Origin: Longimicrobiales bacterium | GTDB lineage: Bacteria > Gemmatimonadota > Gemmatimonadetes > Longimicrobiales > Gaopeijiaceae | Assembly: GCA_965248195.1 (NCBI GenBank) | Contig: CBDFIQ010000002.1 | Coordinates: forward strand, 2,880,001-2,944,000 | Direction of reading: 5' to 3' | Length of the DNA: 64,000 nucleotides | Part shown: one piece after another, positions 1 through 64,000 of the stretch | How positions within the stretch are numbered: position 1 is the first letter of the stretch | How the letters are laid out: each line of letters opens with the position of its first letter | The notes under the pieces: generated by a model | The model's input: only the letters and a program-made list of their open reading frames with translations | Databases searched by the model: none | Told to the model about the DNA's origin: nothing | Position numbers and translations under genes: made by a program

Positions 1-1503
1 TCCGAACGTATCGGGTAGCATGGGAAGCCCCCCCGCGTCCGTGATGCCGTCTCCCAGCACGAGTTGGTAGAGGCCGGCGGCCAAGGGCTCGGCCGGATCG
101 ACGCGAAGCGTTCCGTCATCCTCGCCACAGCACGTGAGCCCGGATGCCACCCGGTCCCCGCTCTCAGTAATCAGTATTACGGTTGCCGCATCCAGTGTCA
201 GCGGATTCATCGGTTTGCTGAACGTAGCAAACACCGGGCTTCCGCCGTCGGCGCCGGTCGATCCGTCGGCGGGCTCGGTGCTCGTGAGGACCGGTGGATC
301 CGGTGGCACGGACTGTGTCGAAAAGGACAGGAGATCCTCCGGTGACCCCCTTCCCTGAGGCGGGCCGATCTCTTCCCCGGAAGAGGCCCGAAGCGCGTCG
401 GTCAAGACGATCCGATAACGCGTCGCGTAGGCGAGCGGAGACAGGGGCGTGATGTTGACTGCCAAGGCATTCTCGGACGCGCTGACCTCGGTCGGAACGA
501 GCGCTCCGCCCGGGCCGAGGAGCTGGACAGTCGAGCTCGTGGCCGTGGCCGGATTGATGAGCCCCGAGAATCCCACTGTGATTTCGCTATCGACGGCAGC
601 CCCACTCTCGATCGCCCTAAAACCGGGCGACTGAGCGAAAACTCCCCGCGCGAACGCGGCGGGGAGCCCTAAATTCTGGAGAACCTGATCTACCTGCCCC
701 TGAACTCCGCCAAGATCCATTACGACCGCGCTGACCCCAGCCACGAGGGCAAGCCCCACCGCCGTCCAACGCTCCCTCGAGCGCCGTTCGCCCGCCCTGG
801 ACGATTTCTCGGTTTTCCTCTGCCCGCGCACAGGCGGCGGGGACGCCTCCTTGTCGGCCAGAAGCACGACATATAGCTCCATCGGATCAGGTACGCCCTT
901 GAGGTCTTTTTCACCGATAGACGAGAACTCGAAGTGCCGTCTGTGGCGAAGCTGTTGGTACGCAGAGTCCGAGACCACAACGCCGGCCAGCGGCGCATGA
1001 CTCTCGATTCGGGAGGCGACGTTCACCCCACTCCCGTATACGTCGCCATCCTCACCGAAGACGATGTCCCCGAGATGGACCCCCACTCTCAAGGAAACAC
1101 GTGACTCCTTGACCTCTTTCAGGTCGGTGAACGTGTTCTGTAGAGCGTGAGCCGAGTTGACGGCGGCGTCCAAGCTGGTGAACTCCGCTAGCATTCCATC
1201 TCCGAGGAACTTCACAACCCGGCCGCCCTTGTCCCCCACGATCTTCTTCGAGACCCGCTGGAAGGCCTTGATCATCGAGAGTGCGAGGTCCTCATCGTGA
1301 GAAGAAAGAGCCGTATACCCTGCCACATCCGCAAAAAGGATCGCAGCGAGGCGGCGGTCATTAATGGTCTGAGCTGAAAGCCCAGGAGCTGGAACGTCAG
1401 AAGCTGAAGCATCCGGAGTGCGAGCGTCCGAAGCTAGATCGTCCGGAGCTGGAACGTCAGGAGCTGAAGCATCAAGAGTGGGATCTTCAGGGGGTTTGGT
1501 CAT
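1..1503 (-). CDS. Class III adenylate cyclase with a TM helix and C-terminal Ig-like (Big_5/SbsA-type) domains; 3' end runs off the window
   Basis: Not in the ORF track. Manual translation from ATG 1503 gives RRLAAILFADVAGYT...VVKFLGDG...LRVGVHLGD...DVYGSGVNVASRIE, then hydrophobic WTAVGLALVAGVSAVVM, then Ig-like segments (ITVGFSGLINPAT; VFATFSKPMNPLT). The frame stays open to base 1. Confidence 0.85.
   Translation of the reverse strand, partial: MTKPPEDPTLDASAPDVPAPDDLASDARTPDASASDVPAPGLSAQTINDRRLAAILFADVAGYTALSSHDEDLALSMIKAFQRVSKKIVGDKGGRVVKFLGDGMLAEFTSLDAAVNSAHALQNTFTDLKEVKESRVSLRVGVHLGDIVFGEDGDVYGSGVNVASRIESHAPLAGVVVSDSAYQQLRHRRHFEFSSIGEKDLKGVPDPMELYVVLLADKEASPPPVRGQRKTEKSSRAGERRSRERWTAVGLALVAGVSAVVMDLGGVQGQVDQVLQNLGLPAAFARGVFAQSPGFRAIESGAAVDSEITVGFSGLINPATATSSTVQLLGPGGALVPTEVSASENALAVNITPLSPLAYATRYRIVLTDALRASSGEEIGPPQGRGSPEDLLSFSTQSVPPDPPVLTSTEPADGSTGADGGSPVFATFSKPMNPLTLDAATVILITESGDRVASGLTCCGEDDGTLRVDPAEPLAAGLYQLVLGDGITDAGGLPMLPDTFG
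1385..1473. repeat. 60-bp-period direct repeat (underlying 15-bp unit) in the cyclase N-terminus
   Basis: ggagctggaacgtcag(a/g)agctgaagcatc at 1385-1413 and 1445-1473; encodes DASA(P/S)DVPAP units. Confidence 0.75.
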
Positions 1504-1586
1504 CGGTCGCGCTTGGTTAGAGGACACCATCGTAAACATGTGGCGTCTCTAGCGGCCGGGGCAAGCTTCGTCGCACGTAGACGATT

Positions 1587-4500
1587 CTATCGAATCCTTC
1601 GGATACTCCCGAACACCTCCATCACCTGTGGGTCGAAGAGGGTGATGCCGTACAGCTCTTCCACCCGTTCTACCTCGGCGGCGATGTCGAAGAGCGGGTC
1701 GAGTTCGAGGATTCCCCGGTAGATCGACTCGGCTTCCTCGCTGCGTCCGGCGCTCTGGTAGGCTCCAGCGAGTAAACCCCTTGAGATGGTTTCCTGCTCA
1801 GGGCTCAGCCCCCCCAACTCGAGGGTTTGCTCAAAAAAGCCGATCAATTGCACGAAGTTCGCCTCGTTCCAGTACTGGAACCCCTCTCCGAGCCTCGCCC
1901 GTGTTTCCTCACGGGGCGTAAACACGGCGATCGAGTCCTCGTACGCCAGCCGGAGCTCTTCGACCTCGCTCGGAAGTTCAGCCGCATAATCCCTCAGGAA
2001 GGCCAGTCCGGCCAAATGCCCCTCGGTATCGCTGTCCTGGAGCGCCCTGAAGATGTCGAGCGTAAGGAGAACTATCGCGGAGTCCGCGTAGAACTCCGGC
2101 CCGGGGGCCGTGTTCAGCAGTTCCATGAAGTTGGCGAGAACCTGAACACCTTCGCCCTGCGATGCCCTGAAGCGACTCAGCGTCTCGAAGTACACCCGCC
2201 TACGGTCGCCGGCCACGTACGGAGCGAACTCACCAGCCCACAACTCCATGAGGTCGGCGTCTGCCACGGCCAGGGACGCCTGGAACGCCACCCAGTACAG
2301 GTCTGGCCGGTCGTCATCGTAGGCGGCGATCGTTCCGGCTCGGTCCGCCTCGAGCACCGCCTCCGCGATAAGGAGCGCACGCCCCGGATTGTCCAAGGCG
2401 AGGTGCCCCGCAGCCAACCGTGCGAAAAATTGGAATTCCCGATCGGGCTCGATCCGGCCCTGCAGCTCTTCACCGAAGGTTACGACGTCTTCAAACGTCC
2501 CGGCCTCGAACGCCGCGGCAAAAGCCAACTGTAGTACCTCGACCCCAGCTTCCTCCGACCGGTCTCTCAGCGGCATGACCTGGAGGGCTCGGCGGGCGTT
2601 CGCTAGAGCCGGACCGTACTGTTTCAGGTTCACGTGCGCCATCGTCAAGAGGCGGTGGAGCTCGTACCCGCGGTCCTCGCCCTCCCAGCCCTCTAGCGCT
2701 TTCTCCCGGGCAGCGGCCTCGCCGTACCTCCCCAACTGGAATTCCGTTGAGAACCCGTACCATTCGACCTCTAGTGCAACGTCCGGCGCCAGGCTCAAGA
2801 CTCCTTGATCGGTCAAAGACTCCGCCCTGGTCACTGCGTCCAAAACTTCAGCGTGCGCGTCTCGAGCCGCGGCTTCCCGGGCCACCCAATGGGCCACCGG
2901 GATAGGTTGATCCGAGGAACTCGCCGTACCCGCAATGCTCACAGGATCCACGCGAAGCCATCGATACTCGAAATCCTCGTCCAAGGTGAGATCGAAGGCC
3001 CTCCCCGTCGTTGTGGCCAGTTGTGTAAACGGGCCTTGGCGAGACGTGGCACCCGAGAGTTTGTATCCCCAAAGGTATTCTGAATCGACGGGACCCCAGG
3101 AAAGGGCCGCAGCATCGGCGGACAGCATGACCCGCAGCGTCTCCAACTCGGGCAAGCGCGCGTCCCACCTGTAAACCAGGGTTCGCCCATCCTCCAAGTT
3201 GGCGAGGTAGATGTTGCCCAGGGCATCCAGTGAAAGATGCGTGGCCGCGAACCTCGAGTCGCGTCCCCCCAGCCTGACGAGAACCCGTTCCAGACTGGAA
3301 CCCACGACCGTCACGCGGCTGGTCCCCTGCTCGAGGACGAACAGATTCCCCTGGGCATCGAACTTGATGTCCTGCACGGGGCCCGTCAGAAGCTCGGCGG
3401 CCACCGTTTGATGAGGAGCGCCATCGAGCGGGATACGTACGAGCGACAATCCCCCCTCGGCCCAAGCGAACAATTCATCGTCCGGAGAAAGGGCCACACC
3501 CCACGCTTCCGGAAGTGGGAAAGAAGCCAGAAGCGATGTCAGGTCCGCGCTGAATACGGTGACCCGATGGTTATCCCGATCCGCTACCGCGAGACTCCCG
3601 TCGGAGAAAAGCGCTACCCCCACCGGCTTGCTGAGCCGCCGGTCGTCGTCGTAATCGCCGCCGAACGTTCCTTGAGAAGTCCCAGCACGGGTGTCGAATA
3701 CGGCGAAGCGATCCTCGTCCGGCTCCGTAATCACGAATACGGAGTCGTTGAACGCCGTGACGCCTGGGGTCCGCTGGAACCCCATGACCCATGCCTCGGG
3801 GCCACCCGTCTCGGGGATCAAATAGGACTCGAACACGTCACCGAACAGATCCTCGTAGCGCTCGGATGTGACGCGCTCCACCCGGAGCGCTCGACCCTGG
3901 CGCGAGGCGATGACGAAACGGGCCGTACCATCCTCCACTGGTCCTACCCCTATGACCGCACCCACCGGATCGGGTGGCAGTTGGCTCACCCGGATCGGGT
4001 AGACCCACGCCAGCGCGGACGCATCCCTACCCTCGGTGAGCTCAATGCGCTCCACCTTTCGAAGGTCACGATCCAACACGACGAGATGCCGTTCGGGGGT
4101 AAACGCCAGCCCCACCGGCTCACGGAAGGACCCCCTGCCTCGGCCGACACCCCCATAGAGGGCGCGGGGCTGCGTCAAGGCCGCCGGATCGAGCCGGTTT
4201 CCGCCCCAGATACTGCCCTGCCGGCCGTCCAAGACCACGGCCGTACCGAATCCATCCACCGCGATGGCCGCCGCCTCTTCCACCGCTCCCAACGACAACG
4301 ACTTGGGCGCACTCGCACCCTGCCAGACCACGTCCGAAAAAGCGGGCAACATAAGGACCGGCGCCCCCCCGGCCTTGTCTGCGACCAAAATCCGACCGTC
4401 TCCACCGACCGCGATCCCGATTGGATCCCCGATCGCCGGCGCCAAGCCCACCAGGCGTACGAACGCACCGTCTCGGGAAAACACGCTGACCGAGGGGTCA

Positions 4501-4967
4501 CCCTTGTCGAGGACATAGACGAACCCACGCGGACCGAGCGCCAGCGCCACCGGATCATTCAACTGCGAGGCCCCGCGGTCGCTCCCGCCGATGACATGTT
4601 GTACTTCGCCGCTGCCACTGTAGACGAAGACCTGCTTCAACCGCTTGTCGAGGACGTAGGCGAGCCCCGACTCGTCCACCGCGACCGCCACGGGTTCGCC
4701 TAGACTCCCCGCTCCGTACGCGCGCACTGGAGTACCGGCGCGATCGAAGACCATCACCTGTCCGCGCTGGTCCACGATATGCAGCGCCCCGTCGGGCGCG
4801 ACCGCGATGGCGACGGGATCCTGGGGCGATGTGCGCCCCGCAGGCGGAAGGTCGAAAGAGCCATCACCGACATACGTCGCCCTAGCGACGATCTGGCCGG
4901 CTGCTGAGACCACATTCGCAAGCAGGAGGATGGTACAGGTAATCACCGTGCGTAAGGCTGCGGTCAT
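1587..4967 (-). CDS. Secreted NHL-repeat beta-propeller protein with FN3-like segment and C-terminal TPR-like helices
   Basis: Signal peptide; repeated P-x-A/G-I-A-V...L-H/Y-V-x-D NHL motifs; LSWGPV...GYKL FN3-like segment; helical C-terminus (LAGAYQSAGRSEEAESIYRGILELDP). Confidence 0.8.
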   Translation of the reverse strand: MTAALRTVITCTILLLANVVSAAGQIVARATYVGDGSFDLPPAGRTSPQDPVAIAVAPDGALHIVDQRGQVMVFDRAGTPVRAYGAGSLGEPVAVAVDESGLAYVLDKRLKQVFVYSGSGEVQHVIGGSDRGASQLNDPVALALGPRGFVYVLDKGDPSVSVFSRDGAFVRLVGLAPAIGDPIGIAVGGDGRILVADKAGGAPVLMLPAFSDVVWQGASAPKSLSLGAVEEAAAIAVDGFGTAVVLDGRQGSIWGGNRLDPAALTQPRALYGGVGRGRGSFREPVGLAFTPERHLVVLDRDLRKVERIELTEGRDASALAWVYPIRVSQLPPDPVGAVIGVGPVEDGTARFVIASRQGRALRVERVTSERYEDLFGDVFESYLIPETGGPEAWVMGFQRTPGVTAFNDSVFVITEPDEDRFAVFDTRAGTSQGTFGGDYDDDRRLSKPVGVALFSDGSLAVADRDNHRVTVFSADLTSLLASFPLPEAWGVALSPDDELFAWAEGGLSLVRIPLDGAPHQTVAAELLTGPVQDIKFDAQGNLFVLEQGTSRVTVVGSSLERVLVRLGGRDSRFAATHLSLDALGNIYLANLEDGRTLVYRWDARLPELETLRVMLSADAAALSWGPVDSEYLWGYKLSGATSRQGPFTQLATTTGRAFDLTLDEDFEYRWLRVDPVSIAGTASSSDQPIPVAHWVAREAAARDAHAEVLDAVTRAESLTDQGVLSLAPDVALEVEWYGFSTEFQLGRYGEAAAREKALEGWEGEDRGYELHRLLTMAHVNLKQYGPALANARRALQVMPLRDRSEEAGVEVLQLAFAAAFEAGTFEDVVTFGEELQGRIEPDREFQFFARLAAGHLALDNPGRALLIAEAVLEADRAGTIAAYDDDRPDLYWVAFQASLAVADADLMELWAGEFAPYVAGDRRRVYFETLSRFRASQGEGVQVLANFMELLNTAPGPEFYADSAIVLLTLDIFRALQDSDTEGHLAGLAFLRDYAAELPSEVEELRLAYEDSIAVFTPREETRARLGEGFQYWNEANFVQLIGFFEQTLELGGLSPEQETISRGLLAGAYQSAGRSEEAESIYRGILELDPLFDIAAEVERVEELYGITLFDPQVMEVFGSIRRIR

Positions 4968-5396
4968 AACTCCCCTTGTGGCATCCAGGACGTGGTAATC
5001 CGAGTCGTGTCGGACTAGACCCGACTCTCGACCTCCTTCTCGAAGCTAAATTCTATCGAAGGAAACCGCACGAGTCTCGTGTTCGCCTCCAGATTGTGAT
5101 CTCGGGCGTTTTTCGTCCTTAGACTCCCGACAGAGGCCCGAGTTCTCTTCGCAGAGGAAAAACTATACCGCAACATTCAGGCCGTACCCGATTTCGACCA
5201 GACGCGATCGACCCGGATCAGGAAGGCTGCTGGACGAAACTCCCCGCTCTGGTGGCGCTTGCTTTCCCGGCCCAAACGCTATTTTCTAAAGCCATCGGCT
5301 TCATCGAATCGAAGCCTCGAGCCGCCGCGTCACCTTTGTTGCGTCGCCTTCAATGACATCCGAGACCACCATATTCATGAGATGCCCGTCCAAGAG

Positions 5397-5852
5397 ATGA
5401 AGAGATGCACGCGTCCCACCCCCATCCCCTTGCTCGCGGCATTCACGTTCATCATCTCTGCGTGCGGAGAACGTGGAACACCACCTTCGAGCGGGAGCGA
5501 AACTGCCACAACCGTGCCGGCGGCAGACGCTGAAGGAGCGATCGTGGAAATCGATCTCGACGAATACAATGTCCTCATGGACGCCGTCGTGCCGGCCGGT
5601 CCCGTGACGGTGATGCTGGCGAACCGGGGCTTCGAAGAACACAACCTCTTGTTCGTGGTGGTCGAATCCGACTCAACCGTCTGGGAGACCGAGCCCCGCC
5701 TGAACCCGGGGGAGAGGCGAACAGTCGATCTCGACCTCGAAGCGGGCGAATACAGGGCCGTCTGCAATTTTTCTGGGCATGAAGGCCGAGGTATGCTCGT
5801 GAATTTCGTGGTCGAGGAAAAGACTCCGAGTGGGGGCGGCTCCGACGGCTAA
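5397..5852 (+). CDS. Cupredoxin (type 1 copper) lipoprotein
   Basis: Lipobox IISAC; ligand pattern H(NL)...CNFSGHEGRGM. Start moved to ATG 5397. Confidence 0.75.
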   Translation: MKRCTRPTPIPLLAAFTFIISACGERGTPPSSGSETATTVPAADAEGAIVEIDLDEYNVLMDAVVPAGPVTVMLANRGFEEHNLLFVVVESDSTVWETEPRLNPGERRTVDLDLEAGEYRAVCNFSGHEGRGMLVNFVVEEKTPSGGGSDG

Positions 5853-5859
5853 AGGCGCC

Positions 5860-7362
5860 TCAGCCGTCCACCACGCGAAGAGCGCCGGCCATTTCGAGCA
5901 GGGACTCGACCATCCCTTCGTCACCATAGACGTCGGGCACGCCGGAGACGGGCAGCCCTACGGAACGCCCCGCATCGGCCGTCGTCGGTCCGACACCGAA
6001 GATCTGCACACCGTCGAGGTCCACCCCGGACGAGGCCAGTGACTTCGCCGCCGAAGGGCTGTACAGAAGCACTGCATCCACCCCCCTTTTAAACGCGTCC
6101 AACGCGGCGTCATTCGGCGGCTGGAGCAGCGTGTCATACACATGGAGGGTCTGGACTTCCAAACCCACCCGAGTCAACCCGTGGGAAACCTCCTCGACCG
6201 CGAGCGTCCCGCACGGGAAGAGTACCCGCTCGCCGCTCTTCGCCTCGACCCCGATCGCCTCCACGAGAGCTCTAGCTCGATACTCTCCCGGGATCAGGTC
6301 GGCACGGATCCCCGCACTTTTTAGGCCGGCCGCCGTCTTGGGACCGACCGCGGCGATCCGAGCCGCTCCGAAGAAGCGGGCGTCGAGTCCCTGACGCTCA
6401 AGCTGGCGGACGAGTCCCTCGACCCCGTGCATCGACGTGAACACCATCCAATCGTGGTCGGAGCGCGGCTCCGAGAGCTCCGCCTCGAGATATTCAATAC
6501 GGATCAGCGGTGAGTCGATCACCTCCGCTCCGAGCCCTCGAAGCTTCGAAATGACTTGCCTGCTCGCGAAGGAGGGCCGGGTCACGACCACTCGGCGGCC
6601 TGCCAGAGGCCCGAAGCCCACAGCCGGCTTATTGCCGTCGAGGCGGGCCAACCCGGCGCCCGGACCCACGATCAGCACCATCGGCGCTCGCAGACCCTCG
6701 TCGCGGACGATGCCCGCAATGGTGGCAAGGGTCCCCCGGACCTGACGCTCCCCAGGGAGCGTGCCCTCTTGCACGACCGCAGCGGGGGTCGCAACGCCCC
6801 GACCCGCGGCCATCAGGCCATCCGTCACCTCCTCCAACCGAGCGCCGCCCATGAGCACGACCGCGGTGTCCATTTTCGCCATCGCGGCGTACGGGAGATC
6901 GCGGGCCGGAAGGCCCTTTCCGACGCTCGGCGTCACTATACTCACCGTACTCGCGTGTCCGCGCAGCGTGAGCGGGATGCCGGCCCCAGTAGGTACCCCG
7001 GTCGCGCTGGTCACGCCTGGAACCACCTCACAGGGGATACCAGCCAGATAGCAGGCCTCGATCTCCTCCCACCCCCGGCCATAGATAAAGGGATCGCCGC
7101 CCTTCAGGCGGACCACCTCCTTACCGGCCCTGGCCCGCTCGATCAGGACCTCGTGGATCCGGTCCTGAGCCACCGTGTGCTGACCGGGCGCTTTGAAGAC
7201 ATCGATCAGCTCGGCGCCGGGCCTCGTGAGGGTCAAGAGCTCGGCACCGGCGAGCCGATCAAAAACGACCACATCGGCCCGCCCGAGAAGCTCCTGGCCG
7301 CGAACCGTGATGAGCCCCGCATCTCCGGGCCCCGCACCGACCAGCCACACCCGACCAGTCAA
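5860..7362 (-). CDS. cobA/hemD: Fused uroporphyrinogen-III C-methyltransferase / uroporphyrinogen-III synthase
   Basis: VWLVGAGPGDAGLIT, VVRLKGGDPFIYGRG, VVPGVTS; then HemD-like RVVVTRP, VFTS, AAVGPKTA. TTG start at 7362 overlaps the upstream stop (TTGA). Confidence 0.92.
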   Translation of the reverse strand: MTGRVWLVGAGPGDAGLITVRGQELLGRADVVVFDRLAGAELLTLTRPGAELIDVFKAPGQHTVAQDRIHEVLIERARAGKEVVRLKGGDPFIYGRGWEEIEACYLAGIPCEVVPGVTSATGVPTGAGIPLTLRGHASTVSIVTPSVGKGLPARDLPYAAMAKMDTAVVLMGGARLEEVTDGLMAAGRGVATPAAVVQEGTLPGERQVRGTLATIAGIVRDEGLRAPMVLIVGPGAGLARLDGNKPAVGFGPLAGRRVVVTRPSFASRQVISKLRGLGAEVIDSPLIRIEYLEAELSEPRSDHDWMVFTSMHGVEGLVRQLERQGLDARFFGAARIAAVGPKTAAGLKSAGIRADLIPGEYRARALVEAIGVEAKSGERVLFPCGTLAVEEVSHGLTRVGLEVQTLHVYDTLLQPPNDAALDAFKRGVDAVLLYSPSAAKSLASSGVDLDGVQIFGVGPTTADAGRSVGLPVSGVPDVYGDEGMVESLLEMAGALRVVDG

Positions 7363-8120
7363 GGTACCGAGAGCGTGCCCGAATCGATCGCTTCGAGGGT
7401 GAGCGAGGCCAACTCCGGCCACTCCAATATCGGCGGAAGGATCTTCAGGGTCTGCGGAAGGACCTTGAGGCTCGCCAGCGCGCGGCCGAGCCTTGAGAAC
7501 GTTCGGTGTGCGGTCAGGGCTTTGGCAAGATCGACCAGCACATGTCGTCCGCCTCCAAGGAGCAATGGAACGGCCACGACCGGGCGATCGCCGAGTGAGC
7601 CGGCAACGTCCGAAAGGTATGGAGATTCATCGAGAAAGGCGGTGAGAATCTCCGTACACGGAAAGGTGAGCGCCAGTTCGTCCCGAACCCACCGAGCCGC
7701 ATCCCCGCTCGAACGGACTCGCGTGGTACCATGCCCCACGAGCAGGACGACTGGATTCAGTCCCCGGCGGGTCATGTCCGTCACCGCCTCGCCCACCTTG
7801 GTCGCCAAAACGCGGGGAAATGCTGGAAGTGTGCCGATCGGAGGGGCAATCACGAAAGAACGCGACGGATCCCCCTTCGCCCATTCCTCCGGCAGGCGCC
7901 GTCGTGCGTAGTACCCACCGCTCGCCATGATCGGCACCACCACGGGGTCCTCTCCCCGAGAGCTCCGGGCTGCATCCTCAAAGCTCGGTGTGCCCTTCCA
8001 AAAGGCACACCCGAAGCGAACCCCGGGCCGGGCCTCGCGCAGGGCGTCCGCGAGTTCCAGGAGCGCCCGGTTGGCCGCCGAGCCATCGCCCGCGCCGTGC
8101 GCCGCGAGAATCACGCTCAT
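7359..8120 (-). CDS. Sirohydrochlorin chelatase, CbiX/SirB family (two domains)
   Basis: ILAAHGAG...AN, VVVPIM, second domain LLVGHGT...AFLDESP...VPLLLGGGRHV; siroheme operon context. Confidence 0.82.
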   Translation of the reverse strand: MSVILAAHGAGDGSAANRALLELADALREARPGVRFGCAFWKGTPSFEDAARSSRGEDPVVVPIMASGGYYARRRLPEEWAKGDPSRSFVIAPPIGTLPAFPRVLATKVGEAVTDMTRRGLNPVVLLVGHGTTRVRSSGDAARWVRDELALTFPCTEILTAFLDESPYLSDVAGSLGDRPVVAVPLLLGGGRHVLVDLAKALTAHRTFSRLGRALASLKVLPQTLKILPPILEWPELASLTLEAIDSGTLSVP

Positions 8121-8123
8121 GGT

Positions 8124-8450
8124 GTGGAGGCCCGTTGAAGGAGTACAGTGGGCCGCGTTGCGGATGCCACGGTCCTAGCTCCTAGGCGGAGCGACGACAC
8201 CATAGCCGTAGCTATGGCTAGGAGCTCCAACAACGGGGGCACCGCACGAAGCGTGGTCGGGGCCGTGCCACCGCAACCCTTCAACGTGTAAGGTCATGTC
8301 ATTCATGTCCGTGGGCACAGGGCGGTTGTGCGATTGATCCTGCGTCTCTCCTCCTCGCCGTAGCGTTGCTACGCCTCGTCGTCGTTCCTTGTCTGAACGC
8401 GCACAAGCGCCCTGTGCGCGACCCGCTGTACTCCTTCAACGGGCCTCTAC
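8124..8450. mobile_element. MITE-like non-coding element with 34-bp terminal inverted repeats
   Basis: The reverse complement of 8124-8157 (gtggaggcccgttgaaggagtacagtgggccgcg) matches 8417-8450 (cgcgacccgctgtactccttcaacgggcctctac) at 31/34. Internal hairpins at 8200-8217 and 8359-8373. Confidence 0.7.
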
Positions 8451-8457
8451 GCTACGA

Positions 8458-9093
8458 CTACCCGGCCGCCGAGCGAGCTCCGCTCACGAGCTCTTCGAGA
8501 GTCCATTCCCCCTCGCCGACCACCCTCATATGGAGCGTCAGCGGCCCCCGCTCGTGACCGACTCTTTCAAACTCGATCGGAACCCGGCCATAGAGGTCTG
8601 CCAAAACGTTTTCGAGTTCAGGGGTGACCTCTTCGAAGGCGGCCTCCGTCGCCGGTACGGCAAGACGATCCGTAAAACGAAAGACCATCTCATGCGTCGC
8701 AAACCGCACGGGGTTGTCCCCGGCGGTATCCTGCTCGAGTGCGGCAGCGGCCTCGAGCACGCTCACGATCGCCTCCCGTAAACGCTCGGCCAGAGTCCCC
8801 GACCCCTCCCTCTTCAATTCGTACTCGAGCCCGATACGGCCACCCGCTTCGTCCGTGCGGAGGTGCCACTCATGAGCGATCAGAAGCACTCCGGGCCCCT
8901 CCGGGACATGCGTGTAATCGTGGACGTCGACGAGCGTCCCCGGGAGACGGTCCTCCTGAATCCAACGGTGAAACACCTCGATCACCCGAGCCCGGTCGAA
9001 AGCCTCCTGGTCCTCGACGAAGACCTTCACCCCCAACCTTTGGGGCTCTGAAAGGACCCGAGCGCCCACCTCTGGCGCCGCCTGAGCGCTCAT
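8458..9093 (-). CDS. Hypothetical protein translationally coupled to the sulfite reductase
   Basis: 211-aa ORF with ATGA overlap to the reductase stop; protein-like sequence (VFHRWIQ...VDVHDYTHVPEGPGVLLIAHE). Confidence 0.75.
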   Translation of the reverse strand: MSAQAAPEVGARVLSEPQRLGVKVFVEDQEAFDRARVIEVFHRWIQEDRLPGTLVDVHDYTHVPEGPGVLLIAHEWHLRTDEAGGRIGLEYELKREGSGTLAERLREAIVSVLEAAAALEQDTAGDNPVRFATHEMVFRFTDRLAVPATEAAFEEVTPELENVLADLYGRVPIEFERVGHERGPLTLHMRVVGEGEWTLEELVSGARSAAG

Positions 9094-11375
9094 ACCGATA
9101 CCGTCTCGGCGGTCCGAACGTGGTACGAGTGGGCGGCCTCGATAAAGAGTTGGGCCTCTTCAATTCGCTGGCGAGCCCGCTCAGGCGTCGCGTCGAACCC
9201 ATTGCTGCCCTCGCCGTGCACGCGGAACAAATAGTTTCCGAACTTTCCTCCCGCGTAGGGATCGTGGAACAGGCCTGGGTCATAGAGATGGGTCTTGAAG
9301 GCGGCAACCACGTCGTCGGGATCTTCGCCGAGCCCCACCTCTTTCTCGCGCACCAGAGTTCTCGCCGCGATCAGCATCGCACGGTAGGCGATATCGGCTG
9401 CGCCCGTGGAATCCCCTTGATCCAGCCGATCCTGAGCGTCGAAGACCTCGCGCTCGCTGGCCTGAAGGCCGAACTCGACCGGCGAGACGATCTGGCCGGC
9501 ACACTCACCGATGCCCATGTCGCCCAGTGTGAACTCTCGCGGATCCCCCCAATTCGAGTAGAAGCTGCGGTCCTCCTCGTAGGTGGGCACTTCGACCAGA
9601 TCCTCTAGAAGGGTCCTGAGGCTGGGCTTACCCACACGGGTGACGAAGGCCTTGAAGCTCTCATCCCCCTCGCGCTCATCAACGTAATACTGGGTGATCC
9701 TGTCCGTGGCGGCCGGGATGTTCCGCCCCGGCACGGCGACAATGGCCAGACCATACGCTCCGGCGTTCTCGGCCCATTGGCCGCCCAGCACGATCTGGAA
9801 GTGCGGCACGTTGTATCCGTTGCGCTTTCGGCTCACGCCCCAGAAACCGATGTCCGCCATATGATGCTGCCCGCAACTGTTGAAGCACCCGCTGATCTTG
9901 ATGCGCAACCCCCGCACCACTTCATCCAACTCCCCGTTGCGCTCCTCCAAGTGCTCCATGAGCGTACGCGCCAGACCACGCGAGGATGCGATGCCGAGCT
10001 TGCACGTGTCCGTCCCGGGGCAAGCCGTGATGTCCGTGAGCGTCTCCGCCCGCGCCTCTGCGAGACCGAGCTCGTCCAGGGCGTCGTGTAGAGCGGCGAG
10101 GTCGCTCTCCCGCACCCAGCGAAAAGCCATGTTTTGCTCGACGGTCATTCGGACCGCGTCGCCGGTAAAACGCCTCGCCACGTCCGCGAGGCCCCGCATC
10201 TGATCGGCCGTGATATCACCGAGAGGCAGGTAGACCATGACCACCTTGTAACCCGGCTGCCTCTGCGGGGCCACGTTGGAAGCCAGCCACGCCGCCAACT
10301 GTGGACTCGGCGTGAGCTTGTTCGGCTCCTCGATTTGCCAGAGCGGCCCATCATGACCCTCGTGGACACCTGGAAGGAAGGCGGTCCACCGGGGATCTTC
10401 GGACAGCCCCGCGCGGTCCTCCAGGACGAGGCGCCGGAACTCCTCGATGCCGAGCTTCGCGACGAGGAACTTCAAGCGGGCGCGGGACCGAACATCTTTT
10501 TCCCCCAGACGAGCGAACACTCGAGAGATCGACTGACAGATCGGAAGCAGCTCCTCTTCGGGCAGAAACTCGTCGAACAGCTCCGCCTGGTGAGGAACGG
10601 CCCCCAGGCCTCCGCCGACATAGAACTCGAATCCACGCCGCTCTACCCCAGCCACCTCCCGAACTCGGGCGATTCCACCGAAGTCGTGCATCTTGACGAG
10701 TCCGCAGGGACGGTCGCCACATCCGGAAAAAGCGGGCTTCACCTTTCTTCCGAACTCCTGAGTATCCGGGTGTCCGAGAAGGAAATCGCTGACGGCGGTG
10801 GCGTAGGGGGTGACATCGAACGTCTGTGTCGTGCAGACTCCCGAGAGGTGGCAAGCGGTAACGTTTCTTACGACGTTGCCGCACGCCTCAAGGGTCGTGA
10901 TCCCCACAGCGCCCAGCCGCCGCATCAGATCCGGGGTTTCTTCGAGGTGCACGAAGTGCAACTGGATGTCTTGCCGCGTCGTTACGTGTAGGATCGCGTC
11001 CGCATACTCCTCGGAGACCTCCGCCAGCGCGTCCATCTGATCGGCACTGACCGAACCGAACGGATTCTTGATACGCACCATGCCCGGCGCATCCCACTGC
11101 GTACCCGGGCCCTTGGTGAGCTCGGCGTTCGGGAAGACCAGTTCCCTCGAGTTAAACCCATCGTGGCGCTGGCCGTTGTCGTACCGCTGGCCGTAAACGC
11201 CCCGGCGTAGGCGCATCTCCGCGAAGACCTCATCAGTCAGTTTTCCCTCGCGCTTCTGCTCTATCTGTCCCTCGAAGGCATCGATCTCACGCGAAAGCTT
11301 GTCGCCGACAAGCGATCCGAGCCTTCCCTTCCACTGCCGTGGCTCCGAGGTCTCAAGCTTACCGTTCGTAGTCAT
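9090..11375 (-). CDS. Siroheme/[4Fe-4S] sulfite (or nitrite) reductase with a C-terminal extension (HEPN-like)
   Basis: RLRRGVYGQR, HVTTRQDIQLH, ACGNVVRNV, ACPGTDTCKLG and SGCFNSCGQH ligand motifs. Upstream Cys leaders favour sulfite as substrate. Confidence 0.9.
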   Translation of the reverse strand: MTTNGKLETSEPRQWKGRLGSLVGDKLSREIDAFEGQIEQKREGKLTDEVFAEMRLRRGVYGQRYDNGQRHDGFNSRELVFPNAELTKGPGTQWDAPGMVRIKNPFGSVSADQMDALAEVSEEYADAILHVTTRQDIQLHFVHLEETPDLMRRLGAVGITTLEACGNVVRNVTACHLSGVCTTQTFDVTPYATAVSDFLLGHPDTQEFGRKVKPAFSGCGDRPCGLVKMHDFGGIARVREVAGVERRGFEFYVGGGLGAVPHQAELFDEFLPEEELLPICQSISRVFARLGEKDVRSRARLKFLVAKLGIEEFRRLVLEDRAGLSEDPRWTAFLPGVHEGHDGPLWQIEEPNKLTPSPQLAAWLASNVAPQRQPGYKVVMVYLPLGDITADQMRGLADVARRFTGDAVRMTVEQNMAFRWVRESDLAALHDALDELGLAEARAETLTDITACPGTDTCKLGIASSRGLARTLMEHLEERNGELDEVVRGLRIKISGCFNSCGQHHMADIGFWGVSRKRNGYNVPHFQIVLGGQWAENAGAYGLAIVAVPGRNIPAATDRITQYYVDEREGDESFKAFVTRVGKPSLRTLLEDLVEVPTYEEDRSFYSNWGDPREFTLGDMGIGECAGQIVSPVEFGLQASEREVFDAQDRLDQGDSTGAADIAYRAMLIAARTLVREKEVGLGEDPDDVVAAFKTHLYDPGLFHDPYAGGKFGNYLFRVHGEGSNGFDATPERARQRIEEAQLFIEAAHSYHVRTAETVSV

Positions 11376-11470
11376 CGGGTTCCCTTTTCCACTCCCATTC
11401 TATTCAAGCATCCAAGTAGCTGGCGCTCCGCTATCGGTTTCAGCATGCTGTTTTCCATAGATTGTGACCC

Positions 11471-11502
11471 AAAAAAAGCCGCGACCCTCGAGGGGCCGCG
11501 GC
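11471..11502 (-). terminator. Intrinsic terminator of the proximal attenuator
   Basis: Minus strand GCCGCGGCCC-CTCGA-GGGTCGCGGC followed by T7. Confidence 0.88.
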
Positions 11503-11526
11503 GTCCGCCTGAGTCTTCGCTTCTCG

Positions 11527-11610
11527 TCAACGACTCGTCGGAACGCGCCCCTCTCTAGGCGTGACCAGGCAACAACAACAGCAACAACACATGGCCGTCA
11601 GTGGAGTCAT
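11527..11610 (-). CDS. Poly-cysteine leader peptide MTPLTAMCCCCCCCLVTPREGRVPTSR (proximal attenuator)
   Basis: ATG 11610 with GAGG upstream; seven consecutive Cys codons TGT TGT TGC TGT TGT TGT TGC (11589-11569); TGA 11529-11527; GAGGGGCGCGTTCCG is complementary to the terminator 5' arm. Confidence 0.85.
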   Translation of the reverse strand: MTPLTAMCCCCCCCLVTPREGRVPTSR

Positions 11611-11702
11611 TTCCCAAGCCTCGAGATTTTCAGGGAACCGCACGTTTCGTATACCTCGTCCTAAGTTTGGGAATTACATACCTGAGTGCCCAAACCGCCG
11701 TG

Positions 11703-11834
11703 TCACTTCTTGTCCGGCGGTGACCTGAGGATAGCCTTCGCGACGTTCTCCGGGGTGTCCGGTATCTTCCGTTGCTGCGTATTGATGTCGTAGTCGTGCT
11801 TCGGCGGCCTGCCGGGCTTCTTCTTGTCTGTCAT
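11703..11834 (-). CDS. Small basic 43-aa protein at the IS end (MTDKKKPGRPPKHDYDINTQQRKIPDTPENVAKAILRSPPDKK)
   Basis: Manual translation; starts 12 nt after the endonuclease stop with AGAAGGG upstream; ends just inside the TIR; AT-hook-like KPGRPPK. Confidence 0.55.
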   Translation of the reverse strand: MTDKKKPGRPPKHDYDINTQQRKIPDTPENVAKAILRSPPDKK

Positions 11835-11846
11835 GTCGTGGCCCTT

Positions 11847-12806
11847 CTATACGGCGTGAATGGTGGCGAATGGTGGTTTGTCCTTCAGCTTCCTCGTCAT
11901 AGACGCCAACGACGGAAGATGCGGCGTGCCCAGAATCTCCAGCCAACACCGCCGGTCTCCGTTCCTTGCACGAATCGGGCCTGCATAAAGCGCGAGTGGT
12001 CCGTTCAAATCCGCTACGATCATGTTGACTTCATCAGGCGTCCAGCCTGGCGAAGTCAGATCGTCTAGTGGCAACACGGTTTGTGTACGAATGTATTCCG
12101 CGAGCAAGTCCTGCACGATCCATATAGTGCGACCGCCCCAGCTATTCGCGGCCTCCGACTTGGCGACAAGTTGCGATGCCATACGCGCCCACACTTGCCG
12201 CGTATTGACGCCGGGAGAGCGAACGGCCTCATTGGCTGGCGTATGCGCGAATAGTACAGCCCTCTTGAACGCCGCCTGTATATCGGTGCCCATCTGCCTA
12301 TTCCCACCGGACGTAGAGCACGTCATGACTTCCACGATGATAGGTGCCGAATCGTCCTCCAAGCCTCGCAATACATAATCAAGACGGTAATTGAACGTCC
12401 CGCCACTTCCTTTCTCTCTTAACGAGATTTCCGACCACACAGACACTGGTTCGCCCGCTTGAAAACCCGCGAGGCGAAACACCCGCTTGGCTAGTTCGTG
12501 ATGTTTGGCCGAAATTCCCTGCGGTCCGAACGCGAATAGGCGGTGAGGGCAGATGGCCCAGACCTTGCCCCGTGCGAAGCGAACCGAGCAAATGCCGCAG
12601 GGCAGCCAGCCGCCCGTCTCCGTGCCCACGGAAGACGAAAATAGATGCCCAAGCGACTCATCCGATGACCGTACTCGCGCCATATCTCGATTTCCGCCAC
12701 CATCACAAACAGACTCGGTGAACGGACATCGGGCCTTCCGGCAAGCATCCCCGTCCATGCCGGACTCTTCGAGCGGCTGTCCATACAACTCTTCCACTAC
12801 AGGCAT
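11847..12806 (-). CDS. Type II restriction endonuclease, NotI-like family
   Basis: N-terminal ELYG...CPF...C...CSV...ICPHR metal-binding Cys pattern; PD-(D/E)xK-like LDYVL...IIVEVMT; overlaps the methyltransferase stop. Confidence 0.75.
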   Translation of the reverse strand: MPVVEELYGQPLEESGMDGDACRKARCPFTESVCDGGGNRDMARVRSSDESLGHLFSSSVGTETGGWLPCGICSVRFARGKVWAICPHRLFAFGPQGISAKHHELAKRVFRLAGFQAGEPVSVWSEISLREKGSGGTFNYRLDYVLRGLEDDSAPIIVEVMTCSTSGGNRQMGTDIQAAFKRAVLFAHTPANEAVRSPGVNTRQVWARMASQLVAKSEAANSWGGRTIWIVQDLLAEYIRTQTVLPLDDLTSPGWTPDEVNMIVADLNGPLALYAGPIRARNGDRRCWLEILGTPHLPSLASMTRKLKDKPPFATIHAV

Positions 12807-13831
12807 AGTGTCTCCGCGACGGCCTTCGCCATTGGTGGCGGGACCGCGTTGGCTACTTGGCGATGCTGGTCAAGGTCACGCACGGAACCCGACCTACCAC
12901 GAATGGGGCCAGTAAAGACGTACGTATCAGGAAAGCCCTGTAGGCGCGCCGCCTCTCGGGGCGTGACGTACCTATCATCGGTCGGATGGTAGGGCGCTTC
13001 CCCGCAGCGCAGCGTAGGCGCGAACGACGAACGGTCGAGGCGGCGAAACTTCGTCGTGTCCTTACGTGTGAGCTTCTTGATAATGTCCGGTGGCGCATCA
13101 GGACACTTCGATAACCATAGCCCTTCCGGCACGAAGGATATGCGCTCCCTGTCTCTCGCTGGCGTTATGTCAATGTGGTTCGGCAGTGCCGGGTTTCCAT
13201 CTCGCAGCACGGGGTCTGGCATCTTGCTCAAGGCGTCGCCTACGGTCCGCCGAACCCCGTTTCCCAACGGGAAGTCGAACTGCACATCTTCACCGGGAAG
13301 GAACACAAGAAAAACGCGCTCACGGTTCTGGGGCAGACCATAGTGCAATGCGTTCAGAGTACGAACATGCATCTTGTAGCCAAGCTCTTGAAACTCCGAC
13401 GCGAGCATATGGACGGCCCGCTGTCCATCCGGCATCATCGCTCGCAAGAAATACGGAACCTGCTCTATCATGACGGCCCTGGGGCGGAAGACATCCGTAA
13501 ATCGCACCATGTCGAAAATCAGCATCCCTCGCGGGTCACTAACTCCGTTGCGCTTCCCGATCTGGCTGAACGGCTGGCATGGGGGACCGCCATGGAGAAG
13601 CCCTAGATCGCCTTTACTCATTCCGAGAAGGTCACGCATTCTGTCAGCATCAACCAACCGGACATCGACGTTCCAAACCGTCTTCTTGCGAGCGTTACGC
13701 CTGAGTGTGGTGGCGCAATGCGGATCAAAATCGATGGAGCAAACCGTTTTGAACCCAGCCTGATCCACACCAATGTCCATGCCGCCCGCCCCCGCGAATA
13801 AGCTCACTGCGCTTCCGCGATTCCGCATCAC
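12797..13831 (-). CDS. DNA (cytosine-5)-methyltransferase
   Basis: Motifs I SLFAGAGG, IV GGPPCQPFS, VI IEQV, VIII QNRERVF, IX TPREAARLQGFPD, X QVANAVPP. Confidence 0.93.
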   Translation of the reverse strand: MMRNRGSAVSLFAGAGGMDIGVDQAGFKTVCSIDFDPHCATTLRRNARKKTVWNVDVRLVDADRMRDLLGMSKGDLGLLHGGPPCQPFSQIGKRNGVSDPRGMLIFDMVRFTDVFRPRAVMIEQVPYFLRAMMPDGQRAVHMLASEFQELGYKMHVRTLNALHYGLPQNRERVFLVFLPGEDVQFDFPLGNGVRRTVGDALSKMPDPVLRDGNPALPNHIDITPARDRERISFVPEGLWLSKCPDAPPDIIKKLTRKDTTKFRRLDRSSFAPTLRCGEAPYHPTDDRYVTPREAARLQGFPDTYVFTGPIRGRSGSVRDLDQHRQVANAVPPPMAKAVAETLCL

Positions 13832-14784
13832 GCGACCAGTTCCCGGTAGCGGAGCCGTCCGCCGACCAGCCCACGCGCCACCGCGCCCATCTGGTCCAGC
13901 GTGTCTAGCGGTCGGTCGTTGAAGCGTCCGGCGAACTCCGCGACATAACGGTCCAGATGCTTCGGGCTCATGTGGTGATAGGTGCCGTAGTAGCCGCGCT
14001 TGAGGAGCGCCCAGAACGATTCCACGCCGTTCGTGTGGGCTTGGCCGTTCACGTACTCCCTGACGCTGTGGCGTACCGTAGCGTGCTCGTAGTCGCGGGA
14101 GAGCCCACCGTAGCCGCCATGGTCGTCCGTGTAGACGGTGGACCCGGCCTCGGCGTGGTCGGCAACGAACCCCGTCAGCGTCTCACCGTCTACACGATCC
14201 ACCACGCGAGCGGCTACCTGCTTCGTCTCGCGATTCTTCGCGCCAGCCACGGCGGTCTTGCCAACCGGCCCACGGCCAGCCCGTAGCTTCTTGCTCCCGT
14301 GCTTGTTCCGCTCCTTGCCGCCTATGTACGTCTCATCGACCTCGACGGGACCGGAGAACGGGGCCGGGGCGGTGCGCCACGTCTGGCGGATCCGGTGCGC
14401 CAGATGCCAAGCGGTCTTCTGCGTCACACCCAGATCACGGTGCAGCTTCATGCTGCTGGCTCCCTTAATGCCGGTCGTGAGGATGTAGATCGCGACGGCC
14501 CACACCTGATAGCCGAGCTTCGTGTCTTCCATCGCCGTGCCGACCCGTACGCTAAACCGCTTGCGGCACGACCGGCAACGGTAGGGCATCGTCGGGTGCT
14601 TCGCGCCCATTTGCACGTTATCCGACGCGCAATGCGGGCAGACCGGAGAGCCGCCCCAGCGCTGTTCTGCGAACCACCCTTCGGCAGCTTCGTCGCTCGG
14701 GAATATCCGCATCAACTCCACCCATGACAGCCCTTCGCGCTCCGCCCGTCCGGGGCCGCCGTTGTACTTGCTGTTGCCGCTCAT
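13828..14784 (-). CDS. IS1595-family transposase
   Basis: Zn-ribbon CPHC...YRCRSC, HTH SSMKLHRDLGVTQKTAW, DDE core VEVDETYIGG...VYTDD...NGVESFW. Confidence 0.95.
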   Translation of the reverse strand: MSGNSKYNGGPGRAEREGLSWVELMRIFPSDEAAEGWFAEQRWGGSPVCPHCASDNVQMGAKHPTMPYRCRSCRKRFSVRVGTAMEDTKLGYQVWAVAIYILTTGIKGASSMKLHRDLGVTQKTAWHLAHRIRQTWRTAPAPFSGPVEVDETYIGGKERNKHGSKKLRAGRGPVGKTAVAGAKNRETKQVAARVVDRVDGETLTGFVADHAEAGSTVYTDDHGGYGGLSRDYEHATVRHSVREYVNGQAHTNGVESFWALLKRGYYGTYHHMSPKHLDRYVAEFAGRFNDRPLDTLDQMGAVARGLVGGRLRYRELVA

Positions 14785-14921
14785 CTCTATGCTCCGCAAT
14801 GTGTTATCCTATATTGGTAATATAGTACCCATCACGGAGGGTCGCAAGGGGTTTGGGTACTCAGGTATGTAATCCCCCTAAGTTTCGGGTCTTTCCATTC
14901 CCGGTCTCACCCGGTTCGAAC

Positions 14922-14953
14922 AAAAAAGGCCCTCGGGAAAACCCGGCGGCCTC
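14922..14953 (-). terminator. Second, weaker terminator-like hairpin downstream of the distal attenuator
   Basis: Minus strand GAGGCCGCCGGG-TTTT-CCCGAGGGCC then T6; stem has a 2-nt internal mismatch. Confidence 0.6.
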
Positions 14954-14975
14954 TTGAACTGGAATCCAAACCCAC

Positions 14976-15003
14976 AAAAAAGCCACCGAATGTCTCCGGT
15001 GGC
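14976..15003 (-). terminator. Intrinsic terminator of the distal attenuator
   Basis: Minus strand GCCACCGGA-GACA-TTCGGTGGC then T6. Confidence 0.85.
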
Positions 15004-15031
15004 GTTTCAGGGAACCTCGTCGCGTGTATGC

Positions 15032-15127
15032 CTATACGACGTCTCCCCGATACCCCACCGGGCTCGGACAAGAACATCGGCAACAACAACTCTCGAGCAT
15101 CATGACCCGCATCCTTTTACAACACAT
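15032..15127 (-). CDS. Cys-rich leader peptide MCCKRMRVMMLESCCCRCSCPSPVGYRGDVV (distal attenuator; alternative starts 15112 or 15103)
   Basis: 7 Cys in 31 codons (5 Cys if it starts at 15103, which has AAGGA upstream); TAG 15034-15032; CCGGTGG...GGGGAGAC is complementary to GTTCCCTGAAACGCCACCGG, which overlaps the terminator. Confidence 0.78.
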   Translation of the reverse strand: MCCKRMRVMMLESCCCRCSCPSPVGYRGDVV

Positions 15128-15157
15128 CCGCTTTCTCACACATCCTTCTTAGAAACA

Positions 15158-15185
15158 ACGCTAACCGCCCGAAGTCCCCTGTCAA
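15158..15185 (-). promoter_or_regulatory. Sigma70-like promoter for the distal leader
   Basis: TTGACA (15185-15180), 16-bp spacer, TAGCGT (15163-15158). Confidence 0.6.
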
Positions 15186-15531
15186 GAGATGAGCGAGCCG
15201 GGCAACCGCCTAATGGGCCACGGTGCCGTCGGGTTCCAGACCCTCGATCCGGCATTCCAGACCCTCGATGCGGCCCGGGGTGCGCCCCTTGCTTGTGCAG
15301 AGCTTCTCTAGCGACTCGCGCATCTTCCACCCATAATTGCGCCACGGCAGCGCCGAGGGCGGACCGCCACGGAGGTAGACCACGGTGTTCAGGGGGGGTG
15401 TGTTGACGATCTTCGGCCCGATTCGTGTAAGCGGCTATGCATCCGGAGTCGGACCCTGTCGCTGTACCACGCCCCCTGGAGCGGCCGCCTCGTGTTTACC
15501 CACGACGCCGCACGGGGGGATCGGCTAAGGC

Positions 15532-16950
15532 ATGTCCAACGCGGCCCGGACATCAGGAAAACCGTTCGACCGCTCGATCGTCGAGGGCCCGATCCCGAGT
15601 GTGGTGTGGAAAATCGCCTGGCCGACGATGCTTCAGAACGTGTTGGGCGGAGTCCAGGGCATCGTGGACCACGCCATGGTAGGACACTTCGTTGGCTACA
15701 CCGGGAACGCCGCCATCGGAGTCGCATGGCAAATCTTCCTCGTGGTGATCGTGTTCATCAGCTCTGTCTTCACCGGTATGGGGGTGCTGGTCGCGCGCTT
15801 CGTGGGGGCTCGGGAGCCGGACAAGGTGAACCGGACCGTCTATCAGGCGTTCCTCACCGCCGCCGTCATGTCCATCGCGATCCTGGCGCCGCTGGGATAC
15901 GTCCTGTCGCCATCGCTTCTCGGACTGGTTAACGCCGCCCCCGAGGTGCAAGCGGAGGCCCTCCAGTACCTCCGCATCATGTTCATGTTCAGCTTCGGCA
16001 TGATCGTCTACTTCATGATCGGAGGGGCCCTCAGATCCGCGGGGGACGCACGCACGCCGCTCCGTCTCGGCATCATGCTCACCGCGCTCAACATCACGCT
16101 GAACGTCATTCTCATTCCGGGGTTGGGACCGATCCCGGCATTTGGGACCACCGGCGCGGCCATGGGCACCGTCATCGCGGGAGCCCTGATGGCGGTGGTC
16201 TACGTCTACTTTCTTTTTTCCGGAAAATGGGTCGTGGCCTTTCGCCGCGGCATGAACTGGAGGCCGGACTTCGGGATCATCCGGGAGCTGTTCCGCTTCG
16301 GGCTTCCGACAGGCCTGCAAGGCGTGGCGATGAACGCCGGAGGAGTCATGCTCCTCGCATACATCGGGTCTCTACCCCAGAGCGGTGAAGCCCAGGCCGC
16401 CTACGTGATCAGCTATACCCAACTCTTTTCGCTGATCACCTGGACATCGGCGGGCCTATTGGGTGCAACTGCCGCGGTCTCCGGACAGAACCTGGGTGCC
16501 GGACGACCGGAACGCACGATCGAGGCGGTTCACGTGGCCTCGTGGATCGGGCTGGGGGTGGCCGTGACCGTTGGCGTGCTCTTCCTCACGATACCGCGCG
16601 TCCTCTTGGGGTTCTTTGGAGTGGAAGATCCGCTTGTCACCCAAATGGCCGTCCGTCTGCTCTCATTCTTGAGCGTGTCAGGCCTTTTCATTACCGTCGC
16701 GCTCGCCTACACCGGCGGGCTCCAGGGAACGGGGGATACGCGGAGTCCATTTTACATCTCACTGGTCTCGCAGCTCATCATCCCGATCGGCATCTGCGCC
16801 ATCCTTCAGGCAACCGGGAATCTCCAGGCAACCTACATATGGCTTGCCATCCTGATCGGGCACATGACCCGATGCGCCCTCAGCGTCATCCGTTTCCGGC
16901 AGGGCAAGTGGCGTGACATCAAAGTGAGCATCGAGCCGGTGCGGTCGTAG
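15532..16950 (+). CDS. MATE family efflux transporter
   Basis: KIAWPTML...VDHAMVG, GALRSAGDARTPL, GLQGTGDTRSP; about 12 TM segments. Confidence 0.92.
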   Translation: MSNAARTSGKPFDRSIVEGPIPSVVWKIAWPTMLQNVLGGVQGIVDHAMVGHFVGYTGNAAIGVAWQIFLVVIVFISSVFTGMGVLVARFVGAREPDKVNRTVYQAFLTAAVMSIAILAPLGYVLSPSLLGLVNAAPEVQAEALQYLRIMFMFSFGMIVYFMIGGALRSAGDARTPLRLGIMLTALNITLNVILIPGLGPIPAFGTTGAAMGTVIAGALMAVVYVYFLFSGKWVVAFRRGMNWRPDFGIIRELFRFGLPTGLQGVAMNAGGVMLLAYIGSLPQSGEAQAAYVISYTQLFSLITWTSAGLLGATAAVSGQNLGAGRPERTIEAVHVASWIGLGVAVTVGVLFLTIPRVLLGFFGVEDPLVTQMAVRLLSFLSVSGLFITVALAYTGGLQGTGDTRSPFYISLVSQLIIPIGICAILQATGNLQATYIWLAILIGHMTRCALSVIRFRQGKWRDIKVSIEPVRS

Positions 16951-16971
16951 GAACCGGTGCGGTCGTAGGAA
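16936..16971. repeat. Perfect 18-bp tandem duplication spanning the MATE stop codon
   Basis: ccggtgcggtcgtaggaa x2. Confidence 0.85.
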
Positions 16972-17026
16972 AAGGACGCGCCCCGGGGAGACCGCGGTCA
17001 GAAAGAACAGAGGGCGGGTACGGCCG

Positions 17027-19444
17027 TTAGAACACGGGCCTTCGCACCGGCCGCAATAGAAACAGCCCCTCCTGCGTGCTGCTCACCACGACCGTTCCAC
17101 TCTCGAAAAACGGATAGGCCGTCCACGCGCCCGACATCGTCGGTGGATTTCCCTCATACGGAGTGGTGTCGAAGAAGCCAATCTCTTCGGGATTCTCCGG
17201 ATTACTGATGTCCAGAACCCTCAGACCCGCCTGGTAGTTGGCCTGGTACATCCGGTCGCCGCGGATGTACAAATTGTGATCCGTCGCGGTCGTGGAGCCG
17301 AAATGTTCGGCCACCAGGACCGGATCGTCCAACTCGGCGACATCCCAAACGAGTGTGCGGGTACGCTCGGCCAGTGCCGTGAGCTCGTCGAGCTCGTCGT
17401 TCATGTAGTAGTACCGTTGGTCCTCGGTCAGCCACCCTTGGTGGATATAGGCCATGCCGGGATAGGTCGCTGAAGCGATCGACACCGGATCGTCCTTGTC
17501 GGTGACGTCCACGATCCGAAGCGCTGTCTCGTTGGACGCGAAGCAAATCTGGCGTCCCCGAAAATCGGCATCGGGCCCGACGTACTCCACACACTGAGCA
17601 TCGTGGGTCCGACCCGCCCACACGAGGCCCTCGGTGTCGGTGTAACATCCCGCGAACGTCGGCGTGAGCGGGTCGCGAATGTCGACCATGTGCAGACCTC
17701 CTCCGCACGTGTCACCCCCACCCGACGCACCGACGGGAAACGCGAATCCACTCTGCGTATCGATGACGAGATTATGCGCGGAGGCGATGCCATCGTAGCG
17801 CGCGTCGGCCGTGAGGGTCACCGGGGGTTCCCTCACGTCCCGGAGTCTTCGGAGGTCGAACACGGGCATCCCCGTATCGCCGCCTCCGATGAAGAAAGCG
17901 TGGTCTGCGTAGACCTTGATGTCCTGAGCCGTGCCACCCTCCGCCGCCAACAAACCGACATATGCGGGTAGCGACGGGTCCGTGATGTCGACCACCGAAG
18001 CTCCGCCGATACGTGCGACGAGAGCATACTCTCGGCGGGTTTCCGGATCCGTCCATCCCCACACGTCGGTTATGCCCCCGGCAAGAGCCGGGCTCCCCGG
18101 CGAAAGGCCCAACTCCGAGAGAGGCAGGAACGCGAGCAGATCGACATCGTTACACTCGAACTGATCGGCCTGACCCTCGGCGCAGAGCACTTCCTCTCCC
18201 GTGATCATCGGAAGCGCAGTGGGAAGACTCAGCCAGTCACCCTGACCCCACCGCCCGTTGGCCGGCCGCGAAAAGACCGCGGCCCGGCCCCTTCCCCCAT
18301 CCGCACCTGGAGCCCCCGCGACCGCGACGTTACGGCCTATCGCCACCGTCGAGCCGAGAGCGAACCCCGCCTCGACATCCCGCACCGAAAAGATCTCAAC
18401 CGCCTGCCAGACGTCACCGCTACGGTTGCGCACGAACCGGTGAACCCCACCCCTGCCCTCATCGGTACCGGGCGCGCCGACCAACAACTCGTTTTCTTGG
18501 AACGTGAGAGAAGACCCGAAAAGATCGCCGATCATACGCGCTCTCGGCGCTATGCGGTCCTGCTCCGTCCAAGTTCGGCGCGCCTCATCCCAGGTGTACT
18601 CGACGACGATGCCGCGCGACTCGGCCGTTCCAGGATGGCCAATCAGCGCCGCCTCGCCATCGATGGCGACCGCGGCCCCAAAGCCGCTGTTGGGGAAGGG
18701 GCTGGGGGCCGAGATGAGCACATCTTCGCTCCATTCGCCGGAAACAGGATCCCGCGAAAAGATGTATGCGGCACCTGATCGCCCATGCCCGGGCGCGCCC
18801 ACGATCGCCAGATCGCCCCTGATCATCAATGAGGCACCAAATCGGTCGTCACGTTGTGGCTCCGAACGCTCCAATCGGGCCCGCTCGACCCTCGCGCCGG
18901 AGCCGGCGTTCCGCTCGAAGACTCTCACGCCGCCGAGCCCCCCGATGGTGGCCACCAACGCTCGCTCACCATCCGTATCGACGACTCGTAGAGGTGGCCG
19001 GAGGATCTCCACCAGCGCCGCGTAATTCCACTGGGCCTCACCGCCATTCGAATCAGTCACGAGTGGGAGGCTCTCCACTCGGCTCCAGCGGCGCAGGGCG
19101 TTACGCTGGAACAAGTGGGCGCCCCACCGCTCATCGGCGTCGCCGGCCGCTACGACCAGCATGTCCCCGGAAACGGCGATGGAGGGGCTCAGGCCCTCAC
19201 CCGTCGAGGTACTCCCCTCCGCGCCGAGCTGATCCACCACCTGCCAAACACCCTCGACATCCCTCTGGTAAACCAGGGCCGCTCCCGGTCCTTGCCCGTA
19301 CGTTGGCTTGAGCACGAGGACATCATCGCCGACGACCCCGACCGCACTTCCGAATCCGCCTTGAGCAGAGAGGGGAGTGAAAACGATCGCTGGGAGTAGG
19401 ACCCCGAGGAAAACAGCGAGGGACGTCATGGTCATACGATTCAT
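17027..19444 (-). CDS. Secreted choice-of-anchor-B-like protein with N-terminal FG-GAP repeats
   Basis: Signal peptide from ATG 19444; FG-x-A/S-V/L...VGAPG repeats; DVWGWTDP, HDAQCV, YIHQGWLTED, DHNLY, GAWTAYPFFESG. Confidence 0.82.
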   Translation of the reverse strand: MNRMTMTSLAVFLGVLLPAIVFTPLSAQGGFGSAVGVVGDDVLVLKPTYGQGPGAALVYQRDVEGVWQVVDQLGAEGSTSTGEGLSPSIAVSGDMLVVAAGDADERWGAHLFQRNALRRWSRVESLPLVTDSNGGEAQWNYAALVEILRPPLRVVDTDGERALVATIGGLGGVRVFERNAGSGARVERARLERSEPQRDDRFGASLMIRGDLAIVGAPGHGRSGAAYIFSRDPVSGEWSEDVLISAPSPFPNSGFGAAVAIDGEAALIGHPGTAESRGIVVEYTWDEARRTWTEQDRIAPRARMIGDLFGSSLTFQENELLVGAPGTDEGRGGVHRFVRNRSGDVWQAVEIFSVRDVEAGFALGSTVAIGRNVAVAGAPGADGGRGRAAVFSRPANGRWGQGDWLSLPTALPMITGEEVLCAEGQADQFECNDVDLLAFLPLSELGLSPGSPALAGGITDVWGWTDPETRREYALVARIGGASVVDITDPSLPAYVGLLAAEGGTAQDIKVYADHAFFIGGGDTGMPVFDLRRLRDVREPPVTLTADARYDGIASAHNLVIDTQSGFAFPVGASGGGDTCGGGLHMVDIRDPLTPTFAGCYTDTEGLVWAGRTHDAQCVEYVGPDADFRGRQICFASNETALRIVDVTDKDDPVSIASATYPGMAYIHQGWLTEDQRYYYMNDELDELTALAERTRTLVWDVAELDDPVLVAEHFGSTTATDHNLYIRGDRMYQANYQAGLRVLDISNPENPEEIGFFDTTPYEGNPPTMSGAWTAYPFFESGTVVVSSTQEGLFLLRPVRRPVF

Positions 19445-19706
19445 CCGATTCCGGGACCAGCGTTTCAGGATCTTTACCCAAAGGGGGACGAAGAGCAACA
19501 CCGTGACCCGTCCACCATTCCAGCAAGGAACGCGCCGGAAACCGAAGAGTGCCCCCTGGGTGTATTGCGCCAACGCCTCCAATGCGGCAAAGTCGAAACC
19601 GGGAACAGAGGGGTGGTAGGGGGGATTGGACTTTCTGGACCAAAGCCACCCGGCGATGAACGCTACCGAGGAGAGCCGTCGAATGGGTAAAAGCCGCAAG
19701 GATGTC

Positions 19707-20318
19707 ATGAAACCGATCCTGGCATTGCTGGGCGTTACTGTCGTGCTGACCCTGGGGACGTGGCTGGTCATGGGGTCCGAGCCCCGGCTCGGGCCACACG
19801 ACGGCTTGGACCTCCCCGGAGTAGATACGGGAAGGGTCGCGGTCGGCGACGTCGCCCCGGACTTCTCGCTGGTGAGCTACGCGGGCACTGTGACCACGCT
19901 CTCGGACTTCCGAGGCGACAAGAACGTCGTCCTCGCCTTCTATCGAGGCTATTGGTGACCTTTTTGCGCCCGTCAGTTCGGGGAACTGAGAGACCTCCTG
20001 TCTCCGGAGCAGAGAGCCAACACGGAGATCCTTGCCATATCGGTGGATGACCACGATGAACAGCAGATGATGATCGACCGGGTCGCCGAGGAGTATGGTG
20101 GGCTCATCGAGTTTCAACTGCTGCAGGACCTGGACCACGCGGTCATGGACCGTTACGGGCTTTTCAACCCCGATGACTCGCAGAGGCGTGCGATCCCACA
20201 TCCCACCACGTTCGTTATCGACAAGCAGGGAGTCGTGCGTTGGAAGTTCCTCGAGATCAATTTTCGGATCCGGCCCACGAACGAGGACATCCTGGCGGCG
20301 GTGGCGGAGCTGGAGTAG
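19707..20318 (+). CDS. Peroxiredoxin-like (AhpC/TSA) selenoprotein with UxxC motif
   Basis: Track ORFs 19626-19958 and 20043-20318 are in frame. TGA 19956-19958 reads FYRGYW-U-PFCARQ. Downstream hairpin TCAGTTC-GGG-GAACTGA; P(T)[12 protein letters not shown] fold motif. Confidence 0.88.
19973..19989 (+). promoter_or_regulatory. Putative bacterial SECIS hairpin
   Basis: 7-bp stem with GGG loop, starting 14 nt after the in-frame TGA. Confidence 0.6.
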
Positions 20319-20376
20319 CCCCAGCTCCCGGCCATCACCTTTGCGGCGACCCCATCTACAGGGGTCGCCACCGTCA

Positions 20377-21447
20377 TCAGTCCTCCTCCTCTATCGTCGT
20401 GAAAGCGATGGCGAAGGGACAGATGCCGACCGGAATGGTGATCTGCGCATCGTACGCTCCGTCGTGCCGGTTCGCTGTGCCGGGATCCTGGCAGAAGCCG
20501 GGAGTCAGCGTATAGAGTCTCCCTGCCTCGTCGAATCCGACTCCTGAGGTGCTGGGAACCCCGCCGGGCTCCAAGGCCTCCGCCGGTCCCCGGATGAAAG
20601 CGTCCAGGCTTGTATCCCAAACCGCAACCCCGTACGAGAACGCGCCAACGAACGCCCGGGCGGATGGACCCAGCGCCAGGCTCCCAGGGAAGTCACCAAA
20701 ACCTGGGTGATGCTCTGCCTCGGTCAGGCTGGTCAGGTTCACGACGGAAAGGGACCCGTTCGCCGCTCCAAACGACCCCGAGTTCACGATGTAGAGCCGC
20801 CCGTCGGGGCCCACGCCGCCCGCTGCGGCGTTCTCACCGCTCAGTTTTATGGTCGACGTAAGCTCAAGACTCTCGATGTCGATGACCGACACGGTCGCCG
20901 GTCCGTCAGGGGCGAAAGACTCGTCGAGTTCTGCGTTCAGCACGAACGCCCGCCCACCCTCGACCACAATCGCTTGTGGGAACCGGCCTACCGCGATGTC
21001 GCTCCCACTAGTGCCCGCGAGAACGTTGATCGGCGTGACGGAGTTGAGACTGGAATTCGCGGCCAGTACGATGGAATCGTTCACGAAGGCGGCGCCCGTC
21101 GCACCGGATCCCTCGGGGAGCCCCACCGTCATGACCACCGCCCCCTCCTTCAGATCCACGACCGCAACGGCCGGAACGAAGCCGAGCGGAACGGCGGCGA
21201 GATTTCCCCTCACGGCCATCGTGACGGGGCTACCGTCTGGACCGAGGCCGACGATTCGAGTCTGCGCCGGGTTCTCGACCTCGAAAATAGTGAGGCTCAG
21301 GTCCACGCTCGACAGTACCACACCCACTTCGGCGGTTTCCGCAGGCAGCGCCTCAGTGCCGTCGCCGGAGCAAGCCGCCAGAAGCAGAGCCCCCAGGAAC
21401 GTGAGGCTCAGACGCTGCGAGCGGGCTCTTCGTGGTTCGTACTTCAT
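20377..21447 (-). CDS. YncE-like beta-propeller lipoprotein (probable cobalamin-uptake partner)
   Basis: Lipobox LLAAC; repeated VSVID/IAVG.FP blades; directly downstream of the TonB receptor under a B12 riboswitch. Confidence 0.75.
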   Translation of the reverse strand: MKYEPRRARSQRLSLTFLGALLLAACSGDGTEALPAETAEVGVVLSSVDLSLTIFEVENPAQTRIVGLGPDGSPVTMAVRGNLAAVPLGFVPAVAVVDLKEGAVVMTVGLPEGSGATGAAFVNDSIVLAANSSLNSVTPINVLAGTSGSDIAVGRFPQAIVVEGGRAFVLNAELDESFAPDGPATVSVIDIESLELTSTIKLSGENAAAGGVGPDGRLYIVNSGSFGAANGSLSVVNLTSLTEAEHHPGFGDFPGSLALGPSARAFVGAFSYGVAVWDTSLDAFIRGPAEALEPGGVPSTSGVGFDEAGRLYTLTPGFCQDPGTANRHDGAYDAQITIPVGICPFAIAFTTIEEED

Positions 21448-21469
21448 TTCAGGTTCTCCGGTAAAGTGA

Positions 21470-23668
21470 TCAGGAACTCGGACCGAGCCGGAGCTCCACA
21501 CGGAGCGTTCGACCCGGGTCGGGATAGGCGAAGATCAAAGCGTCGGTGACGTTGAAGAGACGTTCGATCCTCAGGCGGCTTTCCGCGCTCCAGCCCCCGA
21601 AAAGCCAGCGGTGTCCCACGTCGAAGTCCGTCACCCAGAATCCAGGCAGCTCGTTCACGGGCGCCGGGACGGGGAATCGAGCCCCTGTAAAGCGGGAGGC
21701 CAGACGGAGCGACCAAGGGCCCCGTTGCCATCCAGCGTTGACCGTAGCCCCGTAACGCGGGCGGTACGCCACTTGGACGTCATCGGGCCCGCCCCGGTCG
21801 TAGGTGGTGCGGGCGAGGCTGAAGCTCCCTCCCACAGCCAAACCCACTCGGGGTACCTCCACCTCCAGGCCTGCCTCACCCCCAGACCTTCGAACGTCCG
21901 TATTCCGGGGGCTCCAAACAAAGCGGAAGTCCGGGAGCCAAACGATCATCCCCTTCATATCGCCTTTGTAGGCCTCCGCAGATACGCGTACGGCCGCCAC
22001 CCCCAACTCCCCTGCCCACGACACCTGGGCCGCGATCTCGGACGGTACACGCTCCGCCCGGAGGTCGGGGTTGGGTTCCACGCCCACGCCTTCCCGGAAG
22101 AACTGGTCTCCGAGCGTCGGTGGGCTGAAGGCACTACGGTGTGCTAGGCGAAGAAAAACGGGGCTGAGAGGAACGCTGAGCGCGAACTCATGGCTCGCGT
22201 GCCACCGATCGGTCCGCCCAACCCAGTGCCCGCGGATGGACGACGACACCGACCACGCCTCCTCCGAAGGCGACCACGTGCCCGAGGCACGCAACCCGAG
22301 ATCGGTCCGGCGTGGGGGGGCGTCTGGACTCAATGCATCACCTTCCACACTCTGCATGTCCAAATCGACTCCGCCGGACATCGCCCGCAGTACTCCGATT
22401 CCGGGGATCGCCCCTTCTACCGACGCCCCTACCGCCCGCAGCAGGGTGCGATCGTCATACGGAGCCCCGAATGGGGGATCGGAGTCACGGAAGCGAGTCG
22501 TCTGTCGAGTGGCGTACGTGCGCACACTCAACGATCCATCCTCGAGGACTCCCATATTCCAACCCGCGGAAAAACGCGCCCGGTCGAGATCTTGTCGTGC
22601 GTCCCGTGAAGGGGCGAAGCTCCGCCCCGGAAGTCCCCGTTCCAGAGTCTCGATTCCCGCCATCGCGCTCAGATCGCCGTCCCGCAACGGACCTGACCAA
22701 CCTGTGCTCGCGCTCCACGTCACGAGATCGGCGTTGCCGCGGTAGGCCTCACCACCCCCTGCCTCCGCCGGAATGGTGAAATCGAATCCACCGTCGAGCC
22801 CCCTACGCTCCACGCGGCCCTGCCAGTGGCCGTTCCAGAGCGCCCCGCCGCCGCCCGCGCCCAGGCCGAACTGCTCGAGCGACCCGGCCCAAGTGGACAC
22901 TTGCCACGGTTCCGCGTCGCCGGAGGTCTCCAGAAGAATCACTCCGGCCGCCGCCCGGGGGCCGAAGCGAGCCGAGAGCGCACCCGGGAGAACCGTCGCG
23001 TGCGTAAGGCTCCGGGCGGGAACACTGGAGAGATCCGCCTCGCCGGTCACAGGGTCGTTGAGTGGCACACCATCGAGAAGCACCAGAACAGCGTCGGGAT
23101 TGCTGCCCCGCACGCTGATCCGCTGGGGGCCGCCCCTCGTTTGTTCCTGGACCACGATGCCGGGAACGGCTCGGAGGGCATCTCCCGCCGTCCGGGCGCC
23201 CGATCCCACGATCGTTTCGCGGAGAAGAACGATTCCTCCCGTGGACGCGATGGTAGCCGTGATCCCGCCGACTTCGAGCGCCACCGGGGTAAGCGCTAGT
23301 ACGACTCGGGCTACGACACCGTTCTGGACCTCGACGTTTCGGTAGGTGCGGACATACCCTAGCCGGCGGACCGATAAGCGATAGGAACCCGGCTCCAGCC
23401 CCCTCAGCCGGAAGCCGCCAGAAGCGTCGGTCGACGTCTTCCACCCGCCCGGCCCGAGGAGGACTTCAACCGCGCCGAGCGGGGTCCTCGTGAGGGAATC
23501 CACGATCCGGCCGGATAGCTCGCCGGGCCATTGGGTGGCGGAGGCCCTCACCGGCAGCGCCAAAAGAGCGAGCAGGGCTAAACCAGCGCACCTGTACCTA
23601 TGGGCAGCACCCGTCCAGCCAGGACGGCCACCGCGCATCGTCGACCGACAGAATGAAGAAACCCGCAT
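21470..23668 (-). CDS. TonB-dependent receptor, probably for cobalamin (BtuB-like)
   Basis: Carboxypeptidase-regulatory-like N-domain; plug ISVRGS...VLLDGVPLN; barrel ending YPDPGRTLRVELR; riboswitch upstream. Confidence 0.85.
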   Translation of the reverse strand: MRVSSFCRSTMRGGRPGWTGAAHRYRCAGLALLALLALPVRASATQWPGELSGRIVDSLTRTPLGAVEVLLGPGGWKTSTDASGGFRLRGLEPGSYRLSVRRLGYVRTYRNVEVQNGVVARVVLALTPVALEVGGITATIASTGGIVLLRETIVGSGARTAGDALRAVPGIVVQEQTRGGPQRISVRGSNPDAVLVLLDGVPLNDPVTGEADLSSVPARSLTHATVLPGALSARFGPRAAAGVILLETSGDAEPWQVSTWAGSLEQFGLGAGGGGALWNGHWQGRVERRGLDGGFDFTIPAEAGGGEAYRGNADLVTWSASTGWSGPLRDGDLSAMAGIETLERGLPGRSFAPSRDARQDLDRARFSAGWNMGVLEDGSLSVRTYATRQTTRFRDSDPPFGAPYDDRTLLRAVGASVEGAIPGIGVLRAMSGGVDLDMQSVEGDALSPDAPPRRTDLGLRASGTWSPSEEAWSVSSSIRGHWVGRTDRWHASHEFALSVPLSPVFLRLAHRSAFSPPTLGDQFFREGVGVEPNPDLRAERVPSEIAAQVSWAGELGVAAVRVSAEAYKGDMKGMIVWLPDFRFVWSPRNTDVRRSGGEAGLEVEVPRVGLAVGGSFSLARTTYDRGGPDDVQVAYRPRYGATVNAGWQRGPWSLRLASRFTGARFPVPAPVNELPGFWVTDFDVGHRWLFGGWSAESRLRIERLFNVTDALIFAYPDPGRTLRVELRLGPSS

Positions 23669-23694
23669 CTCTTCCCCTCGAAGAGTGCTTGGCG

Positions 23695-23866
23695 ATGCGG
23701 GCGCGCAGGTCTACTGACTTAGGGCGGCACTCCCTCGCCTTCCCAGGGCCTGTCGGCTCCAGTGGCATTCATGAGGGGGCCTGTCCGGCGCAAAAACGCG
23801 CCGAGCCCAACACAGTGGCGGGGCCGTGCCGGATTGTCACCGGCTTCCGAGATGCCTCGCCCGCAT
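23695..23866 (-). ncRNA. Cobalamin riboswitch
   Basis: Minus strand GGAAGCCGGTGACAATCCGGCACGGCCCCGCCACTGT...GCCACTG...TGGGAAGGC...AAGTCAGTAGACCTGC; closing stem ATGCGGGCG/CGCCCGCAT. Confidence 0.9.
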
Positions 23867-24113
23867 AATTAGGTTGTCGAAGAGCAACCTATCAGGGGCC
23901 GTGAGGGCGCGTCAAACGAAGCGGCTAGAATCATGGTCAAATTCTGCTCAAGAACTGCTTGGGAAAAACGTCAAACTGGGGCACATTTGAAACGTTGATA
24001 GCGATTTCCTCCAGCGCACGGGAAATACCATCAAGGACATTGCCCCCGACCTTGGGACGCTCGAGCGTCGTGATCGCCAGCGCTGGTGGACCGCGATTCT
24101 CATCATACTCGTT

Positions 24114-25394
24114 TTGACCGTAGCGCTGATCATGTCTCACATACCCGAGCTTGTCGGCGCGAGCGAGGATTTCGTGGAGGGAAGCAGGACCTATCTCATC
24201 GGGCTCTTCGTGCTGGTCCCACTCTTCTGCCTGTACGTGTTACAGACCACCGCCCAGTCGCGAAGGCTACGAGCTCACCTTATCGAGAATCAAAACAAGG
24301 ACGACTTCGTCGCGATCGTCTCACACGAGCTCCGGACACCGCTCGCAACCATCTCCAACGTTCTCTCCAATGCGTTGGCCGGCGTCTGGGGAGAGCTCAG
24401 TGACGAAGCCCGTACCGAGTTCGAGACCGGCCGCACCAACGCGAAGAGGCTGGCAAACGTGGTCAGCAACCTGTTGGATATGTCGACCATCCGAGCCGGA
24501 CGCGTCTCCCTCGAAAAGTCGCAAGTCGACATGCCCGGACTGGTTCACAGCGTCACCGAGTCGGTCAAAGCGAAAGCCAAGAAAAAGGGCGTCGCGCTCC
24601 AGGCGTCGCACGATCCGTACCTCGGGCTGGTCTTTTGCGATCCGGAGATGATCGTGCGCGTCGTCACGAACCTGGTCGGGAACGCGATCAAGTTCACCGA
24701 GGACGGCGGAACGATTTCTATCGCCGTCCGGAACGGTCTCAAAGACGTCCAAGTCTCCGTATCCGATACGGGAGATGGCATCGCCCCGGAGAACCACTCG
24801 CGCATCTTCGAGCGGTTTCAGCAAGTCGATCGGACGTACGGAACAGGAGAGAAGGGCACCGGCCTCGGCCTGGCCATTTCAAAGGAGTTGGTGGAACTCC
24901 ACGGCGGGACCCTCTGGGTGAAGAGTGAGCTGGGGAAGGGCAGCACGTTCAGCTTCACTCTACCCGTCTACAAGCGGGAGGAGTTGCTGCGGGAGGCCGT
25001 GTACACCGAATTCAAACTGTGTCATCAGAGCGATTACCTCTCCCTTATCGTCTTTGTGTTCAAGCAAGTCGAGTTCGAGGCATTACAATCGCAGAGCGCC
25101 ATCGGGGAGTGGAGGCGATTACTGGGAGAGGTCGAGACATCGATCAGGCAGGTCGGGCGCAGCCTGCATGATACCATGATCCAGTACGGAGACGGACGCT
25201 TGATCATATTCTTGCGCGACACGCCCAAGTCGGGAGCAACCGCGGTGCGAGACCGGATTGCGAGCGCGCTCGTGCCCTATGAGGAGCGCTGCCCTTTCGT
25301 GGTCGCGACGATTTCTTGTCCTGAGGATTCGGAGACCCCAGACGTGTTGGTTACTGACGTCGATAACTTTGTTGAGGAGTTGGCAAATGGGTAA
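24114..25394 (+). CDS. Membrane sensor histidine kinase with a C-terminal degenerate GGDEF-like domain (start uncertain)
   Basis: H-box [10 protein letters not shown]-box [23 protein letters not shown]; tail [14 protein letters not shown]...AVRDRI. Confidence 0.88.
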
Positions 25395-25755
25395 AAAACT
25401 ATTCATAGCGGACGATGAGTCTGGCTTCGTGTCGACCCTGAGGTCGCGGCTCGAATTCGAAGGATTCGAGGTCACGACTGCCCCGGACGGTAAGGCGGCC
25501 TTGGAGCTGATCCCGACTGAAATGCCGGATCTGATCCTGCTGGACATCATGATGCCGGCGGTGAACGGCTATCAGGTGTGCCGCGAACTGAAGGCGAACG
25601 CCGACACGAGCACCATCCCAATCCTGATGCTTACGGCCAAATCCCAAGAGAGCGACAAGTTCTGGGGAAAGGAGGCCGGGGCAGACGCCTATATTACAAA
25701 GCCGTTCGACATGGATGATCTGATCAGGGAAATCCGAGGGTTGCTCGACGAGTAA
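25387..25755 (+). CDS. Single-domain response regulator
   Basis: [25 protein letters not shown]. Confidence 0.92.
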
Positions 25756-28700
25756 TGCTGCTGTGGGTTGTTTACAGCCTTGTCGGGACCATCGGCCTCA
25801 TGGTTCTGGCCGTCTTCCTCAGGGAGACCTGGCGTGCCTGGGAGCGTCGGCGATTTGAGAGGCTGAGAACGGTCTGCACCCGGCGATTGCGGGTGCTGAA
25901 GTACTTGGAGGCCGAGGACCTCGCCGCTCGGCTTCGAGCGGCGTTTCCGCTTCCCGTCATTGAAAAGTGTCTCGAGGAATTCTCCGAGCAATCGACGACA
26001 TCCATGCGCGAGAAGCTCGTGCAAGTCAACGAGGACCTCGGCCTTGTCCAGGCCCGCATCGAGGCCCTGACAGACGCCGGCTCGTGGCCCGAGCGCGCAG
26101 CGGCGGCAGAACGGCTGGGACGCATCGGACATTCCGCAGCGGTGCTGCCGCTCATCGCCACACTTCAGGACCAGAGCGAAGACAAGCAGGTCAAGAGCGT
26201 CGCCAGTTTGGCGCTGCGTAACATCCGTGATCCCCGGGCGATCCCACCGCTGGTCGAGGCACTGGGGTGGGACGACGCGGCCATGGGCCAGGCCGTCGCG
26301 GATACGCTCGAGGGGTTCATGCCGCAAGCCGTGCCCGCGTTGCTCGACGTGTTGCAAAGCTCCAAGACCGACGGCCAGCGGTATTGGGCCGTTCGAATCC
26401 TCGGCGCGTCGACCGATTCCGAAAACACGGGTCCCTTGATCGCCGCGCTGCAGGATCGCAGTGAAAAAGTCCGGGCCGAAGCGGCCCGCTCGCTCGGAAG
26501 GCTGAAAGCTCGCCCGGCCATTCACTCGCTCACCGAAACGCTGTTGCGAGATCCCCTTGCGCCAGTGCGGGAAGAGGCGGCGCACGCCTTGGGCGAAATC
26601 GGTGATGAGCAAGCCTTGGAGGCGTTGAAGCAAGCCCTCGGCGAGCTTCCTTACGAGGTACGAGCGAGCGCGCTGACCGCAATGGAGAAAATGGGTGACG
26701 AGGCGGTCCCCCTCTTCCTCCAAGCTCTGGACGAGGACGATGAACGGACGCGCACGCAGGCCGCGACCGCACTTGAGCGCAACGGATACGTCGGTACGCT
26801 GATCGAGCGCCTTGCGGTGGAGTCCGGAACGACCACTGCGCCATCGTTCCTCGTCCTGCTGAAAGTTGCCAGGACCGGCGTCGTCGAGTCGCTCATTCAG
26901 GCCCTCTCGCTTCCGGATCTGCGGGTCCGCGTGCGAATTTGCCAAATCTTGGGCGAGGTCCGCAGCAGAAGCGCGTTAGACGCCCTCAGCGAGGTGGCCG
27001 TCGACGACTCTGAATGGGCGGTGCGGGCCCGCGCCCTCGAGGCCCTCATCCGGATCGGGGACGAGCAGACCCAGGCGCTTTGGTTGCGTCAGTTGAGGGA
27101 CGAAGAGGAGAACGTGCGGGAGTGTATCCTGGAGTCGATGAGCGAGCTCCCCCCCACCGTGTTGGAGCCCATGCTGCCGGATCTTCTGCCCAAGCTCGAC
27201 GATCCCAATCTCAAAATCCGAAAACTGATGGTCGGAGTCGTTGGCTCGATTCGTTCGGAGCGGGTCGAGCATGCGCTCGTCAAGTCGCTCAAGGACTCGG
27301 CGGCTGACGTGCGGGCGCAGGCCGCGAGCGCGTTGGGCCGCTTTTCGCAAAAGGACACCGTCCAAGCCCTTGAACAGTGTCTCGAGGACCCCGAGTCCCT
27401 CGTACGCGGGAACGCGGTTCGCGCCCTGGGCGAGATCAAGGACTCCGCCTCCATTCCGGCCCTTGCCCGGGCCTTCGAGAACGCCGACGACAGCTATCGC
27501 GACGACATCGCCCAAGCGCTGGCCGCCATGAAGCGGAACGATCTGCTCGCCCTCACGGATCTGCTCATGGGGTTGCGCTCGGGGGAGGCCCGGGCCGGCG
27601 TAGCCTGGGCGCTCGGGCTAAAGGGCGACCCGCGGGCCCTGGGCCTCCTGCAAGCGTTCCTCATGGACGAGGAGCCTCTCGTGCGCTCGAGCGCGGCACG
27701 TGCGCTGGGCGAACTCGCCTCCCCCGAGACGGGTGCGGTTCTGCTGCCCTTCCTCGAGGATCCCGATGCCCGGGTCCGTGCCGCGACGGTGGCGAGCCTG
27801 GGCCGGTGCCGGAACCCCGAGCTGGCTAACCCACTCGTCCCCCTGTTGGACGATCCCGATGTTGCTGTGGGTCGCCAGGCCGCGCTCGCCATCGGACAAC
27901 TCGGCCATCCAACGGGGATCACCCATGTCCAGCGCTTCCACGCCCGGGTCTCCGACCCCATCTCCCAGGCCGCGGCGGCGATCGGTCTAACACTCCTGGG
28001 GGACCAGACCGGTCTGGAGACGATTCTCGAAGGGCTACAGGATTCGCGGCTCGCCCCACCGCTGCGCGATCTGATTCGGGCCTGCACCAAGGAAACGCAG
28101 CAGCAATTTTTCGCCGTCCTGACGCTCGATTCCCGCCTCTTTTGGCTCGAGGACCCTGAGGAATTTCGTTCCGAAGCTGTGGAACATTATGTGGGTCTGC
28201 TCCAATCCGATCGACAGCCTTCTGCCCGCATCCGCGCCATGCAGGCACTGGCTCTGTTCGCGGAGAGGCGGTGCGCGCCGATCCTGGAGGCTAGCCTCAA
28301 GAGAGATCCGAACCCGACGGTACGCGCCCAGGCACTGGCGTCCCTCGGTGGGTTCCTCCAGGTGGCCGAGCTCCTCGACCGGCTGGTCTTGGCCATTGGA
28401 GATCCCGCAGACGAGGTCCGGCTTCAGGCGGCCCACACCCTCAACGGGTTGAACCCCGATGACGTCAAGCCCCACCGCGAGCAACTCGTCGAGCTTCTGG
28501 AGACAGAGAACTACGAACTCCAGGAGGCCGTCTGCAAGCTCCTCGCTAGCTGCTACAAACGCGATTGGAGAACCCTCGCCGATCGCCTGATGGGGGCCGA
28601 GAAGACCAATAGTGTCCGAGGGCTAATTCGGACGCTCAGTCTCATCGGCGACCCAAGGATCGGCGTGCTCTTCTTGCCCATCCTCGATCACAGGGAGGCC

Positions 28701-29417
28701 GAAATCCGAGAGCTGGCTGCTGAGCAGTTGTCCCACGTCGCCTCCCGGCTGTCCGTCGAAAGCGTGGTGCGTTATCTGGAAGATCCCAACGAGCGGGTCC
28801 GTTCGGCAATCGTCCGGTGCCTGGGGAAGCAGTTGGCTGCCGAGTCCGTGGCGCCGCTGATGGAGCGAATGCTGGATCCCTCGGCATTGGTGCGCCAGGA
28901 GGTGGCAGCCGCCTTTGGCCGGGCGACCGAGCTCGAGGACGAGGAGCCGGTTCAAGTGCTCACGAAAATGGCCAAGGACGCCAGCGTGCTAGTCCGTGCG
29001 CAGGCACTGGCGTCCCTCATCCGCCTTGGCGTGACGGGGCAACGCAAGGTCTTCGAGGAGGCCTGTCAGGATCTGGATGAGGCGGACCTCGTGGCCTTGC
29101 GCGCCCGGTTGAACAAGGACGGGACCCTCTACCATGTGCTCGAGATCATGAAAACCGACCGCGGTGCACGGAAGCGCGCCGATGCCGTGTATTTTCTCGG
29201 CCAGGCGGACCTGGATCGATACGCTCCCGACATCGCTCTTGCGCTGCAGGATCCGGCCACCACGGTTCGCATGGCCGCGATCGAAGCGCTGGCCCAGCTC
29301 GAGGACCCGGGCATCCAGGAGGCGATCGAAGCGCTGAGCAGCGACCCCGTGGAGGCGGTGCGGAAAGCCGTCAAGCGCCGACGACTGCGTTCGTTGTCGC
29401 CGCGCAAAGAGGCGTGA
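25755..29417 (+). CDS. Membrane-anchored large HEAT-repeat protein
   Basis: N-terminal TM helix; many L-x-D-x-x-x-x-VR-x-x-AA-x-ALG repeats over about 1,150 aa. Confidence 0.88.
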
Positions 29418-29421
29418 TCCA

Positions 29422-30906
29422 ATGGCCACGGCGGTACGGGTCCTCCAAATCATCATCATCGGCTATTTCGTCCTGTACAACACCATCAATCTCTTCCTCC
29501 TGCTCGTCGCCTGGATCCAGGTGCGCTTCTTTCTCCGCGTCAAAGCCATCGGCAGCCTGGAGAGCCTCTACAACTCGAGCTCGACGCCGGCCGTCACGAT
29601 CGTCGTGCCCGCCTACAACGAGCAGGAAACCATCGTCGAGAGCATCCGGGCACTGACGAACCTGTACTACCCCCGCTACGAAATCGTCATCGTCAACGAC
29701 GGGTCGAGCGACGACACGGTCAAGGAGCTCAAGGCCGCCTTCGGTTTCAGCCGTCGGAAACTGGGCTACGAATCGGTGGTCCCCACCTGCGCCATTCGGG
29801 ATTCCTACGAAGCGGTGTCGACGGGAGATGTGACGCGCCTCATCCTCCTGGACAAGGTGAACGGCGGCAAAGCGGATGCCTTGAACGCCGGCCTCAACGC
29901 GGCGCTCGCCCCCTTCGTGTGCTGCATCGATGCCGACTCGATCCTCGGACGCAACTCCCTCCTCGAGGTCATGCAACCCATGGTCGAGGATCCGGAGGGT
30001 ATCGCTGCGTGCGGCGGCCAGGTCGGCGTCGCCAACGGCTGCACCATCGAGAACGGCCGGGTCGTCGACGTGCACCTGCCGCGTAATTGGCTCGCCAAGT
30101 TTCAAGTCGTGGAGTACATGCGCTCGTTCACAGCGGGGCGAACCGCGCTGGTCACCTTGAACTCGCTTCTGATCCTTTCCGGGGTGTCGGCCGTATTCCG
30201 CAAGAGCCTCCTGTTCGAAGTCGGCGGCTTCTTGAGTGGTCGACTCACCTCGCGGATCGTGAAGGAATATTGTGGGGGCGGTAAAGAGACCGTCTGCGAG
30301 GACATGGAAATCATCGTGCGGCTGCAGCGGTACATGCTGGAAAAAAAGATTCCCGCGAGAATCCACTTTCTCCCCTATCCGATGACGCTGTCTCAGGTTC
30401 CGGAACGCATCCGTGACTTCGGACGCCAGCGTGACCGTTGGTTCCGCGGTCTCGGGCAGGTCCTGTTCTACCACCGCAAGATGTTGTTCAACCCGCGGTA
30501 CCGGCAGGTGGGCCTCTTTGCCATGCCGTATCAGCTCCTGTTCGAGTTTCTGGGGCCGCTCGTGGAGATCTTGGGCTATGTTTTGCTTCCCCTGCTCTAC
30601 ATGGCCGGGCTCGTGAGCACCGAATACCTCCTTCTGTTCTTCGCGGTCTCGATTCTGTACGGCACCCTGCTCTCGATCGCCGCCGTGTTGATGGGTGTCT
30701 GGACAGAGGGTCAGCTGGCGGACGGGCGCGACTCCGTTTCCCTGTTTCGTTATGAAGGCCTCGGAAGCGCCATCACGTTGGTGAGTTATGCGACTTTGTC
30801 GATGCTCGGGTATCGACAGATGCAGCTCTACTACCTCAGCAAGGGGTTTGTGGGATTCCTGAGGGGCCGTCAAACCTGGGGTAAATTCCAGCGTGGGAGA
30901 TTCTAG
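29422..30906 (+). CDS. Processive GT2 glycosyltransferase (polysaccharide synthase-like)
   Basis: [33 protein letters not shown] (QxxRW); flanking TM helices. Confidence 0.9.
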
Positions 30907-32818
30907 GGCAGTGGTATCACCTCACACCTCCCGACGGAACGCTCTGGGCTGGGCAACAGGCGTTGTATGGCTCCTGACTGGGTCGCTCTCGGCGCAATCG
31001 GTCACCGACGTCTTTCCGTCCCAAGAGATCGTGCTGGCGGACTGGGGCATGTCGGATGTCTCGGAGGTTGGATACCTGCACTTCGGTGTGCTCCATAGGC
31101 GCCAAGGAGATGCGCTGGCTGTTTATGACGTTCGGCACCGCACGCCGGTGGTCCAATGGCCAAGCGAGCCGCAACGCCGCACGCCGCCGATCGACGGCGA
31201 CGTGTTTCTGCTGGGCCATTTCGACCGGGGCAACACCAACCGCCTCGGGGGCTACTTCAATGGCTTCGCCCGTAGGCCGTCCATGTCGGCTGTATCCATC
31301 GCCCGCACGCCGGGTGACGGCCCCGCCCTGGCCTATTCATACGACAGAGCGGCCGGGCGCTTTGCCGGGTTCTGGATCCACCTCTTCGACTTCAAGCTAC
31401 GTCCCACGGAACGGGTATTATTCGACGCCAGTCCGTTTACCTACCTCACCTTCGCGATTCGCGGCGAGCAGGGTGGAGAGGACCTGGCGCTGCATATTGC
31501 CGATCGTGCGTGGGAGCAGCGAGAAGGATCGCTTCCGATCGGGGACCTCGCATCGTTCCTCCCCGGTGGGCGTGTGGAGGCCACGTGGCAGCGCGCGTGG
31601 GTTCCCCGAGATAAGTGGCCTGCCGCATTGAACACGCGAGAATTGGCCAGCCTCGTCTTCCTGACGAACGGGGAAGGACGTGGGCGGGTATTCCTGAAGG
31701 ACATCGCGTTCACGACGCAACGTGACGCCGAAATACCCACGGCCGGAAGGGCCGAGGAACCGGGCCGATCGTTGAAACAGGCGATGTGGCTCTGGGAGAC
31801 TCCAGCGGTCACGAGCGATCCGGATGCGCGTCGACGCCTGGTGCGGTTTTGTCGCACCGAGGGCATCACCGATCTGTTCCTGCAACTGCCGTATGAGGCG
31901 GAGCGCGTCGACGAACGGTGGACGATCTCGTGGGATCGAGAACGCCTGCGCCCGCTCATCGCCGACCTCCACGCAGCCGGGGTGACCGTGCATGCCTTGG
32001 ACGGGGACCCCCGGTTCAGCCTCCCCGAGTGGCATGGGCGGGTCATCGCCACCATACGAAGCATCACCGAGTACAATCGGGAGAGCCCGCCCGCCGAGCG
32101 GTTCGACGGCATTCGACACGACATCGAGCCCTACCTCCTACCCGGATTCGCCGGGGTGCGCCACACGCAGATACTGCGGCAGTACCTCTCGATCGTGGCC
32201 GCATCTCAAGCGTTGGCGGCCCAGGCCGGTCTCGTGTACGGCGTCGACATCCCAGCCTGGTTCGACGAACGAAACGAGTTCTTCGAGCTGGTGGCGGACG
32301 TGGACGGGCGGCCCCTGAGCGAGCTGATCATCGACATCGTGGATAACGTCGGCATCATGGATTACCGAACGCAGGCCTACGGCGCCGATGGGACGATCGC
32401 ACATGCGCGGAGCGAGCTGCGGTACGCGGCGGACGTGGGGAAGCAGGTCTTTCTCGGTCTCGAGACCAGCGAGCTACCGGACGAGACCGACTTCGCGTTC
32501 AGCTCCCAGGGGTCGGGCGGCTCGCGGGTGGTCGTCCAGCAGATCGACGACGAGCGGGCGCGTGTCAGCTGGATCTCGGAGGAGGCGTGGGACCGGCTCA
32601 GCGAACGGCCAAGGACGACGACGGGGACGTTGATCCTGAGGGAATCCCGGGCGACGGCCGTGCCATCGGGCAAGTTGTCGTTCGCGCGGTACGGCAGGAG
32701 CGAAATCGAGGCCGTGATCGAACAGACCGCCTTGGAGCTTCAACAATTCGAGAGTTTCTATGGATTCGCCATTCATTCCTATGAGAGTTACCGACCGTGG
32801 CTCGAAGGCCCTCGGTGA
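30893..32818 (+). CDS. Secreted protein with carbohydrate-binding-like and glycoside-hydrolase-like TIM-barrel regions
   Basis: Signal peptide; MWLWE...DLFLQ...[11 protein letters not shown]...IMDYR...LGLET...GFAIHSY. Family assignment is inferred. Confidence 0.6.
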
Positions 32819-32929
32819 GCCGCAAAATCCTGTTGGATCTAGCCTCGCACAGAGCCGTCGAGGCTCCTTCTTCGGTAGTAGGAGAGAAAATTTTCCTACG
32901 TAAACAACCGCTTCCCCGGTATTTCTGGA

Positions 32930-34345
32930 GTGGAGGGTTGTTTGTTTATGGAAGATGTATTGGAAGTGCTCGTGTCCGGCCACATGGCGAATCGGGGCGT
33001 TAGGCGTGAGAAGGCTTCGCCGAGCGGCCGACGACATCAGGGCCCGGGCACTCGGTCCATCCTCATGCTGCTGGGGGTGCTCGCGCTCACGTCGTGCTTC
33101 GATCAAGTCCTCATTCCGGACGTGGAGGCGGACGGTCGCCTCACGGTAACGAACGACGAGGAGATTCTGAGCGAGCGACTCGAGTACCTCGAGGCTGAGG
33201 TCCCCATCGACCCGGCGAGCCCGGCCCTGCTAGGAGGGGCCGCCGCCGCGCTAGGGGGGGCCGCGGCAGGGCCCACGCGATCAACGGTGAGCCTTACGCT
33301 TGTCGCGCAGCTCGATCCACCTAATGTGGACGGCCAGGTGGTCCAGGCGACCTCGGTCTCTGCGCGGCGGAGGTTCAATTTCTTGATCAGCTACAACACC
33401 CAGGGCAACCCTTTCGTGGGGGCGGTCGACTACGTGATCAACCCCTTCGGGCGAAGCCCCAGACTGATCTCTTTGGTGGCGTTCAGTGACTCCGACGTCA
33501 GCGCGGTCGGGCTCCACGATGAAGACGGCGACGACGATGACGACTGGATCTACGTGGCTGAGGCGACAGCCGCGAGTGGCTTCGCCACACCTGCGGCCAT
33601 CGAGCGCCTAACGGTTGCCCCCTCGGGGATCCTGCTGGAGAACAACGACCGCTTCGATCTCTCGAGTTTTGCCGCCACCAGTGTCCTCTCGGGCGACGAT
33701 GTGATCTACGTCACGACCGGGGACGGCGGACACGTATACGCACTCGACGAATCCGATATGAGCATAGTTGGCCAATTCGCCCTCGACGACGCACGGTGGG
33801 TGGCACACGACGAGGACAATGACCGGATCGTGGTAGTGCAAGGAACGCCCGGACGGATTTCTGTTTTCCAGGAGGGCGACTTCCCGGGTGGATCGATGAC
33901 CCTTCTCAACACCTTCACTTTCCCCGGAGCCGGCGTTGCCGAGTCGAAGTCGACCGTCGAAATCGTCGGTGGCAAGGCCTTCATCGCTGCGGGCCCCGAG
34001 GGCGTGCAGGTGATGTGCCTCGACAACGGTCAGATCGTCGGGTCAGTGCCGCGCCCCGACCCGGCCGCCCTCGGACTGGATGCGTCGGTGGTGGTGACGA
34101 ACGCGGTCACCGTCGACGAAGACCTGATGTTCATCTCGAACGGTGAGGCGGGTGTGTACGTCGCGGCGGGGGCCGCGGATTTCGCTAGCACGCCATGCGA
34201 CGCGCCCCAGACCATCACGATGCTGGGGCACCTACGCTTCGACGACTTGCAGTCCGTCAATCACGTCGATTATGAGAACAAGCGGCTCCTCATCGCCGCT
34301 GGCCTGGGCGGGCTCAAGATCGTGCAAGTCAAAATAAAGCCCTAG
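32930..34345 (+). CDS. Beta-propeller lipoprotein (start uncertain)
   Basis: Lipobox ALTSC; blades such as AFIAAGPEGVQV, LMFISNGEAGVYV, LLIAAGLGGLKIV. Confidence 0.65.
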   Translation: MEGCLFMEDVLEVLVSGHMANRGVRREKASPSGRRHQGPGTRSILMLLGVLALTSCFDQVLIPDVEADGRLTVTNDEEILSERLEYLEAEVPIDPASPALLGGAAAALGGAAAGPTRSTVSLTLVAQLDPPNVDGQVVQATSVSARRRFNFLISYNTQGNPFVGAVDYVINPFGRSPRLISLVAFSDSDVSAVGLHDEDGDDDDDWIYVAEATAASGFATPAAIERLTVAPSGILLENNDRFDLSSFAATSVLSGDDVIYVTTGDGGHVYALDESDMSIVGQFALDDARWVAHDEDNDRIVVVQGTPGRISVFQEGDFPGGSMTLLNTFTFPGAGVAESKSTVEIVGGKAFIAAGPEGVQVMCLDNGQIVGSVPRPDPAALGLDASVVVTNAVTVDEDLMFISNGEAGVYVAAGAADFASTPCDAPQTITMLGHLRFDDLQSVNHVDYENKRLLIAAGLGGLKIVQVKIKP

Positions 34346-34385
34346 GTGGCTACGGGACGCGCCCCTAGGTGGCCACGGGGCGCGA
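34340..34385. repeat. 23-bp imperfect tandem duplication spanning a stop codon between convergent genes
   Basis: ccctaggtggctacgggacgcgc / ccctaggtggccacggggcgcga. Confidence 0.7.
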
Positions 34386-36581
34386 TCAAAACACCCAGTT
34401 CGAGCCCAGGATGAAGGCAGTATACCGGTAGCCGGACTCGCCACTCGCGAAGCTCATCAGTCCCGCGGAGGAGTATCCGAAGGAAAGTGAGATCTCACGG
34501 CCAGGCCCGAATCCGTACGCGACGCGCACGTTGGAGCGAGCAGACAGGCCGACGTCACCGTCCTTCCCCACCTGCTGAATCCCGGGAGCGAGCTCGACCA
34601 GAAAGGTCCACGGTACCGGCCGGTACAGCCAATGGCTCGTGATCTCGCCAATACCGTAGAAATCCGGGTCGAAGTATCCGTCGTTCAGATCCTTCTCGAA
34701 CGAGAACCCTCGAAGGCCCGCCCCGAGTGAAAGGAACCGACCGACTCGCCGTGATGTGGAAAGAGATGCGCTTCTCCGGCCGTTGTCTTCCGTTCCCACC
34801 AACTTGCCCACGCCCACCGTACCGTCGACGCGCCATCCCAGCGCTGGAGCCCCCCGCCCACTGATCAAGAGCTCTGTGCTCCGCACCCCTATCTCGGCGA
34901 GCGCCGCGGTCTCGTTCAGACCCGCCGACGCGAAATTCAACGCCGCGCCGATGCGGCTCCGGTCCGGAGTCCTCACGCCCAGCTGATATGCGACGTACGA
35001 GGGGTCATCCGTGCCGTTACTCCGACTTCCACCGAGGCCGCCGGACAAGGTCCAGCCAGGCCGGATTTGGTAGCGACCAGAAACCGTCACGCCTTGTGCG
35101 GTGAGCTCCAGTTGTTCGATCCCGAACCTCTGGTCGAGCTTTTTCAGGTAGCCTTCGCCCCGCACATCGAGTCTCGGAGTCGCGTGCCAACCCGCCGCGA
35201 GCGACGTGGTCACCATCGTATTCCCGTCCGAGTCGTTTTCGTAGACGACCGTAGGCCGAGCGACAGGCGCCAGAGCGAGGTTCAGCGACCGGAGTTGGTC
35301 CCGAACCACTGCGTTCGTGGGTGCGAGCTCAGCCGCCCTCTCGAGGGCTTCCCGGGCGGCTGCGTCCCTTCCCTGCCAGCGATACACCTGCCCGAGCCCG
35401 CCCCACGCATCAGCGCTCGACCGATCGGCCTCGACAGCCTGGAGCGATGCCTGTTCACTCTCCGCGAGGCGACCCGCCCACCCCAGGGTCTTGCCCTTGC
35501 CCGTGAGCGCCCTCATCTCGTTCGGAGCGCGGAGGAGCACCTCATCGTACTGGGCGATCGCGCCGGCGAAGTCCTGCGAGACTGCAAGTGTCCTCGCCAG
35601 GCCAAGCCTCGCTTCGATGTCCTCGGGATCGCGAGCCAGGAGAGCGTCGTAGGCGGACCTGGAGGCCTCGAACCGGGCGGCCCAAGCAAACGCCTGTGCC
35701 CGTTGGAGGTGAGCGCTGTTGCTCCCAGGTGCGATCGCGAGCAGCTCGTCGTAGCTCGCGAGCGATTGGTCGAACTGGCCGGCCCAAGCCTGGAAGAGCG
35801 CGAGCGCCTCCAGGGCCTCCACATTGTCCGGCTGAACCGCGAGCACCTCGGCCACCTCGTCCTGCGCCCCAGGGATGTCTCCCGACCAAGCCCGGACCCG
35901 CGCCCGGGCCAAGCGAGCGTCAAGGCGCCGAGGCTGCTGCTGGATCAGACGATCGAGTAGCTCTACCGCCGCATCGTACTGCTTCTGCCACGCCTGCATG
36001 AGCGCCATCCGTAGCATCGCGGTCCCGTCCTCCGGATCGGCCGCGAGGCGGGCGCTGTACAGGCGCATCGCGAGGGCGGTGTTTCCTCCGCTCCACGCCT
36101 CCCCTGCACGGTCGTCGGGGGTCGCCATGGCTGCGTCCGCCCCGGCGATTCGCTCCAAATACTCGACGGCCGTCGGGTGCCCCGGTTGGAGCTCGAGGAC
36201 CGTGCGGAAGTAGTCGCGGACGGCGTCGACGTCCCCCGAACGCCACCGCGCCAGGCCCAAACCGACCAGCGCGTCGACGTTATTCGGCTCGGCGGTGCCC
36301 ACCACCGTCCAGAGACGCTCGGCCTCCAGTACATTGCCGTCTCTCAGATTGACGTAACCTAGGCCCGTGCGCGCGTACTGATCGTTGTGGCACAGTGCAA
36401 CCGCAGCCTCGAATCGACGCCGCGCCTCCGCGATGTCGTTGTCGGCGTAGGCAGCCCAACCGGCTTCGGCGCCGGGGCCGGACGCGCTCGGGCAAGGATC
36501 CTGCCCCTGTGCTGGTGCGGACAGGGTCAGGAATGCCAGTAAGAGAAGGGTGGGGATCCCAACGGGTCGCACGGGCTTCAT
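34386..36581 (-). CDS. TPR-repeat protein with C-terminal outer-membrane beta-barrel (polysaccharide export porin-like)
   Basis: Signal peptide; many TPRs; amphipathic strands with GYFDPDFY; terminal aromatic residue (SNWVF). Confidence 0.75.
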   Translation of the reverse strand: MKPVRPVGIPTLLLLAFLTLSAPAQGQDPCPSASGPGAEAGWAAYADNDIAEARRRFEAAVALCHNDQYARTGLGYVNLRDGNVLEAERLWTVVGTAEPNNVDALVGLGLARWRSGDVDAVRDYFRTVLELQPGHPTAVEYLERIAGADAAMATPDDRAGEAWSGGNTALAMRLYSARLAADPEDGTAMLRMALMQAWQKQYDAAVELLDRLIQQQPRRLDARLARARVRAWSGDIPGAQDEVAEVLAVQPDNVEALEALALFQAWAGQFDQSLASYDELLAIAPGSNSAHLQRAQAFAWAARFEASRSAYDALLARDPEDIEARLGLARTLAVSQDFAGAIAQYDEVLLRAPNEMRALTGKGKTLGWAGRLAESEQASLQAVEADRSSADAWGGLGQVYRWQGRDAAAREALERAAELAPTNAVVRDQLRSLNLALAPVARPTVVYENDSDGNTMVTTSLAAGWHATPRLDVRGEGYLKKLDQRFGIEQLELTAQGVTVSGRYQIRPGWTLSGGLGGSRSNGTDDPSYVAYQLGVRTPDRSRIGAALNFASAGLNETAALAEIGVRSTELLISGRGAPALGWRVDGTVGVGKLVGTEDNGRRSASLSTSRRVGRFLSLGAGLRGFSFEKDLNDGYFDPDFYGIGEITSHWLYRPVPWTFLVELAPGIQQVGKDGDVGLSARSNVRVAYGFGPGREISLSFGYSSAGLMSFASGESGYRYTAFILGSNWVF

Positions 36582-36753
36582 CCAGCCTCTCCGGGCTCTG
36601 GAGGTCAGAAGGTTTGATCAGCATAGGGCCTTGCTGACAAATTCCTTACTCCCGAGCAGGCGAGGTCAAGGATCTTCTAATTGGTGATGCGGGAGCCACG
36701 CCACTACGGGCTCCATCCCGGCGCTGGACTCTACGCTAGCCCCGATCTCTTCT

Positions 36754-39111
<2,358 letters not shown>

Positions 39112-39395
39112 CTATCCTCGACCTTCGGAAGTAAGGGGCTGAATCGGCGTGTACCGACGGGAACCTACGTACAATCCTTTGACAGGACACACGGCGGTCG
39201 CCCCGTGTTGTAATCGGGCCGACTGCATCCCTGCGCCACACCGGTTGGGCGACGACCACCCCCGGGGCGGCGGACGCGGTCTTCGCCCGCGCCGGACGTC
39301 GCGTGCTGTGACACGAGGTTCTCTCGACGGGAGGGTGGTGAACCCGCTAGCTTTGATTTCGCCTCTCAATGATCCGCTCAACCCGCCATAGACCC

Positions 39396-40007
39396 ATGAG
39401 CGACCCGTCGAAGCCGACTGTAGAGTTCACGAATCTCGCAAAGGACACCGTCCTCCGTTTCATGGAGATGCAGGGGGACGAGAGCCTTGCGGTGCGCGTC
39501 CAGGTTGCCAGCCCAAGCCCGCTCGATCCGCGCTACGAGATCACGATGATCGAGCCCGGTGAAAAATGCGCGGAAGACCAGGTGTTCGACGGCTACGGCT
39601 TCGAGGTCGTGATGGAGCCCGAGAGCGCGAAGCTCCTCGAAGGTGCTCGCATCGACTGGATCGAGACCCTGACCGAGAGCGGGTTCAAGGTCGAGAATCC
39701 CAACCTGGCGCCCATCGGCTCGAAGCCGTTGGAGGGCCCTCTGGCCGACCGAGTTCGACAGGCCATCGACCAATTCGTGAACCCCGGAGTGGCCCAGCAC
39801 GGCGGACACGTGACGCTGGTGGAAGTCAGGGACAAGATCGTCTACCTCCAGATGGGTGGGGGTTGCCAGGGCTGTGGGATGGCCTCGGTGACGTTGAGCC
39901 AGGGAATCGAGCGGATCCTTCAGGAGCAGGTGCCGGAGATTGAGGGCATCGAGGACGTGACGAACCACGGCGACGGCGAGAACCCCTACTTCAGCGCGTC
40001 CAAGTAA
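39396..40007 (+). CDS. nfuA: NfuA-like Fe-S carrier (degenerate A-type carrier domain plus Nfu domain)
   Basis: GARIDW...GFKVENPN; VNPGVAQHGG...MGGGCQGCGM. Confidence 0.88.
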   Translation: MSDPSKPTVEFTNLAKDTVLRFMEMQGDESLAVRVQVASPSPLDPRYEITMIEPGEKCAEDQVFDGYGFEVVMEPESAKLLEGARIDWIETLTESGFKVENPNLAPIGSKPLEGPLADRVRQAIDQFVNPGVAQHGGHVTLVEVRDKIVYLQMGGGCQGCGMASVTLSQGIERILQEQVPEIEGIEDVTNHGDGENPYFSASK

Positions 40008-40061
40008 AATACCCGGGTTTTGGGTATTGTGGGTAACCGGCACTCCGACGGAGGGCCTGTC

Positions 40062-41300
40062 GTGTCGAGGGTCCTTCTCCTCCTTTCACGAACCTCGTAT
40101 CGCGCCGAGGCTTTTGTCCACGCGGCCCGCCGCCTGGAAGTGGACGTCACGGTCGGCTCGAATCACCGGCAGGCCCTCGCCGACCTGACACCTGGCGGAG
40201 CGCTCACTCTCGGCGTCGGGGACATCCACCGATCGGTGGCCAGCATCGTGCGGTTCGCCTCGGACCATCCGCTGACGGCCATCGTGGCGGCGGAAGACGA
40301 TTTCGGGCCGGTGGCCGCGGCAGCATCGGAGGCCCTGGGGCTGACGCACCATCCTTCCGAGGCGGTCCGGTCCGCTCGTAACAAAGCGGTCATGCGGCAG
40401 CGGCTCGAGGCGGCCGGATTCCCGTCACCCTGGTTCCACGTTGCCTCCGTCGATGACGATGCGGAGGCGGCCGCAGCCGGTGCTCGCTATCCCTGTGTTC
40501 TCAAGCCGCTCGCGTTGTCCGCCAGCCGCGGGGTGATCCGCGCAGACACGCCCGAAGAGTTCGGCCGGGCCTGGAGCCGGATTCGGGCGATCCTCGAGCA
40601 GCCCGACGCAGTCACGCGCAGCGGCCACGGCGTGGCCGAGATCCTGATCGAAGCGTACATGCCGGGGGGCGAAGTGGCCGTGGAGGGGATCGTGGTGGGG
40701 GGCGAGCTGCAGACCCTCGCCGTCCTGGACAAGCCGGACCTCATGGAGGGGCCGTTCTTCGAGGAGACCATCCTTGTGACGCCTTCCCGTCTCCCCGAGA
40801 GTGTTCAGCGCGAGATCGTCTCCTCCGTGCAGCGGTCCGTGGCCATCCTCGGCCTCGATGACGGCCCCGTTCACGCCGAGCTCCGCGTGGACGCCGAGCA
40901 GGCCTCACTCCTGGAGATCGCGCCGCGCTCCATCGGTGGCCGTTGCTCCACGATCCTCCGCTTCGAGCCGGCGGCGACCTTGGAGGAGCTCATACTGCAT
41001 CATGCGTTGGGGATGCCGATCCACGAGTACTCCCTAGCGCCTGGAGCCGGCGGTGTCATGATGCTCCCGATTCTCGAAGCCGGCGTTCTGCGCGAGGTGG
41101 GCGGGTCCGAGGCAGCCCTCGAGATTCCGGGCATCGAAAGGCTCGAGATTACGATCCCGGTGGGCCAGAAGGTCGTGCCCCTCCCCGAGGGTAATCGCTA
41201 CTTGGGATTTCTCTTCGCCCGAGCAGCGACGTCCGAGCAGGTCGAAGCCGCGCTCAGGGTCGCGTACGCGAGGCTCGACGTGAAAGTCGAGCCCAGTTGA
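40062..41300 (+). CDS. ATP-grasp domain protein
   Basis: RNKAVMR, PCVLKP...SASRGVIR, IEAYMPGGEVAVE, HAELR...EIAPRSIGG; GTG start preceded by GGAGGG. Confidence 0.88.
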   Translation: MSRVLLLLSRTSYRAEAFVHAARRLEVDVTVGSNHRQALADLTPGGALTLGVGDIHRSVASIVRFASDHPLTAIVAAEDDFGPVAAAASEALGLTHHPSEAVRSARNKAVMRQRLEAAGFPSPWFHVASVDDDAEAAAAGARYPCVLKPLALSASRGVIRADTPEEFGRAWSRIRAILEQPDAVTRSGHGVAEILIEAYMPGGEVAVEGIVVGGELQTLAVLDKPDLMEGPFFEETILVTPSRLPESVQREIVSSVQRSVAILGLDDGPVHAELRVDAEQASLLEIAPRSIGGRCSTILRFEPAATLEELILHHALGMPIHEYSLAPGAGGVMMLPILEAGVLREVGGSEAALEIPGIERLEITIPVGQKVVPLPEGNRYLGFLFARAATSEQVEAALRVAYARLDVKVEPS

Positions 41301-41325
41301 GGGACGAGCGCCGGAAATGTTTGAT

Positions 41326-41814
41326 TCAGAAATCCAGCGCCGAATCGTCATGGCGGGCCGGGTCATCCAACCGACCCAGCAGCTGCATCTGACCGGCCGT
41401 AATCCGGCGCCGACCGGCGTAGCCTCCGCTTATTTCATGCCAATACGCCACCTTGGGCTCATCCGACTGCCAGCAGAGATAGACCCAACGGCCATCTAGA
41501 GTGGTGGGAAAGTCGACCAGCCCGTGCTCGAGACCGCCGACCGGAAAGCGGATGCCCCGGTCAACAAGCCGCTGTTGGATGAGCTCTTCGATGGTCCGGC
41601 GGTACTCCGAGAGAGAATGACGATGCTGCGCGTACTCCTCGTGATCCGGGTTGGCACTTTGGGAGACCAGGTCGCCCCAAAGAGCGTCCAGCACGGCCAG
41701 CTGGTCCATCTTGCTGCGTGCCACGTCGCGAAGGCTTTGAATCTGGTTGAGGGCGGCCCGCACCTCAGAAAGCATCTTGTTTGCCTCGTCGACCGTAAAA
41801 GCATGATGGCCCAT
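41326..41814 (-). CDS. DUF2203 family protein
   Basis: FTVDEAN.ML...GLVDFP...VYLCW...E..VAYWH...GYAGRR. Confidence 0.85.
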   Translation of the reverse strand: MGHHAFTVDEANKMLSEVRAALNQIQSLRDVARSKMDQLAVLDALWGDLVSQSANPDHEEYAQHRHSLSEYRRTIEELIQQRLVDRGIRFPVGGLEHGLVDFPTTLDGRWVYLCWQSDEPKVAYWHEISGGYAGRRRITAGQMQLLGRLDDPARHDDSALDF

Positions 41815-41818
41815 GACG

Positions 41819-42762
41819 CTAGCTTTCCGATCCTGTCACCGTCGCCACAGAGCCGAACTGACTCTCGGTCGGCTCAGCTCAGCAGAACCACGCTTCAGTC
41901 AGGTGCGGTGATCGGACACTCCGACGGCGGTATCGGGGTTGGGCTACGGTCCACGGGCCAAAAATGGTCGCAACGGCAAGCTCCTTGATTCGGTAGAACG
42001 TCGTTGCCGGGTCTTCACCCGAGTTGGCTGCTTCTTCAGCGACTCGCGAGACCTGCTGTTGTAGCGCGTCCACCTTGGGATCCGAATGCTGCCAGGTGTA
42101 CACGAAGTCCTTCTGAACCAGCCTCCCCAAGGAGGGCTGGATCTCAGGGATATCGAGGAGCCATGAGCCTGGAGGCAGAAGGAGTCTGATGGAGTATTGC
42201 ACTGGATCGAGGTGATAGATCAAATCGTGCTTCTGCACGAACTCGAGCAGCTCCAAATATCCCGACAGCGTCGTCCAAGGCGTGAAAGGCAACAGCGAGG
42301 GGCGAAGGGCTACGTCGGCGAATCGCGTGATCTCCAGGGCAGTGACCACGTCATCTCGGGTGTGACCCTTGTCGAGATACCCGAGAATACGGTCGTCCAC
42401 ACTCTCCACAGCGGACACGACGAATATGCACCCGAGCGCCGCCAGCTCCATGACCGCGTCACGATGCTGGATCAGGTGCTCGATCTTGGCCGTGAAGTTG
42501 AAGCTCAGTTCGGGGTGGCGGTTACGCATCTCCCGAACGACCCCGAGCGAGTGCTTCACACCGTTCAGCGGATCGCCGTGTGCATGGGAGTCGAGATCCC
42601 CACAAAGTCGGCCCGGCGAACCTTGACCTCGTCGATAACCTCGACGGCGAGATCCAGGCATTCCACTTGATGGCGCCCTTCCGCGATCAAGTGTGCGGCA
42701 GCGGACGCTACTCCGAACGGCTGATGGCCGAGCTCATAGCAGGAGATGAGGAGTACGTTCAT
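41819..42762 (-). pseudogene. CUAEP-tail radical SAM selenoprotein, internally deleted and frameshifted
   Basis: The N-terminus MNVLLISCYELGHQP...PMHTAIR joins out of frame to LNGVKH...FTAKIEH. No CxxxCxxC motif is present. The C-terminus reads TEAWFC-TGA(41881-41879)-AEPTESQF...TAG 41821-41819. Confidence 0.75.
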
Positions 42763-42767
42763 TGCCA

Positions 42768-43793
42768 TCACCCGCCCCGCGTGTGCATCTCCCGGTGTGG
42801 ATCTTCGCGCAGATCTTCGATCTGATGGAGAGGGCCTCGGGAGCCCAGCGCCTGTCTATCCTCGGCCCCACGGTCGGTACGATTCGTCCACCCCCGGACG
42901 ATCAGCGACCTGATCTCATCTTGGGAGGCCCGCTCTCGGAGAGGCCTCCGAAGGTCGATCCCGTCGGCCGCGTACAGACACAGGAACCACATCCCATCCG
43001 CAGTGAGCCGGCTCCGGTCGCAGGCGCTGCAGAACGGCTCGGTTGTCGAGGCGATGATGCCGAAGGTCGTCCCGTCCGTTAGCCCAAAGCGGTCCGCCGG
43101 AGCCGAGCCATTCTCGCGGAGCGGCTCGATCGCCCCATAGTGCCTCTCCAACAGGCTCAGAATCTCCCTCCTCGAAACGACCCGATCCATCGACCACCGC
43201 GTGGCTCCGCCCACGTCCATGTACTCGATGAACCGGACTTCTGCGCCCCTATCCCTACCGAAGTCGATCATGTCCGTGAGTTCGTCGTCGTTGAACCCGC
43301 GCATGACAACGGTATTGATCTTGAGGGGTTTCAGCCCGCTTTCCGCGGCGGCATCGATACCTTCGAGCACCTGGGCGAGACGGTCGCGGCGCGTCAGTTG
43401 CTTGAACCGCTCCGGCCGTAGCGTATCCAGGCTCACGGTGACGCGGTCTAGTCCTGCGCTCCGGAGTGACTCCGCCTGCTGCGCCAGTAACACCCCGTTG
43501 GTGGTCATGCTCAGGTCACGAAGGTCCGGGTTCGCCGCCAGCCGCTCCACCACATCCGCCGCTTCGCGGCGGAGCAGCGGCTCGCCGCCCGTGAGCCTCA
43601 CCTTGTCCACCCCCAACTCGCTGAAGACATTGACGAGATCGCCGATCTGTTCGACGGTGAGGATGTCTTCGCGGGGCAGCCAGACATACTCCTCCTCGGG
43701 CATACAGTACTGGCAACGCAGGTTGCATTTGTCGATCAGTGAGACCCGGAGGCTCTTAAGAGGCCGGCCGAACGTGTCTGGCACTGTGCGCAT
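42768..43793 (-). CDS. moaA: GTP 3',8-cyclase (molybdenum cofactor biosynthesis)
   Basis: DTFGRP...LRVSLIDKCNLRCQYCMP, RLTGGEPLLR, FCSACDRSRL...CL, C-terminal GG. Confidence 0.95.
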   Translation of the reverse strand: MRTVPDTFGRPLKSLRVSLIDKCNLRCQYCMPEEEYVWLPREDILTVEQIGDLVNVFSELGVDKVRLTGGEPLLRREAADVVERLAANPDLRDLSMTTNGVLLAQQAESLRSAGLDRVTVSLDTLRPERFKQLTRRDRLAQVLEGIDAAAESGLKPLKINTVVMRGFNDDELTDMIDFGRDRGAEVRFIEYMDVGGATRWSMDRVVSRREILSLLERHYGAIEPLRENGSAPADRFGLTDGTTFGIIASTTEPFCSACDRSRLTADGMWFLCLYAADGIDLRRPLRERASQDEIRSLIVRGWTNRTDRGAEDRQALGSRGPLHQIEDLREDPHREMHTRGG

Positions 43794-44029
43794 TTTCCTT
43801 GGTCTCAACTTCCCGAGGGACGGGGCAGGGCTACGTGGGCCGCCGCGATCAGTTTCCTGGGGTCTTAACCTATACATTCAGATACCAACATGTGGCATCG
43901 AGAATCAGCCGCGAGTATCCTGGCCCGCCCATGCCCCCACTGAGGTCACGTTCGGTCTCCGCCCAAGACGTGAGTTCGACTCTGGTCTCTGTCAACATCG
44001 GCAGCGGGGAGTACCGTTAGCTTACAGTC

Positions 44030-44233
44030 ATGGATTTGACGCCTGAGGAGCAACCCGTCGTCCGTCGTGCTGTGGCGGCGTACCACGAGATGAAGAAGCG
44101 GCACAAGGGGCCTTTCAGAGGGACGACTGCCAACGAGATTCTCGAAGAATTGAAGCCGTCCCTAGTTCGTTGGACTGAACTCGCCGCGTTCGTGATCGAA
44201 AGGGCAAAAGGACCCACACTGAGGAATCGCTAA
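44030..44233 (+). CDS. Small hypothetical protein
   Basis: 67-aa ATG ORF in otherwise empty space; no recognisable motif. Confidence 0.35.
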   Translation: MDLTPEEQPVVRRAVAAYHEMKKRHKGPFRGTTANEILEELKPSLVRWTELAAFVIERAKGPTLRNR

Positions 44234-44337
44234 CTTGGCGCGCCAGCTCACGCCGCTGGTCGCCATAGTGGTCAGACATGAGAATCGCGATTCGTTGGGT
44301 GCACCCTCTTGGGAATGGGCATGAATCTATGATAAGG

Positions 44338-44649
44338 ATGCCGAGTGCCCGTTTTTCGGTCGGTGACGTAGTGCACCACAAGCTGTTCGATTACCGAGGT
44401 GTAATCGTCGATGTCGATACGCACTTTCAAGGAACCGAAGAATGGTACGAAGCCGTGGCGCGTTCGAGACCACCCAAGCACCGTCCTTGGTATCACGTAT
44501 TGCCTCACGGAGCCCAACATCAAACGTATGTATCCGAACGAAACCTCGAACCAGATCACAGCGGCCTGCCCATTCAAAATCCCTTAGTGGAGCGCTACTT
44601 CACTGATTTCAGCAACGGGCGGTACGTCAATGATGTTCAGTTCCATTAG
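44338..44649 (+). CDS. hspQ: Heat shock protein HspQ (YccV-like)
   Basis: FSVGDVVHHKLFDYRGVIVDVD...PWYHVL...YVSERNL. Confidence 0.9.
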   Translation: MPSARFSVGDVVHHKLFDYRGVIVDVDTHFQGTEEWYEAVARSRPPKHRPWYHVLPHGAQHQTYVSERNLEPDHSGLPIQNPLVERYFTDFSNGRYVNDVQFH

Positions 44650-44941
44650 GGATCACGCCGTCTTACCGATCCGTCGAGCAGCTCGCGAGTGGATCCCCAA
44701 TACGATGACCCCGGGATTCGTGTGCCGAGGCGCCGAGTTCCACTTCGTGGGCGTGATCTTCGTCGTCCGACAGTTCCGGGAATACCTGCGACTGAGGCCG
44801 GCTCGGTTCATCGGCCAGGACGGAGGGCTGCGGCGGGAGTAGGGTGCCGGGTGAGCCCGACCTCGATCCGCTGGAACTGGTGCCGAGGGTCGACGGTTGG
44901 GAACCTGCAAGAGCTGAACGTACTCGGCTAGCGGGGGACGC

Positions 44942-45625
44942 GTGACCAAAAGATCCAATCCGAGGAACCGGCTGTCGGTCCTCATGGGAATCGCACTGGT
45001 CTCGGGTGCCTGCTCGGATAGCGGCGATGCGCCCACCGGGCCCGTCGCCAGGCAGCCGGAGGCCATCGAGCTCGCCGTCCGTGTGCACCTCGTGCAGTCC
45101 GACCAGCTGGACGCGCTGAACGTTCGCCTGAGCGAGACAGAAGTCGCCCAGCTCATGACCGCCGTGAACGAGACGTGGGCGCAGGCCGGGATCGTCTGGA
45201 GCGTGGAGAGCATCGTCCGGGAGGATGCCCGGAACGAGTTCTTGTTCCGTCGTGCCCTGACAGATCCCACCGTGAGCCCGATCTCCGTCCTCACCTCCGT
45301 CCTCACATCGGAGAACCTGGGGCCCGACATCTGGAACGTCTTTATGATCCGGGATTTCGGGGGCGGAGTTGGAGGCGTGTATCTAGGGATCGAGGGGGTG
45401 GTGGTCTCCACGGAGATCGATCCCGGCGGACTGCGTGACATTGACGGAGGCATGGCGCGCATCCTTGCCCATGAGCTCGGTCACTCCCTGGGCTTGGTTC
45501 ACGTGCCGTGCATGGCCCAAGGCAACCTCATGGCGGCTGGATGCACCCTGGGCTCACGTACGTTCCTCGACGCGACCCAGATCACGGGTGTTCGGCGGCA
45601 GGCGGAGACGGGAAGACCGTTCTAG
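44942..45625 (+). CDS. Metzincin zinc metalloprotease lipoprotein
   Basis: Lipobox VSGAC; HELGHSLGLVH followed by Met-turn NLM. Confidence 0.8.
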   Translation: MTKRSNPRNRLSVLMGIALVSGACSDSGDAPTGPVARQPEAIELAVRVHLVQSDQLDALNVRLSETEVAQLMTAVNETWAQAGIVWSVESIVREDARNEFLFRRALTDPTVSPISVLTSVLTSENLGPDIWNVFMIRDFGGGVGGVYLGIEGVVVSTEIDPGGLRDIDGGMARILAHELGHSLGLVHVPCMAQGNLMAAGCTLGSRTFLDATQITGVRRQAETGRPF

Positions 45626-45634
45626 GTCGGAAGC

Positions 45635-46399
45635 CTATCCCTCCCCCGACCCGGCGCTCCGCGCCAGCCACCAAGTGTCGACCACGAACGAGTAGACGAG
45701 GAGGAGCAGGGCCGAGGCCGCGAGCGCGGTGGCGGGCGCCGCCCGGGTCACTGGGGCCAGGCAGATCACGAGCACGATCCCCTGCACCACGCAAACCACC
45801 TTCCGCCGCCGGCTGGGCGGCAGAGCCCCACGGAGCGGTGGCCACAGCAGGCCCCCGAGCACGAAGACGTACCGCAGCCCACCGACGAGCAGGACCCAGG
45901 ATCCCACGCTCCCGCTCCACCAGACCAACACGGACAGCACCAGGAGCAGGAACGCGTCCAGCTCCATGTCGAAGCGGGCCCCGAAGGCGCTCTCCGTGCC
46001 GGTTCGCCGCGCGAGGAGTCCGTCGAGCCCGTCCAGCACCAGCGCCATAGTGGACAGCCCCACCATCCACCAGTAGCTCGCTCCCGTGAACACGCCGGGC
46101 AAAAGAGCCAGCACCGCAAGAGGCAGCACGAGGGCGGCGCGGGCCAGCGTCAGCCGGTTGGCGGGCCCGAGGCCGGGGCCGGGGTGGGAGGGTGGCAGCT
46201 TCGCGAGCAGTAGCGCGCCCAGCGCGGCGTATAGTCCGACGGCGAGAAGCACGTGGCTGGTCGAAAGGGCCAGCATCCAACAAGTTGCGAGGGACACGGC
46301 CAGGAGGGGTAGGAGCCCCAACACCACATCGCGCAGCGGCGACGAGGGTCTCTCCCCGGAAGTGGGAGGCGGAGGTTGCGTCCACGTGGTCTGACTCAT
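45635..46399 (-). CDS. CDP-alcohol phosphatidyltransferase family protein
   Basis: ANRLTLAR...DGLDGLLARR...FGARFDMELD; start moved to ATG 46399. Confidence 0.9.
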   Translation of the reverse strand: MSQTTWTQPPPPTSGERPSSPLRDVVLGLLPLLAVSLATCWMLALSTSHVLLAVGLYAALGALLLAKLPPSHPGPGLGPANRLTLARAALVLPLAVLALLPGVFTGASYWWMVGLSTMALVLDGLDGLLARRTGTESAFGARFDMELDAFLLLVLSVLVWWSGSVGSWVLLVGGLRYVFVLGGLLWPPLRGALPPSRRRKVVCVVQGIVLVICLAPVTRAAPATALAASALLLLVYSFVVDTWWLARSAGSGEG

Positions 46400-46435
46400 G
46401 GGACCGACATTAACTTCGGAGGAACGAGAACGCTC

Positions 46436-47428
46436 GTGCCGAGGACCACTCGCCAGTTCTGGATCCGAGCTCCGGGCCGCGGAGAGATGGTCACGTCCCC
46501 ACTCGGTCCCCGGGGGCCGGACCATGTGCTCGTGCGCGCCCTCTATTCCGGCATCAGCCGAGGCACGGAATCGCTCGTCTTTCGGGGCGAGGTGCCGCCG
46601 TCCCAGCACCAGGTGATGCGGGCGCCGTTCCAGGAGGGCGCCTTTCCCGGACCCGTCAAATATGGCTACAGCAGCGTGGGCGAAGTACTGGAAGCGCCGG
46701 CCCAGCCCGAGCCCTCGCTCGTCGGGCGGCACGTCTTCTGCCTCCACCCTCACCAGGACCTCTATCTGGTGCCGGCTCGGGCCGTGTGCGTCCTGCCGGA
46801 CGGCCTACCCCCCGAGCGCGCCGTCCTCGGCGCGAACATGGAGACCGCGCTCAACGCGGTGTGGGACGCTCGACCGTCGGCTGGTGACCGCATCGTCGTG
46901 ATCGGGGGCGGGGCCGTGGGACTCCTCGTCGCCTGGTTATGCCGGCAGATTCCCGCAGCTCGGGTGAGCCTGGTGGACGTCGACCCCTCCCGAGAGGGTG
47001 TTGCCCGGAGCCTGGGGCTGGAATTCGCCGATAGCGCCCCGGCCGGAGCGGACGCCGATTTCGTCTTCCACGCGAGCGGAAGCCCGGAGGGGCTCGAAGC
47101 CGCCCTGTCGGTGGCGGGCGTCGAGGCCGCGGTGGTCGAGCTGAGTTGGTACGGCACCCAGTCCGTCCCCCTCCCCCTGGGAGAGGCCTTCCACTCCCGC
47201 CGGCTCACCCTCCGGAGCAGCCAGGTGGGCCGCATCCCCGTGGACCGGGCTCCACGCTGGGATCACGCCCGCCGACTCGGCGTCGCGCTCGATCTCCTTT
47301 GCGACGAGCGGCTCGACCTCCTCATCTCGGGAGAGAGCGACTTCGAGACGCTCCCGGAGGTGATGGGCCGCCTCGCCGAAGACGGGCGGGGGGTCCTGTG
47401 TCACCGCATCCGCTACGAACAACGCTGA
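46436..47428 (+). CDS. Medium-chain (zinc-binding-type) dehydrogenase
   Basis: SGISRGTE, GYSSVG, VIGGGAVG, ELSWYG...FHSRRL. Confidence 0.85.
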   Translation: MPRTTRQFWIRAPGRGEMVTSPLGPRGPDHVLVRALYSGISRGTESLVFRGEVPPSQHQVMRAPFQEGAFPGPVKYGYSSVGEVLEAPAQPEPSLVGRHVFCLHPHQDLYLVPARAVCVLPDGLPPERAVLGANMETALNAVWDARPSAGDRIVVIGGGAVGLLVAWLCRQIPAARVSLVDVDPSREGVARSLGLEFADSAPAGADADFVFHASGSPEGLEAALSVAGVEAAVVELSWYGTQSVPLPLGEAFHSRRLTLRSSQVGRIPVDRAPRWDHARRLGVALDLLCDERLDLLISGESDFETLPEVMGRLAEDGRGVLCHRIRYEQR

Positions 47429-47461
47429 CCGCGGCCCCGAGCCGCCTGGAGACAGCACCTA

Positions 47462-47860
47462 ATGTACAGCCTGAACGTTCGTGATCACTTCATGATCGCC
47501 CACAGCTTCCGGGGCAAGATCTTTGGACCGGCGCAGCGGCTCCACGGAGCTACCTACGTGGTCGACGCCACCTTCCGGCGCGATCCGCTCGACTCCGACG
47601 GCCTGGTCGTCGACATCGGACTCGCCAGCGCGGCCCTGAAGGAGGTCCTCGGGGAGCTCGACTTCCGGAATCTGGACGACGAGGCCGCCTTCACGGGGCA
47701 GAACACAACGACCGAGTTCCTGGCGCGCACCGTTTTCGACCGGCTCGTGGTGGCGATCCGGGACGGTCGCCTCGGCGACGAAGCGCGAGGGCTCCAGGAA
47801 CTGAGCGTGACGCTCCACGAGTCGCACGTGGCCTGGGCGTCGTTCGAAGGGTCGGTTTGA
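47462..47860 (+). CDS. 6-pyruvoyl-tetrahydropterin synthase-like protein (COG0720, non-QueD subtype)
   Basis: HFMIAHSF...[12 protein letters not shown]...NLD...TTEFLA...HES; lacks the QueD CxxxHGH motif. Confidence 0.85.
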
Positions 47861-48930
47861 GCGAGCGGGAGCTCCATTTCATCGTTCCGGGGCCGCTCGA
47901 CCAGCGGACCGGCGGCTCCCTCTACGACGCCCGGATCGTCGAGGGCCTGACGGCGTTGGGCTGGACGGTGATCGCCCATGGGCTCGACGGCAGCTTCCCT
48001 GAGGGCGACGCGTGCGCGGAGTCCAGCCTCGCCCGCACCCTCGTGGGGATCGCCCAAGGCACCCGGGTGGTCCTGGACGGTCTCGCTATGAGCCCCCTTC
48101 CCAACCCTCTCCGGGCGCACCGAGACCGCCTGCGGCTGACCGCCCTAATTCACCATCCTCTTGCCGACGAGACGGGGTTGGAGGCCGCCGAGCGAGCGCG
48201 CCTCGCCCGATTGGAGAGGGAGTCTCTGGCGCAGTGCACCGGGGCGGTCGTGACGAGCGCGTTCACCGCGCGCCGGCTCGGGGCGTACGGCGTCCCGGCC
48301 TCGCACGTCCGCGTCGTACCGCCCGGGACGGAAAAGGCGCAGGCCGCGGTGGGCCCCGGGGCCGGCGAGCCTCCCCGCCTGCTATGCGTGGGCTCGGTGA
48401 GCCCCCGAAAAGGACAGGACCTGTTGGTGCGCGCCCTCGCCCGCATCCCCACCTTCCCCTGGAGCTGCCTTTGCGCGGGGAGCCTGACGCGAGCGCCGGA
48501 ATTCGCCGACTCGGTGCTGGGGCTGGCGCGAGCGCTGGGTCTGGAGGATCGGATCGACTTCCCCGGCGAGCTCGGCGCCCCGGAGCTCGACACGCTCTAT
48601 CACTCCGCTTCGATCTTCGTGCTTGCGACCCACTACGAGGGCTACGGCATGGTGCTGGCTGAGGCCCTCGCCCGCGGCCTCCCGGTCGTGAGCACGCGCG
48701 GAGGAGCGGTTCCGGATACCGTGCCCCCCGAGGCCTGCGTGCTCGTGCCCCCCGGAGACGAGCGGGCCCTGGCAGCCGCGCTGCGGGAGCTCCTTTCGGG
48801 CTCGGCGGGGGCCGCGCGGCGAGCCCGGCTCGCGGAGGGATCGCTCCGCCACGGCCGCTCCCTCCCCACCTGGGGCGACGCGGCGCTGGCCTTCGAGAGC
48901 GCCGTTCGGGAGCTCTCTCCGGATGGGTGA
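47857..48930 (+). CDS. GT4 glycosyltransferase
   Basis: [26 protein letters not shown]...GLPVV. Confidence 0.9.
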
Positions 48931-49744
48931 GGAGATCTTCACTCTCGACTGGCTGGCCCTGCGCGAGCCGGTGGATCACCGCTCCCGCGCTGCCGATCTC
49001 ATGGCCCCCCTCGCCGAGTGGTGGGGGGGCCGTCCGAGCCAGCGGGTGCTCGACCTGGGCAGTGGTACCGGATCCAACCTCCGCTACCTCGCGCCCCGGC
49101 TCCCGGGAAAGCAGGAGTGGACGTTGGTGGACAGAAACGCCGCTCTGCTCGACCAGGCGACGGGCGCCGCCGTCGCCGTCGCCGGGGTGGCTCGGGTGAA
49201 GTGCGTCCCCGGCGAGCTGGACCGGGCGGGGTTGGGGCTCGTCCCCGAAGCCGACCTCGTGACGGCCTCGGCGCTGCTGGACCTGGTGACCCACGAGTGG
49301 TTGGAGCAGCTCGTCGCGACGTGCCGGGCGGCCGGGAACGCGGCCCTGTTTACGCTCACCTGGGACGGCACGATGACCTGGGATGACCCCGACCCCGACG
49401 ACGCGCTTGTCGCCGAGGCGGTTCGGATCCATCAGCTCCGGGACAAAGGAATGGGGCCGGCGCTCGGACCGGCGGCCGGGCCGGCGGCGGAGCGCGCGTT
49501 CCGAGTGGCCGGATATCACACCTGGCTCCAGCCGAGCCCCTGGCGCCTGGGCGCCGCCGACGGTTCGCTGGCTCGCGCGCTAATCGACGGGTGGGGGGCA
49601 GCTGCTTCGGAGCAGCGCCCCGAGAACGCCCCGCTCATCCGGGGTTGGGCGGAGCGCCGGCGCGCCACGGCCGCCCCGGGGTTCGGGCTCGAGGTGGGAC
49701 ACGTGGACCTGCTGGCCCTCCCCCCGAGCCCAAGCGCTCCGTGA
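48923..49744 (+). CDS. Class I SAM-dependent methyltransferase-like protein
   Basis: WLALREPVD, VLDLGSGTGSN, DLVTASALLD. Confidence 0.85.
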   Translation: MGEEIFTLDWLALREPVDHRSRAADLMAPLAEWWGGRPSQRVLDLGSGTGSNLRYLAPRLPGKQEWTLVDRNAALLDQATGAAVAVAGVARVKCVPGELDRAGLGLVPEADLVTASALLDLVTHEWLEQLVATCRAAGNAALFTLTWDGTMTWDDPDPDDALVAEAVRIHQLRDKGMGPALGPAAGPAAERAFRVAGYHTWLQPSPWRLGAADGSLARALIDGWGAAASEQRPENAPLIRGWAERRRATAAPGFGLEVGHVDLLALPPSPSAP

Positions 49745-49838
49745 TCCGCGGTCTCCTCCGTACCGGGGTGAGCCACGATCTCGGCCGCATACGGGATCCT
49801 GGTGCTGCCGTCGAACCTTCCGGGAGCCCTTGTCCTGC

Positions 49839-50720
49839 TCAGCTCAGGTCGAGATCGAAGAGGAGGTCGTCTCCCAGGGGTACGTGACGGCACCGAGCGC
49901 GCAGCGACTGGTCCGGGGTCTCAATCGGCGGAAGGGTGATCCCCGGACGGCCCGAGCCCATCAACATAGGCGCGACGGTCAGGTGGAGTCGGTCGAGGAG
50001 GCCGGCCTCGAGGAACCTCGACACCGTGACCCCTCCACCCTCCACCAGCACCCGCCGAAGCCCGCCGGCACGGAGCGCTTCCAGCACGGCCCCCGGCTCG
50101 AAGCCCTCGGGGCCGGAGGCGAGAAGTGTGAGGACTTCCGGCCCATCCCCCGGCGTCCGGACCGGGCCCGCAGGAGCCGCGGTGCGGCGCACCACGAGCG
50201 TCCGGGCCGCTCGGTCCGAGAACACCCGACGGTCCTGACCGAGGCGACCATCCGGATCGAGCACCACGCGGACCGGATTCTCCCCCTCCACCTCCCGCAC
50301 CGTGAGCCCCGGATCGTCCAGCGCCACGGTGCTGGCCCCCACGATCACGGCGTCGACCAGAGCCCGAAGTCGGTGGAGGCGGCGGATGTCCTCCGGTCCG
50401 GTGATGTAGTGGGACTTCCCGCTCACCGTCGCGATGCGGCCGTCCAGGCTCTGGCCGAGCTGCCCGATGACGAAATCGGATCCGCGGGTGAGCGGCAGAT
50501 AGAGGTCAAGCAGATCTCGAGCCGCGGGCGTGGGCGGAGCCGAGGCCTCCCAGGCGCCGGACTCGCTCAGCTCGAGCCAGAGGTCGGGGCGCGAGAGAGA
50601 AGCCACGCGACGAGGCCCGGGCTCGAGCACCGCTCGCGGAACGGCGGCGCGCACCAGCGCCCAGGCCGCGTCTTCGTCGAGCGCCGCGGTTTCGTCGAGC
50701 CGGGCGTCGTCCTCAGCCAA
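49839..50720 (-). CDS. RibD C-terminal reductase domain protein
   Basis: GQSLDGRIAT, HRLRA..DAVIVGAST...DDP.LTVR, VLVEGGG. Confidence 0.88.
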   Translation of the reverse strand: MAEDDARLDETAALDEDAAWALVRAAVPRAVLEPGPRRVASLSRPDLWLELSESGAWEASAPPTPAARDLLDLYLPLTRGSDFVIGQLGQSLDGRIATVSGKSHYITGPEDIRRLHRLRALVDAVIVGASTVALDDPGLTVREVEGENPVRVVLDPDGRLGQDRRVFSDRAARTLVVRRTAAPAGPVRTPGDGPEVLTLLASGPEGFEPGAVLEALRAGGLRRVLVEGGGVTVSRFLEAGLLDRLHLTVAPMLMGSGRPGITLPPIETPDQSLRARCRHVPLGDDLLFDLDLS

Positions 50721-50747
50721 CCCGACCCACCGCCTTCGCGGAGCCGC

Positions 50748-51560
50748 TCACGGGCCGTCCGTCTCCAGCCGGTCCAATGGAAACGCCCGTGCGTCCTCGA
50801 TTACCTCCGCCAGGACGGCCCCGTAGTGCGACACGAACCGTGCCCCCAGATCGGCGTCGGCCAGGGTCGCGTCCCCAACGGCTCCGTCGGGGTTTAGATC
50901 GCCTGCAAGCCAAGAGAATGAGGCCGAACCCGTCGGAGCCACCCTGCGTAGGGTCTCCCCAAGCTCCTCGCCGAAGGAGCGGGCCCGAGCCCCTTCGGAC
51001 ATGCGCACCAGATCCGGTCGGAGATGCATCATCATGGCGGTCTCCACCGCCCCGCCGTGGATGCCGTGCCGCCACTCCCCCTCCGGGAGTTCCACGTCTT
51101 CCGGCGGGGGGAAACGGAACCAGCTCGCGTGCACGACCAGCATTCCCAGCTCGTCGCGAAGCCGGAGACCGGCGGTCTCCAGCGCGTGCCTGTTCCCGCC
51201 GTGGCTGTTGCTCAGTACGAGCCGCCGCACCCCGATCTGCGCGAGGGCCTCGCCCGTCGCCTCGATCAGAGCGGAGAGCTGGTCCGGCTCGAGAGAGAGC
51301 GTTCCTGGAAAGCGTGCGTGCTCTCGGCTGCAGCCGATCGCTTGCGGCGGCAGAGCCCAGGCGGGAAAGTCGTCCGGCAGCCGCCGGAACGCCTCCGAGA
51401 GCAAGCCGAGCCCAATCTCCAGGTCGGTGGAGAGGGGCAGGTGAGGTCCGTGCTGCTCGATCGCGGCGACGGGCAGGACGACCACCGGATCGCTCAGCTC
51501 GATCGCATCTGCGTCCACCGTCGTCAGCGTCTGCCACCACCGGACCGCCCCGTCAGCCAT
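50748..51560 (-). CDS. Creatininase-family amidohydrolase (formamidopyrimidine deformylase-like)
   Basis: EQHGPHLPLSTD, S.EH..FPGT, NSHGGN, HGG..ET. Confidence 0.88.
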   Translation of the reverse strand: MADGAVRWWQTLTTVDADAIELSDPVVVLPVAAIEQHGPHLPLSTDLEIGLGLLSEAFRRLPDDFPAWALPPQAIGCSREHARFPGTLSLEPDQLSALIEATGEALAQIGVRRLVLSNSHGGNRHALETAGLRLRDELGMLVVHASWFRFPPPEDVELPEGEWRHGIHGGAVETAMMMHLRPDLVRMSEGARARSFGEELGETLRRVAPTGSASFSWLAGDLNPDGAVGDATLADADLGARFVSHYGAVLAEVIEDARAFPLDRLETDGP

Positions 51561-52320
51561 GGTTCGAGGGCTCGGTCAGGCGGGCGTAGACGTCCCCCGA
51601 AGAAACACTCCCCCCGCCGCTCCTCAGCCAGGCGACCATCTCATCGGCCGCGAGCCACCGCTTCGACACGAATCTCCTCTCCTCTCCTTCGACCGCGTTG
51701 AACTCGTACCCACTTAGCGCCTCGAGCCTCCGCACGCACGCCTCGGCGACGTCCAGAGCCCCTGCCACGAACTCGACGGAGAGCGCGGGGATACGGTGAC
51801 TCAACCCCGCCAGCACCTCGGCTTCGTACCCCTCCACGTCGATCTTGCAGAAGCGAGGAAGGCCATATTCCTCGATCAGCGCGTCCAAGGTCGTAACCGG
51901 CACCGTAACCGAGTCGTCCCAGCGCACGCCGCTGAAGACGGGGTTCCGATGGGCCAGGGTGGTGGGCCAGTCCTCGGCCAGGGAGGACATGCTCGGTGTG
52001 CGGCGACTCAAGGCCAAGCGTGCGGTGCCGACCGCGCGCCCCACGGCCTCCGCCCGAACCGAGACGTCCCGGCTGCGCCCCACCAACAGCACGAGCCAGC
52101 GGCGCACGGCGGGCTGGGGCTCCAAGGCCACCACCCGCGCACCCAGCTTCCGAAACGCATAAGTGCGGTCCCCCAGGTGCGCCCCAACGTCGAAGGCCAG
52201 ATCCCCAGCCCCGACGAAGGGGCGGTATAGCTCCCGAAGCCCGCGCTGCCGGCCCGGCCGCCAGTAGATGATCAGCGAGCGGACCAGGCCGAGCCAACGC
52301 TCAACGCTCCGCCACACCAT
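51553..52320 (-). CDS. FkbM-family methyltransferase
   Basis: FDVGAHLG, VALEP, TTLD, KIDVEGYEAEVL. Confidence 0.88.
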   Translation of the reverse strand: MVWRSVERWLGLVRSLIIYWRPGRQRGLRELYRPFVGAGDLAFDVGAHLGDRTYAFRKLGARVVALEPQPAVRRWLVLLVGRSRDVSVRAEAVGRAVGTARLALSRRTPSMSSLAEDWPTTLAHRNPVFSGVRWDDSVTVPVTTLDALIEEYGLPRFCKIDVEGYEAEVLAGLSHRIPALSVEFVAGALDVAEACVRRLEALSGYEFNAVEGEERRFVSKRWLAADEMVAWLRSGGGSVSSGDVYARLTEPSNHG

Positions 52321-52900
52321 CGGGCCCCTCCCCCGGGTCTTGTTTCGGGGGAGGTTCGGCTCTCCGGCCCCCCAGCGGAGGCCACATCCGCGACAGCGTT
52401 TCGTCCCGCAGCACCAGATGGTGCCGGAGCACCTCTGCCACGTGAACCGCCACCAGGGCCATCAGCAGGAAGGTCGAGAACCGGTGCACGAGCGACGCCC
52501 ACGAGGCGACCTCGGGCATCAGAGGCAGCAGGGTCGGCAGTCCGAGGGCGTCCATCATCTCGATCGGGAAGCCATCCCCGACGACGTGCACGTATCCGCT
52601 CCCCGCGATCACGACCAGGACCGCGTAGATGACCCAGTGCGCCGTGGTCGCGATGCGTCGCTCCAGCTCCGGGATGGCCTCCGACATCGGCGGCGCCGGG
52701 TGCGTCAGCCGCCACAGCACTCGGGCCAGCACGACCACGAGCAGTACGACGCCGAGCCCCTTGTGAAGGACGAAGAGCCGGTCGATCGACCCTTGCTCTA
52801 AGGCGGGCGCGATCATCGCGATCCCCGCCGGGATCTGCACCAGCAGGAGTAGCACGACCAACCAGTGGAAGAGCCGTGCGCCGGCGCCGAAACCGTTCAT
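52301..52900 (-). CDS. Cytochrome b561 (YceJ-like)
   Basis: ARLFHW, HKGLG...R..WR, AHW..Y, VH...LRHH; real start ATG 52900, not 53692. Confidence 0.85.
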   Translation of the reverse strand: MNGFGAGARLFHWLVVLLLLVQIPAGIAMIAPALEQGSIDRLFVLHKGLGVVLLVVVLARVLWRLTHPAPPMSEAIPELERRIATTAHWVIYAVLVVIAGSGYVHVVGDGFPIEMMDALGLPTLLPLMPEVASWASLVHRFSTFLLMALVAVHVAEVLRHHLVLRDETLSRMWPPLGGRRAEPPPKQDPGEGPDGVAER

Positions 52901-54534
52901 CACCTTCCCTCCTTCGTCAAGAGAGCGGCGGAGGCGGAAGTGCCGCCGCTGAAAGCCCGCACGAACCATTCTCGGAACTCGGCCATTCGAGGAGGCGAGC
53001 CTTCCGGGTCCGGAAAGGCGCCGGGGCTGAACCCCCACTCGAGAAAGGGCTCGAGCAGGGCGGGGTCGCGTGCGATCACATGCACCGGAACGTCGGGGCT
53101 GCTCGCCCCCGTCACCCAGGGAGCCGCCTGGTGGTCCCCGACCACGACCAGGAGGGTCCCATCGTCCAGGAACCGCTCGGCGAACTCCGCCATCGCTTGC
53201 AGCGAGTAGTCGAGCGAGCGAGCGTAGCCCTCGCGCAGAGCCTGGATGTCCCACCAGAGCTCCTCGGGCGGATACCCATCCTCTCGGTAGGGTTCGAAAA
53301 TCGCTCCGTCCCCCACAGAGTCCCAGTCGATGAGGGGCAGGACGGGGGTCCAGGGCGCGTGGCTGCTCACCATCCCCGCCTCGACGAAGAGCGGGGTCGC
53401 CGCCTTCCGGATGACCTCCCCGAGGAACGACCAAGTGAACTGGTCCGGAACGGTGACCCAGTAGAAGGGCGGGCCGGCGTAGGGAATGGAAGGCCTCGAG
53501 TACACGTCGTCGTAGCCGAGTCGGAGAGCCTCGGGCCAGCTCGTGGTGATGGCGGGCATCACGGTCGCGGTGCGGTAGCCGGCCCGACGGAAGTCGTCCA
53601 CCAGCGTCTCTCGCTCGCTCGCGATCAGGAGGTCGTAGCGAAGCTGATTTTCGAGCCAGAGCCCGCTGAGCATGGTCCCGTGCGCGTACCACGACTGCCC
53701 GCCCAGGGTGGGGGAGGCGAGCTCACCGGTCGCGATGTGGAGGCCCGCGCTCTCGATTCGCTGCGCGGTCGTATCCAGGCGCGGCCGGATGGTCGCCGCG
53801 AACTCGGGGTCCTCGAGCGCCGCCATCCCATAGGACTCGATGTACGTCACGACGACGTTGCGCCCCCCCAGGCTGGAGAGCAGACCCGGCAAGTCCGCGA
53901 ATCCGTCCGGCTGTTTCTCCAGCTCGGCTGCGAACGCCACCCGCTCCCTGCGAGTCGCCCGAAACTGCTCCGCCTGCTCGAAGACGAGCCGCACGGCGGG
54001 TGTGGCCAGCCGGTGTCCGACGGCCGGTGCGCTGCGACCGATGAGGCCGAGCGCGAGCGCGGCCACGACGGCCACCCCTCCGAGCCGTGGTACGAGCCGG
54101 GGGAGAGGCCTCTCGCGGTCCGAGGTGGCCGGTGTCAGGAGCCACGCCGTCGCGAACGCCGAGAGGCCGAGCGAAACGGCGATCCCCCCGAACCCGAGCA
54201 GAGTCCGGAGGAAGCCCGTGTTCCCCACCGCGAGGCGGTAGACGGCACTCAGCAGGTAGAGGTCCAGGGAGATGTTGAGCGAGCGGCCCAGGCTCACCCG
54301 GAAGATGAGATCCGCGAGCGAGGCGACGAGGAACAGGATGACTCCCGTGGCCAAGATCCAGGCCAGCCCGCGGCTCCAAGGCCGCCGTGGCAGGAGCGCC
54401 ATCGCGCCCACGATCAGGGCTGCCTCCAGGGAAAGCCAGGCGGGCGCTGGGGCGTCAGTCACGGCGCTCGAGAGCCACGACGGCGTCATGAGCAGCCCAT
54501 TGACAAGCACCCACGCGGACACGAGCCTGATCAT
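52900..54534 (-). CDS. Membrane sulfatase-like / LTA-synthase-like phosphotransferase
   Basis: Five N-terminal TM helices; YIESYG, SPTLGGQSW.AH, SSHAPW, VVGDHQ. Confidence 0.75.
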   Translation of the reverse strand: MIRLVSAWVLVNGLLMTPSWLSSAVTDAPAPAWLSLEAALIVGAMALLPRRPWSRGLAWILATGVILFLVASLADLIFRVSLGRSLNISLDLYLLSAVYRLAVGNTGFLRTLLGFGGIAVSLGLSAFATAWLLTPATSDRERPLPRLVPRLGGVAVVAALALGLIGRSAPAVGHRLATPAVRLVFEQAEQFRATRRERVAFAAELEKQPDGFADLPGLLSSLGGRNVVVTYIESYGMAALEDPEFAATIRPRLDTTAQRIESAGLHIATGELASPTLGGQSWYAHGTMLSGLWLENQLRYDLLIASERETLVDDFRRAGYRTATVMPAITTSWPEALRLGYDDVYSRPSIPYAGPPFYWVTVPDQFTWSFLGEVIRKAATPLFVEAGMVSSHAPWTPVLPLIDWDSVGDGAIFEPYREDGYPPEELWWDIQALREGYARSLDYSLQAMAEFAERFLDDGTLLVVVGDHQAAPWVTGASSPDVPVHVIARDPALLEPFLEWGFSPGAFPDPEGSPPRMAEFREWFVRAFSGGTSASAALLTKEGR

Positions 54535-54586
54535 CTTAAATGAGTACCCTCATCAGCCGGAGTCCCACAGGCGCATCATTCACCCG

Positions 54587-55816
54587 ATGGCCCCGGAACC
54601 GGCTTCTGGGACGAATTTGCGGAGTGGCCAGCCAGCCCCCGACGCCCGTTTCGGGGCATACGCTGGCCCAACGATATCACCTGACCGAATGGCGCACAAA
54701 GCGGAACGAGGACTCTTCGAGCTCAGGCAGGGGCGAGCTCTTTGCGTGACTGATGTGGCTCGGGATGCGTGCGCCCTCGTCGCTGCGGTCGAGTGTCTCG
54801 GCCTGGACAGGCTGGAGCAGCTCCGCTCCCTAGGCGAGCCGCTTCGGCTGGTCGTGACCCACCATCGCGGTAAAGCGATGGGGATTGCTACGCATGAGGA
54901 CGAGGCAAACCTCAGCATCGCGCTCGGCGCGGGCGAGACTCCCGAGACGATCCTGGGACTTGCCACGGCGAGGAGAGTCGCCCAGTCGGGCTCCCCGCTC
55001 CGCTTCAAGACGCGTCGGGCAACCCCCATGGAATCGGCGGGGTTGGCGCTCGCACGATTTGGATGTCTCCTTCCGGCCCTCGTGAGCGTGGATCTGGATC
55101 CTGGCTCCCCTGTGCTCACTCGGTGGATCGAGGACGGGACGATTCTCGACGTCTCGAGCGCGGGAGTCGAACGCGCAGTGGCCCGGTCCGGGATCGAGGT
55201 CACCAGCGTGGCCGAGGCTCAGGTTCCCCTGGCCGACGCCGAGCACTCCCGCTTCATATTCTTCCGCGAAGGCGGGGGCCACCTGGAGCACGTGGCGATC
55301 CTGATCGGTTCCGGCGAAAGCTGGCCCGATCCCGTGCCGGTGCGTCTTCACTCGGCCTGCCTCACAGGAGACCTCTTCGGCAGCTTGCGCTGTGACTGTG
55401 GTGAGCAGCTCCGTGGGAGCTTCCGCCACTTCAAGAATCGGGGGGGAGGCGTGCTGGTGTACCTTGCCCAAGAGGGCCGTGGGATCGGACTGGGCAACAA
55501 GATCCGCGCCTACGCCCTCCAGGAGGAGGGGCTGGACACCATCGACGCCGACGGCGTGCTGGGCTTCGGAGCCGACGAGCGGCGCTACGACGCCGCCGTG
55601 GCGATCCTGCGCCACCTCGAGATCGCACGGGTCGAGCTCCTCACCAACAACCCCGACAAGGTGAGGGCCGTGGAGGAGGGTGGCATCGAAGTCGCGGAGC
55701 GCACGCCCCTCTACGGCGGGATCAACCGCCACAACCTGCGTTACGTCCAGGCCAAGGTGGACCGCTCGGGCCACTGGCTGATGGACATGATCTCGCAGCG
55801 CGCCTCTGGGGATTAG
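54587..55816 (+). CDS. ribA: GTP cyclohydrolase II with a degenerate RibB-like N-terminal domain (start 54587 or 54689)
   Basis: VRLHSACLTGDLFGSLRCDCGEQL, QEGRGIGL.NK, DERRY, LLTNNPDK. Confidence 0.88.
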   Translation: MAPEPASGTNLRSGQPAPDARFGAYAGPTISPDRMAHKAERGLFELRQGRALCVTDVARDACALVAAVECLGLDRLEQLRSLGEPLRLVVTHHRGKAMGIATHEDEANLSIALGAGETPETILGLATARRVAQSGSPLRFKTRRATPMESAGLALARFGCLLPALVSVDLDPGSPVLTRWIEDGTILDVSSAGVERAVARSGIEVTSVAEAQVPLADAEHSRFIFFREGGGHLEHVAILIGSGESWPDPVPVRLHSACLTGDLFGSLRCDCGEQLRGSFRHFKNRGGGVLVYLAQEGRGIGLGNKIRAYALQEEGLDTIDADGVLGFGADERRYDAAVAILRHLEIARVELLTNNPDKVRAVEEGGIEVAERTPLYGGINRHNLRYVQAKVDRSGHWLMDMISQRASGD

Positions 55817-55825
55817 GCGGGCGCT

Positions 55826-58672
55826 TTGGCAATCCTGAAAGGTGCCGGCCCAGGCGCCTCCGCTGGCCGTGCTCGCGTGAATGGCAAGTTCCTAGAGGTC
55901 GACGGGCGTCGTGTCCTGATCAAAGGAGTGGCCTACGGCACCTTCGCTCCAGACAGCGAGGGAGCGCAGTTTCCTTCGGCAGAGCGCATCGCACAAGATT
56001 TTGCGCTGATGGCGGCCGCCGGCATCAACACGGTGCGCACGTACACGCCGCCGTCTCCCGCCCTGCTCGACCAGGCCCGTCGGCACGGTCTCGGGGTGAT
56101 GGTCGGACTGGCGTGGCCGCAACACATCCCTTTTCTCGACGACACGAAGCTCACTCGACGCATCAAGCAAGACGCCGTCACGACCGTGCGCCGGCTCGCC
56201 GAGCACCCCGCGGCGCTCCTCTTCGCTCTGGGCAACGAGATCCCCGCCGGGATCGTCCGTTGGCACGGCCACCGAAGGATCGAGCGGTTCCTGCGCGAGC
56301 TCTACGAAGACGTGAAGGCGGCGGCACCCGAGAGCCTATTGACGTACGTAAACTTTCCACCGACTGAGCACCTCGAGCTCGATGTGTTCGACGTCTTCGC
56401 CTACAACGTCTATCTCCATCGAGAGACCGAGCTCCGTAGCTACCTCGCGCGTTTGCAGCATCTCGCCGGTACCAGACCGCTCCTCCTCGCGGAAGCCGGC
56501 GGGGATAGCCTGCGAGAGGGGCTCGAGGGCCAGGCGTGCATCACGGCGGCACACCTCCGGACGGCTTTTGCCGAAGGCGCCTGTGGTGCGGTGGCATACT
56601 CCTGGACCGACGAGTGGTGGCGTGGAGGTCAGGCGGTCGACGATTGGGCCTTTGGCCTGGTGGATGAGGCGCGACACCGCAAGCCGGCGCTTGCTGCCGT
56701 GCAACAAGTCTTCGCCAGCGCACCGTTCCCATCAAGCGAACGCGCCATGTGGCCGAGAGTGTCGGTGGTGGTGTGCGCGTATAACGCGGCGGACACCATT
56801 GCCGATTGTCTGACGTCGCTCGAAACGCTGACCTACCCCGATATGGAGGTCATCGTCGTCGACGATGGGTCGCGCGATGCGACCGGGGAGATCGCGAGAG
56901 GACATTCCGGCGTCCGCGTCGTCGCGGTGCCGAACGGTGGCCTGAGCGCGGCCCGGAACGCCGGACTCGCCGTCGCGACCGGCGAGATCATCGCGTACAC
57001 CGACGCGGACGTCAGAGTCGACCCCGATTGGCTGACCTACCTGGTCCAGCCGTTGCTCACCTCCGACGTTTCAGGCGTCGGCGGCCCGAACGTCGTGCCG
57101 GCGGACGACCCGTGGGTGTCGCAGTGTGTCGCACGCGCGCCGGGAGGGCCCACCCACGTCATGCTCGACGACCGGATCGCCGAGCACGTGCCGGGCTGCA
57201 ACATGGCGTTCAGAAGGGACGCGCTCCTGGCGGCCGACGGCTTCAATCCGGTCTATGTGCGTGCTGGCGACGACGTGGACATCTGCTGGCGGCTGCAGGC
57301 CAAAAAACTGGACATCGGCTTCGCGCCGTCGGCGCTGGTCTGGCACCATCGCCGGGCGAGCGTGCGATCGTACTGGCGTCAGCAGGTCGGGTATGGCGAG
57401 GGGGAGGCGTGGCTCGACGCGCATCATCCCGAGAAATTCCTCGGCGGGCAAATGGTGTGGCTTGGGCGCATCTACAGCCCGCTCCCCTTCCTGAGCACGG
57501 CGGCCGAGCGGCGCGTCAACACGGGCGTTTGGGGTACCGCAGCGTTTCCCTCGATCTACAGCACGCAAGCCCACCGGTGGCACTACCTACCCCACTCGCC
57601 GGCGTGGATGGCGGCCTCGCTCGTCTTGCTGCTCATCGGCGTCTTCGGACCGCTGGCGGGCATGGACGCCGCATGGCTGCCTCTGATTGCCGGATTCCTC
57701 GGGGGGGCCACCACCGTTGTGCGGAGTGCCCTGTGCGGTTGGCGTTCCAACCTCGACGGTCTGCCCGCCATCGGACGCTGGTCCATGCGACAGAGTCGCT
57801 TTCTGTACCGGGGCCTCATCGCGTGGCTCCACCTGCTCCAGCCGCTGGCGCGATTCAGGGGCCGGCTCCGCGGTCTGTCACGGCCGCAGGCGGTCGCACC
57901 GAAGCACATGACCCGGCATCCGTGGAAGTCGCCGAAACCAACGTTCCGCGATGTCGTCGCATCCGCACGGCTCCTGACCCGCGCCGGAATGGAGCGCTCG
58001 TTCTGGAGCGAGTCCTGGGCACGGCACACGACGCTGTTGACGGAGCTCGTAGGGGTTCTGCGCGCCTCGCGGCCGGCCCCGATCGTCGACGTCGACGAGG
58101 GATGGCGTCCCGACCGGGATCTCAGCTTGGCGATCGGCCGATGGGGCTGGCTGCACGTGCGGACGCTGGTGGAGGAGCACGAGCAGGGAGCTTGTCTCTT
58201 CCGAATCCGGGCACGACTGCGTCCCAGCTTCGTCGGCACGCTTCAGGGTGTGACGTTGGCGGTATTGATGGCGGGCGGCATGAGCGCGTCGATGTTCATC
58301 TACGATCTGTCGGTGACGCTGCTGGTCGCCGCGGCGGCCATCGCCGCGATCGGCGCCCGCGCAGCTTGGCAAGCGATACGTGCCACGGCGGTGCTCGACC
58401 GGGCGGTCACGCGGGTCTGCTCGGCAGCCGGGCTGCTGAGACTTCCGGTCTCGCCCACGCTAGAACCAAAGGCGGAAGCCACGGTTGGACCCACGGTCGA
58501 ACCTGTGACTGAACCTGCGGTCAAAGCCGCGCTAAGACCCGCGCTCGAACCCGCAGCAAGAGCTGCGGTCGATGCTGCGGCCGAGTCCGCCGTAGAATCC
58601 CCCGTACAACCCAGGGTCGCACCCACGCCGCGGCGGTCCGCCAAGACGACGGCGTCCGACTTCATCGGCTGA
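55826..58672 (+). CDS. Fusion of a GH-A clan TIM-barrel hydrolase-like domain and a GT2 glycosyltransferase
   Basis: KGVAYG...NTVRTY...LGNE...AEAG; then VSVVVCAYNA, DDGS, TDAD, GCNMAF, GDDVD; C-terminal TM helices. Confidence 0.85.
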   Translation: MAILKGAGPGASAGRARVNGKFLEVDGRRVLIKGVAYGTFAPDSEGAQFPSAERIAQDFALMAAAGINTVRTYTPPSPALLDQARRHGLGVMVGLAWPQHIPFLDDTKLTRRIKQDAVTTVRRLAEHPAALLFALGNEIPAGIVRWHGHRRIERFLRELYEDVKAAAPESLLTYVNFPPTEHLELDVFDVFAYNVYLHRETELRSYLARLQHLAGTRPLLLAEAGGDSLREGLEGQACITAAHLRTAFAEGACGAVAYSWTDEWWRGGQAVDDWAFGLVDEARHRKPALAAVQQVFASAPFPSSERAMWPRVSVVVCAYNAADTIADCLTSLETLTYPDMEVIVVDDGSRDATGEIARGHSGVRVVAVPNGGLSAARNAGLAVATGEIIAYTDADVRVDPDWLTYLVQPLLTSDVSGVGGPNVVPADDPWVSQCVARAPGGPTHVMLDDRIAEHVPGCNMAFRRDALLAADGFNPVYVRAGDDVDICWRLQAKKLDIGFAPSALVWHHRRASVRSYWRQQVGYGEGEAWLDAHHPEKFLGGQMVWLGRIYSPLPFLSTAAERRVNTGVWGTAAFPSIYSTQAHRWHYLPHSPAWMAASLVLLLIGVFGPLAGMDAAWLPLIAGFLGGATTVVRSALCGWRSNLDGLPAIGRWSMRQSRFLYRGLIAWLHLLQPLARFRGRLRGLSRPQAVAPKHMTRHPWKSPKPTFRDVVASARLLTRAGMERSFWSESWARHTTLLTELVGVLRASRPAPIVDVDEGWRPDRDLSLAIGRWGWLHVRTLVEEHEQGACLFRIRARLRPSFVGTLQGVTLAVLMAGGMSASMFIYDLSVTLLVAAAAIAAIGARAAWQAIRATAVLDRAVTRVCSAAGLLRLPVSPTLEPKAEATVGPTVEPVTEPAVKAALRPALEPAARAAVDAAAESAVESPVQPRVAPTPRRSAKTTASDFIG

Positions 58673-58682
58673 TGGTGCTCAG

Positions 58683-60551
58683 GTGAACGTCGTTTCCTGG
58701 ACGCTCGGATTCCTCCGACCGTATCGCAGGCAGGCCGCCGCGATCCTGGCGCTGTCGATCCTGGAGATCGGCCTGGCGGCGCTGGCCCCCTGGCCGCTCA
58801 AAGTGATCGTGGACTACGTGCTGGGCGGTCTTCCGCTCCCCGAGGCGCTTGCGGTCATCACCCCCGCGGCGATCGCCGGGAGCGCTGTGGCCATCCTCGT
58901 GGTCGTCGTCGTGGCGGGCCTCCTCATCCAGGTCGCCAACGAGGTGATCCGCATGACCCACACGCAGATGCAGGTGCGGGTCGCCCAGCGCGTCGTCTAC
59001 TCCCTTCGGGCCAAGCTCCTGGCGCACCTCCAGGCGCTCCCGTTGCGGCACCACGTCTTGACCCCGACGGCCGACTCGGTCTATCGGCTCGATGCCGACG
59101 CGCACTGCGTGGACGACCTGATCATCGGTGGTGTGTTTCCCTTGACCCTCGCGACGCTCAATCTGGGGGTCATGTTCGCCGTCCTCGTCTATGTGGACCC
59201 GACGCTTGCCCTGCTTTCGTTAGCGGTGGCGCCATTTCTCTATGTGTGCCTCCGCTTCTACTCGCGCACCATGCTCGAGCGCGCCGAGCGGGTGAAGGCG
59301 CTGGAGGCGACCTTGATCGAGCGCGCCTTCGAGGTTCTGTCTTCGGTGGCCGCGGTCAAGAGCTTTACACGGGAGCGTCACGAGCTGGCACGCTTCTCGA
59401 GCACGGGCGATGACACCATGCGTGCCCGGCTCACACTGACGTGGCAGGAATCGCTCTTCTCGGTCGCCGTGACGGGGATCACGCTTGCCGGCACGGCTCT
59501 GGTCCTCGTCGTGGGCGGACTCCACGTTCTGAACGGCACGCTGACACTGGGCAGCTTGCTCGTCGTCATCGCGTATCTGGCCGCGGTCTACGACCCGATC
59601 TCGGCGATCGCACACTCGACCGGATCACTGCAGCAGGCCGTCGCGAGCGCTCGCCGTGTTCGAGAAATCTTCGCCCTCACTCCTGAGATTCTCGACGCCC
59701 CTGATGGGATCGACGCGTCCGGCATCGCTGGACACATCCGCTTCGATGAGGTGAGCTTCGCTTACGACGACCAACGCAACGTACTCGACACGATCAGCTT
59801 CGAGGCCCGGCCTGGAGAGCTGGTGGCGCTGGTGGGTCTCACCGGCGCCGGCAAGACGACGATCGCCAGCCTGGTCCCGAGATTCTTCGTGCCCGGCAGC
59901 GGCCGCGTACTCATCGACGACGTCGATGCTGCCCGGTACTCCCTCCAAACCCTTCGCGAGCAGATCGCGTTGGTCCCGCAGCAGCCGGTGCTGTTCACCG
60001 GCACGATCGCCGACAATATCCGCTACGGGCGGCTGGACGCTTCCGACGCCGATGTCGAGGCCGCGGCGAGAGACGCCAACCTTCACGATTTCGTGACCCG
60101 CCTGCCGCAGGGCTACCAGACCCCCGTCCATGAGGCGGGCGCGACACTCTCGGGCGGTGAGCGCCAACGTATCGGTATCGCCCGCGCGCTGCTGAAAGCG
60201 GCTCCGATCCTGATTCTCGACGAGCCCACCTCGGCGGTCGACGCGATCTCCGAGGGGGCGATCTTCGACACCCTGCGGCGGCTCCGCGCCAGCCACACCA
60301 TGCTCGTCATCGCCCACCGCCTCTCCACGATCCGCGACGCCACGCGTATCCTCGTGCTGGACGATGGGCGCCTGGTCGCCCAGGGACCGCACTACGAGTT
60401 GATCAGGACGTGCGAGCTCTACCGGCGGATGTGTGCACGCCTATCCATCGGCCAATCTCTCGATGACAAGGTCACGGTGGACGAGCTCTTGCGACCACCT
60501 CATGAAGATCTCGAGAGACAACTCACGCAGGTCCCTCGAGCCAACTCATGA
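58683..60551 (+). CDS. ABC exporter, fused permease/ATPase
   Basis: GLTGAGKTT, LSGGERQR, ILDE, IAHR. Confidence 0.93.
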   Translation: MNVVSWTLGFLRPYRRQAAAILALSILEIGLAALAPWPLKVIVDYVLGGLPLPEALAVITPAAIAGSAVAILVVVVVAGLLIQVANEVIRMTHTQMQVRVAQRVVYSLRAKLLAHLQALPLRHHVLTPTADSVYRLDADAHCVDDLIIGGVFPLTLATLNLGVMFAVLVYVDPTLALLSLAVAPFLYVCLRFYSRTMLERAERVKALEATLIERAFEVLSSVAAVKSFTRERHELARFSSTGDDTMRARLTLTWQESLFSVAVTGITLAGTALVLVVGGLHVLNGTLTLGSLLVVIAYLAAVYDPISAIAHSTGSLQQAVASARRVREIFALTPEILDAPDGIDASGIAGHIRFDEVSFAYDDQRNVLDTISFEARPGELVALVGLTGAGKTTIASLVPRFFVPGSGRVLIDDVDAARYSLQTLREQIALVPQQPVLFTGTIADNIRYGRLDASDADVEAAARDANLHDFVTRLPQGYQTPVHEAGATLSGGERQRIGIARALLKAAPILILDEPTSAVDAISEGAIFDTLRRLRASHTMLVIAHRLSTIRDATRILVLDDGRLVAQGPHYELIRTCELYRRMCARLSIGQSLDDKVTVDELLRPPHEDLERQLTQVPRANS

Positions 60552-61669
60552 AGATCCTGTTCGCCGGTATCGTCGCTCGGTATCCGTTCGGTGGCGTCAC
60601 CTGGTGTTCACTCATGTATCTCCTCGGCCTGCGGGCGCTGGGGCACGAGATCCTCTACATCGAGGACACCGGCGAGTGTATCTACGACCCGGAGCGCGAC
60701 GAGATCGCGACCGACCCCAGCTACGGCACGCGCTACATCCACGAAGCGCTCGAGCCGTTCGGCCTCGGTGACCACTGGAGCTTCGTCAACTACGACGGGT
60801 CGTATCACGGTCTTTCGAAAGACGCGGTTCGTGCCTACTGCGCCGAGGCTGACCTCTTCGTGAATCTTTCCGGCGGCTCCTGGTTTTGGCGTGACGAGTA
60901 CGCCGCCATCCCGCGCCGAGTGTTCGTCGACTCGGACCCGGTGTTCACGCAGCTCGCGATCGCGAAAGGCGAGCCATGGTATGTCGAGTTCTTTCAGCAG
61001 TTCGACTGTTTGTTCACTTTCGGAGCGAACATCGGCACGCCGGCCAGCGACGTTCCGACGAGCGACCTCGACTGGCACCCGACCCGGCAACCGATCGTGA
61101 CCGAGCTCTGGCACACCGACGAGCCGCCGGCCGGTGACCGCTTCACCACCGTGATGACTTGGAAGACCGAAAGCTTCACGGACGTCGATGGGGACAAGGA
61201 TCGGGAGTTCCTGCGGTTCATCGAGCTACCGGCTCTTACCCCCTCACAATTCGAGATCGCGGTGAACGGTCCGATCGAGCTGCTCCAGGAGCACGGCTGG
61301 TCGCCGATCGAAGCGATGAGCGTCTCGAGATCGCTCTGGGACTACCGCGCCTTCATCCGTGACTCGAAGGCGGAGTTTGGCGTCGCCAAGCACGCCTATG
61401 TGGCTCGGCGTTCGGGTTGGTTCAGCGACCGGACGGCGTGCTACCTGGCGGCCGGGCGACCGGCACTCGTGCAGGACACCGGGTGGAGCACCCACCTCCC
61501 CTCGGGCACCGGTCTGATCGGTTTTTCGACCCTCGACGAGGCGCTCGACGGCCTCGAACGGTTGGAAAGCGACTATGCCCTCCATGCGAGCCGCGCCACT
61601 GAGATCGCGCGGGAATGTTTTGACGCGGCTCGCGTTCTGCCGCCGTTTCTGGAGAAGGCGTGCGGATGA
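60548..61669 (+). CDS. GT-B fold glycosyltransferase-like protein
   Basis: YP.GG.TW, DSDPVFTQ, SGWFSDRTACYLAAGRP; operon context. Confidence 0.7.
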   Translation: MKILFAGIVARYPFGGVTWCSLMYLLGLRALGHEILYIEDTGECIYDPERDEIATDPSYGTRYIHEALEPFGLGDHWSFVNYDGSYHGLSKDAVRAYCAEADLFVNLSGGSWFWRDEYAAIPRRVFVDSDPVFTQLAIAKGEPWYVEFFQQFDCLFTFGANIGTPASDVPTSDLDWHPTRQPIVTELWHTDEPPAGDRFTTVMTWKTESFTDVDGDKDREFLRFIELPALTPSQFEIAVNGPIELLQEHGWSPIEAMSVSRSLWDYRAFIRDSKAEFGVAKHAYVARRSGWFSDRTACYLAAGRPALVQDTGWSTHLPSGTGLIGFSTLDEALDGLERLESDYALHASRATEIARECFDAARVLPPFLEKACG

Positions 61670-62730
61670 TGCCGCAGCGGGTTGAACCGATGCGTATTGC
61701 AGTGGTCGGCCCGGTCGCCCAGTCGATACCGCCGACCCGGTCCGGATCGGTCGAAACCGTCACGGCGCTGCTCACCGACGGCCTCGTGGCCAGAGGCCAC
61801 GATGTCACCCTCTTCGCGACCGGATCATCGACGACGACGGCCAGACTCCATGCAACCTTTTCACGCGGCTATCACGAGGACACGTCGCTGTGGCCGTGGG
61901 AGCTTTGCGAGCTGTTCAACCTCGCCGCCGCCGTCGAGCGGGCTGCCGAATTCGACGTCATTCACTATCAGGCGGAATACGCTCCGATATCCATGGCGTT
62001 CACCCGGCTTTCGCCCACCCCGTTATTGCTCACCCTGCACCACGCGCCGACACCGCCCGAGGTCGCGCTCTGGTCTCGTTATGCGGAAGCGCCCTTCGTG
62101 GCCGTCTCCGCTGCCCAAGAGCAGCTTCTCGCCGGACTCAACGTCGTCGGGACGATTCATCACGCGGTGGACACGGCCACGTTCGTTCTTCACCCGGAGC
62201 CCGAGGACTACCTCGTCTTTCTCGGTCGTTTCACGGAGGGTAAGGGCGTACTGCAAGCGATCGACGTCGCCCGACGAACCGGCTTACGTCTCGTGCTCGC
62301 CGCGGCGGCGAATGATTACTACCGCAGCGTCATCGCCCCCATGGTCGACGGTCGGCAGGTCGTCTACGCCGGCGAGGTAGACCTCGCCGCGAAGGTGACA
62401 CTCCTCGGCGGGGCGCGGGCCCTGCTCTACCCCGTGCAATCGAGTGAATCCTTTGGTCTCGTCCTCGCGGAGGCCATGGCGTGCGGAACGCCCGTTGCCG
62501 CTCTTCGACGCGGCGCCGTCGACGAGGTGGTGGATGACGGCGTCACCGGCGGAGTCTTCGACTCGCTCGACGCCCTCGTCGACGGGCTCCCACGCGTGCT
62601 GGCGCTCGATCGCAGCATCGTACGGACTCGCGCCGTGGAGCGCTTCGGCCCCGACAGCATGGTCGACGCGCACGTCGAGGCCTACTCGCGACTGGTCACG
62701 AAGCGTCACAGCGCCGAGCGCACCGCCTGA
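61660..62730 (+). CDS. GT4 glycosyltransferase (start may be 61690)
   Basis: MRIAVV, GHDVTLFA, FLGR...KG, ESFGLVLAEAMACGTPV. Confidence 0.9.
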   Translation: MRMMPQRVEPMRIAVVGPVAQSIPPTRSGSVETVTALLTDGLVARGHDVTLFATGSSTTTARLHATFSRGYHEDTSLWPWELCELFNLAAAVERAAEFDVIHYQAEYAPISMAFTRLSPTPLLLTLHHAPTPPEVALWSRYAEAPFVAVSAAQEQLLAGLNVVGTIHHAVDTATFVLHPEPEDYLVFLGRFTEGKGVLQAIDVARRTGLRLVLAAAANDYYRSVIAPMVDGRQVVYAGEVDLAAKVTLLGGARALLYPVQSSESFGLVLAEAMACGTPVAALRRGAVDEVVDDGVTGGVFDSLDALVDGLPRVLALDRSIVRTRAVERFGPDSMVDAHVEAYSRLVTKRHSAERTA

Positions 62731-62731
62731 C

Positions 62732-63598
62732 ATGCCGACCGCAACGCCTGACACGCCACAGCCACTCGATCCAACTCCACTCGATGATCTGGCCGGGTCT
62801 TCCCTTCTGGCGGTCTTCGCACATCCCGACGACGAGTCCCTGGCGTGCGGCGGCCTGCTCGCGCGGTGCGCCGCATGTGACGTCCGGGTCTCGCTCCTTT
62901 GCCTCACGCATGGCGAACACGGTCCGGGGCGTGACGGCGACCACGGCCCGGGACACGACGACGAGCGGCTTGGTGACATTCGGGCCGGCGAGCTGCAGGA
63001 TGCCGTACGCGTTCTCGGCATACGCGACCTCGTATTGCTCGACCACGAGGACGGCATGCTCCCCTGGATCGACGGCGCGCGGCTCGAAGCGGACATCCTC
63101 GGCGCCATCCGCCGGTTCCAGCCACACGTCGTCGTCACCTTCGACTTGGACGGCCTCTACTGGCATCCCGACCACATCGCGGTACACGAACGAACCACTG
63201 CTGTTGTCGCCGGGCTCGGCACAGACGGTCCGGCACTCCTCTATGTCAGCCTGCCTGCAGGCGCCATGCGCGGCGTCGTGGATGCCGCGTCGAATGACCC
63301 CGCGAGCAGTGATGAGCCTCCGAGACCAATCCTCGGTGTGGCCGATGCGGATGCGTTCGGATCGATGGCCCCCGCGCCGACGCTCGTCGTGGAGGCCGGG
63401 GAGTTTGCGGGCCGCAAGCTTGCCGCGCTACGCTGCCACCGCACGCAGCTCGACGGGAGCGCGCTGGAGTACGTCAGTGAAGCAGACGGGGCCCGGCTCC
63501 TCGCGACCGAGCACTACCGGCGTGCGGAGGTCGGCTCGCGCGGTGACGTCTTCATCGAGCGTTTTGGCACCCCGATCGCGGTAGGCGGCGGCGCATGA
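62732..63598 (+). CDS. PIG-L/MshB-family deacetylase
   Basis: AHPDDE, T.GE, YWHPDH, CHRTQ; start moved to ATG 62732. Confidence 0.88.
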   Translation: MPTATPDTPQPLDPTPLDDLAGSSLLAVFAHPDDESLACGGLLARCAACDVRVSLLCLTHGEHGPGRDGDHGPGHDDERLGDIRAGELQDAVRVLGIRDLVLLDHEDGMLPWIDGARLEADILGAIRRFQPHVVVTFDLDGLYWHPDHIAVHERTTAVVAGLGTDGPALLYVSLPAGAMRGVVDAASNDPASSDEPPRPILGVADADAFGSMAPAPTLVVEAGEFAGRKLAALRCHRTQLDGSALEYVSEADGARLLATEHYRRAEVGSRGDVFIERFGTPIAVGGGA

Positions 63599-63655
63599 GA
63601 CTCAGACGTCTCACCGGGGAAGGCCGCCGTGCTGATCTGAGCCACTGACCCTCGC

Positions 63656-64000
63656 ATGCACGCGAGCCTCCTGGACATCCTGCGCTGCCCCTTTTGCGGG
63701 ACCGCGGTCTCGATCGTCGAGAACGACGCGCTGGCTCGCGAGGGCGCCCGCATCGAGGAGGGAGTGCTCGGGTGCGAGTGCTGCGCCTTTCCCGTCGTCG
63801 CTGGTATCCCCGTGATGATGGCCGACGAGACGACGCGGCATGCCCTGCACGCCCTCGAGGCGGGCCGGGGCGACGAGGCGCTCTTCGGCCTCTTGGGCCT
63901 TTCCGACGATAAGGCACGCCAAGAACACTTTCGCACGCTCATGACACGGGACACCGCGAAGTATCGCGGCGCCCTCGAGCTTCTGTGTCACGACGCCGAG
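63656..64000 (+). CDS. Protein with an N-terminal Trm112-like zinc ribbon (possibly methyltransferase-linked); runs off the window
   Basis: Manual translation MHASLLDILRCPFCG...EEGVLGCECCAFPVVAGIPVM; open to the window end. Confidence 0.65.
   Translation, partial: MHASLLDILRCPFCGTAVSIVENDALAREGARIEEGVLGCECCAFPVVAGIPVMMADETTRHALHALEAGRGDEALFGLLGLSDDKARQEHFRTLMTRDTAKYRGALELLCHDAE

Follow-up and report, generated by a model that had tools for sequence, protein, structure and literature searches.

Why should an operon built around a siroheme reductase be preceded by a tiny open reading frame with seven cysteine codons in a row? The window studied here, that is, the whole 64,000-nucleotide stretch of Longimicrobiales DNA, holds such an arrangement on its minus strand. 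The most probable answer, to which I give a probability of roughly 0.8, is that the C7 ORF, a competing hairpin and a terminator make up a transcription attenuator read by Cys-tRNA (unit B), which acts after a second unit (A) lying upstream. The C7 leader unit is real, and a regulatory role for it is very likely. Unit B has the following parts:

11527..11610, minus strand: leader ORF B, 27 codons, MTPLTAM-C7-LVTPREGRVPTSR
11569..11589, minus strand: sensor codons of leader B, seven Cys (five TGT and two TGC)
11529..11553, minus strand: 5' strand of antiterminator B, formed by distal leader codons and beginning 15 nt past the last Cys codon
11490..11521, minus strand: 3' strand of antiterminator B, overlapping the terminator 5' arm and loop
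11471..11502, minus strand: intrinsic terminator B, a 10-pair stem at 11502-11478 (nine G-C, one G-U) followed by T7

The initial annotation had described most of this layout, and its landmarks hold. The minus-strand MTPLTAM-C7 ORF is found at 11610-11527 with its Cys codons at 11589-11569, the 10-bp stem and T7 are located as it said, with 95 nt from the T-run to the reductase ATG (11375), and both segments of the pairing that it proposed (11553-11539 with 11507-11490) are in place, the antiterminator being longer than then described (11553-11529 with 11521-11490). A Shine-Dalgarno-like GAGG lies upstream of the ORF at 11622-11619, and translation might alternatively begin at an in-frame GTG at 11643. 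With the ORF and GAGG conserved in six copies, leader B is probably translated. In the sequence the Shine-Dalgarno-like site, Cys run, antiterminator and terminator follow one another in that order, with the leader stop codon at the antiterminator apex, and the antiterminator is left free by a ribosome on the sensor codons and covered by a ribosome at the stop codon. When Cys-tRNA is short, the ribosome would stall on C7 and leave the distal leader free; this would capture the terminator 5' arm while the 3' arm is still to be transcribed, and polymerase would read through. When Cys-tRNA is plentiful, the ribosome would reach the stop codon at the hairpin apex and melt the hairpin, and the terminator would form.

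The genes that such a switch would control are these:

11376..11470, minus strand: terminator-reductase spacer, a candidate cysH deletion scar; relatives carry cysH there
9090..11375, minus strand: NirA/Sir-type siroheme reductase, 761 aa, with NIR/SIR domains; sulfite is the probable substrate from context
8458..9093, minus strand: conserved 211-aa protein, directly after the reductase in relatives
7359..8120, minus strand: CbiX/SirB-type chelatase (PF01903)
5860..7422, minus strand: CobA-HemD fusion (siroheme precursor synthesis), by profile matches

The reductase reached no NCBIfam cut-off, and no family cut-off establishes sulfite specificity for it; its closest named records come from Longimicrobiales, of the phylum Gemmatimonadota, and among solved structures the best relative is one titled NirA, 1zj8, which I take to be a sulfite reductase. 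No Pfam or NCBIfam match was found for the 211-aa protein. A full reductase gene is present in 8 of 11 same-genus genomes, and in seven of those eight cysH lies directly upstream, a neighbourhood that favours sulfite as the substrate. The Cys leaders, too, support sulfite over nitrite as the likely substrate of this NirA-type enzyme. In this genome (assembly 91.8% complete) PF01507, the cysH family, gave no match and no PAPS/APS reductase family member was found, and the interval 11376-11470 looks like the scar of a cysH deletion. One relative (G006, locus L030) has also lost cysH, with a different junction, the first cysH codons running in frame into the reductase. This genome encodes an Xsc over cut-off (G000:C2:322083-323780) and a Sat-type ATP sulfurylase (C2:906626-907270). 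Xsc frees sulfite from taurine-type sulfonates; it is thus a sulfite source that bypasses cysH, and the operon can presumably still be useful without that gene.

How likely is it that unit B is a chance arrangement? In the 4.86 Mb genome, both strands counted, four or more Cys codons follow one another in 13 places; the run is four codons long in 12 of these, and leader B, with seven, is the sole exception. In three regions that I inspected, the other four-Cys runs were off-frame inside other genes or without an attenuator layout, and a genome-wide scan for short ORFs followed by terminators gave two Cys-rich matches, leaders A and B. The same scan found one His-rich leader with a terminator, MNTSIRHHRHHHHHPLPERLAGAVPLS, at G000:C2:2832569 (+), outside the window; it may be leaderless, and the gene after it is presumably hisG. 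In the interval 11300-11900 no Rfam family reached its gathering score, T-box, SAM riboswitches and known leaders included, and there were five weak matches.

The single pieces are less telling. Terminator B has a computed energy of -20.8 kcal/mol, and the hairpin by itself is within chance (three found, against 1.4 +/- 1.3 in shuffles), as is the overall fold of 11460-11625, which is no better than shuffles (z -0.82). The case therefore rests on the combination of elements. A two-strand duplex test of antiterminator B gave p 0.15, with 21 of 41 non-cognate segments doing as well. Since that test ignores intervening helices, a test against the shuffled distal leader was added, and here antiterminator B stood out (p 0.04 and 0.03; p <=0.04 in all six B copies).

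Comparison of the B copies gives further support. All six full-length copies keep the Cys run, the Shine-Dalgarno-like site, the antiterminator and the terminator, with paired states in 98.3% of cells for the terminator and 98.4% for the antiterminator, where changes are one-sided only. Two-sided changes number none in the six B copies and one in 10 A copies, counts that are uninformative on copies this close. In four distant cysH leaders of the same layout, read by eye, CCGGGG/CCCCGG replaces the GAGGGG/CCCCTC basal helix of B. The search of orthologous loci suggested by the initial annotation thus turned out in part as it had hoped: Cys runs and stems are kept, but compensatory stem changes are absent among close B copies.

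These comparisons also bear on whether ORF B simply encodes a small Cys-rich peptide that binds metal or thiols and ends at a terminator of its own, the operon having a separate transcript. The conserved Shine-Dalgarno-like site and open frame and the strength of terminator B would suit such a gene. The number of Cys codons, however, ranges from 4 to 8 among five leader B homologues, codons 2-7 vary freely among aligned copies, no promoter-like site was found between terminator B and the reductase, and shuffled versions of the distal ORF pair less well with the terminator arm than the real one, all of which makes this explanation extremely improbable.

Is the predicted switch energetically reasonable? 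The initial annotation had advised folding the leader with ribosome-position constraints, and the outcome was divided, with unit A switching at equilibrium while in unit B the terminator stays favoured. During a Cys stall the equilibrium probability of terminator B is 0.71-0.99 when the RNA behind the ribosome is included; with only the downstream RNA folded, the value is 0.43 for this genome, and the homologues give 0.00, 0.12, 0.75, 0.92 and 0.96. In B the terminated form is more stable than the antiterminated one by 2-12 kcal/mol, and the computed barrier between them is 16-18 kcal/mol. Because the terminator is favoured at equilibrium, switch B would have to be kinetic, a co-transcriptional trap, and in the folding model such trapping is plausible, since the antiterminator is fully transcribed by the time polymerase reaches the terminator 3' arm.

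Attenuator B is the second of a pair. Unit A lies 3.5 kb upstream, with two terminators and a conserved promoter-like site:

15158..15185, minus strand: promoter-like site, TTGACA-16 nt-TAGCGT
15032..15103, minus strand: leader ORF A, 23 codons, MMLESCCCRCSCPSPVGYRGDVV
14996..15061, minus strand: antiterminator A, 15061-15037 pairing with 15022-14996 around an apex that holds the stop codon
14976..15003, minus strand: terminator A1, stem 15003-14982 followed by T6
14922..14952, minus strand: terminator A2, stem 14952-14927

Unit A switches even at equilibrium: the probability of terminator A2 is 0.01-0.36 with the ribosome on codons 6-11 and 1.00 from codon 13. Once freed, the 3' arm of A1 is able to bind the 5' arm of A2, so that in the model both A terminators open together, and this relay helix linking A1 and A2 is kept in 10 of 10 sequences. 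None of the 10 aligned sequences departs from either hexamer of the promoter-like site; a promoter consensus scan did not flag the site. A 20-nt direct tandem duplication lies upstream of it, at 15234-15274 of the window. At another locus (L046:3917-4057) leader A has gained one base, which throws its last codons out of frame and moves the stop by two codons, and the hairpins are kept.

All eight relatives with a full reductase gene have unit A. Unit B is complete in four of them (G001, G006, G007 and G011); in G010 it is truncated within the Cys run, and G004, G005 and G009 lack it, although a remnant of the terminator survives in one of these three. These different junctions suggest that an ancestral B was lost repeatedly. 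Outside the genus, unit A DNA was found at full length in one of 301 genomes, plus one 33-nt match. One genome carries two copies of the A+B leader with cysH, 26 kb apart (L122 and L128), and in L122 the gene after cysH belongs to the CMD family and is not a reductase.

In relatives units A and B adjoin, and there a single transcript from the upstream promoter-like site would have to pass A, with its two terminators, and then B. In the present genome a mobile element has come between them:

11669..14877, minus strand: IS1595-family element, 3209 bp, single copy, with 28-nt inverted repeats
14819..14847, minus strand: promoter-like site within IS1595, facing leader B; weak, one found against 1.8 expected

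The family assignment follows from a transposase (14799-13828, an NF033547 match over cut-off), the terminal inverted repeats and an 8-bp target duplication at 11661-11668 and 14878-14885. Target duplications of 8 bp are typical of the IS1595 family. As passengers the element carries a C5 cytosine methylase (13831-12797) and an ORF with a weak type II restriction endonuclease match (12806-11847), and it also holds a 43-codon ORF at 11834-11703. DNA contigs from two of the four sequencing runs examined, out of 21, (X15 and X16) skip exactly 3217 bases at this point, one of them with three differences in 251 letters, which means that near-identical strains are without the element.

The initial annotation had read this locus as a stand-alone attenuator of the his/trp type. 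The order and overlap of the elements agree with that geometry, but unit B does not stand alone, since unit A and the promoter-like site lie upstream of IS1595. With the element in between, B would act on transcripts that have passed A and 3.2 kb of IS genes, or on transcripts that start inside the element. This raises the question of whether B still works at all: after the insertion and the loss of cysH it might be a relic of an ancestral attenuator, mainly a constitutive terminator of transcripts from the IS, with the reductase operon nearly silent. The element does separate the promoter-like site from B, no cysH was found in the genome (91.8% complete), terminator B dominates at equilibrium, and four of eight relatives dispense with B. 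Yet all elements of B are intact, the ORFs of the operon downstream of B are all open, and the Xsc described above offers sulfite by another route. Furthermore, the minus strand from 14847 to 11502 has no predicted terminator, and an RNA-library contig with one difference in 230 spans terminator B into the start of the reductase, although it could be DNA and the RNA-library evidence consists only of Logan contigs, from which neither transcript ends nor strand nor level can be read. On balance I regard a relic as unlikely and think that transcription probably continues across IS1595 into B.

If B is a working attenuator, is it a peculiarity of this genus? A draw of 401 genomes from the phylum gave 53 that matched cysH, and the best 30 loci of these were examined. 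A Cys leader with a terminator lies at most 1 kb upstream of cysH in 18 of these best 30 Gemmatimonadota loci, and in 17 of 17 closer cysH loci, many of which are close kin and some of which overlap with the 30. Controls at the cysH loci gave no sense-strand leader for any of 11 other amino acids and no antisense Cys leader. Among the 12 misses, eight have a Cys-rich ORF and a hairpin by eye, with a poorer U-tract. The claim of Cys-sensing attenuation made in the initial annotation is thus supported by comparison, in the six of six B copies and in the specificity of the cysH leaders, as a prediction from sequence. From the stop codon to the T-run, 50 of 52 leaders measure 47-75 nt, where 35-120 nt was allowed. 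One of the 52 (L054, with no CCC, a weak hairpin and a position far from the gene) was dropped before the pairing tests, and the remaining 51, which belong to 19 sequence groups, are not independent of one another. In these tests 18 of 51 reached p <=0.05 by the two-strand duplex, and only 27-28 of 51 beat shuffles. RNAalifold on MAFFT alignments recovered the antiterminator in one of four groups, and single-sequence folds were read by eye. At more distant reductase loci (n=68) seven have such a leader (three in Gemmatimonadota, two in Acidobacteriota, one in Entotheonella and one in another bacterium) and 61 have none in the DNA examined.

Some loci have two Cys leaders each, with cysH behind one and a cysG-like gene behind the other (L111:558-659 and L111:3167-3316; also L129), as though each sulfur transcription unit had its own. 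At another (L077:4645-4900) just one Cys leader is present, and behind it stand two terminator hairpins in tandem, nearly identical to each other.

It could also be that what stalls the ribosome is the nascent peptide or some signal linked to cysteine, such as tRNA thiomodification or thiol redox, the RNA switch remaining unchanged. The distal peptide TPREGRVPTSR is nearly invariant across B copies, as a stalling peptide might be, and Met codons are mixed with Cys codons (MCCAMCC, CCCM) in many phylum leaders (L131, L132, L135, L146, L148 and L154-L173), some of which may sense both sulfur amino acids. The distal conservation, however, reaches third codon positions (91-100% identical in five homologues) and matches base pairing; four-fold sites of the reductase are 62-78% identical in four of the same five. 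Across the 19 sequence groups the leader peptides differ widely while the Cys run stays, and TGT accounts for 135 of 176 sensor codons against 3271 of 8957 (37%) Cys codons in the long ORFs of this genome, a bias that points to decoding. Stalling by peptide or by another signal is thus very unlikely, and Cys-tRNA is the probable signal. The broadest version of the Cys-tRNA reading, namely that terminator attenuation of sulfur assimilation occurs phylum-wide and that the A+B stack with its three terminators multiplies the response, I consider an even bet.

If true, cysteine and sulfur assimilation would join the textbook list of terminator-type leader-peptide attenuators, and Cys leaders would mark genes serving cysteine supply in these uncultured bacteria. 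Close relatives naturally carry alleles with one unit or with two, so that this series of attenuators for a single signal would provide a test of how stacking affects dynamic range, and the loss of B, the loss of cysH and the IS1595 insertion would be natural experiments. The insertion would also put a methylase/nuclease pair inside the cysteine-controlled transcript of this strain.

How does this compare with known systems? The initial annotation knew of no intrinsic-terminator Cys attenuator on such an operon in this kind of organism. An intrinsic-terminator Cys attenuator has in fact been predicted for another gene and lineage: the uORFC-8-2 motif, a Cys uORF and intrinsic terminator before cysS in Rhodobacterales (Brewer et al., 2021; PMC8632094). 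As far as the accessible text of that paper goes, it shares with the present case a predicted Cys-codon uORF, an intrinsic terminator and ribosome-mediated attenuation, and it has two tandem Cys codons, occurs before cysS only and is a single unit. The leaders described here, unlike uORFC-8-2, have 4-8 Cys codons and lie before cysH, the reductase or cysG in Gemmatimonadota, and are thus set apart by gene, lineage and Cys number. On sulfate or sulfite assimilation operons I found no terminator-type Cys attenuator, nor any attenuation study in Gemmatimonadota, in a literature mostly of papers outside subscription, main texts only. No relevant cysteine passage was found in PMC2965389 or PMC8079986. 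With that prediction for cysS in print, I can point only to the target, the lineage and the tandem layout as features that I did not find described elsewhere. They comprise the phylum-wide sulfur-assimilation target, two units for the same signal with three terminators between them, and natural alleles of these units; the mechanism as such is classical.

The precedent for poly-Cys sORF control in actinobacteria and mycobacteria, which the initial annotation had noted, is confirmed in the accessible text of two sources. Canestrari et al. (2020; bioRxiv 10.1101/834739) report from experiments that polycysteine leaderless sORFs in mycobacteria stall ribosomes and regulate operons related to cysteine, and Seliverstov et al. 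(2005; PMC1262725) predicted Cys leaders without terminators in Actinobacteria; PMC13236596, in the part available, merely cites the mycobacterial work. The present leaders likewise place a Cys run before a cysteine-related operon. The mycobacterial sORFs, as described there, are leaderless and act on translation by sequestering the Shine-Dalgarno sequence, without a conserved terminator. Unlike them, B has a conserved Shine-Dalgarno-like site and an intrinsic terminator, and a putative promoter lies upstream of unit A.

Two attenuators in one leader are known from the Salmonella mgtCBR operon, where two short ORFs are each coupled to attenuation (PMC3641672). According to the accessible text the mgtCBR units read different signals, ATP and proline, whereas here both units carry Cys runs. 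The closest likeness is to the classical trpL and hisL leaders, whose mechanism is summarised in the accessible part of bioRxiv 10.1101/834739: as in these, a short ORF with a run of end-product codons and an antiterminator overlapping an intrinsic terminator precede a biosynthetic operon. The two-terminator relay of unit A resembles the his attenuator, which has a multi-hairpin design. Unlike trpL and hisL, the leader proposed here would read cysteine, and it would do so through two leader ORFs and three terminators in series.

Follow-up and report, generated by a model that had tools for sequence, protein, structure and literature searches.

Two Cys-codon leader cassettes, parted by an IS1595-family element (11669–14877), stand upstream of a sulfite-reductase-like operon on the minus strand of the window (the whole stretch of 64,000 nucleotides that we analysed), and the same two cassettes lie in tandem without the element in relatives. 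We consider it rather probable (roughly 0.75) that this leader comprises one promoter and two serial ribosome-mediated attenuators that each read charged tRNA-Cys, and that the gene-proximal one (B) is older and partly redundant with the distal one (A). The two leaders would thus probably turn the sulfate-assimilation genes on solely under cysteine shortage. The anatomy of the sequence, its conservation, the IS-free tandem and the predicted pairings are established directly in the sections that follow.

An IS1595-family element between two leaders

The elements of the locus that lie between and downstream of the cassettes are as follows.

11669–14877, minus strand: IS1595-family element; one full copy in the genome, genes all co-directional with the leaders
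14878–14885, no strand: target-site duplication, A-side copy, exact 8-nt repeat
11661–11668, no strand: target-site duplication, B-side copy, exact 8-nt repeat
13828–14799, minus strand: IS1595 transposase (PF12762, PF12760; NF033547 above cut-off)
12797–13831, minus strand: passenger C-5 cytosine DNA methyltransferase (PF00145, E 4.6e-57)
11847–12806, minus strand: passenger ORF of 319 aa, without family match
11376–11470, minus strand: 5' UTR remaining after cysH loss; cysH stands here in relatives
9090–11375, minus strand: siroheme sulfite/nitrite reductase, 761 aa (PF01077, PF03460; below every NCBIfam equivalog cut-off)
5860–9093, minus strand: remaining genes of the predicted operon: a 211-aa ORF, a CbiX-like chelatase and a fused uroporphyrinogen-III methyltransferase/HemD

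The element ends in 28-nt terminal inverted repeats (93% complementary) and has on either side one copy of an exact 8-nt duplication, CTAAGTTT (11661–11668 and 14878–14885; lengths of 5–7 and 9–11 gave no match). The IS1595 family typically duplicates 8 bp of its target, and the element has the DDE transposase with an N-terminal zinc ribbon, the terminal inverted repeats and the 8-nt target duplication of that family. Searches of the 319-aa passenger against Pfam, NCBIfam and PDB sequences returned zero family matches; our guess, from context, is a restriction endonuclease partner of the methyltransferase.

Once the element and one duplicate are removed in silico, the distal cassette's final U-tract lies 112 nt from ATG 11592 and 61 nt from the in-frame GTG 11643, all parts being on the minus strand; the distance of about 94 nt given in an earlier note on this DNA holds for ATG 11610. 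The empty site that the note proposed to look for is found in IS-free relatives, some of which carry a single 8-mer (e.g. L008, L035 and L041). Joints that skip the IS, with 90% likeness and an unknown intervening sequence, also occur in contig sets X1, X5 and X9 and may come from related strains. The IS junctions are spanned by X1 contigs with just 30 and 29 flanking letters (threshold 31), and the end of one X1 contig falls precisely on 11668, which hints weakly at a fork. Contigs of RNA run X22 cover 11315–11544 and 14909–15084; these are possibly DNA and so were not counted as support.

The genes downstream of the leaders fit cysteine synthesis (cysH in relatives, the siroheme reductase, enzymes for siroheme). 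In 7/8 relatives, cysH comes first (PRK02090 and TIGR00434 above cut-off), and it has been lost in this genome and in L002; tblastn for cysH in this genome found none beyond one weak 51-aa match (E 0.008). Because cysH and siroheme genes adjoin, we read the reductase as a probable assimilatory sulfite reductase.

Anatomy of the two cassettes

Cassette A comprises the following features.

15158–15185, minus strand: predicted sigma-70-type promoter, TTGACA / 16 nt / TAGCGT; hexamers and spacing identical in 25/25 rows
15032–15103, minus strand: leader peptide A, 23 aa, Cys pattern CCCxCxC; kept in 8/8 same-genus genomes holding the locus
15055–15061, minus strand: antiterminator segment within leader A, pairing with the T1 5' arm in constrained folding
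14976–15003, minus strand: terminator T1, 9-bp stem and U6 (-16.3 kcal/mol, z -5.7)
14922–14951, minus strand: terminator T2, imperfect stem and U6 (-16.7, z -2.8)

Cassette B comprises the following features.

11653–11662, minus strand: Shine-Dalgarno-like element, almost invariant in 13 sequences, putatively serving the upstream start of leader B
11527–11643, minus strand: leader peptide B, 38 aa if started at GTG 11643, 27 aa if started at ATG 11610
11547–11553, minus strand: antiterminator segment within leader B, pairing with 11490–11496 (T3 5' arm and loop) in constrained folding
11471–11502, minus strand: terminator T3, 10-bp stem and U7 (-22.0, z -4.3)

Leader A has 5 Cys among its 23 aa, and leader B holds seven consecutive Cys codons (11569–11589), a run that varies from 4 to 9 Cys across relatives while the frame to the stop remains unbroken; the start codon after the Shine-Dalgarno-like element of B is GTG (ATG in L041). 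Of 200 shuffled versions, 200 fold less well than the predicted T1 hairpin, 199 than that of T2 and 200 than that of T3 (z as listed), and the 5' arm of T2 repeats that of T1 and can pair with the T1 3' arm, a pairing that we call the relay. The promoter columns upstream of leader A are invariant in alignment A1. A genome-wide scan for short Met-started ORFs in which 9 codons include at least 4 Cys, and after which a hairpin and U-tract stand, gave 2 matches in 4.86 Mb, which are leaders A and B; an Rfam scan of 5000–20000 gave two sub-threshold matches, neither of them a leader or riboswitch.

Looser searches were less specific: at least 119 stretches in genome contigs, mostly from unrelated taxa, match a loose leader-A pattern, and a loose leader-B pattern matched 164 of 401 genomes of the phylum with similar control counts and was set aside as noise. 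A 12-nt motif that precedes both T1 and B in this window was dropped, since the two sites do not share it in relatives. Nor do A and B appear to be recent paralogues, as neither profile retrieves the other leader (best E 0.78 and 1). The profile of B, unlike that of A, weakly matches four other Gemmatimonadota loci, each with a single leader (best E 7e-5, 5e-4), and by these matches B appears to be a member of a single-attenuator family that is older and occurs in related Gemmatimonadota.

The tandem in relatives and repeated loss of B

Through the reductase protein we found 8 genomes of the host genus, a marine Gemmatimonadota, that hold the locus. Both leaders co-occur upstream of orthologues, as the earlier note had proposed to check: an IS-free tandem of A and B, at a spacing of about 60–100 nt, is present in 4/8 of these genomes and in 10/16 metagenome loci. 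In these tandem loci, A and B share a strand and have no gene between them, and thus no other cys gene of the kind that would have told against the proposed arrangement; nor did a scan of sigma-70-type sites find a promoter recurring between T1 and B across 15 rows, so that an independent promoter for B, the other objection foreseen, finds no counterpart among conserved sites of this type. The layout suggested earlier (promoter, A, terminators, B, terminator) is intact in IS-free relatives, but it leads into cysH (7/8) and not directly into the reductase.

A is kept in all 8 genomes, and B is intact in 4/8 and missing or truncated in the other 4/8. At least 5 distinct deletion junctions remove B, on rows scattered among tandem rows in the tree, and B appears to have been lost repeatedly. 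The reductase tree resolves little inside the genus, and in the DNA tree the branch leading to L031 is very long; the loss counts do not rest on trees alone. The repeated loss of B and the retention of A weaken the idea that the tandem sharpens the response, though losses through different deletions fit partial redundancy and sharpening equally well. L199 carries a separate, independent terminator duplication.

Conservation and folding of the predicted switches

Across 10 genome pairs, core identity is 92–96% for A and 87–93% for B (vs. 59–78% at reductase four-fold sites and 45–92% in spacers); both cores are thus more conserved than synonymous sites, with the conservation of A in alignment A1 being partly by construction because 10/18 rows came from loci found with an A-derived pattern. 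The antiterminator of A has 7/7 pairs invariant in 18 sequences, part of it falling inside the pattern used to find the metagenome rows, and that of B has 6/7 pairs invariant in 13 sequences. With attenuator helices almost invariant, no covariation stood clearly over controls (not above shuffles for T1 and T2, 418/500, T3, 384/500, and the B antiterminator, 500/500; 11/500 for the A antiterminator and relay, within the range that relatedness can produce). Variants in the T2 5' arm mostly preserve relay pairs as G-U, and 96% of cells are paired between this arm and the T1 3' arm, at positions mismatched in T2's own stem.

Constrained folding clearly supports a ribosome-controlled terminator switch in cassette A: T1 is predicted to form in 12/12 loci with the ribosome at the A stop, and the antiterminator reaches a probability of at least 0.75 in 9/12 loci with the ribosome at the third Cys, with L004 showing no switch at any Cys position. 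The two terminators of A are probably coupled through the relay: the relay helix reaches at least 0.6 in 20/25 rows when the antiterminator is enforced, failing in 5/25 rows even when favoured, and T2 forms (at least 0.8) in 24/25 rows when T1 is enforced (3 rows being duplicates). At free equilibrium in this window, T1 and T2 beat the relay whether the ribosome stands at Cys1 or at Cys3. The predicted switch of cassette B is supported only kinetically. With the ribosome at the last Cys of B, T3 falls below 0.5 in only 4/11 loci; the T3 5' arm is sequestered at 0.58–0.73 with the ribosome at Cys vs. 0.19–0.48 at the stop (11 loci), and T3 still wins at equilibrium in most. Since T3 stays at 0.76–1.0 in this window, the B switch would need co-transcriptional trapping.

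Proposed mechanism and alternatives

We infer translated leaders, a cysteine response, a joint transcript, the relay and an effect of the IS, as follows. One promoter would yield a roughly 500-nt leader in which two attenuators of the classical kind follow each other, both sensing charged tRNA-Cys. When cysteine is ample, a ribosome would reach the A stop and mask the antiterminator, so that T1 forms and transcription ends, and T2 would catch read-through past T1. When cysteine is low, a ribosome would stall on A's first Cys codons, the antiterminator would capture the T1 5' arm, and the freed T1 3' arm would capture the T2 5' arm, such that a single stall disarms both T1 and T2; a second ribosome stalling on the Cys run of B would disarm T3, allowing the (cysH)-reductase-siroheme genes to be transcribed. 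Read-through would approximate the product of the gates, lowering basal leak, with B as the older and partly redundant gate. The gates are 3.2 kb apart through IS1595 in this genome, so B here would probably gate transcripts from a co-directional promoter of the IS in addition to read-through from A. That the whole was selected as a three-terminator, two-ribosome cascade, which reads one amino acid twice through relay and second stall and is tighter or steeper than a single attenuator, we regard as a tentative proposal, somewhat doubtful on present evidence.

Several alternatives bear on parts of this scheme. The tandem could be an evolutionary intermediate in which A and a new promoter were placed ahead of an old B-cysH unit, leaving B redundant and decaying and the tandem without selected function. 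The resemblance of B to single leaders elsewhere in the phylum and its removal through several junctions would fit, while the retained B core is conserved nearly like A, far over synonymous sites, and its Cys run changes length with the frame kept open; we think this unlikely, if worth serious attention. T2 might be a terminator that damps transcription without regulation, or a leftover copy of T1, with no relay: in several loci the relay is outcompeted at equilibrium, and duplication alone, as occurred independently in L199, could give T2 the T1 5' arm. However, the T2 5' arm remains complementary to the T1 3' arm where T2's own stem mismatches, while the spacer next to it diverges to 46–92%, and a constitutive T2 would shut the operon even during starvation, so that this reading, too, is unlikely, to a similar degree.

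Were B instead to have its own promoter, recognised by another sigma factor, A and B would be alternative entries and not serial gates. The scan was limited to sigma-70-type sites, immediately upstream of B there is a conserved block, and this genome tolerates an IS between A and B; but that block reads as a Shine-Dalgarno element with an in-frame GTG/ATG start, it directly follows the T2 U-tract in L005, the 15 rows share no sigma-70-like site, and A would have no gene of its own under control, which together make separate entries quite improbable. Least probable is that the Cys-rich peptides have a function as products, binding metals or thiols, or that stalling by the nascent peptide, and not tRNA charging, senses redox state or metals: the peptide of leader A is near invariant, its CCCRCSC motif included, but conservation of the DNA extends to synonymous positions and to the pairing arms outside the coding sequence, the Cys run of B varies, and both leaders lie at attenuator spacing from terminators, ahead of cysteine-pathway genes. 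We retain the serial reading of charged tRNA-Cys from one promoter; overall, the system appears to be a variant of classical attenuation, confirmed by comparison and with a predicted function.

Relation to known systems

Leaders with more than one sensing module include the tandem T-boxes of thrZ, the T-box and leader peptide of B. subtilis rtpA and the double leader peptides of ermA. The E. coli trp and Salmonella his attenuators, as described in PMC3641672 and 10.1101/834739, have in common with the predicted layout of our cassettes a short ORF rich in codons for the end product, an overlapping antiterminator, an intrinsic terminator and a biosynthetic operon; the leader described here differs in its cysteine signal and in lining up two leader ORFs and three terminators. 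The earlier view that tandem leader-peptide attenuators are rare or undescribed was too strong, since the Salmonella mgtCBR leader is published with tandem, additive attenuators, mgtM (ATP) and mgtP (Pro-tRNA), each ORF being linked to alternative stem-loops; according to PMC3641672, these respond to two different signals and work without intrinsic terminators, whereas both ORFs here have Cys codons and each comes with predicted intrinsic terminators. In tandem riboswitches (e.g. B. clausii metE, cited in PMC3641672) and T-boxes, one leader likewise holds multiple sensing modules, each able to terminate transcription; here, the sensor in both modules would be a translating ribosome.

For cysteine, uORFC-8-2 upstream of cysS in Rhodobacterales (PMC8632094) is a predicted Cys-codon uORF with an intrinsic terminator, but is a single cassette with two Cys codons and a tRNA synthetase as target. 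Mycobacterial polycysteine sORFs, for which cysteine-responsive attenuation is described in 10.1101/834739, share the poly-Cys ORFs and differ, according to that paper and PMC1262725, in being leaderless, under Shine-Dalgarno translational control and without an intrinsic terminator; the word 'tandem' is absent from the main texts of both. Novelty is therefore lower than first claimed, with tandem leader-peptide attenuators published and intrinsic Cys attenuators predicted earlier. In the literature, we found intrinsic attenuation for cysteine as a prediction only and no tandem leader-peptide attenuators for the same amino acid, although comparative attenuator surveys and preprint supplements may list some.

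If true, the serial arrangement would add attenuators that are read by ribosomes and have intrinsic terminators to the riboswitches and T-boxes for which tandem same-ligand sensing is known, and would suggest a simple route to tighter attenuation, as terminator duplication would create a relay at once. If the cascade reading holds, B would keep the IS-driven operon under cysteine control in this genome. The genus holds natural A-only, truncated-B, tandem and IS-split leaders and thus a comparison series in which the value of a second gate would be directly measurable.

Conserved tandem of cysteine leaders

Two cassettes, each comprising a leader peptide with Cys codons followed by one or two predicted intrinsic terminators, flank an IS1595 insertion upstream of a siroheme sulfite/nitrite-type reductase gene, A on the promoter side and B on the operon side.

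Features of the IS-split leader region

15103-15032, minus: leader A, 23 aa, Cys pattern CCCxCxC, beyond the far side of the IS
15003-14976, minus: T1, terminator behind leader A
14951-14922, minus: T2, second terminator behind leader A
11669-14877, genes on minus: IS1595 element
11847-13831, minus: IS passenger genes
stop at 11527, minus: leader B, seven Cys codons, on the near side of the IS
11502-11471, minus: T3, terminator behind leader B, 95 nt upstream of the reductase

The 94-nt spacing that the earlier note obtained by removing the IS is right when counted to the ATG at 11610. A genome-wide scan for short Cys-rich ORFs with a hairpin and U-tract behind them matched leaders A and B alone, and neither matched an Rfam family. 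TGT accounts for 9/12 of their Cys codons (11569-11589, 15068-15088) and for ~32% of Cys codons in the genome's long ORFs by a rough count that includes spurious frames. In this genome, L006 and L008, an in-frame 5' extension of leader A (15112-15139, minus) adds two Cys codons, which most relatives lack. Just before B, a conserved block has the form of a Shine-Dalgarno sequence and an in-frame GTG, replaced by ATG in L041; another conserved start codon lies 33 nt further on, and a frameshift separates the two starts in L044.

A reductase protein search matched 9/11 same-genus genomes, eight at full length with an upstream region, and A, T1 and T2 were present in all eight. The predicted empty site was found in four (L002, L005, L006, L008), where intact B and T3 lie directly behind A without the IS; co-occurrence of both leaders thus holds for half of the eight, B being absent in three and truncated in one. 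Whole-genome DNA searches of the 11 genomes placed A in 8 and B in 5 (its fragment included), and found no B elsewhere in the B-less genomes, which include one assembled as a single contig (completeness 95%). Sixteen metagenome loci, retrieved with a 34-nt pattern from A to which B-only forms are invisible and including three that duplicate another row (aligned locus sequence), comprised 10 tandem, 4 A-only and 2 truncated forms; among named records, the nearest belong to Gemmatimonadota, chiefly to Longimicrobiales.

Two alternatives would separate the leaders: another cys gene between them, or an independent promoter for B. Relatives' loci hold no intervening gene. A sigma-70-like promoter precedes A in 25/25 rows (hexamers fixed, spacing 16 nt), and in the 15 rows compared no such site recurs between T1 and B, where the highest individual scores fall at scattered positions. 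In 10 pairs among five tandem genomes, the cores of A and B are 92-96% and 87-93% identical; the reductase's four-fold degenerate sites reach 59-78% and the spacers 45-92%. By its core conservation where present and its repeated loss, B, where kept, is judged to be under purifying selection yet dispensable. We regard the paired cassettes, both predicted cysteine attenuators, as a real and conserved tandem, best explained by attenuation at A and B in series (probability about three in four): by established attenuator logic, the leaders would be translated, attenuation would answer to cysteine, and A and B would share one transcript.

Predicted folding

We modelled the ribosome as a block extending 13 nt beyond the codon. 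In constrained folding, a ribosome at A's stop allowed T1 to form in 12/12 loci. At the third Cys, the antiterminator (a segment inside the leader pairing with the terminator 5' arm) reached a probability of at least 0.75 in 9/12 loci, failing in L007, L041 and L004 (the last at all positions), and at the last Cys antitermination occurred in 0/12. The T2 5' arm repeats that of T1 and so can pair with the T1 3' arm, forming a relay that wins in 20/25 rows when the antiterminator is enforced; with T1 enforced, T2 forms in 24/25. At free equilibrium in this window the relay loses with stalls at Cys1 and Cys3, which implies dependence on folding order; in this model, a double-terminator relay is probable. 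In B, a long stem sequesters the T3 5' arm before its 3' arm has been transcribed (across 11 loci, 0.58-0.73 with the ribosome at Cys and 0.19-0.48 with it at the stop), but completed T3 wins at equilibrium in 7/11. In pair counts, pairing stood at 93-98%; most changes were compatible with G-U pairs, and covariation in the helices was not convincing, the compared sequences being too closely related.

Relation to known attenuators

The earlier note saw here a candidate for a new system; we regard the tandem instead as a new variant of classical attenuation. Salmonella mgtCBR likewise carries two leader-ORF attenuators in series, but these sense different signals, act additively and use no intrinsic terminators, whereas A and B are both Cys leaders with predicted terminators (PMC3641672). 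A Cys uORF with intrinsic terminator is predicted upstream of Rhodobacterales cysS (PMC8632094), actinobacterial poly-Cys leaders are described without terminators (PMC1262725), and mycobacterial ones act on translation (10.1101/834739). Searches of the open full-text literature yielded neither serial attenuators for the same amino acid nor attenuators in Gemmatimonadota.

Origin and loss of the cassettes

A non-exhaustive scan for Cys leaders with terminators, covering the 4 kb before each of 77 reductase loci, matched 19 (8 genus loci and 11/68 others, the latter with one leader each); it missed B in L167 and single leaders in L226 and L239, which were spotted by eye. Four Gemmatimonadota single leaders (L205, L226, L233, L239) align mutually, and their profile finds B weakly and A not at all; on this basis, B probably predates A, which was gained in this genus. 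At least five distinct deletion junctions occur among the A-only and truncated rows, and in a partly resolved tree these rows are interspersed with tandem ones; the pattern speaks for an ancestor with both cassettes and for repeated loss of B. Single Cys leader-terminator cassettes also precede reductase or siroheme-synthase genes in L174, L205, L226, L231, L233 and L239 (other Gemmatimonadota and one Acidobacteriota record). In L199 (3734-3900), a single Cys leader is followed by a directly duplicated, independently arisen terminator, and its relatives L185, L196, L203, L206 and L212 have one terminator each; this duplication suggests a route by which T2 arose.

The IS1595 insertion and the downstream genes

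The element, with 28-nt inverted repeats, an exact 8-nt target duplication and a transposase above curated cut-offs, is the single full copy found in the genome; a second, distant IS1595-like element lies at G000:C2:2996100-2997400 on a contig of this genome (transposase 68% identical over 539 nt). The passengers of the inserted element, a C-5 DNA methyltransferase overlapping a 319-aa ORF without family match, are possibly a mobile restriction-modification pair, and sequencing runs X5 and X9 hold contigs near-identical to this region. At the IS end, before the inverted repeat, an ORF of ~43 aa with a Lys/Pro-rich start (11700-11835, minus) resembles the tail of an IS1595-type transposase, split off as a separate frame. 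The IS leaves 3.2 kb between gates A and B. It contains a promoter-like site directed at B (14847-14819; chance expectation is similar, shuffle mean 1.3 matches), and no terminator was detected on its minus strand, so that B may act as a gate on reductase-operon transcription driven by the IS. Read contigs over the split locus give weak hints only.

The reductase directly behind the leaders had been taken as the ancestral order; the first gene is instead cysH in 7/8 same-genus genomes. A 211-aa ORF without family (8458-9093, minus) overlaps the reductase stop; L172, L174, L205, L226 and L239 carry counterparts behind their reductase genes, and the ORF may encode a conserved partner for reductases of this kind. 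cysH has been lost from this genome and from L002, at junctions that apparently differ (11376-11470 in the window vs. 1440-1500 in L002). Since a search of the rest of this genome gave no clear cysH, the organism may have retained the reduction of sulfite but not that of activated sulfate.

Follow-up and report, generated by a model that had tools for sequence, protein, structure and literature searches.

The question raised by this locus is whether the genes between two short inverted repeats, in a 64,000-nucleotide window of a Longimicrobiales bacterium genome, moved there together, and which of them belong to the vehicle and which to its load. We hold it highly probable that an intact IS1595 transporter insertion sequence (tIS) was inserted as one 3,209-bp unit (~3.2 kb, gene content intact), whose core comprises the ends, the transposase and, likely, a micro-protein, and whose middle slot likely holds a restriction-modification (RM) pair. 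The ends, the target duplication, the empty sites, the gene identities and their co-occurrence are the observed base of this explanation. The boundaries are as follows, in window coordinates:

11661..11668, no strand: target-site duplication, copy 1, CTAAGTTT; one copy at the empty site in the congeners G011 and G006
11669..11696, no strand: right terminal inverted repeat (TIR), 28 bp, 3' of the genes
14850..14877, no strand: left TIR, 28 bp, 5' of the transposase
14878..14885, no strand: target-site duplication, copy 2, CTAAGTTT

The sequence-only reading had described TIRs identical at 26 of 28 bp, an 8-bp duplication, and an IS1595 element transporting an RM pair. Both repeats are as described (TIRs 11669-11696 against 14850-14877), and two congeners retain the empty site with joined flanks, carrying the 8-mer once each (CTAAGTTT in G011, CTGAGTTT in G006); thus, the 8-mer is a true target duplication. 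Relatives with the RM genes at this locus outside any TIRs would have told against the claim; the congeners have neither the RM genes nor the TIRs, and transposition as a unit is borne out. The TIRs start with GG and the duplication is 8 bp long, in keeping with the IS1595 family as characterised in passages of PMC8101967 and PMC5704250. With a methyltransferase (MTase) and a nuclease, both unrelated to transposition, between the TIRs of a single IS, the element is an IS1595 tIS, an already-known kind. The duplication and the empty site indicate that it moved as one unit with its cargo, and further support comes from a contig with the right TIR next to another flank (X6) and from a sister element present in four copies (G042). 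A TIR search of the genome, allowing up to six mismatches, gave no further copy (n = 1), and the match at seven mismatches is a different, broken IS1595. The proposal that the element was recently active is therefore moderately supported: the intact repeats and genes favour it, whereas the single copy does not.

Two host features lie on either side, both outside the element:

11478..11610, minus strand: ORF for a Cys7 leader peptide (11610-11527), with a terminator-like hairpin (11502-11478), ahead of a gene for sulfite/nitrite reductase
14982..15103, minus strand: ORF for a Cys-rich leader peptide (15103-15032), with a terminator-like hairpin (15003-14982), conserved in five congeners

New here is the location of the element, with a cysteine-leader, attenuator-like unit of a sulfur-assimilation operon on each side.

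Inside the ends, four intact genes follow one another on the minus strand, overlapping or adjacent, in the order transposase, MTase, nuclease and 43-aa ORF:

14819..14847, minus strand: predicted sigma70-like promoter, TTGCGA-17-TATATT, immediately interior to the left TIR
13828..14784, minus strand: IS1595-family DDE transposase, 318 aa from the ATG at 14784, with an N-terminal Zn ribbon
12797..13831, minus strand: C5 cytosine DNA methyltransferase, 344 aa (PF00145, 4.6e-57)
11847..12806, minus strand: predicted type II restriction endonuclease, 319 aa, NotI-like fold (AF2 and Foldseek)
11703..11834, minus strand: 43-aa basic micro-protein, likely a second core gene (profile match in 26 of 37 elements)

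The transposase (323 aa from an alternative TTG start at 14799) matches PF12762 (1.2e-43, 149 bits) and NF033547 (188 bits), and its N-terminal Zn ribbon (Zn_Tnp_IS1595) matches PF12760 (2.7e-8, 34 bits against a cut-off of 25.4). The DDE residues D150, D220 and E255 are present and conserved. The overlapping gene order that had been read from the sequence is confirmed: the MTase GTG and the transposase TGA overlap by 4 nt, with an in-frame ATG directly after, and the nuclease ATG lies 10 nt within the MTase end. By raw count, the 4-nt overlap recurs in 16 of the 37 elements. GC3 is 0.82 for the transposase and 0.86 for the micro-protein, against 0.66 and 0.62 for the RM genes. One promoter-like site was found where 1.3 are expected in shuffles, which alone is not significant; a comparable site occurs within the first 130 nt in 16 of 37 elements, against 0.04 per 130 nt elsewhere, a count inflated by the AT-rich ends, as six of the 37 score at the right end too. 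The missing intergenic gap and this recurrent promoter-like site make it plausible that RM expression is tied to transposase transcription.

The MTase also matches TIGR00675 and PADLOC MTase_II (1.9e-70) and has motifs I, IV (PC), VIII, IX and X. The nuclease model (AF2, pLDDT 88.5) finds only NotI (3c25/3bvq) in Foldseek at E <= 0.001, with a best E of 6.4e-9 and a TM of about 0.5; Atlas places it with NotI-family clusters (0.96), and PADLOC REase_II matches at 3.2e-7. The model-based match and the Atlas clusters support the earlier suggestion of a NotI-like nuclease; an ORF devoid of nuclease homology would have refuted that reading, and this is not the case. Eight residues are conserved (C27, C34, C73, C86, E126, D143, E159 and K216, the last invariant), and the four cysteines, together with the fold, indicate a NotI fold with an N-terminal Cys4 site, consistent with the Fe-binding Cys4 motif that a passage of PMC4081073 describes for NotI (PDB 3C25, 3BVQ; PF12183). 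The likeness is one of overall fold: identity to NotI is 14%, below Pfam detection, and the recognition site is not assumed to be NotI's. No Pfam family matched the nuclease, and PF12183 was found in none of 35 alignment members and none of five distant homologues; thus, we call it NotI-like without assigning it to PF12183. Its presumed catalytic strand reads E-x-M (E159-V-M161), with an invariant Met in the place taken by K in PD-(D/E)xK enzymes and, according to the PMC4081073 passage, by Q in NotI (E-x-Q). The nuclease represents a subfamily of NotI-like enzymes that Pfam does not capture, and its specificity may be new.

These departures raise the alternative that the two genes are no classical RM system: the NotI-fold protein could be dead, a nickase or modification-dependent, and the MTase an orphan or regulatory enzyme riding in the IS. 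The E-x-M, the lack of any Pfam or PDB sequence match for the nuclease, profiles included, and an MTase motif VI that is EQV here and in 51 of 75 homologues, or else EMV or EVV, and not ENV speak for it. However, in 76 of 79 loci, drawn from many phyla, the MTase lies upstream of a nuclease homologue, as separate, linked genes typical of a type II RM system (PADLOC MTase_II and REase_II); E126, D143, E159 and K216 are conserved down to ~33% identity; the NotI match spans the whole fold; and L022 has a Vsr gene after the pair. We consider this alternative quite improbable, and the two proteins probably work together as a type II RM system; palindrome depletion gave no pointer to a shared recognition site. 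According to PMC2853133, some type II RM systems bring about post-segregational killing, and addiction by the present pair is plausible.

The RM pair is one of many cargos of this IS1595 lineage. We examined 120 transposase loci, 37 of them bounded by TIRs with 8/8 duplications (one, L110, looks spurious); the 30 distinct duplications are 75% AT. The sister elements measure 1.4-6.4 kb and differ in their cargo, which is defence-like in 10 of 33; the unannotated cargo is thus a ready pool of candidate anti-phage genes. In genome G042, a sister element with a different MTase and REase_II pair is present in four identical 2,533-bp copies with four different duplications. Such varied, often defence-like cargo, new here, likely sits in an exchangeable slot, easily delimited by the TIRs, the duplication and the micro-protein marker. 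Conversely, the RM pair occurs without a nearby IS1595 in about 70 of the 79 loci, including its closest relatives (nuclease identity 66-78%), and free pairs lie between host genes (L025) or before the Vsr gene of L022. The same RM family is found in a second, non-sister IS1595 (L053), intact, with perfect 24-bp TIRs and the same 4-nt overlap; the same MAG holds a decayed second copy with an 8-bp duplication (L085). Contigs of four other studies contain the pair at ~98-99% identity and part from the window sequence at 11768 and within the 3' end of the transposase gene; the right-end module 11669-11837 lies on long contigs matching nowhere else (X7, X13). The pair on variant transposase ends and the right end with other cargo point to cassette swapping, new here, on evidence from short metagenomic contigs that are not all linkable to one molecule.

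Alternatively, the link between RM pair and IS could be ancient and the free cassettes relics that lost their transposon, so that repeated capture or swapping would be unneeded. A transposase or its remnants lie upstream of the MTase in seven of 79 loci, end remnants are seen in two more, and decayed forms are common. Yet those IS-associated loci that have a place on the tree all belong to another clade, with a support of 100; the enzyme of the window groups in a 99-supported clade of eight, whose other seven members are without transposase or micro-protein; and the two transposases (the window's and that of L053) are not sisters, their neighbours carrying other cargo. We give an ancient link little credence.

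The 43-aa ORF bears on what the core is. It is K/R-rich with a GRPP, followed by an I-x-[DA]-T-P-E-x-V-A-K-A-L helix motif, and no Pfam or NCBIfam family matched it. In leave-one-out scoring, 26 of 28 members exceed all 19,455 decoy frames, and the family comprises 509 clusters at E <= 0.001. The ORF might instead encode an antitoxin or a controller for the RM genes, or reflect conserved sub-terminal DNA and have no function of its own: it starts 12 nt after the nuclease, members of the family have diverged to a mean column identity of 23%, and 11 of 37 elements gave no profile match. However, the family is present in cargo-free elements (L112, L114) and alongside unrelated cargo; conservation is at the peptide level, usually with an ATG and a Shine-Dalgarno-like sequence; the gene changes place between elements, standing at the terminal position, right behind the transposase or in fusion with the N-terminus of a cargo protein; and among RM loci it occurs only in L050, L053, L084 and L085 and is absent from those without IS marks. 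We regard these alternatives as rather unlikely, and the micro-protein is likely a conserved core gene of this lineage, not cargo, which is new here.

We propose the following mechanism for the transporter element. The DDE transposase would have moved the unit into an AT-rich 8-mer, and the promoter inside the left TIR would drive a single transcript running from the transposase through the MTase and nuclease to the micro-protein. Translation may re-initiate at the overlapping stop and start codons, because no separate gap precedes the MTase gene. The MTase would shield host sites, the nuclease would cut DNA that lacks methylation, and together they would provide phage defence and perhaps post-segregational stabilisation. 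The cassette may have been acquired from a free-cassette pool common to phyla of marine host-associated bacteria, and sisters may exchange cargo by recombination in conserved arms, namely the transposase 3' end on one side and the micro-protein with the right TIR on the other. A more tentative proposal, which we hold possible but not probable, joins these threads: in a two-gene IS1595 lineage the micro-protein (AT-hook-like GRP and amphipathic helix, >500 clusters) would be an accessory transposition factor, directing insertion to AT-rich targets or controlling the transposase; its gene and the 3' end of the transposase gene would be recombination arms flanking a swap-in slot for traded defence genes. 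If so, these elements would be minimal self-mobile defence hotspots, with RM, BstA-like and other anti-phage cassettes traded across phyla in dense marine host-associated microbiomes, and such a factor would alter the single-gene view of IS1595 elements. The locus offers a clean, fully intact example of how a 3-kb element can ferry a type II RM pair from one genome to another, and its small size suits direct tests of transposition, restriction and addiction.

Transporter elements of this kind have precedents. The tIS concept is credited in a passage of PMC3129680 to Siguier, Gagnevin and Chandler 2009, and MTnSag1/tISSag10 and tISCpe8 appear as IS1595-family transporter ISs in part of PMC5704250. 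As described there, they share the IS1595 DDE transposase, ~25-bp TIRs, 8-bp duplication, AT-rich targets and passengers inside the ends; in contrast, their cargo is lincosamide resistance and not an RM pair, and the present lineage is marked by the conserved micro-protein and by highly varied sister cargo (1.4-6.4 kb). An RM-carrying tIS is also already known: RM genes within 26-bp inverted repeats and an 8-bp duplication were published in 2010. According to a portion of that paper (Furuta, Abe and Kobayashi 2010, PMC2853133), transposon-like RM units occur in Neisseria gonorrhoeae (26-bp repeats) and Xanthomonas oryzae (65-bp repeats), likewise with RM genes within imperfect or perfect repeats, a duplication of 8 bp and a relative in which the site is empty, and the Neisseria unit contains a COG3677 transposase-like gene. 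In those units, as that portion describes them, the transposase is likely inactive or absent and a type IIG gene is truncated, whereas in the element described here all genes are intact, and one of its sisters is present in four identical copies.

The RM pair lies in an element with defined ends:

11669-14877, genes on the minus strand: IS1595 element, 3,209 bp between the outer ends of its terminal inverted repeats (TIRs)

The TIRs are identical at 26 of 28 positions, and CTAAGTTT stands on either side of the element. The flanks were compared in 41 genomes (its own and 40 relatives), and several congeners match both flanks and lack the element. The joined flanks hold the 8-mer once, as CTAAGTTT in congener G011 and as CTGAGTTT in congener G006; therefore, the repeat is a true target duplication. 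This confirms the sequence-only reading for both the TIRs and the 8-bp duplication. RM genes at this locus without TIRs were looked for in relatives and not found, since the congeners have an empty site. A genome-wide TIR search gave a copy number of one. Four ORFs, all on the minus strand, occupy the element in the overlapping order already claimed: transposase, C5 MTase, nuclease and 43-aa ORF. The MTase start overlaps the transposase stop by 4 nt, the nuclease starts 10 nt inside the MTase, and the 43-aa ORF ends 7 nt short of the right TIR. The transposase matches IS1595 models PF12762, PF12760 and NF033547, has D150, D220 and E255 all in place, and has a very large number of relatives (each of the 8,000 candidates scored was homologous). 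The element is thus a real, intact IS1595 transporter IS.

For the 319-aa nuclease ORF, 358 of 1,296 candidates proved to be homologues, and Pfam gave no match. Its structure model (pLDDT 88.5) matched NotI only among known structures at E<=0.001 (four chains, best 6.4e-9), with a TM of about 0.5 and 14% identity; the Atlas placed it next to NotI-family clusters (0.96), and PADLOC called it REase_II (3.2e-7). The proposed NotI-like endonuclease, which had to show nuclease homology, is therefore upheld as a predicted fold, and the protein is a putative endonuclease. Four cysteines, E126, D143, E159 and K216 are kept down to about 33% identity. The residue after E159-x is an invariant Met in this family, whereas NotI has Gln at the presumed corresponding position, according to a passage of a review (PMC4081073). 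Motif VI of the MTase is EQV, a trait of its family (EQV in 51, EMV in 22 and EVV in 2 of 75 homologues). Together, the two proteins are likely a functional type II RM pair.

Where else does this pair occur? Genome contigs gave 118 confirmed matches, and we analysed 79 nuclease-family loci from among them; most come from marine MAGs across a wide range of phyla, some labelled sponge symbionts. An MTase lies upstream of the nuclease in 76 of them; in 7, the MTase is immediately preceded by an IS1595 transposase or what is left of one, and another 2 retain end remnants. One intact element, L053, measures 3,278 bp, has perfect 24-bp TIRs and shares the window element's layout. The same MAG holds a decayed second copy (L085:3607-11803), with several other IS inside, that retains its TIRs and an 8-bp duplication. 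A quick tree was built from 67 nucleases, after removal of 13 of the 80 rows because they were short or broken. It places the window nuclease in a clade of 8 with support 99, the other members of which lack IS marks, and the five other IS-linked rows lie within a separate clade with support 100. The transposases of the window and L053 are not sisters. In two close relatives, the RM pair is flanked by host genes (L025) or followed by Vsr (L022). In the host phylum the family is uncommon, occurring in 5 of 301 genomes, and GC3 is 0.66 and 0.62 in the RM cargo genes versus 0.82 and 0.86 in the element core. We infer that IS1595 elements captured the RM pair independently at least two times. An MTase-nuclease pair at 39-46% identity also occurs in an archaeal (Cenarchaeum) MAG, L081.

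To place the element in its lineage, 120 related-transposase loci were studied (40 regions from relatives and 80 of 236 metagenome matches). TIRs and perfect 8-bp duplications bound 37 of them, among which L110 appears spurious; their duplications comprise 30 distinct sequences with an AT content of 75%. The element set also numbers 37, comprising 33 non-redundant bounded sisters (a few without a perfect duplication) plus the window element, L050, L053 and L001, and spans 1.4-6.4 kb. Cargo ORFs were picked heuristically, 64 being scanned with Pfam and 37 with PADLOC. Defence-like genes were found in 10 of the 33 sisters:

L099 and L120: MTase-Mrr fusions
L143 and L171: MTases
L108: MTase and REase_II pair
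L158: BstA
L161, L128 and L154: PDC-S13, PDC-S33 and PDC-S42, respectively
L127: AAA ATPase with DUF3226

Two of the remaining sisters have no cargo, and most of the others gave no family match in these scans. The related elements L127 and L128, from different genomes, have CTAACAAG as their duplication in common, a hint that their subgroup may prefer certain targets. The host genome has a second IS1595 (L001:1604-2985; G000:C2:2996103-2997484) with perfect 24-bp TIRs and a TTTTCTTG duplication. Its transposase is frameshifted, truncated and fused to a 134-aa fragment without Pfam or PADLOC match; the element carries the same micro-protein as the window element, adjoins another IS and is apparently next to tRNA genes. 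Elsewhere in this genome (L002 ~1732-1776; G000:C2 ~3349730), a 20-bp inverted repeat overlaps a near-consensus promoter, and the region downstream of this promoter contains a partial IS1595 transposase.

Cargo moves with these elements. Four identical 2,533-bp copies (L108, L109, L239 and L240) with four different duplications lie in one complete 2.9-Mb genome, G042, each carrying an N6/N4 MTase, which starts with a micro-protein-like motif, and REase_II; this shows that RM-loaded elements of the lineage transpose together with their cargo. Cargo may also be exchanged. Public contigs from other studies carry the RM pair at about 98-99% identity (in run X13, 26 differences in 2,097 nt). They part from the window sequence within the micro-protein gene, at 11768, and also in the 3' end of the transposase. 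Run X6 has transposase pieces 92-94% identical, one contig's match ending at the left TIR end, and a different flank beyond the right TIR; in X7 and X13, the right-end module sits on otherwise unmatched contigs of 9.8 kb and 1.4 kb. The same runs contain empty sites in related organisms. As these are short metagenomic pieces, we can only infer mosaic elements, in which RM cassette, transposase and right end would be exchanged.

Since no gap lies upstream of the MTase, it is likely transcribed with the transposase, and we predict that it is read from the transposase transcript. In 24 of the 37 elements, an ORF begins -8 to +25 nt from where the transposase stops, and in 16 the distance is exactly -4, both counts taken without a null. 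A sigma70-like site just inside the left TIR is not significant on its own; 16/37 elements have a similar site within their first 130 nt, versus 0.04 per 130 nt elsewhere, and 6/37 have one at the other end.

The 43-aa ORF recurs across the lineage. An iterated profile, circular by construction, detected homologues in 26 of the 37 elements, in most cases 180-260 nt away from the right end. When each element was left out in turn as a control, 26 of 28 members scored above every one of the 19,455 decoy frames from the host. A search of 1.84 billion representatives with the profile gave 509 clusters at E<=0.001, those listed being mostly 40-70 aa. Of 159 aligned members, 89 contain GRP; net charge has a median of +5, and no Pfam or NCBIfam family fits. 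For eight of 11 genome matches from outside the training set, an IS1595 transposase lies no more than 1.5 kb away, and a ninth has a TIR-like end, three of these nine being near-copies of training elements. In several elements that the profile missed, a short basic ORF comes right after the transposase stop, and the motif is fused to the cargo N-terminus in L158 (a profile match) and apparently in L108 and L161. The micro-protein gene is likely a core gene of this lineage. Three homologues lie in one 4.4-kb element, L107 (G105:C11), all on the other strand from its transposase, which suggests that captures were nested or stacked.

The insertion point lies between two conserved Cys-rich leader ORFs; downstream of them come a sulfite/nitrite reductase gene and siroheme genes, and the element points the same way as this operon:

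11478-11610 and 14982-15185, minus strand: two cysteine-attenuator-like units in tandem, whose leaders contain Cys7 and CCCRCSC runs, with a terminator-like hairpin after each leader
starts 15185, minus strand: conserved promoter-like site TTGACA-17-TAGCGT

These features are conserved in 4-5 congeners. With their anatomy of leader ORF and hairpin, as in leader-peptide attenuators, the units may act by attenuation; a literature search found no paper on them. It is possible that a promoter of the IS, lying between the units, could bypass the first one. In some congeners, for example G004, a PAPS/APS reductase gene (PF01507; L005:735-1427) lies between the second leader and the reductase, and the window has none at that place (~11420).

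IS1595 transporter ISs are established in the literature (PMC5704250, PMC3129680, PMC9330008, PMC8101967), and the window element belongs to this kind. With a unit described earlier (PMC2853133), it shares RM genes inside inverted repeats, an 8-bp duplication and a transposase gene, there a COG3677 transposase-like one. A literature search found no description of the micro-protein. The element is of a known kind, and is marked by its conserved micro-protein and its variable, often defence-like slot.

What the first reader, a model, noticed from the sequence alone, without database searches (positions are those of the whole stretch)
14922..15185. Second Cys-rich attenuator with promoter and double terminator
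Seen: TTGACA-16-TAGCGT promoter, then leader MCCKRMRVMMLESCCCRCSCPSPVGYRGDVV. Antiterminator segment 15061-15041 is complementary to 15015-14996. Terminator at 15003-14976 and a second hairpin + T6 at 14953-14922. The sequence differs from the proximal leader, so it is not a recent copy. It also holds four Met codons, so it may respond to Met as well (inference).
Basis: partly seen in the sequence, partly recalled or inferred. Interest (0 to 1): 0.82.

Follow-up and report, generated by a model that had tools for sequence, protein, structure and literature searches.

The report
Cysteine attenuator with two linked terminators
A tiny cysteine-codon-rich reading frame followed by two transcription stop signals sits in front of the sulfur-assimilation genes of a group of uncultured bacteria; it most likely lets one stalled ribosome open both stops when cysteine runs short, a variant of textbook attenuation, and in this genome a mobile element has landed right behind it.

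Summary
Promoter, Cys-codon leader, antiterminator and both terminators are at the stated places and are kept in 25 distinct copies from a group of Longimicrobiales (Gemmatimonadota) relatives; 16 of the 25 were found with a Cys-codon pattern. The conserved start is 15103, not 15127, so Met sensing is unsupported. cysH follows in 22 of 25 copies, usually then sulfite reductase. Folding gives a his-operon-type six-segment switch. Stalling at the Cys codons blocks terminator 1, and its freed 3' arm pairs with the 5' arm of terminator 2 and blocks that too (24 of 25). This relay shows no compensatory change, and one constrained folding argues against it. A second Cys leader with a third terminator follows in 16 of 25; here an IS1595 element carrying restriction-modification genes separates the two leaders. 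No expression data. The scan noted Cys attenuators, tandem ones and relay-coupled terminators before on other DNA. A Cys transcription attenuator is predicted in print for cysS (PMC8632094). Verdict: real, new variant of a known kind, interest 0.5.

The parts
15158..15185 (-). sigma70-type promoter P1, TTGACA-16-TAGCGT; start predicted near 15151
   Evidence: sequence; both hexamers and the spacer length kept in 25 of 25 copies; function inferred
15112..15116 (-). Shine-Dalgarno-like AAGGA, 8 nt before the ATG at 15103
   Evidence: sequence
15032..15103 (-). leader ORF L1, conserved form MMLESCCCRCSCPSPVGYRGDVV (23 aa, 5 Cys; 5 or 6 in relatives). Cys codons start at 15088, 15085, 15082, 15076, 15070. 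The 8-codon extension to 15127 is not conserved
   Evidence: Cys codons are TGT in 129 of 144 across the 25 copies, against 1209 of 3848 in 925 long ORFs of the genome
15029..15088 (-). segments 1:2, anti-antiterminator hairpin (Cys codons paired with the 3' part of the antiterminator strand), about -25 kcal/mol
   Evidence: at least 8 bp in 25 of 25 copies when this fragment is folded alone
14996..15061 (-). segments 2:3, antiterminator: 15061-15037 paired with 15022-14996, which includes T1's 5' arm; about 18 bp
   Evidence: the core 7 bp are paired in 25 of 25; one outer pair changes on both sides in 2 copies
14976..15003 (-). terminator T1 (segments 3:4): 9-bp hairpin plus U6
   Evidence: passes the hairpin plus U test in 24 of 25 copies
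14943..14989 (-). segments 4:5, relay helix: T1 3' arm and U tract (14989-14975) paired with T2 5' arm and the purines before it (14956-14943)
   Evidence: -21.6 kcal/mol against -15.5 for T2; forms in 24 of 25 at Cys stall; no two-sided change; inferred
14922..14951 (-). terminator T2 (segments 5:6): interrupted 8-bp hairpin plus U6
   Evidence: passes the hairpin plus U test in 25 of 25 copies; one pair at the base changes on both sides in 4 copies
11669..14877 (-). IS1595-family element, 28-bp inverted ends (26 of 28 identical), 8-bp target duplication at 14878-14885 and 11661-11668; inserted between T2 and the second leader
   Evidence: absent from the 8 other genus loci
13828..14799 (-). 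IS1595 transposase; its own promoter-like site at 14847-14819
   Evidence: NF033547, 188 bits over a cut-off of 75
11847..13831 (-). IS cargo: C5 DNA methyltransferase (12797-13831) and probable type II restriction enzyme (11847-12806)
   Evidence: TIGR00675; PADLOC REase_II E 3e-7
11527..11610 (-). second leader L2, MTPLTAMCCCCCCCLVTPREGRVPTSR; a possible earlier in-frame GTG at 11643
   Evidence: L2 with T3 intact in 16 of 25 loci counting the window
11471..11502 (-). terminator T3 plus U7; its antiterminator comes from the end of L2
5860..11375 (-). regulated operon: sulfite/nitrite reductase hemoprotein (9090-11375), unknown 211-aa protein (8458-9093), CbiX chelatase (7359-8120), CobA-HemD fusion (5860-7422)
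   Evidence: in relatives cysH (PF01507) precedes the reductase

Best explanation
A ribosome-mediated transcription attenuator that senses Cys-tRNA and is built like the six-segment his attenuator, except that both the middle hairpin (T1) and the last hairpin (T2) look like intrinsic terminators. Cys plentiful: the ribosome reaches the stop at 15032 and covers segment 2, T1 forms, and polymerases that leak through meet T2. Cys scarce: the ribosome stalls on the UGU run (C6-C8, perhaps C10), segment 2 captures T1's 5' arm, and T1's freed 3' arm and U tract capture T2's 5' arm as it emerges, so both stops open. No ribosome: 1:2 forms and T1 terminates. In the ancestral layout the transcript then meets a second Cys leader with terminator T3 before cysH and sulfite reductase. 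In this genome it first runs into an IS1595 element. Shown: sequence, conservation, gene context, insertion. Computed: the folds. Inferred: transcription, translation, termination and the Cys response. Odds: Cys attenuation at T1 about 0.9; T2 switched by the relay about 0.6.
For: Conservation of promoter, start, antiterminator, T1 and T2 in 25 distinct copies. cysH lies downstream in 22 of 25 (two lack it, one locus is too short). Folding with a 12-nt footprint: at C8, T1 forms in 1 of 25, the relay in 24 of 25 when T2's 5' arm emerges, and T2 in 3 of 25; at the stop codon T1 forms in 25 of 25 and T2 in 20 of 25; footprints of 9 and 15 give the same pattern. With the antiterminator core or T1 held: relay 22 of 25, T2 blocked 20 of 25, T2 formed behind T1 24 of 25 (the miss, L135, had its T2 end mis-parsed). 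Controls: T2 with randomised pair orientation and shuffled spacer was blocked in 11 of 300; 0 of 5000 genomic 17-mers pair as well with segment 4. T2's 5' arm has 5 parsimony changes in 9 nt, all A>G or C>U that keep a wobble pair with T1's 3' arm; T2's 3' arm has 18. The fifth base of T2's 5' arm faces a non-pairing base in T2 in 19 of 25 yet is always A or G. In L025 and L127 cysH starts about 25 nt after T2, leaving no room for another promoter, so T2 must be passed. A single Cys leader with one terminator precedes cysH in 14 of 14 cysH-first loci of other genera of the family (lax filter).
Against: No pair of the relay, of T1 or of the antiterminator core changes on both sides, and the shuffle control is not exceeded. 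A>G and C>U are the commonest mutations, so wobble-keeping changes are weak support. RNAalifold's consensus chose antiterminator plus T2, not the relay. When the whole fold of the T1 stage was held, including a 5-bp extension onto T1's 3' arm, T2 formed with 7 or more bp in 8 of 9 genomes, the window included. The relay is weak in L028 and L133, T2 wins at equilibrium in L024, and L128 has lost part of the antiterminator target. With the ribosome at the stop, the relay can displace T1 before T2 is complete in 10 of 25, so the second lock may be partial. Naked RNA of the window itself folds into the antiterminator: T1 is blocked in 5 of 25 and formed in 19. 16 of the 25 copies were found with a Cys-codon pattern, so their leader codons are conserved by construction, and the copies are kin. 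The window genome has no cysH (91.8% complete). There is no expression evidence.
Confidence: 0.6

Rival explanations
1. Ordinary four-segment Cys attenuator at T1. T2 is a leaky, unregulated hairpin, perhaps an old duplicate of T1, that only lowers the output.
For: T2's 5' arm repeats T1's 5' arm, as a duplication would give. No two-sided change in the relay. T2 forms when the extended antiterminator is held and in the consensus fold. Other genera manage with one terminator.
Against: T2 with its U tract is kept in 25 of 25 while L2-T3 changes state about 5 times on the tree. Its 5' arm is far more constrained than its 3' arm (5 against 18 changes). The relay is 4-12 kcal/mol more stable than T2 in 9 of 9 genomes.
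Confidence: 0.25
2. True his-type attenuator: T1 works mainly as the structural middle hairpin (C:D), its U run serves to pair with segment 5, and T2 is the only effective terminator.
For: The topology matches the A:B, B:C, D:E, E:F scheme of PMC4046918 (passages). T1's U run does pair with the purines before T2. T1 is weakened in L028.
Against: T1 is an uninterrupted 9-bp GC-rich stem directly followed by U6, and is the hairpin the scanner flags. The U run is kept where the purines pair poorly (L027 group).
Confidence: 0.1
3. The leader starts at 15127 and senses Met as well as Cys.
For: The window frame is open from 15127 with four ATG and two extra Cys codons. Leaders of other genera carry Met next to Cys; one has 8 Met (L168).
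Against: The upstream ATGs occur in 7 and 3 of 25, an upstream in-frame stop in 7 of 25 and an internal Met in 1 of 25. A ribosome at codons 1-2 of the short ORF would not free segment 2 from segment 1 (inference).
Confidence: 0.05
4. In this genome the element is a relic or has been rewired: the IS promoter feeds L2 and the reductase operon, and L1-T1-T2 now gates only read-through into the transposase and restriction-modification genes. This can hold together with the main mechanism.
For: IS inserted 43 nt after T2's U run. Promoter-like site inside the IS end, and no minus-strand terminator flagged in the IS. cysH missing from the genome.
Against: All segments of L1-T1-T2 are intact in the window and fold like the relatives. 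The promoter-like count equals chance (1 found, 1.4 in shuffles). Cysteine synthase and ATP sulfurylase are present.
Confidence: 0.3

Closest known systems
Salmonella his attenuator (PMC4046918, passages)
   Same: Leader with a run of cognate codons; A:B and E:F against B:C and D:E, so stalling is relayed through a middle pair to the last hairpin; untranslated RNA terminates.
   Different: Senses Cys. The middle hairpin here has its own U6 tract, so two stops are gated; the passages name only E:F as the his terminator. A second leader follows.
uORFC-8-2 motif before cysS in Rhodobacterales (PMC8632094, passages)
   Same: Predicted Cys-codon uORF with an intrinsic terminator, read through on stalling.
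   Different: Two Cys codons, mostly UGC; one terminator; controls cysteinyl-tRNA synthetase; Alphaproteobacteria; a prediction only.
Mycobacterial polycysteine sORFs such as Ms5788A (10.1101/834739, passages; predicted in PMC1262725, passages)
   Same: Cys-codon run sensed by the ribosome upstream of cysteine genes; tested experimentally.
   Different: Leaderless, act on translation by hiding the Shine-Dalgarno, no intrinsic terminator. Here a leadered ORF and terminators.
Tandem riboswitches with separate terminators (PMC9481103, passages)
   Same: Two sensing steps in series give a steeper response; the L1 plus L2 pair should behave alike (inference).
   Different: The sensor here is the ribosome; T1 and T2 share one sensor.
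rimP leader (PMC2965389, passage) and tet(M) leader (10.1101/2021.03.24.436905, passages)
   Same: Leaders with two predicted terminators.
   Different: No amino-acid codon run shown to control them; the tet(M) peptide gave no toeprint in that paper; no relay described in the passages read.

Membership tests
Classical leader-peptide transcription attenuator | short translated leader ORF with a ribosome-binding site | tested here: met
   start kept in 25 of 25, AAGGA 8 nt upstream; translation itself not shown
Classical leader-peptide transcription attenuator | run of codons for the pathway's end product | tested here: met
   5-6 Cys in 23 codons, 129 of 144 TGT; 9 of the 25 copies found without a Cys pattern
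Classical leader-peptide transcription attenuator | intrinsic terminator after the leader | tested here: met
   T1 in 24 of 25, T2 in 25 of 25
Classical leader-peptide transcription attenuator | mutually exclusive antiterminator freed by stalling at the regulatory codons | tested here: met
   T1 formed in 1 of 25 at C8 and in 25 of 25 at the stop; computed
Classical leader-peptide transcription attenuator | anti-antiterminator giving termination without translation | tested here: inconclusive
   1:2 in 25 of 25 folded alone; in whole naked RNA T1 forms in 19 of 25, not in the window
Classical leader-peptide transcription attenuator | downstream operon makes the sensed amino acid | tested here: met
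   cysH in 22 of 25, then sulfite reductase; interrupted by an IS in the window
Classical leader-peptide transcription attenuator | amino-acid-dependent termination in vivo | not testable with these tools
   only contigs were available
his-type six-segment attenuator | D:E helix that blocks the last hairpin when B:C forms | tested here: inconclusive
   forms in 24 of 25 and 22 of 25; no two-sided change; lost under one constraint
Mycobacterial polycysteine leaderless sORF attenuators | leaderless ORF | tested here: not met
   predicted start of transcription lies 58-63 nt before the first Cys codon, that is 43-48 nt before the start codon
Mycobacterial polycysteine leaderless sORF attenuators | control by hiding the downstream Shine-Dalgarno, no intrinsic terminator | tested here: not met
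   two intrinsic terminators; Shine-Dalgarno hiding at cysH was not modelled
uORFC-8-2 motif | upstream of cysS in Rhodobacterales | tested here: not met
   upstream of cysH and reductase in Longimicrobiales
Riboswitch or T-box (SAM, T-box) | match to an Rfam model | tested here: not met
   only a cobalamin riboswitch at 23709-23848 in the window

The most novel reading that the evidence does not exclude
One ribosome gates two intrinsic terminators through a strand-swap relay between identical 5' arms, and a second Cys leader adds a third checkpoint, giving a tight and steep, protein-free cysteine switch. In this genome the IS1595 insertion puts a transposase and a restriction-modification system under cysteine-starvation control.
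Probability: 0.4. Interest if true: 0.68.

Novelty: new variant of a known kind. Interest (0 to 1): 0.5.

Why it matters
In the papers I could search, cysteine attenuation is tested only as a translational switch in mycobacteria, and terminator-based Cys attenuation is only predicted. This leader is compact, uses sigma70-type signals and has natural variants with and without the second leader, so it can be tested directly in E. coli or in vitro. If the relay holds, it shows how a single sensor can lower leak without lowering the ON state, which is also useful for synthetic switches. It extends leader-peptide attenuation to Gemmatimonadota, where one search found no paper. The logic itself is textbook, and the scan has met Cys attenuators in several other phyla.

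Tried and rejected
Met sensing and starts at 15127 or 15112: not conserved. Riboswitch or T-box: no Rfam match. T1/T2 arms as a genome-wide repeat: only 3 palindromic loci share T1's arms and 2 match the T2 pattern. Covariation tests for the relay, T1 and the T2 base were uninformative. A pairing of the Cys codons with T1's 3' arm, suggested, drops to 0 bp once T2's 5' arm exists in 25 of 25, so I rejected it as a fail-safe. Wider homologues of L1: covariance model R1 matched 2 of 151 genomes of the order, both of this genus (strict filters). Of 76 hits of the degenerate leader pattern in genome contigs, 10 were Gemmatimonadota or Longimicrobiales records with this leader; the other 66 look like chance frames, 2 with a stray hairpin. 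Expression: no raw reads. Of 4 runs laid, one RNA run has a 200-nt contig over 14909-15084 with 15 differences and the other has none there; contigs cannot show ends or level, so this is not counted. L2's switch: with T3 complete, T3 forms at every ribosome position but C7; its antiterminator forms only before T3's 3' arm is made, so L2 would have to work kinetically; unresolved. NCBIfam has no model for either leader peptide. The restriction-like protein has no Pfam or PDB match. A sequence look-up in the scan's notes found nothing for this DNA. Literature searches for a two-terminator relay, for tandem amino-acid attenuators or for Cys attenuation of sulfite reductase found no description; most subscription journals are not in the library and supplements were not read.

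Full report
Observation. It exceeds chance. 9 of 20,000 shuffles gave a comparable Cys-rich ORF, and among 31 short Cys-run ORFs of the genome only this leader (L1) and the proximal one (L2, 11610-11527) precede a hairpin with 6-7 T. The consensus scanner missed the promoter and T2, and Rfam has no match here.

Context. Downstream lie an IS1595 transposase, a C5 methyltransferase and a probable type II restriction enzyme, then L2 with terminator T3, then a sulfite/nitrite reductase, an unknown protein, CbiX and a CobA-HemD fusion. The three mobile genes sit in a 3.2-kb element (11669-14877) with 28-bp inverted ends and an 8-bp target duplication, absent from the 8 other genus loci. Without it, L1-T1-T2-L2-T3 is one continuous leader. 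Records with this leader are titled Longimicrobiales or Gemmatimonadota. The window genome has ATP sulfurylase and cysteine synthase but no cysH or cysD match (91.8% complete).

Conservation. L1 is in 9 of 12 genomes of the genus. With one further genome record and 15 distinct metagenome loci there are 25 distinct copies. 16 of them were found with a Cys-codon pattern, so only features outside that pattern count for them. Promoter hexamers and spacer length are kept in 25 of 25. The start equivalent to 15103 is kept in 25 of 25; the upstream ATGs are in 7 and 3 of 25, and an internal Met in 1 of 25. Met sensing is therefore unsupported. Cys codons are TGT in 129 of 144, against 31% (1209 of 3848) in long ORFs of the genome; PMC4046918 (passages) reports that NNU codons are mostly read more slowly than NNC. 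T1 passes the terminator test in 24 of 25 and T2 in 25 of 25. cysH follows in 22 of 25. L2-T3 is intact in 16 of 25 and changes state at least 5 times on a small tree. L1 was not found outside the genus among 151 genomes of the order. Yet 14 of 14 cysH-first loci of other genera have a Cys-containing short ORF and exactly one terminator (lax filter; for L162 the script picked the wrong ORF, the real one is seen). So Cys attenuation looks family-wide, and the double terminator looks special to this group.

Mechanism. Folding with the ribosome placed codon by codon gives six segments. The Cys codons pair with the antiterminator strand (1:2, 25 of 25 folded alone). With the ribosome at C7 or C8, T1 forms in 1 of 25; at the stop codon in 25 of 25; footprints of 9 and 15 nt agree, and C10 depends on the footprint. 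T2's 5' arm repeats T1's 5' arm, so T1's freed 3' arm and U tract can take it. This relay helix is -21.6 kcal/mol against -15.5 for T2 in the window. It forms in 24 of 25 copies as T2's 5' arm emerges, T2 then forms in 3 of 25, and with the ribosome at the stop T2 forms in 20 of 25. A randomised T2 is blocked in 11 of 300 trials. T2's 5' arm shows 5 changes, all keeping a wobble pair with T1's 3' arm, against 18 in its 3' arm. In L025 and L127 cysH begins about 25 nt after T2, so T2 must be passed. Sequence, conservation and context are shown; folds are computed; transcription, translation and the Cys response are inferred.

Against. No relay, T1 or core antiterminator pair changes on both sides. 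The consensus fold prefers antiterminator plus T2. Holding a 5-bp extension of the antiterminator onto T1's 3' arm lets T2 form in 8 of 9 genomes. L028, L133, L024 and L128 depart from the model. The relay can invade T1 in the OFF state in 10 of 25. Naked window RNA folds ON at equilibrium. L2's switch works only kinetically in the model. The copies are kin. No raw RNA reads were available.

Comparison. The topology is that of the Salmonella his attenuator, where B:C and D:E replace E:F (PMC4046918, passages); here the middle hairpin also carries a U6 tract. A Cys-codon uORF with a terminator is predicted for cysS of Rhodobacterales (PMC8632094, passages). The tested Cys attenuators are leaderless and translational (10.1101/834739, passages; PMC1262725, passages; cited again in PMC13236596, passages). 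Serial sensors sharpen responses in tandem riboswitches (PMC9481103, passages). Two terminators in one leader are mentioned for rimP (PMC2965389) and tet(M) (10.1101/2021.03.24.436905), without a relay in the passages read. Nine searches found no description of this element or of a two-terminator relay; subscription journals are mostly missing and supplements were not read. The scan's own unchecked notes list Cys attenuators in several phyla, two tandem cases and relay-coupled terminators in spirochaetes; I did not test those, and my relay reading was stated before I saw them.

Verdict. The element works like a classical leader-peptide attenuator and meets the features that can be tested by computation, with one inconclusive. 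It is a new variant: Cys-sensing, his-type, probably gating two terminators with one ribosome, usually in tandem with a second Cys leader, and here split from it by an IS. Confidence is about 0.9 for Cys attenuation and 0.6 for the relay. Interest 0.5.

Noticed in passing
window 11669-14877: IS1595-family element with passenger C5 methyltransferase, probable restriction enzyme and a 43-aa basic ORF (11834-11703); single copy in the genome. A run from another study holds the cargo at 97-99% identity and also a contig that joins 11668 to 14972, so forms without the element exist there.
   Followed up: partly
window 11376-11470; L023: cysH is missing between T3 and the reductase in the window and in L023, and no PF01507 match exists in the window genome although ATP sulfurylase is present: the organism may assimilate sulfite rather than sulfate.
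   Followed up: partly
L069 and L114 (one genome record): Two identical copies of promoter-L1-T1-T2-L2-T3-cysH about 26 kb apart in new surroundings, neither followed by an intact reductase gene in the DNA held.
   Followed up: no
L030, L128, L129: Partly deleted second leader: the Cys run is kept, T3 is gone, and the frame runs to just before cysH. L128 also lacks 22 nt of L1's antiterminator target.
   Followed up: no
L168, 185-37 nt before the cysH match: Leader MGSGCMMVMCMPPMACCMAIRPADVVERTM with 8 Met and 4 Cys before a terminator, same TAGCGT -10; a better candidate for joint Met/Cys sensing than the finding.
   Followed up: no
L142-L152, L157, L162: Single Cys-leader attenuators of at least three sequence types before cysH in other genera of the family; by eye L1 resembles the L144/L147/L148 type and L2 the L142/L145 type.
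   Followed up: partly
window 23709-23848 (-): Cobalamin riboswitch before a probable TonB-dependent receptor gene at 23668-21470 (the receptor label is my reading of the sequence).
   Followed up: no
window 8458-9093 (-): 211-aa protein overlapping the reductase stop, with no NCBIfam or Pfam match.
   Followed up: no
window 15532-16950 (+): MATE transporter divergent from the promoter, conserved in place in the 8 other genus loci.
   Followed up: no
G000 C2:3351752-3351726 (-): Tiny ORF MCCCCHGR elsewhere in the genome, without a terminator in the scan.
   Followed up: no
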